A stretch of 27,083 nucleotides of DNA, taken from the IMG/VR virus record IMGVR_UViG_3300049173_000047, positions 1 through 27,083 of that record. One strand, given 5' to 3'. The notes beneath the pieces are model-generated. The model did no database searches, was not told where the DNA came from, and was given only the letters and a program-made list of their open reading frames with translations. The translations under genes were made by a program, and so were the position numbers. This document shows positions 1 to 27,083 of this stretch, piece after piece. Each line of letters starts with the position of its first letter. Within the stretch, counting starts at the first letter, position 1. This stretch comes from a virus. Lineage: Duplodnaviria > Caudoviricetes.

Positions 1-33
1 TTCCGGATCGGGGCCAGCGGTCAGCTCCAGCAT
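1..33 (-). CDS. 5' start of an early gene running off the window (MLELTAGPDPE...)
   Basis: ATG at 33 overlaps the TGA of the upstream gene (TGATG), the same coupling as the rest of the operon. Confidence 0.5.
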   Translation of the reverse strand, partial: MLELTAGPDPE

Positions 34-491
34 CACGCCACCCCCTCGGCGCGCACGGCCCCGGGGTTGGTGACGGGTCCGAGGAGTCCGGCGTCGGCGG
101 CCTGCCAGAGCGTGGTGACGTCGAACGTGCTGGTGTCCTGGTCGGCGCCGATGCGCTGCATGGGCGGCACGGTGACGCGGTTGGCGTTGGCTTCGGCGGC
201 GATCTGCGCCCCGAACCGGGCCCGCAGAGCGAGCGCCTCGTCCCGCCACTCGTCGCGTTCGGCGGTGAGGCCATCGATGTCGGCGAGCTGCTGCACGACG
301 ATCTCCTCCGCCTCCGCCTGCTTGGCGTGGGCCTCGGCCAGGTCCTGGCGGAGCAGGGCGATCGCGTCTCCGGCGGCGTGCAGGTTGCCGAGGAGGATCA
401 CGTTCTCGGCGCGGAGTTTGGTCACCTTGTCGACGGCCCGGCGGCGGCCGTGGCCCCTGAGCGGGGCGGGGACGAGGTCATTGAGGGTCAC
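33..491 (-). CDS. Hypothetical early protein with central coiled coil
   Basis: 152-aa ORF, GTGA overlap with the upstream gene, AAGGAG RBS, heptad-like Leu/Ala/Glu region. Confidence 0.8.
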   Translation of the reverse strand: MTLNDLVPAPLRGHGRRRAVDKVTKLRAENVILLGNLHAAGDAIALLRQDLAEAHAKQAEAEEIVVQQLADIDGLTAERDEWRDEALALRARFGAQIAAEANANRVTVPPMQRIGADQDTSTFDVTTLWQAADAGLLGPVTNPGAVRAEGVA

Positions 492-694
492 GACTGCTCC
501 TTGCGGTATCCGATGGCGTCGAGGAGTTCGAGGAGGCCGACCGTGATGCCGGGGTCCTTGGCGAGCTCGCCGGCGGTGAGTTCCGGGTAGAGGCCTGCGA
601 CGTGGCCAGCCAGGGTGACGGCGGCCTTGCGGAGTTCCTGCTTGTCGACAGGGCCGACGGCGAGCAGCCGCGACTCCAGTTCACGGCCGGACAT
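488..694 (-). CDS. Hypothetical early protein (68 aa, MSGRELESRLL...)
   Basis: 3' part of track ORF 488..1066. ATG at 694 overlaps the upstream stop; CAGGAGG RBS. Confidence 0.7.
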   Translation of the reverse strand: MSGRELESRLLAVGPVDKQELRKAAVTLAGHVAGLYPELTAGELAKDPGITVGLLELLDAIGYRKEQS

Positions 695-948
695 CACGCC
701 TCCTGCTTGCTGATGCGTTCGCAGAAGTCCTCGAACGTCTCGGTGAATCCGCCGATGAGCGACGCCATGAACTCGGTGTCGTCGGGGGCGGTTTCGCGGC
801 CGAGCCAGGCGGCGACCCCGGGGACGGTGACGAGGGCGCCGGTCTCGGATGCGGCAGCCAGGACGGTGCCGAGCTGGTCGACGGTCGCGACCTGGCGGGG
901 CTTGCGGCCGAGCAGGCGGGCCACGGCGGCGGCGATACGGGAGGCCAT
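694..948 (-). CDS. Hypothetical early protein (84 aa)
   Basis: ATG directly abuts the TAG of the upstream gene; high GC3. Confidence 0.7.
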   Translation of the reverse strand: MASRIAAAVARLLGRKPRQVATVDQLGTVLAAASETGALVTVPGVAAWLGRETAPDDTEFMASLIGGFTETFEDFCERISKQEA

Positions 949-1119
949 CTACGCCACCACCTGGGGGTCGTTGCGGGCGGCGTCGAGGCGGAGGAGGTAT
1001 TCGCGGACCTCGCCGGGGGCCCACTGGCCCTCGTCGAGGCCGAACTCGCGGTGGCATTCCGTCCACACGCGGGCGAGGGCGTCCTCGATGAGGTCGGCGT
1101 CCTGGGTCGGTGTCGCCAT
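949..1119 (-). CDS. Hypothetical early protein (56 aa, MATPTQDADLIEDALARVWTECHREFGLDEGQW...), not in the ORF track
   Basis: Translated by hand. Fills the gap exactly, has a GAAGGTGG RBS, and almost all codons end in G/C. Confidence 0.75.
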   Translation of the reverse strand: MATPTQDADLIEDALARVWTECHREFGLDEGQWAPGEVREYLLRLDAARNDPQVVA

Positions 1120-1120
1120 G

Positions 1121-1342
1121 TCAGGCCACCTTCCGCAGCATGCGGCCCCGGTTGTCGGCTGCGGCCTGGGCGGCGACGACGGCGAGCTTGTCGAGGGCGG
1201 CCTGGCTGGACAGGCTGACGGCGATCGAAATACCGCCGAGGACGATGAAGCCGTGGCCCATGCGCTCCTCGAAGTGGATGTCGTCCGGGTTGTCGCCGAG
1301 GGCGACCGTCTGGTTCAGGACGCGGGACGGGTTGCTGTTCAC
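1121..1342 (-). CDS. Hypothetical early protein (73 aa)
   Basis: GTG at 1342 in a GTGA overlap; GAGGAGGG RBS. Confidence 0.7.
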   Translation of the reverse strand: MNSNPSRVLNQTVALGDNPDDIHFEERMGHGFIVLGGISIAVSLSSQAALDKLAVVAAQAAADNRGRMLRKVA

Positions 1343-1647
1343 TGCTGGCCCTCCTCGGGCGTGGTGTGGGTGGGGGCGAGAACGGCGGCCAGACGCTCCG
1401 CGGTGCCGACGTAGCGGGCCTCGACGCGGGCGCCGAACTCGGTCAGCTCGTGCCGGGCCTCGAACGATCCGACCGGCAGGTAGGCCCACCGCTGGGTCAG
1501 GTTTTTGGTGCTGCCTCGGCGGATGTGCCAGACCATGCCCTGGGCGGTCGTCGTGGCCTTGTACTCGCCGACCGGCTGCCACACGCCAGGGTTCGCGCGG
1601 CACGCGGCGGCGACGGCGAAGTGATCGATCTGCTTGCGGCTGGTCAT
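1339..1647 (-). CDS. Hypothetical early protein (102 aa, MTSRKQIDH...)
   Basis: ATGA overlap at 1644-1647; 3' part of track ORF 1339..1896. Confidence 0.75.
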   Translation of the reverse strand: MTSRKQIDHFAVAAACRANPGVWQPVGEYKATTTAQGMVWHIRRGSTKNLTQRWAYLPVGSFEARHELTEFGARVEARYVGTAERLAAVLAPTHTTPEEGQQ

Positions 1648-2111
1648 GACGTCACCGCCGTCAGCTCGTAATGGCGGATGACCACTTCGGTGACCGGCGT
1701 CAGACGGCCGTCGGCGGCCAGGGACTCCAGGTCGGCCTTCACGGTCCGGAGGCCGACCCAGCCGAAGCCCGCCTGCTTCAAGGCGAAGTGCGCCCGCTCC
1801 GGCGTCCAGTCGCCCGGCCGGACACGGATCGCGTCGAGGAGAGCCGCCCGGCGGGCCGCCGTGGTCGCATCGCGGTCGACCCGCGCCTGCTCCCACTCCT
1901 CCTCGGTGACCGCGTCGACGTGGGTGAGGATGATGTAGGCGCCGCGCCCGTTGACCCAGACGACGTCGTCGCCGCTGGCGGCTTGCTGCGCCACACTCCG
2001 GGTGCGGGTGATGAGCACCTCGCAGCCCGGGTCATCCACGGGGCGGCAGTCCGGGTATGCGAGCACCGGAGTGCCGACCGGGTGCAGGGAGTTGAAGGTC
2101 TCGGCGTTCAC
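1644..2111 (-). CDS. Hypothetical early protein with possible C-terminal winged-HTH
   Basis: GTGA overlap at 2108-2111. The C-terminus (LLDAIR...WTPERAHFALK...RTVKADLESLAADGRL) has a wHTH-like pattern. Confidence 0.7.
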   Translation of the reverse strand: MNAETFNSLHPVGTPVLAYPDCRPVDDPGCEVLITRTRSVAQQAASGDDVVWVNGRGAYIILTHVDAVTEEEWEQARVDRDATTAARRAALLDAIRVRPGDWTPERAHFALKQAGFGWVGLRTVKADLESLAADGRLTPVTEVVIRHYELTAVTS

Positions 2112-2677
2112 GCGGCCACCGCCACTCGGTTGCCGCCGATCGGCGTCCTCTGGAACTTGCGGCTCCACCGGTACTTCGGGTTCGGCGCCTTCGTCTCGGT
2201 CCACTCGATGGGGCCGTGGCACTTCCGCAGCGGGTTGTGGAACCAATCCCGCGTCATCGAAAGGTCGCCGCACCCAGGGCAGGCGATGACGGGCCCAAGC
2301 GGCATGCTGCGCAGGCCGTCGCGCTCGAACTCCTCCAGCCTGCGAAACTCCAGGTCGCCGTCGAGAACGCGGGTGCCATCCAGGTCGATGTCGCTGTAGT
2401 CGTTCGCCCAGTAGGCGATCGCGTCGTCCTCGTTCTCGGCGTCCACCCACAGCACGCGGGTGACGGTCTCAACCACGACGATCGGGAAGCGCCGCTCGTC
2501 CACACCCCACGAGTTGGCGGGACGCGTCCGGTCCAGCAGCGCCTCGACGTCCGGGTCGGGCTCACTCGGCACCGGCCGGGGCCACGACTGGTTCAGGTAC
2601 TTGTGGTCACCGGCGTGCTTCAGGTCCTTCTCGCACTCGCGCCAGGAGTCGCCGGGCATCGGCTCGCCGCACTTCAC
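2108..2677 (-). CDS. Hypothetical early protein with Cys/His (possible Zn-binding) motifs
   Basis: GTGA overlap with the antirepressor stop; C..C..HAGDH and CPGC...CH motifs. Confidence 0.75.
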   Translation of the reverse strand: MKCGEPMPGDSWRECEKDLKHAGDHKYLNQSWPRPVPSEPDPDVEALLDRTRPANSWGVDERRFPIVVVETVTRVLWVDAENEDDAIAYWANDYSDIDLDGTRVLDGDLEFRRLEEFERDGLRSMPLGPVIACPGCGDLSMTRDWFHNPLRKCHGPIEWTETKAPNPKYRWSRKFQRTPIGGNRVAVAA

Positions 2678-3492
2678 GCTGCACCGCCCTCGATGGCGGC
2701 GCGCATGGCGGCCTGGCGCTTCGAGATGCGCATCTGGATGAAGGAGAGGCCCCGCGGCGTGACGTGCAGCGTGTAGTGGGCGCAGTGACCCCACGAGTGC
2801 TCGACGACCTTTTCGACCGAGTTGAAGCAGTCCGCGTGAGCCGCGTAGAAGTCGTACTCCCAGCCTCCGCAGGTGCGTTGGCGCCGGTAGATCAGCTTCT
2901 CGTCAAGGAGGAACCCGCGAAGGTCCGTCTCCTTCCATCCGAGTTCCTTCGCCGCCTGGCGGACCAGCCGGTCACCTTCCTGGGCGACCATCAGCGTGTC
3001 GTGTACGAGAGCCTTCGGCTCCAGCTCCGCGACCCGCGACGTCAGCTCGACCTCGCGCTCCGTCGACTCCAGCAGCATGCGGGCCACAGCCATCCGGCCC
3101 TGCGGGGTCGCCATGTCCGGGAGAGCCGGCGCGGCGGGGGTCAGCGAGTATGAGCCGGTCTGGCGAAGCGAAGGGATGACCTCGTGGGTGATCCAGCGCT
3201 TGAATGCCTTCGCCTGCGGCTTCCGGCTGCGGAGGATGAGGGAGTAGAGGCCGGGCTCGTTGATGATGTTGGCGGGGCGGCTCTGGCCACCCTCACTAGT
3301 AATGAGGGTGGAGCTGCGCTCGTCCGCGTCCAGGTAGCTCACGGCCTGGCTCGGGTTGCCGATCTCAAGCACGGTGCAGACGTCGGCGGCGACCCACCAG
3401 GGCTGCGCGTCGATCATCACGGACCGCACGTGCTGCGCGGTCTCCGGGAAGGTGAACACCAGCGGGGTGCTCGAAGATGGGACCATGGTCAC
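2674..3492 (-). CDS. Phage antirepressor, Bro-N plus ANT/KilAC-like domains
   Basis: Bro-N motifs PWWVAADVC, INEPGLYSLILRSRKPQAKAFKRWITHEVIPSLR.TGSY; C-terminal ELEPKA...AKELG...VTPRG. Confidence 0.9.
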   Translation of the reverse strand: MTMVPSSSTPLVFTFPETAQHVRSVMIDAQPWWVAADVCTVLEIGNPSQAVSYLDADERSSTLITSEGGQSRPANIINEPGLYSLILRSRKPQAKAFKRWITHEVIPSLRQTGSYSLTPAAPALPDMATPQGRMAVARMLLESTEREVELTSRVAELEPKALVHDTLMVAQEGDRLVRQAAKELGWKETDLRGFLLDEKLIYRRQRTCGGWEYDFYAAHADCFNSVEKVVEHSWGHCAHYTLHVTPRGLSFIQMRISKRQAAMRAAIEGGAA

Positions 3493-3549
3493 GGTCCACT
3501 CCTGTTCTCTACGGGATGTGTGGGTGGATCGGCGGCTCTTTGGCCGCGG

Positions 3550-3590
3550 CGCCCCTGCTGCCGGTGTGTCAGAGCCCGGCGGTCGGGGCG
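3550..3590. terminator. GC-rich hairpin between the xis-like gene and the antirepressor (possible terminator/attenuator)
   Basis: CGCCCCTGCTGCCGG...CCGGCGGTCGGGGCG imperfect inverted repeat; no U-tract on the - strand. Confidence 0.4.
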
Positions 3591-3599
3591 TTTGCCGTC

Positions 3600-3824
3600 T
3601 CAGGCCGCGACGCGGGCCGGCTCGGTGTCGCTGGTTTCGCCGTTCATCCAGGCGTCGAGCTCGGTGATCTTGTAGCGGTATCGCCGCTGGCCGTGGCGTG
3701 TGCTGGCCGGGCCGATACGGTCACGGCGCCAGCGGTAGAGAGTCGTGAAGTGGACGCCGATGTATTCGGCGGCGTCTTCGGTCCAGAGCCATCCCTTGGG
3801 GGCGGGCTTGGGCTTGCCGGGCAT
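3600..3824 (-). CDS. Excisionase-like HTH protein (HTH_17/MerR-like)
   Basis: LWTEDAAEYIGVHFTTLYRWRRD.IGP...RYRY...ELDAWM pattern; GAGGAG RBS. Confidence 0.85.
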   Translation of the reverse strand: MPGKPKPAPKGWLWTEDAAEYIGVHFTTLYRWRRDRIGPASTRHGQRRYRYKITELDAWMNGETSDTEPARVAA

Positions 3825-3826
3825 GT

Positions 3827-4120
3827 CTACTCCTCGATCGTGGGGGTGTTTCGAGACGTTCGGTTCGGTTCTGGAGACGACGGGGGCGCGAAAAGGGGGA
3901 AGATCGCGCTACCGAGGGCCTCCGCGAGGGTTGTGGCGTCATCGACGTCCACGTTGTCCTGTTCGCCGGTGATGAGTTTGCCGATCAGGGCGGCACTCAC
4001 CCCGGACGCTTCGGCCAATGTTCGGACCGAGAAGGACTGTCCTCGACCCGGAAACTGCATGAAGTGCTTGAAGACCGAGATGTCGCGAAGTATCCAGCGA
4101 CGATTGGGACGTCGGCTCAC
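3827..4120 (-). CDS. Cro-like XRE HTH regulator, first gene of the early operon
   Basis: SVRTLAEASGVSAALIGKLITG...LAEALG; divergent from the repressor. Confidence 0.85.
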   Translation of the reverse strand: MSRRPNRRWILRDISVFKHFMQFPGRGQSFSVRTLAEASGVSAALIGKLITGEQDNVDVDDATTLAEALGSAIFPLFAPPSSPEPNRTSRNTPTIEE

Positions 4121-4170
4121 TTTTCCCCCGAGTAGTGCGGAGCTGCTTGCCTGATTTAGCTAACCATAGT

Positions 4171-4264
4171 CGAGACGAGTCGTCTACACATCCGAGACGA
4201 CTCATCCTCGACTGTCGGCGAGGGGTGTGGCCGGATAGCATTGATCTGTAGACGAACTGTCTCG
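4171..4264. promoter_or_regulatory. Operator region of the lysis/lysogeny switch: three 18-bp related sites
   Basis: 4171-4188 CGAGACGAGTCGTCTACA, 4193-4210 CGAGACGACTCATCCTCG, and 4247-4264 TGTAGACGAACTGTCTCG, which matches the reverse complement of site 1 at 15/18. Confidence 0.7.
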
Positions 4265-4363
4265 GATCTCGGATGGTTGTACGGACTGAGCTGGTATTTT
4301 CGCGACGCCCCCCACCCCCTAGAGAGACAGCCGGTATCTGAAGTGACCCGAGAGGAAGAGGAC

Positions 4364-4798
4364 ATGACGGCAGCGGCCACCGCCCCTGACCAAGGCCCGG
4401 CCCAGCCCAACCCCCCTGTAGGCGCCCTCTCCAAGCTCATCCAGGACGCCAACGATCGCGGCCTCTCCTACGCCAAGATGTCCGAGCGTGCGATCGACCG
4501 CGAGTCGGGCACCAGACTGTCCAAGCCCTACCTTCAGCGCCTCGTCACCAACCCGCCGGCCAACGCACCCAGCCCGAAGCAGATCAAGGCCCTCGCCAAC
4601 GCGCTGGGAATCAGCGAACGCCGCCTCAAGGCCGCCGCCGCCTCTCAATGGCTCGAATACGAAGCGACTGAGCTGGCGGGCTACAACGACGACGTGCGCA
4701 TCATCGTCGCGCACCTAGGTGACATGCCCGAGGCGGAGTTGCGTCGCTGGCGGGCGATGATCGAAGCGGACGAGCGGGCCCGCCGCGAGGACGACTAG
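4364..4798 (+). CDS. Immunity repressor, XRE-type HTH, no S24 autoprotease domain
   Basis: GLSYAKMSER...LSKPYLQRL...PSPKQIKALANALGIS. Start moved to ATG 4364 (GAGGAAGAGG RBS). Lies between cro and int. Confidence 0.8.
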   Translation: MTAAATAPDQGPAQPNPPVGALSKLIQDANDRGLSYAKMSERAIDRESGTRLSKPYLQRLVTNPPANAPSPKQIKALANALGISERRLKAAAASQWLEYEATELAGYNDDVRIIVAHLGDMPEAELRRWRAMIEADERARREDD

Positions 4799-4842
4799 CA
4801 GAGTCGACTTAGCACGGGATCACCTGACCGGAAAAGTCCCCA

Positions 4843-4894
4843 TGTAGACAATCGCGTGAACGGATTGTCGCCACTCGTTTACGCGGCGTACCCT
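4843..4894 (+). promoter_or_regulatory. Probable promoter of the repeat-protein/int unit, with overlapping operator-like elements
   Basis: TTGTCG(4865-4870)-N18-TACCCT(4889-4894). Inverted repeat GACAATC-N9-GATTGTC (4847-4869) and operator half-site TGTAGAC (4843-4849). Confidence 0.5.
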
Positions 4895-4957
4895 TCCACA
4901 ACCGTGCGCTTCCGGCACACGAAGCCCTAGCGCACCGCACCAACGGGAGGGCGCCGC

Positions 4958-5407
4958 ATGCTGCGCGTTGTGTACAGGACCACGCTGGACCTCGAACCCG
5001 GACGCCTCGTCGACCTGCAGGAATCGCGGGGCCGCATAGACGTCAGCATCCACGAAGACGCCGAGGCCGCCGCCTACACCGCAGCCCTCAACGCCGAGCT
5101 GAAACGGTTCCTCGCCAACTGCTGCTGGTTCCAGATCTGGCGCGGTCAGATCATCAGCGTCAACTCCCCCGACAGTCCGCTCACCGTCACATACGAGGTG
5201 GATGACCAGATCGACCTCCGTAAATGCGTGGAGATCCGAGAACGTCGCGGCCTTGTCGCCGTCCACGTCGCCAGTGCTGCAACGGCGGACGATTTCGTCC
5301 GGGCCATGAACCCCGCAACTGAGCGCTTCCTCGCGGGAGGCCAGTGGTTCCAGCTGTGGCAGGGTGAGATCATCACGATGGATCCGCCCGAGGCGTCCGC
5401 GGCCTGA
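4958..5407 (+). CDS. Unknown protein composed of two tandem ~72-aa repeats
   Basis: GGGAGGG RBS and high GC3. Repeats end LNAELKRFLANCCWFQIWRGQIISVNSP and MNPATERFLAGGQWFQLWQGEIITMDPP. Confidence 0.85.
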   Translation: MLRVVYRTTLDLEPGRLVDLQESRGRIDVSIHEDAEAAAYTAALNAELKRFLANCCWFQIWRGQIISVNSPDSPLTVTYEVDDQIDLRKCVEIRERRGLVAVHVASAATADDFVRAMNPATERFLAGGQWFQLWQGEIITMDPPEASAA

Positions 5408-5429
5408 CGGGTAAGCACGAGGGGGCCAT

Positions 5430-6728
5430 ATGCCCGGTTACATCGAAGACCGGTGGATGACGAAGAAGCCGGACCCCTCGACCGGCCAGAAGCGCAAGAC
5501 GGAGCGCTGGGGCAAGGGGAAGAGATACAGGGTCGCCGGCATCCCAGGAGTGAAGGACCGGTCGTTCGAGAAGCTGCACGGCCCTGAAGGTGCGAACGCA
5601 TGGCTGGCGAAGGCTCAGCACGAGTCGACCGCTGGTGAGTTCATCGACCCGCGGCGTGGACAGATGCTGCTGGGCGACTACATCGAGCAGGAGTGGTGGC
5701 CGCGCCGCGACTACGACAACCCCACTACCGAACTCACCGTCAAGGGCCGCGTGTGGACGCACATCGTCGCGCACCTCGGCACCTACCAGCTCAACTCGAT
5801 CAAGACGAAGCAGCTCGGCGAGTGGCTCAAGACCCTCAAGGAAACCGCTGGCCCCGGAACCGCCAATGAGTGCTGGCGCTACCTCTCCGCCATCTTCCAG
5901 TCGGCGATCGACGACGAACGGCTGACGCGGAACCCGTGCCGGCGGCAGACGACGCTCCGCGTGCCCGCACGACCTCCGGCCAAGGCCCGGGCGTGGACGA
6001 AGGACCGAGTGCTCGCCGTTCAGGCCGCGATGGACGAACGCTTCCAGTTGTGTGTCGACCTCGGCGTGGGTGCCGGGCTGCGCTCCGGAGAGGTGTTCGG
6101 GCTGTCGGTGGACGACATCGACTTCGAGGGCGGGCGCATCCTGGTCCGCCGCCAGGTGAAGAAGGTCGGGGCCAAGCTGGCGTTCGCCCTGCCGAAGGGT
6201 GAGAAGACGCGGGAGGTGCCGGTTCCCGAGTACCTCCTCAAGCGGATCAGTGAATCTCTGGAGCGTCGTCCTGCTGTCCCGGTGGAGTTGCCGTGGAAGG
6301 ATCCCCGTCCTGCGAAGACGGAGCGAGAGAGGGATGAAAGGGCTCCGCAGACCCACGCTCTGATCCTGACGGCCGCACGGGGTGGAGCGATCCGCAGAGA
6401 CGGCTTCGACACGCGCATCTGGAAGCCGGCGCTGGCCGCTGCCGGGGTCATCCCGGCGGCCGTGGAGACGAAGCATCCGGTCCGGCACAGGCCGGGCTTC
6501 TTCCGGACGGTGCTGACCTATGAGGAGAGCCGGGAGAACGGCTTTCATGCCCTGCGGCATACCTTCGCCAGCGTGCAGCTGGACGCGCGGGAGCCGATCG
6601 TGGCAGTCTCGAAGTGGCTGGGCCACGCGGATCCGTCGATCACTCTCCGGATCTATGCGCACATGATGCCCGAGGCGGATGGCCGGGGCCGGACAGCGAT
6701 GCAGAACTGGTTCGAGAGCTCCGCCTAG
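5430..6728 (+). CDS. int: Tyrosine integrase
   Basis: Catalytic set GLRSGE (R), PKGEK (K), FHALRHTF (HxxR), LGH, LRIYAH (Y); N-terminal arm-binding/SAM-like region. Confidence 0.97.
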   Translation: MPGYIEDRWMTKKPDPSTGQKRKTERWGKGKRYRVAGIPGVKDRSFEKLHGPEGANAWLAKAQHESTAGEFIDPRRGQMLLGDYIEQEWWPRRDYDNPTTELTVKGRVWTHIVAHLGTYQLNSIKTKQLGEWLKTLKETAGPGTANECWRYLSAIFQSAIDDERLTRNPCRRQTTLRVPARPPAKARAWTKDRVLAVQAAMDERFQLCVDLGVGAGLRSGEVFGLSVDDIDFEGGRILVRRQVKKVGAKLAFALPKGEKTREVPVPEYLLKRISESLERRPAVPVELPWKDPRPAKTERERDERAPQTHALILTAARGGAIRRDGFDTRIWKPALAAAGVIPAAVETKHPVRHRPGFFRTVLTYEESRENGFHALRHTFASVQLDAREPIVAVSKWLGHADPSITLRIYAHMMPEADGRGRTAMQNWFESSA

Positions 6729-6774
6729 TGGATCTCCCCAGATTCTCCCCAGCTCAAAGGATCAAGAAGGAATG

Positions 6775-6804
6775 AGGGCCCTCCCGTGCGCCGGGAGGGC
6801 CCTC
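6775..6804. terminator. Bidirectional hairpin terminator between int and the convergent gene fragment
   Basis: GAGGGCCCTCCCG-TGCGC-CGGGAGGGCCCTC perfect 13-bp stem. Confidence 0.8.
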
Positions 6805-6814
6805 GGCTGCGTGG

Positions 6815-6958
6815 TCAGCAGACGCCTACTTTCGCCAGTGCACGTCGCTGAGCTGGGGAAAGGTGCGCGGGGAAGTACAGATAGCAGACGCCTCCGGTGC
6901 CGGAGACGACCTTGCCACTGGCGTTGTACCGCTTGGTACGCAGCCAGATGTTCTCCGT
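6815..6958 (-). pseudogene. 3' gene fragment inside attP, probably the replacement end of the host integration target gene
   Basis: TENIWLRTKRYNASGKVVSGTGGVCYLYFPAH has 28/32 GC-ending codons, while the upstream part of track ORF 6815..7069 uses rare codons. Followed by a stop and a terminator. Confidence 0.55.
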
Positions 6959-7170
6959 ATGGCTACACATCCGGCGCGATCCTGCGCCGATTCCGGCAGT
7001 GACCCTCAAACGCCTTCTGACCTGCCATTCTTTGTCGAGCTTAGCGATGCATAGTCGAGCGTTGCGCATCGCATCCGTTCATCTTGGATCTCCCCGATCA
7101 CTCCCCAGTGGCACCATTCTCCCCCGGCGCTCCCCACGGGGAGGACCTCCACAGCGCCTCCTACCAGCCC

Positions 7171-7407
7171 TTACTCGTCCCGCTGGAGACTTCCCGGCAC
7201 ATAGGTCTGCCCACACCGCTCGGCCGCCCCGGCTCGCTGGGCCTCCATTTCCAACACGCAGCCCTGGCATGCGCGAACATCCTGAATGCCCCCCGCGGGC
7301 GGCCGGATCGTCTTGATGTGAGCCGTCGACACCTCGCCCTTGCATGGATGTCGGAAGCAGACCCCTTCCTCCCACTCGTAGGTGTCGAGGATCTGCTGGA
7401 GGTTCAT
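7171..7407 (-). CDS. Small Cys-rich (CFRHP...CQGC) protein, probably SOS-regulated
   Basis: CAGGAGAG RBS; downstream of a promoter with a LexA box. Confidence 0.7.
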   Translation of the reverse strand: MNLQQILDTYEWEEGVCFRHPCKGEVSTAHIKTIRPPAGGIQDVRACQGCVLEMEAQRAGAAERCGQTYVPGSLQRDE

Positions 7408-7503
7408 GCCCGCTCTCCTGGGTTGGACTGACTGACGGGGTGTGGCTCTGATTCCCGTCTCGCTTGCCGGAATGCGCTGGTTGACAGCTGTTCACGCGAT
7501 CGG

Positions 7504-7555
7504 GTGAACATGTGTTCGGTTATGGACAGTACTTGGCGCTCTGCGACACATGCCA
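7504..7555 (-). promoter_or_regulatory. Promoter with actinobacterial LexA (SOS) box
   Basis: GTGAAC-ATGT-GTTCGG at 7504-7519 versus consensus TCGAAC-N4-GTTCGA. On the - strand, TGGCAT(7555-7550)-N18-TACTGT(7531-7526) lies just upstream of the box. Confidence 0.65.
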
Positions 7556-7635
7556 GGTCGCAGGCTGGATATATCAAGGCCCGGAGGATGCCCCTAGCGT
7601 CGGACTCCACGTCATGATCGTCGCCAGGGGTCCGG

Positions 7636-8265
7636 ATGCCGCCAGTTGCGCGCCACAGGCGGATCGCTGCTGACATCCAGCGCCGTATCGCCGCCGGCGA
7701 GTGGCGGCCGGGCCAGGATCTGCCTTCGAGAGCCGAGCTAGCTGCCGAACTCGGCGTTCACGAACAAACGGTGCGTCTCGCCTACGTTCTCCTGCGCCGG
7801 GCCGGCGTTCTGGAAGGCGAGCAGCGCCGGGCCGTGTATGTGGCGCATCCTCCACCTATGCGCACTCTCACGGACGCGGACGCCGAGTGGCCGTATTCCA
7901 GCGAGACCACCGACACCCGCCCGCGCGCCGCCACGGTGGAGCTTGCGGAGCGGCTTGGCGTCCACGAAGGCGCGATGCTTCGGCACGAGACGGTGGAGTG
8001 CCTGGACCCGGGCGGCAGGTCGGCGATGCTCGTATCGTCGTGGTGGCGTGGTCAGCGTCAGCCGCATGCTTCCTATACGGCTGAGCTGGGTGTGGTGTCG
8101 CTGACCGAGGAGCAGGCGCACGCGTTGGGGCTGCTGGTGGACGCTGTTGCGTTCCGTGTGGTGCGTACTCGCCTCGACCATTTAGGTCGCCCCCTGGAAA
8201 CGTCCGATCTGATTTTGCCGATGGATCGTTGGTTGGTTCGTCTTGCGCCCATGCGTGAGCAGTGA
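7636..8265 (+). CDS. GntR-family regulator with degenerate UTRA-like C-terminus (HutC/KorSA type); contains a TTA codon
   Basis: RIAADIQRRIAAGEWRPGQDLPSRAELAAELGVHEQTVRLAY..L...G; C-terminal VVRTRLDHLGRPLETS; in-frame TTA at 8182-8184. Confidence 0.85.
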   Translation: MPPVARHRRIAADIQRRIAAGEWRPGQDLPSRAELAAELGVHEQTVRLAYVLLRRAGVLEGEQRRAVYVAHPPPMRTLTDADAEWPYSSETTDTRPRAATVELAERLGVHEGAMLRHETVECLDPGGRSAMLVSSWWRGQRQPHASYTAELGVVSLTEEQAHALGLLVDAVAFRVVRTRLDHLGRPLETSDLILPMDRWLVRLAPMREQ

Positions 8266-8459
8266 GCGCTTTCATGTCGGGCGTTGGGGGGCGCCCGGGT
8301 CACGAGTAAAGCCGAGTTTCGGCCGTGTGGGAAGGTGTCCCCTGCATATTTGTTGACCTTTAGTCGACATGCTGTCTCTTTGCGTAACCGCTGGTGGGGC
8401 GTTGGCCAAACGTTCCTGCGGGTAACCCTGCCGAGCGCATGAGCGCCACCCGGGAAGGG

Positions 8460-8633
8460 TCAGGACCGCTCGATACGGGCCACCCGCTTGCGGTGGCAGC
8501 GGTGGCCGCATCGCGTCAGCGGCACAGCCGGCCCGGCCCCCGCCTGTAGATCGACGTTCCCGTCGCAGTGCCCGCACTCGCCAATCCGGCAGGGCCCGCA
8601 CACGTCGCGTAGCTCGCCGGCCGCCCCGGTCAC
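8460..8633 (-). CDS. Small Cys/His-rich protein (57 aa; CGPC..GECGHC...CGHRCH)
   Basis: GTG at 8633 in a GTGA overlap with the upstream gene; 3' part of track ORF 8460..8759. Confidence 0.55.
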   Translation of the reverse strand: MTGAAGELRDVCGPCRIGECGHCDGNVDLQAGAGPAVPLTRCGHRCHRKRVARIERS

Positions 8634-8809
8634 AGGGTGCCTCGCAATCCGGCGGGTGATTGGGCGGGGCACACGTAGACGGGGCCGAGACCTGCGCCGC
8701 TGGGTGATAACCGTTCTCCGATGCGGATGCCCGAATGGTCGCGGCTGCCGCAGGGGCACGGTTCGTCGGCGGTCTGGTGCTCAGGCGGGGGTTCCGTAGG
8801 CTCGTCCAC
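8630..8809 (-). CDS. Small Cys-containing protein (59 aa; CPC...SGAG..VYVCP), divergent from GntR; contains a TTA codon
   Basis: GAGGAG RBS before GTG 8809; in-frame TTA at 8710-8708. Confidence 0.55.
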   Translation of the reverse strand: MDEPTEPPPEHQTADEPCPCGSRDHSGIRIGERLSPSGAGLGPVYVCPAQSPAGLRGTL

Positions 8810-8971
8810 GTCGACGCTCCTCAACAGCGTTGGCCATGCCCCCGGGCCGTGACCGCGGCCGCGGGGGTCTCGTGCAATTGCAGGCTAGTCCTGCTTGTAT
8901 CGGTCTGTCTCGCGACGTCTCGATACGTAGCCCGAGATGCTGGCTTGTGGTGCCCTGTCTAGCTTCGGATC

Positions 8972-9232
8972 ATGGCGACTGATCCGGACGCGGAGATTGA
9001 CCACGAGGGTCCTGTCACTCCTTATCGGCAGCTCGCCGAGATCCTGAAGGCCCGGATCGCGCGCGGCGACTGGGCGGAAGGCAGGCCGATCGCCTCGGAG
9101 ACGCGGCTGGTGCAGGAGTACGGGATCGCCCGGACCACCGTGCGCCGCGCTCTCGACGTTCTTGTTGAGGAGCGGGTCGTGTGGAAGGTGCAGGGGCGCG
9201 GAACCTACGTCGGACAGCCGCCCGCCTCATGA
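8972..9232 (+). CDS. Stand-alone GntR winged-HTH regulator, probably leaderless
   Basis: PYRQLAEILKARIARGDW..GRPIASETRLVQEYGIARTTVRRAL..L..E..V.KVQGRGTYV; TAGCTT-N6-ATG. Confidence 0.9.
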   Translation: MATDPDAEIDHEGPVTPYRQLAEILKARIARGDWAEGRPIASETRLVQEYGIARTTVRRALDVLVEERVVWKVQGRGTYVGQPPAS

Positions 9233-9265
9233 GTCGTTGACAGTGGTCGTCGATAGAATCACGGC

Positions 9266-9466
9266 GTGTCCCCCACTCCCCCGGAGCGCTCTCCGTCGCG
9301 CACGGCCGCCGACCTTGCGGCCGAGCTCAACGAGCGCATCCGCGCCCTGTGGGCCGGTCGTGGACACCCGGCGCCACCCCTGTCGGAGGCGCAGCGGGCC
9401 GAGTACCAGCGGCTGCTCGCCGAGCTCGACCGGGTCACGCGCGGAGACGTCACGACGGCCGCTTAA
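9266..9466 (+). CDS. Hypothetical protein (66 aa), probably leaderless
   Basis: High GC3; RTAADLAAELNERIRALW...LSEAQRAEYQRLL; TAGAAT-N6-GTG. Confidence 0.7.
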   Translation: MSPTPPERSPSRTAADLAAELNERIRALWAGRGHPAPPLSEAQRAEYQRLLAELDRVTRGDVTTAA

Positions 9467-9475
9467 GATCCCCGA

Positions 9476-9712
9476 GTGGCACACACCTTCGAAGACCTCG
9501 TGCAGCTTGAGCAGGCCGCCGTCCGCGCGCACCAGCACTACCTCTCCCCCGGCGTTGACGACCTCGACGCCGCCCGGCAAGCGTTGATCGACGCGGCAGC
9601 CGCCTTCCAGACCGCCGTTACCGAACACGCGGCAGCCGAAGGGGCGAGCCGAGTCGACGTGGAGATGGCCGTCAAGAAGGCCGTCCGGCACCCGGCAGAA
9701 GCCACCGCCTGA
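9476..9712 (+). CDS. Hypothetical helical protein (78 aa), probably leaderless
   Basis: High GC3; TAAGAT-N6-GTG; followed by a hairpin. Confidence 0.75.
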   Translation: MAHTFEDLVQLEQAAVRAHQHYLSPGVDDLDAARQALIDAAAAFQTAVTEHAAAEGASRVDVEMAVKKAVRHPAEATA

Positions 9713-9721
9713 AAGCAGCGA

Positions 9722-9753
9722 CCCCCTGTCGGGGTTCCACGCTCGACAGGGGG
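9722..9753 (+). terminator. Hairpin terminator
   Basis: CCCCCTGTCG...CGACAGGGGG 10-bp stem after stop 9712. Confidence 0.65.
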
Positions 9754-9781
9754 CGACAGCAGCAAACCCGCGCTTGGCTAG

Positions 9782-10078
9782 ATGCCTGCAACGGATACGA
9801 CCATGCTACGAGCCGGCACTGACAACCGGGCCGCGCGACAAGCGGTACTCGTCGACCGGCGGGGCGTCTCCGTACACGTCCTCGACGGCGGCGCCTTCCT
9901 CAACTACCGCGGGGGCTTCATCTACGGCCGGGACTTCCTCAGGGATCATGCGGGAAGCATGGCAGAGCCTCATGGCTCCTCCGGCCAGGTCGTCAACACG
10001 ACGTCCGTCTCCTCGTCGACGAGGGTGATGCGGGCGTCCGGCAGGGTGCCCCAGCTCCCCACCCACACCGCCAACTGA
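9782..10078 (+). CDS. Uncertain ORF or gene remnant
   Basis: Codons ~9840-9945 (AVLVDRRGVSVHVLDGGAFLNYRGGFIYGRDFL) look coding, but the last 109 nt overlap the convergent gene. Confidence 0.3.
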   Translation: MPATDTTMLRAGTDNRAARQAVLVDRRGVSVHVLDGGAFLNYRGGFIYGRDFLRDHAGSMAEPHGSSGQVVNTTSVSSSTRVMRASGRVPQLPTHTAN

Positions 10079-10167
10079 TCCCGCGCCGTCGCCTCCAGCG
10101 ACCACCAGCCCTGCATCACCGGGCGGCCGGCGGACGTGAGGGTGAGGTGGAAGCGTTCCGCGTTCAC
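9970..10167 (-). CDS. Small Trp-rich hypothetical protein (65 aa), coupled to mini-LexA
   Basis: GTGA overlap at 10164-10167; RFHLTLTSAGRPVMQGWW...TLVDEETDVVLTTWP. Confidence 0.75.
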   Translation of the reverse strand: MNAERFHLTLTSAGRPVMQGWWSLEATARDQLAVWVGSWGTLPDARITLVDEETDVVLTTWPEEP

Positions 10168-10388
10168 GTGAGCCGGATCCCTCTTGACCGCCGCGGCTCG
10201 CGGACGATCGCTGCCTTCGCCTCCAGTTCGCCCAGCTGGTAGTGGACGGAGGCGCGGCTGCGCAGGCCGACCGCGGCGCCGATCTCGACGAGGCTCGGCG
10301 CTTCCCCGTGTTCTGCGATGGCCTCGCGGATGACTCGCAGGATGCGCTCCTGGGTGGTGGTGAGGTAGTCGACCTTGTGCTGGGCCAT
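10164..10388 (-). CDS. LexA N-terminal DNA-binding-domain-only protein (74 aa)
   Basis: LTTTQERILRVIREAIAEHGEAPSLVEIGAAVGLRSRASVHYQLGELEAKAAIVREPRRSRGI follows the LexA wHTH pattern. No Ala-Gly site or Ser-Lys protease domain. Confidence 0.85.
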   Translation of the reverse strand: MAQHKVDYLTTTQERILRVIREAIAEHGEAPSLVEIGAAVGLRSRASVHYQLGELEAKAAIVREPRRSRGIRLT

Positions 10389-10396
10389 GACCCCAA

Positions 10397-10412
10397 TAGA
10401 GCACGTGTTCGA
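10397..10412. promoter_or_regulatory. LexA (SOS) box between divergent mini-lexA and DUF6233-like genes
   Basis: TAGAGC-ACGT-GTTCGA: perfect right half, 2 mismatches in the left half versus TCGAAC-N4-GTTCGA, within a 45-bp divergent gap. Confidence 0.65.
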
Positions 10413-10433
10413 ATTTTGGTGCAAGCTGGAGTC

Positions 10434-10772
10434 GTGACCGATCTGCCGCCCGACCTGCCCAGACTCCGCACCCTGGAGACCTGGCTCGCCCTCACCCTCG
10501 ACCAGGTGCGGGCGGCAATCACGGCAGCCGAAAAGCGGGAAGCCGAACGGCAGACGGGCATCGAACGTCGGCCGCCCCCGCCCGACTGGCTCCTCGAAGT
10601 CGGCCTCAACCGGGACGCGCCGCCCGTCCAGGTCCACGTCGGCGGATGCTGGAACGCCGGCAAACGCATCCGGGGCATCGGCCGGGACGAAGCGCTACGG
10701 GCGCTCGCCGACGGGGTCAAAGCCTGCGGAGCCTGCCGGCCCGACACGGAGCTCGGCTACCTCGACGGTTAG
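10434..10772 (+). CDS. DUF6233-like protein (N-terminal coiled coil, HxGxC...CxxCxP)
   Basis: PPPPDWLLE...VHVGGCW...EALRALADGVKACGACRPDTELG; start at GTG 10434 (CAAGCT-N6-GTG). Confidence 0.8.
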   Translation: MTDLPPDLPRLRTLETWLALTLDQVRAAITAAEKREAERQTGIERRPPPPDWLLEVGLNRDAPPVQVHVGGCWNAGKRIRGIGRDEALRALADGVKACGACRPDTELGYLDG

Positions 10773-10921
10773 GCGCTCTTCGCCTTCCGCGCTGTCGTCT
10801 TCTTCGCTCTGGCGCCGCTCCAGATGGTTCATAGAAAACGGCATATCCGGCAAACGGCTCGAATAGGGCATGGCTCGATGGGCACTCCGACCCGTGAACC
10901 CCCACACGAACGGAGCAACTA

Positions 10922-11215
10922 ATGATCATCAAGAGTCTGCACGACATGGGCATCCGCAGCGAACACGCCTACACCGCAGCCATAGTCTCCATCGGCCTGT
11001 CCGTCTTCACCTGGGCCACCAGCCTCAACGCCGAACCCGGCGGCCACGCCGACCTCGCCCGCGCCGACCGCTGGGGCATCTTCGTCGGCGAATGGGCACC
11101 CACCTTCTTCGGCCTCGGTGTCGCCCTCTCCCACTACGAGCAGAGCGAAGGCACCCTCACCACCAGCGTCCGCGACCTCTGGGTGGAGAAGAAGCAAGAA
11201 CACCAGGCCGGCTGA
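10922..11215 (+). CDS. Small membrane protein with 2 hydrophobic segments (moron)
   Basis: GGAG RBS; AYTAAIVSIGLSVFTW and RWGIFVGEWAPTFFGLGVAL; own terminator. Confidence 0.8.
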   Translation: MIIKSLHDMGIRSEHAYTAAIVSIGLSVFTWATSLNAEPGGHADLARADRWGIFVGEWAPTFFGLGVALSHYEQSEGTLTTSVRDLWVEKKQEHQAG

Positions 11216-11223
11216 CAGCAAGC

Positions 11224-11253
11224 GCCCGCCTCGACGGGGGTGGCGAGGCGGGC
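11224..11253 (+). terminator. Hairpin terminator
   Basis: GCCCGCCTCG...CGAGGCGGGC 10-bp stem. Confidence 0.65.
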
Positions 11254-11327
11254 CTGCGGACAGTGTGGCACGGGGCGCCAGGAGGAGCGGGGGGAACGTC
11301 TCGGCGAAATGGCCTTACCGTCCAGAC

Positions 11328-11534
11328 ATGAGCCGACCGAAGACCATCTACAGCCAGTCCGAAGCCAGCCGCCTCCGACCCGCACCCTGCATTCACTGCG
11401 GCAAGACCAGCCGCGTCGACCGCCGCATCCAAGACGACGGCAGCGACACCGTGAACCCCGACGTGTCCGTCCTCTGGTACTGCCCAGACGTCCTCTGCGT
11501 CGGGCACGACGGCTTCTCGATCGAGAGCCAGTAG
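11328..11534 (+). CDS. Small Zn-ribbon-like protein (68 aa; CIHC...WYCPDVLC), probably leaderless
   Basis: TACCGT-N6-ATG at 11328; high GC3; 3' part of track ORF 11118..11534. Confidence 0.7.
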   Translation: MSRPKTIYSQSEASRLRPAPCIHCGKTSRVDRRIQDDGSDTVNPDVSVLWYCPDVLCVGHDGFSIESQ

Positions 11535-11545
11535 GCTGACGCAGC

Positions 11546-11578
11546 AGCGCCCCGCCCAATTTGCCTGGGCGGGGCGCT
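11546..11578. terminator. Bidirectional hairpin terminator
   Basis: AGCGCCCCGCCCA-N7-TGGGCGGGGCGCT 13-bp stem between convergent stops. Confidence 0.8.
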
Positions 11579-11581
11579 CGC

Positions 11582-12007
11582 TCACTTTGCGGGCGTGGCG
11601 TAGGACCGGAACCCAATTCGCTCCGCTTCCGCGGCCAGTGTCTCGCGCCAGCCGTCCGGCGGCGGGTGCTCGGTGTCCTCGCCGTCACCCCGGTAGTACA
11701 GCCAGGGCTCCGGGTAGGCGCTGGTGGTGATGAACTCAATGCCGAGCCGCTGCGCGTCGGCGAGCAGCGCGTCCACAGCTACGGACAGTCCGCTCCGGAT
11801 CTTCGCATTGCGCACTGGGTAGCGGGTGTACAGCGTCCCTTCAGTGGAGACATGCCCCGCGTCGGGATCGTTGTTGGCGAACCCGTCGTCGCTGTAGTCG
11901 AGCTTGGCGTGCCAGCCTCCGTATGGCTCGTCGTGGATGCGCTCGGCGAGGGGTGCCCAGGTCACGGTGATGCCAGTGGACCAGTAACGGCCCGACTTGC
12001 TGATCAT
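11582..12007 (-). CDS. Hypothetical protein (141 aa) coupled to the resolvase
   Basis: ATGA overlap with the resolvase stop; GAAAGGA RBS. Confidence 0.8.
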   Translation of the reverse strand: MISKSGRYWSTGITVTWAPLAERIHDEPYGGWHAKLDYSDDGFANNDPDAGHVSTEGTLYTRYPVRNAKIRSGLSVAVDALLADAQRLGIEFITTSAYPEPWLYYRGDGEDTEHPPPDGWRETLAAEAERIGFRSYATPAK

Positions 12008-12579
12008 GCTTGGGTCCTTTCCAGATACCGGTAGATGGTGGTGCGGGCGACGCCGAGTTCGTCGGCGATGTCCTGCACCGTGTGCTTGCGCTTACCGTCG
12101 TCGCCGAGCTCGTCGTACATCTCCTGAGCGAGCTTGACCTGGCGGGGCTTGAGGGCCTGCTTCCTGCCCCCGACCCTCCCCCGCGCACGGGCGGCGGCGA
12201 GTCCGTCGTGGGTGCGTTCGACCATCATGGCGTGCTCGAACTCTGCGATGGCGCCGAGGATCTGAAAGAACATGCGGCCCGTATGCGTGCTCGTGTTGAT
12301 GCCTTGGTCGAGGACGACGAGATCGACCTTCTGTTCTCGCAGCCGGTCCGACAGCTCGATGAGGTTCTTCAGGGAGCGGCCGAGCCGGTCCAACTTGGTG
12401 ATGACGAGCTCGTCTCCTTCGCGTGCGGCGATGAGGGCCTTGTCGAGCTCGGGTCGAGAGGCGAGCTTGCCGGACGCCTTGTCGACGAAGATGCGGTCGC
12501 AGTTCGCTGCGGCGAGGGCGTCCTCCTGTGCCTCGGGGTGCTGATCGCGGGTCGAGACCCGCCCGTATCCGATTCTCAT
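12004..12579 (-). CDS. Small serine recombinase (resolvase/invertase) with C-terminal HTH
   Basis: MRIGYGRVST.DQ (catalytic Ser), KLDRLGRSL, AEFE...ERT..GLAAARARGRVGGRK, IADELGVARTTIYRYL; TACACT-N6-ATG at 12579. Confidence 0.95.
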   Translation of the reverse strand: MRIGYGRVSTRDQHPEAQEDALAAANCDRIFVDKASGKLASRPELDKALIAAREGDELVITKLDRLGRSLKNLIELSDRLREQKVDLVVLDQGINTSTHTGRMFFQILGAIAEFEHAMMVERTHDGLAAARARGRVGGRKQALKPRQVKLAQEMYDELGDDGKRKHTVQDIADELGVARTTIYRYLERTQA

Positions 12580-12706
12580 AACCCTAGTGTAGCGATACTC
12601 GAACCGTTTGTGCGACATAGTTGAGGACACGAGTTTGCGTCAGAACTGTCCTGCGGCAACGTACTTGCGCGGCGCGAGCCCATCTTTCGTTCGTTTGCGG
12701 ACACAC
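12580..12706. promoter_or_regulatory. res-like site and promoter upstream of the resolvase
   Basis: Lower-GC tract with repeated half-site-like words TTTGTGCGACA, GTTGAGGACA, TTTGCGTCAGA, TTTGCGGACA. This is the usual position of res. Confidence 0.5.
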
Positions 12707-12707
12707 G

Positions 12708-12739
12708 GAAACGCCCCCGCAGCCGAAGCTGCGGGGGCG
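12708..12739 (-). terminator. Terminator of the late/lysis operon
   Basis: 12-bp perfect stem CGCCCCCGCAGC, TTCG loop on the - strand, followed by TTT. Confidence 0.85.
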
Positions 12740-12742
12740 CGG

Positions 12743-12838
12743 TCAGTCCTCGTCGTCGTCGGGAGGCGGCATCGGTGGCGGCTCGCGGAACGGGTACGGC
12801 GACAGCCAGAACGGGGGCGGGGGTTCATCGTCCGGCAT
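12743..12838 (-). CDS. 31-aa Pro/Asp-rich peptide MPDDEPPPPFWLSPYPFREPPPMPPPDDDED (not in the ORF track)
   Basis: GGAG RBS; starts 3 nt after the upstream stop and ends 3 nt before the terminator; GC-ending codons. Confidence 0.7.
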   Translation of the reverse strand: MPDDEPPPPFWLSPYPFREPPPMPPPDDDED

Positions 12839-12841
12839 CGG

Positions 12842-13168
12842 TCACACTCCAGTTCGATCACGGGACTCCCGCTGGGCTTGCAGCAGGATGCGGATGCGCT
12901 GCGCGATCAGCGCGCTGATCGCCAGTGCGAGCAGGGTCCGCACGCCCCGCATGACGACGGCGAAACAGCCATCAGGCCACAGGGTGACCAGGACGGTGTA
13001 CAAGAACAGCAGCCCGATCGCGGCCGGCAGACCCATCAAGTTGCGGCCCGTCTCCGACCGCCACCACGTGGTCTTCACGTGGTAGGTGACGACGAATGCA
13101 GCACAGACCAGCGTGGCCAGCGCCGACGCAACCATGTTCACCCACATGTCGACGCCCATCTCTCTCAC
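12842..13168 (-). CDS. Membrane protein with ~3 TM segments, putative holin-like lysis protein
   Basis: Three hydrophobic stretches, WWRSETGRNLM motif; GTGA overlap (alternative ATG nearby). Confidence 0.75.
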   Translation of the reverse strand: MREMGVDMWVNMVASALATLVCAAFVVTYHVKTTWWRSETGRNLMGLPAAIGLLFLYTVLVTLWPDGCFAVVMRGVRTLLALAISALIAQRIRILLQAQRESRDRTGV

Positions 13169-13377
13169 TGCGGTGCTCCTCTGAACGCGGCCTCGATCCG
13201 CTCGCGGAAGTGGTTCTCCTCGCGGGCCCGGCGGAGTTTCGCGGCAACGGCAGTGACGAGGGGCTGCCGGGCCTCTGCCTGCTCGCGTGCTGCGATGGCC
13301 CGTTCCAAGGCAACCTCGGAGGGCCGCTGTTCGGTCCGGTCACGTCCGGGTGCGAGGCGCCTGATCCATGCGATCAC
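13165..13377 (-). CDS. Small basic helical lysis-region protein
   Basis: 70 aa, GAGGTGAG RBS, C-terminal REENHFRERIEAAF. Confidence 0.75.
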   Translation of the reverse strand: MIAWIRRLAPGRDRTEQRPSEVALERAIAAREQAEARQPLVTAVAAKLRRAREENHFRERIEAAFRGAPQ

Positions 13378-13657
13378 CGCCGCTCACCTCCTCGTCCGCG
13401 TGCCCCGGGTGGGGTAGTGCGGTGAGGATGTGCCCGCCGAGCCGTGCCATCTCCAGGAGCTCCCCGGTTTGCTCGTGCTCGACCTTGCGGGCCTTCTCGG
13501 ACTCCAGGTATGCCTGCCGCCAGTTGTCGCGATCAGCGATGGCGTCTTCGTGGGTGCGTCTGGGTACGAGCCGGCCGGTCAGGATCAGCAGGATGACGAA
13601 GGTGAGGAGTGCACCGAGTCCGGCGTCGCTCGCGTTGATGCCGAAGACCTCACTCAC
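13340..13657 (-). CDS. Single-TM plus coiled-coil lysis-region protein
   Basis: GLGALLTFVILLILTGRLVPRRTH; GGGAGGG RBS. Confidence 0.8.
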   Translation of the reverse strand: MSEVFGINASDAGLGALLTFVILLILTGRLVPRRTHEDAIADRDNWRQAYLESEKARKVEHEQTGELLEMARLGGHILTALPHPGHADEEVSGGDRMDQAPRTRT

Positions 13658-13693
13658 CGCGCGCCCTCCCCGAGCCGTAAACCGTCCACCTAC

Positions 13694-14074
13694 TCAGACG
13701 CCCGTCGGTCCTGCCTTCACGGGGCTGGACTGTTCGAGGCTCACGGCTGGCACGGGGGCGGTGACGCGTTCGCGCAGCCACAGGGTGATGAGCGCGGCGA
13801 TCGCGGCCATGACCTTGGATTGGTGGTCGGCGGACCAGTCGAGTCCGAGGCCGACGCAGAGGGCCATGACGGCCTGTGCGAACTGGACGAGCATCGCGGC
13901 GAGTGCGCCGTTCTTCAGGACGATCGCGGTGATGACGCCGACGGCGGCAGCGGAGGCGGCGTTGATCGCGGTCTGGGTGCCGTCGGAGATGTCGACGCCG
14001 AACGCCGACAGTGCCTGAAGCAGGGCGGCGATGAAGCCGAGCAGGTAGACGGGCTCTCTGCCGAAGATCTTCAT
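13694..14074 (-). CDS. Putative holin with ~4 TM segments (MKIFGREP...)
   Basis: ATGA overlap at 14071-14074; hydrophobic 126-aa protein ending LRERVTAP; downstream of the endolysin. Confidence 0.8.
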   Translation of the reverse strand: MKIFGREPVYLLGFIAALLQALSAFGVDISDGTQTAINAASAAAVGVITAIVLKNGALAAMLVQFAQAVMALCVGLGLDWSADHQSKVMAAIAALITLWLRERVTAPVPAVSLEQSSPVKAGPTGV

Positions 14075-14652
14075 GGTGTTCTCGCTTCCTGTTCGGCGAG
14101 CCAGCGCCGGACGGTCTGGTTGTGGCGGGCGTCGGCGAGCGCGTTGTGCTCGCTGCCCTCCTGCTTGGGGAGCTCGTCCCAGCCGATGCCGAGGCGGCGG
14201 GCTTCCTGCTGGATGTCGTTGGTGAACATCGGTACGCCGTCGGGGAGGTCGACCATCGGCCCCCACAGTTGGGCGAGGCAGACGTGGTCGTAGGCGCCGT
14301 AGTTCGCCCAGAGTTCGACGTCGTCGCCGGAGTCGCGGATGAAGTCGCGGACTTCGCGGGCGATCCGCTCGATGGGTTTCACGGCCGGGTCGTGGTAGTT
14401 GAACAGCCACGACTGCGGCATGTGGTTGTTCCAGTCGCCGGACGGCTTCGGCAGGTTGGGGACGACGTTCTCCATCAGCCACTTGTGCTTGCGCACTCGC
14501 CGCCGGAACCGCCAGCCCTTCCATCCCCGCGCGGCCAGCAGGCCGTTCACGGCGTAGTAGGTGCGCCCGTCATCGGCCACGATGCCGATGGAGATCGGCT
14601 CGATAGTCCTGCCGTCCTCCAGGAACTCCCAGTCGTAGTCCAGGCCGGTCAC
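14071..14652 (-). CDS. DEDDh 3'-5' exonuclease, RNase AS/Rv2179c (DUF5051)-like
   Basis: YDWEFLEDGRTIEPISIGIVADDGRTYYAV, ELWANYGAYDHVCLAQLWGPM, HNALADARH; GTG at 14652 overlaps the endolysin stop. Confidence 0.9.
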   Translation of the reverse strand: MTGLDYDWEFLEDGRTIEPISIGIVADDGRTYYAVNGLLAARGWKGWRFRRRVRKHKWLMENVVPNLPKPSGDWNNHMPQSWLFNYHDPAVKPIERIAREVRDFIRDSGDDVELWANYGAYDHVCLAQLWGPMVDLPDGVPMFTNDIQQEARRLGIGWDELPKQEGSEHNALADARHNQTVRRWLAEQEARTP

Positions 14653-15608
14653 TCGGCGAGCCGTTCGGCGAGCTTGACGGCGACCTTCTCCGCGATCTGC
14701 TCGGCGAGGGCCGGGTCCGCGGCGACAGCAGAGGCGAGCGCAGCGATCTGTGTGTCCGACAGCTCCACTGCGGACAGGGCGTCGATCTTCCGGCCGAGGT
14801 CCCGGACGCGGGTGGTGACGTCCTGGATGTGGGTCTGCCACGCCCAGAACTTGTTGGTGTTGTAGTCGGATGCGTCCGCGGGGGCGTTGATGACGCCGTC
14901 GGTCTTCAGGAGCTTCTTGAAGACCGCGTCCGCGACCTTGTTGATGTCGGCGTCGGTGAGCGCCACGTCGTCCTCCTGGGTGGTGCCGTTCTTGGCGGCG
15001 GCGAGGATGGCGGCCATCGGGAAGGCTCCCGGGTCGCCGTGGTCGTTTTCGGGAACGTGCTGGTGGCCGCAGTGCCCGGTGAAGTTGGTCCACTGGGTGC
15101 CGTTCATGCGGACGCCGTTGCTGGTGCCGTAGCTGCCCGGGTACGCCTTGAACGTCAGCCCGCTCGACAGCGGCACGTTGTGCTGATCGTTGGCCCACTT
15201 CGCGAAGGCGGCGAGGTCGCGAATCACCCAGGCGGGCAGCTCCGGCGTGTACAGGTGCCGGATGCCGGCGGCCGTCCACTTCGTGTGCGTGCTCGGGTCG
15301 CAGGTGCCGACGATCTCCACCTGGCCCACGTTGAGGGTGTTCGTCTCGACGCCGCCCGTCAGGTTGCGCAGGGCGCGGGAGGAAACGTCGAAGTCGAAAT
15401 GCTGGTACCAGGCGAGGCGTTGCGCGGCGAAGTCCGGGACCGCTGTGAAGTTCGGGGCCATCGAGCCGCCGTCGTAGGACGGCAGGCTGGTTCCTTCGGT
15501 GGTGTGCCAGACGATGACGTTCGACTCCATCGCCGACCCCGGATACTTCGTGCCGTACCAGTAGGCGGTCGACGCTCCGGGGTATCTCTGCGGACCGGTC
15601 TTGGTCAA
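14649..15608 (-). CDS. Endolysin, Zn-dependent N-acetylmuramoyl-L-alanine amidase-like
   Basis: VWHTTEG, QVEIVG, CGHQHVPENDHGDPG motifs. Start probably TTG 15608 after GAGAGGGG (the track starts at 15629). Confidence 0.85.
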   Translation of the reverse strand: MTKTGPQRYPGASTAYWYGTKYPGSAMESNVIVWHTTEGTSLPSYDGGSMAPNFTAVPDFAAQRLAWYQHFDFDVSSRALRNLTGGVETNTLNVGQVEIVGTCDPSTHTKWTAAGIRHLYTPELPAWVIRDLAAFAKWANDQHNVPLSSGLTFKAYPGSYGTSNGVRMNGTQWTNFTGHCGHQHVPENDHGDPGAFPMAAILAAAKNGTTQEDDVALTDADINKVADAVFKKLLKTDGVINAPADASDYNTNKFWAWQTHIQDVTTRVRDLGRKIDALSAVELSDTQIAALASAVAADPALAEQIAEKVAVKLAERLAE

Positions 15609-15623
15609 GGCGGGCCCCTCTCT

Positions 15624-15660
15624 GGGCATGAAAAAGGGCGCCTCTCGGGGGCCGGGGCGC
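15624..15660 (-). terminator. Intra-operon terminator-like hairpin before the endolysin
   Basis: GCGCCCC...GAGGCGC-CC-TTTTT-CATGCCC on the - strand. Confidence 0.6.
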
Positions 15661-15671
15661 GGGCTGGACGG

Positions 15672-15932
15672 TCAGGAGACTTCGGGCTGCGGGTCGAGCA
15701 GAGTGGCCGACATGATCGTCATGGGCTTGCGGCACACCCTCAGGCCGCACACGACGGTCGGGTTGCCGCCGTTCGAGTACAGCTCCGGTACCTCGAAGCT
15801 CTGCGCATAGTTCGGGCAGTTGGGATTGTCGTCCCGGACCACGGCCGCGTAGTACATGGCGGGCTGGAAGGTGATCGGGTCGGGGGTCGGTAGGGGTTCG
15901 GTCCCTGCGGTGTCCGTGTTCGTCTCGCTCAC
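15672..15932 (-). CDS. Small protein downstream of the tail-tip gene (possible fibre-associated/chaperone)
   Basis: GTGA overlap at 15929-15932; CPN...CGLRVC. Confidence 0.7.
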   Translation of the reverse strand: MSETNTDTAGTEPLPTPDPITFQPAMYYAAVVRDDNPNCPNYAQSFEVPELYSNGGNPTVVCGLRVCRKPMTIMSATLLDPQPEVS

Positions 15933-16696
15933 AGTCCGATCACCATCCAATTGACGACAGTCGCGGTCGTGTTGGTCCGGGTCACCCACACCGTCAGGCC
16001 GCCGGAGGTAACCGCATTGGTGCCTACGCCGGTCACGTTGGTGCCAGGCGCGGCGGTCTGAGGGGCGGCGAACGCGAAGAAGGTGCTGCCCTGCACGTCG
16101 AGACCCGATACGACCTGCGATGTGGGGGTGTTCGGCGCGGAGGGGGTGATGGTGACCGTGCCGTAGGCCCAGCTGGCGGCGGTCAGGATCCCGGTGAGGT
16201 CCAGGTCACACGGGCCGCTCTCACCCGCGCCGTCGAGCTCCCGGAAGCCGTTGAGTAGGACGCTCGCCCGGCCACCAGAGGCCGAGTTGAGGTCCACTAC
16301 GGCCGCCCAGTCGGTCTCCAGGATGGAGCCAGACGAGAACTGCAAGTCGCTGCCGGCCTCGGGGATCGTGTCGTAGGAGACCCTGGCCGGCACATCGGCG
16401 ACCTGTGACTCGGCGGGCTGGAAGCTGAGCTCCCCAGAGGTCAGGGAGGCGACCACCGGGATCTCCTCGCCACCCCCCAGGTTGCCGTAGGTCGTCAGCC
16501 CGCCGCCGAGGTCACCGGTGGGCCCGAGCTCGGCCAGGAGGGTCTGTCCGTCGTCGCTGTAGATACGGAGCCGCCCCACGGAGGCGGAACCCATACGGCG
16601 GGCCGCCCGTAGTTCGGTCATCTGCCGTTCTAGGGCGGCGACTTTCCGTGCCAGGGTGGTGGGGTCGGTGGGCATCTGGTCGAGCTGTTTGGGCAT
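15929..16696 (-). CDS. Minor tail / putative receptor-binding protein
   Basis: ATG at 16696 (TGATG overlap); N-terminal coiled coil LARKVAALERQMTEL; beta-rich C-terminus ending VNWMVIG. Confidence 0.75.
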   Translation of the reverse strand: MPKQLDQMPTDPTTLARKVAALERQMTELRAARRMGSASVGRLRIYSDDGQTLLAELGPTGDLGGGLTTYGNLGGGEEIPVVASLTSGELSFQPAESQVADVPARVSYDTIPEAGSDLQFSSGSILETDWAAVVDLNSASGGRASVLLNGFRELDGAGESGPCDLDLTGILTAASWAYGTVTITPSAPNTPTSQVVSGLDVQGSTFFAFAAPQTAAPGTNVTGVGTNAVTSGGLTVWVTRTNTTATVVNWMVIGL

Positions 16697-17769
16697 CAGT
16701 CCTCCACAAGGATCGGGCGGACACGGTCCGCGCCGGCGTCGAGTTCCCAGGCCCAGCAGCGCGCGGTCACATCCGCTCCCCGCGGGTGCCGGGGGGAGGT
16801 CTCGACGGCCAGGTGGACGCTGTCGCCAAGTCCCCAGTCCTGGCCGAGGCGTGGCGCCCGGGAGGCGACCGCCTCGACGCTCCACACCTGGCCGCCCGGC
16901 GCCATCAGGGCCAGCGTCTGGACGGCATGCGCGTTCAGCTGGTCGGGGTCGGTGACGCCGGTCGCGGGCGTGTACCGGTACTCCCAGCGCGGCCATCCGG
17001 CAGAGATCAGCTCGGCTGCCGTGTAGGTGCTGGAAGAGAGGCGGGAGGATCCCTCGCCTTCACCGCGGGCGATGACGACGTTGGCGCCCTTGCCTGCCTC
17101 ATACGACTCGGCGAGCGAGTAGGCGTTCACGCAGCCGGGGAAGTCGAAGGTGACAGCGGTGTCTGCCTGGATGCCGATCGCCTTGCGCACGCGCAGCGGG
17201 AACTGGAAGCCGCTGTGCGCCGCGTTCCAGACGACGTCGATGGTCCACTCGGGGCCGCCGTCCAGGCCCATGATTTCGTTGAGGCAGGCCAGGATCGTCT
17301 TGTCGTCGCCGTCGGCGCTCAGGTAGTCCATCGTCGTGCCGGTGGCCACGCTGTCGATGACGAACGGCGGCCCGCCGGTGAGCGCCGGGGTGGCCAGTGC
17401 GGTCATGACGGACGCTTGGTCGGTGGACAGGAGCGTCTGGGTGCCGGGGTAGCGGGCGCCCAGATAACTCTCTAGGGTGGCCGCTCCCAGCTGCACGGTC
17501 TGCGCGCTGCCGCCCTCCCTGGGCAGCACCGCGCCCGCCCACACGGGCAGGTCGGTGGCGGTGTCGACGGCGACCAGGACGCTGCTGCCCGGTGTGGTGG
17601 CCTCTTCCCAGCTCGCGGCGGCACCGGACAGTGCGAGCTCGAACTGCACGGTGGTGCTGTCCCCGAGCTTCCGTGACAGTGGGCCCGTCGGCTTGAGGGA
17701 CGGCAGGTCCTCGACGATGCCTCCCGTTCGCAGGTCGCATCCGAACCAGGCCAGTGAGACGGCGGTCAT
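16696..17769 (-). CDS. Minor tail protein (tail tip hub/Tal-like)
   Basis: ATG at 17769 (ATGA overlap); PVWAGAV, GGPEWTID, WGLGDSV motifs typical of actinophage hub proteins; synteny. Confidence 0.8.
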   Translation of the reverse strand: MTAVSLAWFGCDLRTGGIVEDLPSLKPTGPLSRKLGDSTTVQFELALSGAAASWEEATTPGSSVLVAVDTATDLPVWAGAVLPREGGSAQTVQLGAATLESYLGARYPGTQTLLSTDQASVMTALATPALTGGPPFVIDSVATGTTMDYLSADGDDKTILACLNEIMGLDGGPEWTIDVVWNAAHSGFQFPLRVRKAIGIQADTAVTFDFPGCVNAYSLAESYEAGKGANVVIARGEGEGSSRLSSSTYTAAELISAGWPRWEYRYTPATGVTDPDQLNAHAVQTLALMAPGGQVWSVEAVASRAPRLGQDWGLGDSVHLAVETSPRHPRGADVTARCWAWELDAGADRVRPILVED

Positions 17770-18794
17770 GCGGTGGCGACCGGCTCGACGGCCAGCAGCC
17801 CGTTGTCGGCGCGGGTGACGGTGGTCAGCGTGCCGACCGAGCTGAACAGGTACTGCGGGGTGATCGTCACGCTCGCACCCGGCGTCCAGGAGCGCAGCAC
17901 CCTGCGCGTCCCGTAGTTGCGGGTGCCGTGGGTGGACAGGCCGTTCGCCTCGGAGGCCCCCTCGGTCACGCCACCGGACGCCCGCCAGGCCAGCCAGCCC
18001 GACGACGTCGCCGTGTTGGTGTTCATCACCGCCCCGCCGACACTGATCCACACCAGACCGCTGGGCGGCACGGTGAACGACAACGCCGGCCAGTTACCCG
18101 AGGGGAAGTCGGTGAACGTACCTGCGGTGAACGAGCCCGGCTGGCTGACCTGGGTGCTGGTGACCGGGGTGTAGGGGCTGATCTGTCGCCAGTTCGTGCC
18201 GTTCCAGCGGAGCAGACCGGTGCCGTCGTCGTAGTACTGCCCGATGTACAGGCCGGTCGGTGCGGACGAGGCGGGCAGGATGCCGCCCGGTGCCACCGCG
18301 TAGGGCCGCACCGCGGTCGACACTGAGGCGGTGCCGCCGTTGGAGACGGACAGCACAGTGATCGTGGCCAGCGGAACGTAGATCTGGGTGCCCGCCGGGG
18401 TCGGGGCTACCGGCGACGCGGACGCCGTGCCAGCAAGGTAGACGATGTCCGCTTTGAGTAGGCCGGACGCGTCGACCGCGTTGTCCCAGACCCGCAGGTA
18501 GACCAGGTCGATGCGGTTGAGGGTGGCGTGCGCGGCCGTGTACGTGCCCGGCGACACGGTCGACGGGAACGCCGCCCGGTAGACGCCCTGCCCCGGGTAG
18601 GCGACCAGGGCGACGCCCGCTGAGCAGTTGATGGTGGTGCCGGCCAGGGTGACGGTCAGGCCCGGGTCGCCGGGGCGCACGCCCGATCGGGAGCCGAGGG
18701 CGGTCCCGTTGCCCATGGACAGCATGGAGTCGACGAGTCGGGTTTCCAGGCCAGAGAACGCGAGCGTGTCGAGGGCCCACACGTCTACGGGCAT
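17766..18794 (-). CDS. Minor tail protein
   Basis: RSGVRPG...QGVY...RIDLVYLRVWD...GTASASP.AP...LATITV pattern; follows Dit. Confidence 0.8.
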   Translation of the reverse strand: MPVDVWALDTLAFSGLETRLVDSMLSMGNGTALGSRSGVRPGDPGLTVTLAGTTINCSAGVALVAYPGQGVYRAAFPSTVSPGTYTAAHATLNRIDLVYLRVWDNAVDASGLLKADIVYLAGTASASPVAPTPAGTQIYVPLATITVLSVSNGGTASVSTAVRPYAVAPGGILPASSAPTGLYIGQYYDDGTGLLRWNGTNWRQISPYTPVTSTQVSQPGSFTAGTFTDFPSGNWPALSFTVPPSGLVWISVGGAVMNTNTATSSGWLAWRASGGVTEGASEANGLSTHGTRNYGTRRVLRSWTPGASVTITPQYLFSSVGTLTTVTRADNGLLAVEPVATA

Positions 18795-18803
18795 GGTGCC
18801 TCC

Positions 18804-19649
18804 TTACATCCAGGCCGAGCGCCAGGTGGCGGTCAGCCGTGCGGTCGCGTTGTAGGTCGAGGACTGGAACTGGTAGGTGACGGCGGCGCCGGCGGGGATG
18901 GTAGGCCACCCTGCGGGTGCGCTCAGGAAGCGGCGCCTCGACACTGACCCGTTGAGTAGGACGGTGCGGGCGTCGGTGTCGATGGTGAGGACGTCGCCGG
19001 TGGCCAGGTCCAGGGAGTAGATGAGCTGGCGCACCGTGCCGTCCGGGTACAGGGCAGACACGGACGGTGCGACGACCGGCCCGGTGATGGTGAGGACCGG
19101 GCGGGTGTCGACGTTGCCTGCGTTCACCGCGGTGATGGATCCTGCCACCGCCGTCGCCGAGAAGGTGATCGGGAAGGTGATCGGGAAGGTGAGGCCGCCG
19201 CTGGTGGACGGCAGGGCGGTCGTGCCGGTGCTGAGTGTGGTGCTGTAGCGGCGCGGATCTGGGGCTGTCACCAGCACCGAGTACGAGGCCTTAGTGTCGG
19301 TCAGGTACTGCACGAGGTGCTTGCCGGAGCGCCTCACCACGCACTGCTTCGGGGTGGTCTCCCACACGGTCAGCAGCGTGTCGGTGAGGCCGGCCGCTGC
19401 CCGGAGCTGGTCCATGGCCGATTCGAGGAGGGCCTGGGAGGGGGCGAGGATGGTGCCGGCCAGGGTGATTGGCCGGGAAGACAGGTAGACCGGGGATGCC
19501 CAGGCCCCATGGTCGGACTCACGGTCGGTGAATTCGCTCCGTGAGTCCGGGGAGTCCCATCCCTCCAGGGTCATCAAGCGCCAGTCCACGCCGGAGTCGT
19601 CGACGGCCCCCAGCGTGACCGCCCCCAGCGTGGCGCTCATCCCATCCAT
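18804..19649 (-). CDS. Distal tail protein (Dit-like)
   Basis: Directly after the tape measure; LEGWDS, APDPRRY, FPITFPITF, IDTDARTV, WRSAW. Confidence 0.85.
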   Translation of the reverse strand: MDGMSATLGAVTLGAVDDSGVDWRLMTLEGWDSPDSRSEFTDRESDHGAWASPVYLSSRPITLAGTILAPSQALLESAMDQLRAAAGLTDTLLTVWETTPKQCVVRRSGKHLVQYLTDTKASYSVLVTAPDPRRYSTTLSTGTTALPSTSGGLTFPITFPITFSATAVAGSITAVNAGNVDTRPVLTITGPVVAPSVSALYPDGTVRQLIYSLDLATGDVLTIDTDARTVLLNGSVSRRRFLSAPAGWPTIPAGAAVTYQFQSSTYNATARLTATWRSAWM

Positions 19650-19662
19650 CCCGCTCCCTTCG

Positions 19663-22600
19663 TCAGCCGACGAACGTCATGTGGCGGGCAACGTCCATCG
19701 CCTGTTCGGCAGTGGTCTGCCCGGCGCCGTAGAGGTTGACGGTGATCTGCTTGGTGACCTCCCGGGCCACGGCCGCAACCGACGCGCCGCCCCCGTACCG
19801 TCCGGCCGGGGTGAGCTGATACCCCATGGCCGATGCGGTCTTGGCGAGCAACGCCCGGGAGCGTGCCGAGCTGTTCCACGGGATCCAAGACTCGGGCACC
19901 CCGGCTTCGGCTCCCAGCACCATCGTGGGCCGGGTGAGGATGCCGCCTGCCGCCATGGCGACGCCGCCCTGCTGGTTCCACTGCCTGACGAATGTCGACT
20001 TGTTGGCGTCGGGCAGGGCCTTGATCTGGGCGGTCATCTTCGGGACGAGGTCGCGGATGGTGGCCACGTCGAGGCCCGCCGCGATCAGGTCGGTGAAGCC
20101 TCGGCCGGTGCCGCCGCGCAGGGTGGACAGCAGGGTGAGCGCGTTGGTGAGGTCTTCACCGGACAGCGCGCCCTGCGCGGTGCCGACGGCCTTATTCGCG
20201 GCTGCCGCCTGGGCGGGTGAGCCGACGGCCTGGTGGGCAAGCGTCATCGCCGAAGCGTCGCCTTGTGCGGCGAGAGCCTGGGCGAGGTCACCGAAGCCCG
20301 ACGCTGCGAGCTTCTGGAGATCGGCGGCGAACTGCTGGGACTCCTTGGTGCTGGAGTTGAGCTGGCTCGTGAAATCCTTGAGCGTGGCCTTGGCGAGGTC
20401 GCCGGTCTTCTCCAGTTTGGACACGATGGACTTGAACTGCTTGTCCGAGGCACCGGCCAAGGCGTTGACGAGGGCGTAGCCTTCCTCGCCCATGCCTTCC
20501 AGCATCGTCTTGAGTTCGGCACCGCCACGCTGCCCGATCTTCGTCAGGCTGGACCTCCACTTCTGCGTCGCGGCCACCGACTCGTCGAGCTGGGTCTCAT
20601 ACGCCTTCAGGTTGAAGGACTTCGGGGCCTTGGCCCCCTTCTTCAGCCCCAGCTCCGCGTCTGCCGCGTAGACGTCCTTGCGCTCCTTGGCGACGGTCTT
20701 GTCCGCGGCCCTCTTCGACGACTTCGCCTTGTCGACGCGTTCCTGCGCCGAGCGCAGCTGGGCCGCGGTGTGGTGGCCCTTGCGGACGGAGGCGAGGTTC
20801 TTCTCCGCGGCCCGCAGGTTGTCGGCCGCCTTCTTCTGGTCGGCCAGGGCCTTGGTGAGATCGGCCCACGCCTTCTTGAGGTCCTCGATCTCCTGGTCGT
20901 AACGCTTCCTCGCATCCGACGGACCACCCAGGACCGGCATGCCGGTCGGCGAGTACGTGAAACCGGGGATGCCGCCGTTAGCGAACCACGCCACCTGCCC
21001 GCCGAGCCGCTTCACAGTCTCGGCGGCGATCTGCCGGGAGCGGGGCCGCTTGGCGGGGTTGAGGGGGATGTAGGCCTCGTCGCCTGCCTCGTCCTCCGCC
21101 CATACCCGCCAGCTGCCCTTCTTGGCGATCTGCGCGACGTGGTTCTCCCGCCGCATGCCGCCGTCCGCGTAGAACGACAGGATGCTGCCGTCGGCCTGTG
21201 CCCCATAGTCGCGGTGCGCGGGCGCCACCGCAGACTTGCTGCCCTTGGTGACGAAGGTGGTGGTCACACTCACGGACTTGTCGTGCAGCGCCCGAATCGC
21301 GGCGGCGAGGGCGTCGACGGCGCGCTTCTGGCCGCCGGTCGGCACCGTGATGACGACCTGCTTACCCTTCGTGTTCTTGATCTTGAAGCCGAGGGCTTCC
21401 AGCTGGGCGCGCGCCTCAGCGGTCGGCGCCTTCATTGTGAGGGTGCGCCCCTTCATCGAGGCGACCTTGTTCTTGACCGCCTCCAAGTCACTCATCGCGG
21501 CGGTGGTCTTCGCGTCGACCTTCGTCGCCACCGACGGCGGCATCTGGGCGAACGCGCCGATCAGGTTCTTGATGGCGTCCGTCGAGAACCCGGCCGCCCG
21601 CATCTGCTTCTTCAGCAGGCCGATGTCCGTCTCCAACGCCTTCTGGCCGGCCGTCTGGGAGTTCGTCTGCTCGGCGACTGCCTGGGCGTGATCCTGGGCC
21701 GCTTTGGCGGCGTCGAGGAACGCGCCCTTGACCGCGCGGCCCTTCTCCGTGGACACGTCCAAGGAGTGGCCGTTCTCCTTCACGGCATCGTTCAGTTCGG
21801 CCAGAGACTGCCGGAAGCTGATCTCTCCCTCGGCTGCCGAGATGGCGCCGCCGTTGAGGCCCTTGAGGGCGTCGGCCAGCTTCTCCGCCTCAGTCCGCTG
21901 GTCCTGGAGCTGGTCTGCCGTAAGGCCGACCTCTTCGCCGAGCTTGGCCTGAGCGCCTGCCGAGAGCTTCGACTGGGTGTCCGTCTGGGTCAGTGCTTCC
22001 GCGTAGCCGGGAAGCAGTGTGCGCAGCTTCTCCGTTGAGGTGCCCTGGGCTTCAGCCTCCCTAGCCAGCCTGCTGAAGGCCTGCGCCGCCACGTCGGGGG
22101 CGCCCCCCTCGACCAGGCTCTTCAGGGCGTCGTCCATGGCCGTCAATTTGTTGCGGGCCTCATCGAGGCCCTGGGAGTCCGACCCGAGGTGGGTGATCGT
22201 GTAAAGGGAGTCGCCGATCCGGTCCAGGGCGCCGGGGTGGGCGAGGCGGGCGACGGCCTCGCCGAAGCCGTCCATGTCCTTGCCGTACTTCTTGCTCAGT
22301 TCGCCTGCCGCGGACCCGGATCGGGCGAAATTGATGAGGGCGTTGCCCAGCTTGGTCACGTTCGGGGGCGCGTCCTCGAAGGCGAGTTTCAGCTTGTCCG
22401 CGCCATACGACATGGCTTCTAGGGTGGCCACGACGATCCCGAGACGGCCTAGGCCGTTCATCAGGACCCGGGTCCGGGCGGCCGTGATGCCCAGTTGAGT
22501 CAGAGCGGTTCGGGTGGCGGCGATCCTCGGCAGCATCAGCATGAGACCGGTGGCGACAAGAGTTGCCGCGCCACCGATGCCGGTCAGCAGGGTGACGGCG

Positions 22601-23706
22601 TGCTGCAACCCGGGCGGCAAGTCGTTGTAGGCGTTGACCAGCTTGGTGACCCATTGGGTCATGTCGCGCAGAGCACCGTTCGCCGACGAGCCGCCCTCGA
22701 TCAGCGCGGTCTCGATGGCGCCGCGGAGGCGTTCCAGGTCGCCGACGAGGTTGTCGGTCTGAATGGCGGCCATACGTCCGGCCGCACCCTGGTCGTTGAC
22801 GGCGCGGGTGTACTTCTGCACACCCTGCGAACCGAGCTCGTACAGGATCGTTGCGGACCGCACCGCGTCCGACCCGAAGATCGTGGCGAAGGCCGCGTTC
22901 CTCGCCTCGGGCGTGAGGCCGCTGAACGACGACTTGAGGTTGCCGGCCATCTTGGCGAGGCCGACGAACTTGCCCTGAGAGTCGTAGGCGCTGAACCCGA
23001 CCTTGTCCATCATGGTGCGGGCCTCGACGGACTGCGGGACGAGGCGCTGCAGCATCGTCTTCAGCGATGTGCCTGCGTCGGAGCCGATGAGCGCGTGGTC
23101 GGCGAAGGCCGCCAGGGTGCCCACCGTGTCCTCAAAGCTCAACCCGGTCTGTTTGGCGAGCAGGCCGCCCTGTCGCAGGGACATGCCCAGGCCGCTCATG
23201 TCGGCTGCGCTCTTGTTCGCTGCCGCGCTGAGGACGTCGGCGACGTGCGTGACGTCCTTGCCGCTCAGCCCGAACGTGTTCATGGCCTGTGCGGCGATGA
23301 CCGCCGAGTCGGCGAGGTCCATCTGCCCGGACGCGGCCAGCGCCAGCGTGCCCTTCAAAGCGCCGCCGGTGATGTCCGCGACTTTCACGCCTGCGCGCGC
23401 CAGCTCCGCCTCGGCGTTGGCAGCCTCGGTCGCCGTGAAGCTGGTGGTTTTGCCCGCTTCCAGGGCTGCGGCACGCAGCTTGCCCATCTCGGCCGACGAC
23501 GCACCCGTGACGGCCCGCACGTTGCTCAGCGCTTTGTCGAACTTTGCGGCGCTGGCCGCCGCGATGGCGAAGCCGGTCACCATCGCAGTGCCGACGGCAG
23601 CGCCTGCCCCGGCGAGCCGGGAGGTGTTGTCGGCAGCCTGCCGCATGCCGCGTGTGTACTGGCTGATGTCCGCGCGCAGCCGGACGGTGACGGTACGGGT
23701 GGCCAC
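19663..23706 (-). CDS. Tape measure protein (TP901-like core)
   Basis: 1347-aa Ala-rich helical ORF; FDKALSNVRAV, GSDAGTSLKTML, IFGSDAVR, DNLVGDLERL. Confidence 0.97.
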   Translation of the reverse strand: MATRTVTVRLRADISQYTRGMRQAADNTSRLAGAGAAVGTAMVTGFAIAAASAAKFDKALSNVRAVTGASSAEMGKLRAAALEAGKTTSFTATEAANAEAELARAGVKVADITGGALKGTLALAASGQMDLADSAVIAAQAMNTFGLSGKDVTHVADVLSAAANKSAADMSGLGMSLRQGGLLAKQTGLSFEDTVGTLAAFADHALIGSDAGTSLKTMLQRLVPQSVEARTMMDKVGFSAYDSQGKFVGLAKMAGNLKSSFSGLTPEARNAAFATIFGSDAVRSATILYELGSQGVQKYTRAVNDQGAAGRMAAIQTDNLVGDLERLRGAIETALIEGGSSANGALRDMTQWVTKLVNAYNDLPPGLQHAVTLLTGIGGAATLVATGLMLMLPRIAATRTALTQLGITAARTRVLMNGLGRLGIVVATLEAMSYGADKLKLAFEDAPPNVTKLGNALINFARSGSAAGELSKKYGKDMDGFGEAVARLAHPGALDRIGDSLYTITHLGSDSQGLDEARNKLTAMDDALKSLVEGGAPDVAAQAFSRLAREAEAQGTSTEKLRTLLPGYAEALTQTDTQSKLSAGAQAKLGEEVGLTADQLQDQRTEAEKLADALKGLNGGAISAAEGEISFRQSLAELNDAVKENGHSLDVSTEKGRAVKGAFLDAAKAAQDHAQAVAEQTNSQTAGQKALETDIGLLKKQMRAAGFSTDAIKNLIGAFAQMPPSVATKVDAKTTAAMSDLEAVKNKVASMKGRTLTMKAPTAEARAQLEALGFKIKNTKGKQVVITVPTGGQKRAVDALAAAIRALHDKSVSVTTTFVTKGSKSAVAPAHRDYGAQADGSILSFYADGGMRRENHVAQIAKKGSWRVWAEDEAGDEAYIPLNPAKRPRSRQIAAETVKRLGGQVAWFANGGIPGFTYSPTGMPVLGGPSDARKRYDQEIEDLKKAWADLTKALADQKKAADNLRAAEKNLASVRKGHHTAAQLRSAQERVDKAKSSKRAADKTVAKERKDVYAADAELGLKKGAKAPKSFNLKAYETQLDESVAATQKWRSSLTKIGQRGGAELKTMLEGMGEEGYALVNALAGASDKQFKSIVSKLEKTGDLAKATLKDFTSQLNSSTKESQQFAADLQKLAASGFGDLAQALAAQGDASAMTLAHQAVGSPAQAAAANKAVGTAQGALSGEDLTNALTLLSTLRGGTGRGFTDLIAAGLDVATIRDLVPKMTAQIKALPDANKSTFVRQWNQQGGVAMAAGGILTRPTMVLGAEAGVPESWIPWNSSARSRALLAKTASAMGYQLTPAGRYGGGASVAAVAREVTKQITVNLYGAGQTTAEQAMDVARHMTFVG

Positions 23707-23709
23707 AGT

Positions 23710-24087
23710 TCACCCCCGTCGTATGTCGTTTTTCCGGACGTGGACGTGAAGGCCGTCGGAGGAGCTCTCGCCGTTCTTGTCCTGGTGGGCGCGCACCCGC
23801 TTCGCGGACGCCGAGCAGGCGTGACAGCGCACCAGTTCGGCGGTGTACTCGAACTCGTTGGCCGGGTCGGTGGCTTCACCCCAGGGTTGGCCGCATTCGG
23901 GGCAGGCGTCTGCCTCAACTTCCAGCAGGGCGAGCGCCCAGTTGCGGTCCTCGGGCAGCCACAGCGGTTCGCCTTCGGCGACGGCCCGCCCCATGAACAC
24001 TGAGCGGGGCACCCCCCAGGCGCGGGCTGCTTCTAGTTCTCGCCGCCAAGGGCCGCCAGGAGCGCGGAGGCGGCCAGCGAGAAAGGG
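23710..24087 (-). CDS. C-terminal (T) part of the tail assembly chaperone GT fusion, reached by -1 frameshift
   Basis: The -1 frame is open from slippery C CCT TTC (24087-24081) into track ORF 23710..24012; CPEC...CHAC. Confidence 0.8.
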   Translation of the reverse strand, partial: PFLAGRLRAPGGPWRRELEAARAWGVPRSVFMGRAVAEGEPLWLPEDRNWALALLEVEADACPECGQPWGEATDPANEFEYTAELVRCHACSASAKRVRAHQDKNGESSSDGLHVHVRKNDIRRG

Positions 24088-24551
24088 ATCGTGTCGCTGC
24101 TGTTGTGGACGTCCCAGGCGGCGTCGAACAGCTTCTTGATCTCACCCTCGTTGATCTTCTCAAAGAGCTGGGCCGCCTGCTCCTCGCTCATCACCGGGTC
24201 GACGCAGGAGGCGGCGATCAGGGCCCGCGGGAACGTCTCCGAGTCGAATGCCTCGTCGGGCTCCTTGGACGGATGCCCGGCCATCAGGTCGCTGTACGCC
24301 TTGTCACCGATGTACCGCAGGGTGAAGGGCCGCTCCGCTGCGTGGATCTGCTCGCGCAGCGCCTTCATCTCCTCGGCGATGGCCCGGCCCGGGTGCACCT
24401 CGCTGAGATCCGAGGGCTCCCAGTCCGTGGACGTCTGGGCGAGCGCGTCCTGCAGCTCCTCCATGCGCCCGGCCAGGTCGCCCCGGATGCACACCTTGAC
24501 GGTGCGCTCCCGGGGCGTCGCCTCGGCGAGGATGTCCTCGATGCTCGCCAT
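24033..24551 (-). CDS. Tail assembly chaperone (G)
   Basis: Acidic 172-aa ORF between tail tube and tape measure, with a slippery site near the 3' end. Confidence 0.85.
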   Translation of the reverse strand: MASIEDILAEATPRERTVKVCIRGDLAGRMEELQDALAQTSTDWEPSDLSEVHPGRAIAEEMKALREQIHAAERPFTLRYIGDKAYSDLMAGHPSKEPDEAFDSETFPRALIAASCVDPVMSEEQAAQLFEKINEGEIKKLFDAAWDVHNSSDTIPFSLAASALLAALGGEN

Positions 24552-25030
24552 CAGGCCACCGTGGCGGCGGTCGCAGGCGGGGAGGTGACCTTCATCGGCG
24601 ACACGAACTTCATGACCTCGTTCGCCGCCGGCGAGCTGTTCTGCGGCTCGCCGCAGGTGATCGGGTAGACCTCCGCCTTCTGGCCGGTCGCCCAGGCGGT
24701 GGCGTAGGCGATGCCGCGCCGCACCACCAGGTAGCCGCTGACGCCGTACTTCAGCGTCGTGTACGGGAGGTCCTCGCCGCCGGTGGTGCCGCGCTTGAAC
24801 GTGAGCTCGGCGTCGTAGCCAACCCTGCCAACGGTCTTGGTGTCGAAGGTGCTCGCCAGCGAGGACGTGTCGACGTCCGCGGTCGACGGGTCCACCTTCA
24901 GGCCGTCCGGGGTGACGCGGGTCGTGAAGTCGCTGCCCGCATTCAGCTCGGTCGTGGTCGGCGCGTTGATGTTGGAGATGGACGACGCCCAGACCACCTT
25001 GGTCATTCCGTCGCTGATCAGGTCAGACAT
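24551..25030 (-). CDS. Major tail (tube) protein
   Basis: Strong GAGGAGGG RBS; APTTTELNAG.D...GYLVVRRG...EVYPITCGE; synteny. Confidence 0.85.
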   Translation of the reverse strand: MSDLISDGMTKVVWASSISNINAPTTTELNAGSDFTTRVTPDGLKVDPSTADVDTSSLASTFDTKTVGRVGYDAELTFKRGTTGGEDLPYTTLKYGVSGYLVVRRGIAYATAWATGQKAEVYPITCGEPQNSSPAANEVMKFVSPMKVTSPPATAATVA

Positions 25031-25042
25031 GAACCCTCCTCA

Positions 25043-25072
25043 GGGCATGAAAAAAGCCCCGGGCGACGGGGC
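25043..25072 (-). terminator. Intra-operon terminator-like hairpin before the major tail gene
   Basis: GCCCCG-TCGCC-CGGGGC-TTTTTT-CATGCCC on the - strand. Confidence 0.6.
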
Positions 25073-25092
25073 GGACAGGGTCGGGCGGAGCG

Positions 25093-25425
25093 TCAGATGA
25101 CGAGGCTGGCGACGGTGACGCTGGTCGTCGACGAGTAGGTGATCGACGCGCTCACGCCGTCGGCAGCCGAGGCGAAGAGGTCGGAAGTGATCGGGCCGAT
25201 CATCTTGTCCCCGGTCGTCGCGGGGACAGTCACGACCAGGTCCGCGACGCCCTGACCGCGGATCTTGCCCGTCGCGGTGATCGTGACGGTCATTGACGAT
25301 CCAGCCGTGTTCTTGACGTGCAGGAAGCTGCGTTCGCCGCACGTCACCGTGGTGGACGCGGCGGCGGCCGAGTAGGTCGGGGTCAGGCCGCTCAAGGCGA
25401 CGACCTGCTGCGCGAGAAGCGCCAT
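25093..25425 (-). CDS. Small Thr/Ala/Val-rich beta protein, probable virion structural/decoration protein
   Basis: ATG 25425 after GGAG; FLHVKNTAGSSMTVTITA...IGP...ITYS. Confidence 0.75.
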   Translation of the reverse strand: MALLAQQVVALSGLTPTYSAAAASTTVTCGERSFLHVKNTAGSSMTVTITATGKIRGQGVADLVVTVPATTGDKMIGPITSDLFASAADGVSASITYSSTTSVTVASLVI

Positions 25426-25438
25426 GAGGGATCTCCGA

Positions 25439-25849
25439 TCAGGCGGGAATGGACTTGATCCGGTACTGCACCGGAACGAAAAAGCTGGGCGGAGTGGTGT
25501 CGTCGTCACGCTGCACCGGGGGCCCGCCCAGATCCTCCGGCCGCCACACCGCCCGCCCGGCCACCGTTAGCGGCACGGACAAGGCGGCGCGCGTCTTGTC
25601 GGCGACCCACAGGGCCCGCTCCAGTGACGCGCCGACACAGGTCACCTGGAAGGTGGCCATGAAGTCGGTGCGGACATCCGCGAGAGATTCACGCACGGCC
25701 TCGCCCGGCTCCGGGTACAGGACCGTGTATTTGTCCGGCGGCGACCAGCCAGCACCTGTGGGCGCGCCGCCGAGGTACACGATCAGGCTCGCGGCTTGCA
25801 GGGCGGCCTGCACCGCGTCCATGTGCGGCAACACCGTCGGCGTGCTCAC
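25439..25849 (-). CDS. Tail terminator-like protein
   Basis: YTVLYP, FQVTCVG...ALWVADK, VQRDDD; position in the neck/tail block. Confidence 0.75.
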   Translation of the reverse strand: MSTPTVLPHMDAVQAALQAASLIVYLGGAPTGAGWSPPDKYTVLYPEPGEAVRESLADVRTDFMATFQVTCVGASLERALWVADKTRAALSVPLTVAGRAVWRPEDLGGPPVQRDDDTTPPSFFVPVQYRIKSIPA

Positions 25850-25853
25850 GGGC

Positions 25854-26252
25854 TCACCACCAGGCCAGTCCGCGCTCGGCGATCAGCGCCAGCTGCGCCT
25901 CGAAACGCGGCTCTTCCATATCGAGCGCCCGCCCGCCGTCGCGGTGCGGTGGGTTCTTCACCGAGCCGTACTCCAGCAGGTTGCCGAGGGCGCCCTGCGG
26001 GCCGCCCTTGTCCGGGCCGATGATCGCCATCCAGATGTCCGGGCCGTAGGCGGCCAGGTCGAAGCCGATGCTGCTCGGGTACTGCGGGGCGTGTTTCGGA
26101 GCCGACGAGCGCGCGTTGGACTTCCAGTCCCGCTTGATGTTCATCGCACCGCGCATCGTCACCGCGCGGGCATCCCGGCGAGCCCGCGGAACCGCGCGCG
26201 CCAGATGCCGTTCCAGGCGGCGCACATCGCCCATGTCGAATCGGATGCTCAC
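25854..26252 (-). CDS. Neck / tail-completion protein (HK97 gp10-like)
   Basis: GTG 26252 (GTGA overlap); IGPDKGGPQGALGNLLEYGS. Confidence 0.75.
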   Translation of the reverse strand: MSIRFDMGDVRRLERHLARAVPRARRDARAVTMRGAMNIKRDWKSNARSSAPKHAPQYPSSIGFDLAAYGPDIWMAIIGPDKGGPQGALGNLLEYGSVKNPPHRDGGRALDMEEPRFEAQLALIAERGLAWW

Positions 26253-26662
26253 GACCGGTCCTCCGTCCTGATCCGCCACGCCGTCGACTGATCCGAGAAA
26301 GACGCACCCGTCACCCACAGCACCAGCCCTGGCATGCGGGCATCGGGTGAGGCGGTCACCTCGATCTGCATCCCCGGCAGCACCCGGGTACCGGGCGGAA
26401 GGGGCGTCGACCAGGGCAGGTGCACCTCGTACTCGCGCTGCTGGATGCCGCGCTCCCCGGCCTCCGTTTCCTGGCCCGTCGACGCGGCGATCGCTTTCAC
26501 CCGCGCCTTACCGGCGTACAGATCGGTCTGCGCGCCCCGCACGGTCTGGCCGGTGGACCGGTCGAAGGAATCCGCAGCCTGGCTGTATAGGCGCACCGTG
26601 TCCCGCATGCGGGCCTCAGCCGCCGCCCGGCCGCCAGCGAGAAGCGAGTCCAGCGCCGTCAT
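26249..26662 (-). CDS. Head-closure/stopper-like protein (DUF6093-like)
   Basis: GRAAAEARMRDTV...YAGKARV...Y.VHLP...TAWR pattern; ATGA overlap. Confidence 0.75.
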   Translation of the reverse strand: MTALDSLLAGGRAAAEARMRDTVRLYSQAADSFDRSTGQTVRGAQTDLYAGKARVKAIAASTGQETEAGERGIQQREYEVHLPWSTPLPPGTRVLPGMQIEVTASPDARMPGLVLWVTGASFSDQSTAWRIRTEDRS

Positions 26663-27083
26663 CGCAGCCTCGCCGTACCCACACGGCGCCGGTAGTCACC
26701 CAGCAGCAGCTTGTGGTTGTCGGAGAGCCCGCCAAGGCCGAGAGACTCGGCAGCGAAGGTGCGGGAGTAGTCGTCGATGGCTTCCTGACGGAGCATCGCC
26801 GGATTCGACAACGTCGCCGAAGCCAAATCCAGGCAGACGCCGCGCACCTCGTCCGGGATCTCATCCCAGCCGTGCGTATACGTCACCTGCACCAGGCCTG
26901 GATCCGGGTAGGTAGTCCTGCCCGGCAGGCGATGCCAACCGCCCGTGCGGAGCAGCCGATCACCGGACAACGCCCAGTCGCTGAGAACCAGCGCGTTCAC
27001 CTTCACCTCGGACACCGACACCACCGGCCGCTGCGGCAGCACCAGCTGATCGCAGTCGATGACCCGCAGCGTCAGATGTGTAT
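26659..27083 (-). CDS. Head-tail adaptor/connector (5' end beyond the window)
   Basis: VQVTYTHGW.EIPDEV..VCLDLA....NP..LRQEAIDDYS; the frame stays open to the window edge. Confidence 0.8.
   Translation of the reverse strand, partial: THLTLRVIDCDQLVLPQRPVVSVSEVKVNALVLSDWALSGDRLLRTGGWHRLPGRTTYPDPGLVQVTYTHGWDEIPDEVRGVCLDLASATLSNPAMLRQEAIDDYSRTFAAESLGLGGLSDNHKLLLGDYRRRVGTARLR

Follow-up and report, generated by a model that had tools for sequence, protein, structure and literature searches.

Results

Organization of the phage attachment region

The window, a stretch of 27,083 nucleotides from a virus of the Caudoviricetes, is a phage contig with matches to tape measure, major tail and Dit proteins, together with a repressor and an excisionase-like gene. 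The translation of its integrase gene (5430-6728) shows the motifs LRSGE, HALRH, LGHA and IYAH, and, as in elements of the icd type, this tyrosine integrase adjoins the attachment site. The features of the region are as follows.

3600..3824, minus strand: excisionase-like gene (phrog_66, E 3e-10; homologues in both integrated elements)
5430..6728, plus strand: tyrosine integrase of 432 aa, convergent with the replacement gene end (PF00589, E 2e-16; phrog_1, E 2e-45)
6729..6752, plus strand: two TCCCC-type repeats, putative integrase arm-type sites on the integrase side (repeat families D2 and D6)
6774..6804, minus strand: 13-bp hairpin, predicted terminator between the replacement end and the integrase gene (single-sequence folding)
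6815..6817, minus strand: stop codon of the replacement piece (it follows residue 46 in 12/12 element copies and 68/73 hosts)
6818..6862, minus strand: last 15 codons, phage-lineage tail, predicted C-terminal helix beyond the shared C39 fold (codon comparison and domain model)
6848..6856, minus strand: CAGGTCAG-like motif inside the tail codons, likely accessory-protein site of attP (motif counts)
6863..6955, minus strand: 31 host-like codons, host protein residues 411-441 (identity to hosts; domain model)
6940..6949, minus strand: right core-type inverted repeat, inside the coding piece (sequence register)
6950..6956, minus strand: 7-bp overlap GGAGAAC, likely strand-exchange region (inverted-repeat register; host identity begins here)
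6957..6966, minus strand: left core-type inverted repeat, phage only (sequence register)
7017..7025, minus strand: second copy of the CAGGTCAG motif, other arm (loose form in 11/12 attP/attR left arms)
7085..7140, plus strand: more TCCCC-type repeats, putative arm-type sites on the far side (repeat analysis)
7171..7407, minus strand: 78-aa gene that marks the opposite end of the integrated element (homologue before the displaced host 3' end in genomes G001 and G002)

Other genes were also observed in the window. A 149-aa gene (4958-5407, plus strand) between the repressor and the integrase is conserved in relatives and consists of two similar halves; it had no Pfam or PHROG match. A GntR-family regulator with a UTRA domain (7636-8265, plus strand) adjoins the attachment region and occurs in only some relatives, and the phage has, besides its tyrosine integrase, a resolvase-family serine recombinase (12004-12630, minus strand; PF00239, E 2e-42). 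No sigma-70-like promoter was found in 6650-7250, and blastn of 6700-7150 against an annotated phage collection gave no match.

The phage carries the last 46 codons of a Streptomyces gene

An earlier sequence-only reading had proposed that this region holds no tRNA or tmRNA 3' end and instead carries 47 codons on the minus strand, from about 6958 to a stop and a 13-bp hairpin, as the replacement end of a host gene. The strand, frame, stop and hairpin were present as described, the hairpin mapping to 6774-6804, while the host-derived piece proved to be 46 codons long, starting at 6955. Positions 6955-6815 (minus strand) correspond to the final 46 codons of a C39-like peptidase gene of Streptomyces; the piece begins at a Glu codon (6955), and of the preceding Thr codon only the last base (6956) is common to the host. 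ARAGORN, which detects whole genes and not 3' fragments, found no tRNA or tmRNA in the window, there was no tRNA in 40 loci related to its attachment region, and the duplicated segment is coding rather than a tRNA or tmRNA 3' end.

A Pfam search with the replacement peptide alone returned no family. A peptide scan covering 17 of 64 parts of the bacterial genomes gave 601 stretches, at least 365 of which encode a relative. The best 80 of these relatives were all from Streptomyces; the peptide ends a long frame in 73 of these 80 loci and is an orphan in seven. This places it at the extreme C-terminus of a conserved chromosomal Streptomyces protein, the match that the sequence-only reading had named as support. 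DNA identity to the window begins at 6956 or 6955 in 72 of the 73 intact loci, as abruptly as predicted and within the interval named beforehand (6950-6975). Contigs from public runs likewise part from the window: on one side at 6956, where host-type sequence takes over, and on the other at about 6864-6870.

The target protein has about 456 residues, with PF13529 (Peptidase_C39_2) at residues 243-394 (E 4e-26), and is called "peptidase C39 family protein" in the source annotations. A TetR gene follows it in 64 of the 80 loci. Matches to its C-terminus were present in 399 of the 401 Streptomyces genomes searched, a tally that includes the unpublished genome G135, and more than one copy was found in 25, two of which were known beforehand. 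Cys, His and Asp residues are invariant in 71/71 aligned sequences. A twin Arg at positions 9-10 near the N-terminus is invariant in 26/26 sequences, which we take to fit the Tat signal consensus for export, and the peptidase is probably exported.

A PDB sequence search with a 26-sequence profile of the target gave no match. A full-length AlphaFold model (pLDDT 45) was set aside, and a domain model of residues 234-455, built with 71 sequences (pLDDT 89.6), was used instead. The domain model aligned with the solved C39 domains 3erv (Z 15.0, rmsd 2.9, 156 aligned) and 6mpz (Z 14.3, rmsd 2.1, 130 aligned), and both alignments stop at model residues 206-209, that is, at protein residues ~439-442. 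The PF13529 match, the invariant Cys/His/Asp and the papain-like fold of the model together characterize the predicted product as a C39-like peptidase.

Codon usage and hairpin of the replacement end

The first 32 codons noted in the window have 28 G/C endings and the last 15 have 7 (Fisher p = 0.009, with the boundary picked post hoc), a recount that agrees with the earlier figures. G/C endings in the tail numbered 81/150 in ten phage attP copies and 16/30 in two integrated copies, versus 1040/1095 in the 73 intact host genes; in the first 31 codons they made up 93% in element copies versus 95% in hosts. The codon split is thus family-wide and not due to chance.

The hairpin of the window had a z of -5.2, and 0/200 shuffles were equally stable. 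In all 13 copies folded, the stop was followed by a strong hairpin (z -2.9 to -8.8); the hairpin sequences differ between copies. Because the RNAalifold alignment of these 13 hairpins was out of register and gave 7 pairs only, we used single folds and claim no covariation. The hairpin likely ends transcription of the rebuilt gene, of the integrase gene, or of both.

Upstream of the piece the open frame continues, giving 84 codons in the window, and gene callers predict proteins of 60-100 aa that end in the replacement peptide, as would be expected if the ORF were a phage gene and the phage integrated elsewhere, for example at a tRNA. Across ten phage copies, however, this upstream frame ranges from 2 to 70 codons and is unconserved, in line with the earlier remark that it does not look coding; by this comparison the 84-aa ORF is no gene. 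The absence of tRNA genes from the window and the 40 related loci argues in the same direction, and the integrated copies, which map to the peptidase gene, refute the idea through their junctions in G001 and G002, so that its probability is practically nil.

Integrated relatives keep the peptidase gene at full length

The same layout of orphan end, hairpin, repeats and convergent integrase was found in 8/8 viral loci and in one MAG contig, with integrases 54-92% identical to that of the window. In two genomes, G001 and G002, both element ends lie on one contig, ~62 and ~102 kb apart; these elements were read over ~19 kb at each end. At one end the full-length peptidase gene is followed by the hairpin, the repeats and an integrase 83-84% identical to that of the window, and then by repressor and excisionase homologues. 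The opposite end holds the 78-aa gene and arm repeats, followed by the displaced host end and the host TetR gene. As at icd, the replacement runs in frame to a stop, the gene is full length when the element is integrated, and the host end is displaced. The proposal that the integrase cuts inside a host coding sequence and that a phage-supplied C-terminus restores the gene is thereby supported at both ends in both genomes. The target is not disrupted in the integrated state, as it is under regulated gene integrity: a full-length frame was present in 5/5 genomes examined. The two 46-residue ends differ at 7 positions in G001 and 6 in G002, six of them within the last 15 residues in each genome, so that lysogeny changes the allele at the sequence level, as the earlier reading had thought possible.

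Beyond G001 and G002, no integrated copies of the window's integrase family were found in heavily overlapping samples of 401 and 381 genomes. No junction in the public-run contigs was assignable to a lysogen of the window's phage, no RNA run with the window sequence was listed among the sequencing runs, and no host of this phage itself was found.

Further traces of such elements were seen in other genomes. One (L149 in G345) is a decayed phage-type piece with a hairpin and an arm repeat, on a different contig from the host gene. At another locus (L013:6094-6144) an intact host gene ends in a tail that resembles those of phages (mean ~32/45) more than those of hosts (25/45) and is followed by host DNA; it may be the product of phage-to-host transfer.

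Position of the crossover

Inverted-repeat scoring over 12 attP and attR copies gave a mean of 6.7/10 for the 7-bp spacer at 6956-6950, versus at most 4.8 at 53 other placements. By sequence register, an overlap of about 7 bp common to attB thus lies between inverted core sites, and putative arm-type direct repeats stand on both sides, as in icd-type elements. Every related phage or integrated copy retains the TCCCC-type repeats on the integrase side. In G001 and G002, the two ends begin to match at the first spacer base. As the long identity block that follows cannot itself place the crossover in these genomes, the crossover was positioned from the inverted repeat and from a second family of integrases, described below, that uses the same spacer; there, identity ends 14 bases past the start of the Glu codon in six genomes, which bounds the crossover.

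The overlap is GGAGAAC in 47/73 host loci and CGAGAAC in 19/73. This Trp/Phe codon difference may limit which hosts accept the phage, since tyrosine integrases tend to need identity in the overlap, as stated in part of PMC10111431.

The first 31 codons follow the host and the last 15 the phage lineage

Over an 87-nt block, the two lysogen ends agree at 86/87 and 87/87 nucleotides, a variant unique to G002 being among those shared. Of 876 other phage-host pairs, none exceeded 84/87, and 0.2% of 2628 host-host pairs reached 86. The tails of the lysogen ends agree at only 24/45 and 29/45 nucleotides, in keeping with the earlier suggestion that the last 15 codons are recoded or divergent, and tail likeness was higher between phages (mean 31/45) than between phage and host (25/45). 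Because of these end-to-end and cross-pair identities, we conclude from the sequences that the block goes with the host and the tail with the phage lineage. Either conversion after integration or a prior adaptation of the phage to its host species may have matched the block. The two pairs fit either course: the 876 pairs are mostly not natural phage-host pairs, and a pre-matched phage would score alike.

An 87-nt block (near-)identical at both ends of G001 and G002 would also suit a fragment that merely offers extended homology for insertion, through homologous recombination or as leftover captured DNA, with the protein function unselected; a crossover anywhere inside the block fits both. Such a fragment would hardly be expected to retain its frame and stop position in 12/12 copies, to change mostly at synonymous positions (361 synonymous versus 192 non-synonymous codon pairs in the block), or to be followed by a hairpin in 13/13 copies beside a 7-bp core and arm repeats, and we regard this explanation as very improbable.

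In the domain model the crossover falls in helix 174-181; the block would add the remainder of this helix plus the final strand, and for the tail an additional helix outside the shared C39 fold is predicted. The window tail differs from the 73 hosts by 4-7 of 15 residues (median 6), versus a host-host median of 3. This difference invites the reading that the tail swap is a selected lysogenic conversion, in which altered activity, stability or localization of the exported peptidase benefits the prophage. Against it, the crossover comes after the codons for the catalytic Cys, His and Asp, the altered residues map to the predicted helix beyond the shared fold, and the tail keeps its length and its P-x-Q, A-L and G positions. 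The phage tails also vary among themselves (295/825 codon pairs non-synonymous), and the tail positions that are the most phage-specific are third codon positions that form a DNA motif. Even with the island tails described below in its favour, a selected conversion seems quite unlikely to us.

A DNA motif within the tail codons

A CAGGTCAG-like motif occurs in the tail of 8/12 element copies versus 2/73 hosts, the strict motif being absent from 4/12 element tails; one third codon position is T in 12/12 element copies versus 10/73 hosts. A looser form, defined post hoc from the same data, was found within 200 nt after 26/29 related, more distant integrases versus 9/140 background windows. From these counts we infer that the motif is a binding site for an accessory protein of attP. 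We propose that the tail doubles as this binding site, which would account for its phage-specific, low-G/C codons and for the end of host likeness. An overlapping DNA motif, together with relaxed constraint on a helix at the periphery, accounts for the recoded tail better than a deliberate change of the host protein does.

A second integrase family at the same gene end

The second family, present in most multi-copy genomes, consists of genomic islands that encode a tyrosine integrase of 380 aa and carry defence-like or biosynthetic cargo. Its integrase (for example L102:10149-11291 in G004, and loci L189-L218) is 23% identical to that of the window over 362 columns, and the last 53 bp of its gene overlap the peptidase tail in antisense. 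In 20 island pairs, six of them paired by inference because their ends lie on separate contigs, the two ends differ by 0-22 of 46 residues. This comparison omitted 7 of 29 multi-copy genomes (G170, G213, G249, G262, G269, G345 and G348), in which the second copy was decayed, frameshifted, unlinked or a full-length paralogue. The last 47 residues of the island integrase were matched in 55/401 genomes, and the best 30 loci all lie at the peptidase end. For 13 of these 30 loci, a single copy of the C-terminus was detected in the genome, so at least 13 genomes appear to be hosts that kept an island tail. Island tails persist in many species. Tails that differ from the displaced end by up to 22/46 residues and are kept without a detected second copy are the further point in favour of the selected conversion weighed above. 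Tandem insertions and scars were also observed at the site in several genomes (G103, G118 and G238).

A broader reading can be drawn from these islands: the peptidase 3' end would be a docking site common to at least two integrase families that repeatedly swap the C-terminus, with recombination signals in the last codons (the binding motif in phages, the antisense integrase gene end in islands), alleles fixed species-wide, and enzyme function altered, amounting to lysogenic conversion by allele replacement. Taken as a whole, we consider this doubtful.

Related integrases at other genes

No distant relative of the window's integrase was found at a tRNA. At L162-L171 and L173-L175, integrases 46-48% identical to that of the window are convergent with the 3' end of a gene of the MurA/EPSP-synthase family (PF00275 in L162), of which L168 has a few bases only, and the hairpin at these loci contains the same CAGGTCAG motif. 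In L172, L177, L180 and L187 the integrase is followed by an orphan 3' end (~37 codons) of a 3-hydroxyacyl-CoA dehydrogenase gene (PF00725), which implies that the integrase clade also targets this gene. An integrase ~58% identical (L160:279-1343) converges on a YceI-domain gene, a possible further target. L176, L185 and L188 have a common short sequence after the integrase that, we presume, resembles the 3' end of RNase P RNA; an Rfam search of these loci found nothing. Two phage integrases 63-66% identical to that of the window (L229 and L230) have the same arm repeats, a different core and no peptidase piece, which on sequence grounds marks a recent target switch.

Discussion

Our results very probably describe the intact attP of a temperate Streptomyces phage, whose likely 7-bp crossover lies in a C39-like peptidase gene that is kept at full length, with a host-matched block and a tail that likely doubles as a protein-binding site. 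We propose that the integrase crosses over at the 7-bp overlap, 46 codons before the end of the peptidase gene, and that the phage-supplied 46 codons, stop and predicted terminator would keep the integrated gene full length. The first 31 replacement codons would finish the predicted catalytic fold, and recombination or gene conversion with the resident host copy would likely keep this block identical to it. The final 15 codons would form a peripheral helix and likely double as a protein-binding site of attP.

The strategy itself is known from phage 21 and e14 at icd; the target was not found in the literature searched. Phage 21 and e14 are listed at icd in the part of PMC12540744 consulted, and many islands reconstitute their target according to parts of PMC12884075. 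One supplementary file of PMC12884075 holds no C39 entry, and the main text of PMC13626063 does not mention C39 or Streptomyces. A full-text literature search gave no paper on the site or the CAGGTCAG motif; the TIGER and ProBord databases may list the site.

These findings name an integration hotspot whose crossover is predicted to span 7 bp, located in a gene that has matches in nearly all Streptomyces genomes sampled. The peptidase gene end is a candidate non-disruptive site for integrating vectors, whose reach would follow the share of host loci with the phage 7-mer, in a sample biased to close matches. Annotators should not call genes from the short orphan frames at such sites. The tail also offers a natural case of probable dual coding, in which the fold-forming part tracks the host and the last helix carries a likely recombination signal. 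That three element families restore or rewrite an uncharacterized peptidase suggests that the gene matters to its host.

Several known systems resemble the present one in part. The Streptomyces phages phiC31, phiBT1, TG1 and phiJoe insert in protein genes with serine integrases; they share with our phage a protein-gene attB in Streptomyces and differ in their serine mechanism, which has no arm sites, and in their targets. The tRNA-targeting Streptomyces elements pSAM2, SLP1 and VWB have a tyrosine integrase, arm sites on both sides, and a duplicated gene end followed by a hairpin, an arrangement that recurs here, except that the duplicated end is protein-coding.

Phage 21 and e14 have different integrases. 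The site described here likewise receives two different elements at one gene, and it resembles theirs, and genomic islands with attP replacement sequence, in the tyrosine integrase and the site inside a protein gene, in the attP-borne 3' part that keeps the gene whole, and in an identity block extending well past the 7-bp core, as far as the portions of PMC10111431 and PMC12540744 consulted describe them. Unlike the icd elements, which use a central metabolic enzyme, ours involves an actinobacterial host and integrase clade and a probably exported C39-like peptidase, and a motif associated with the attachment site appears to be written into the replacement codons. Insertion within a protein gene is also common to the targets of regulated gene integrity or active lysogeny, comK, sigK and spoVFB (PMC12540744 and PMC10111431, in part); there the gene stays broken until excision, whereas here it is rebuilt at integration.
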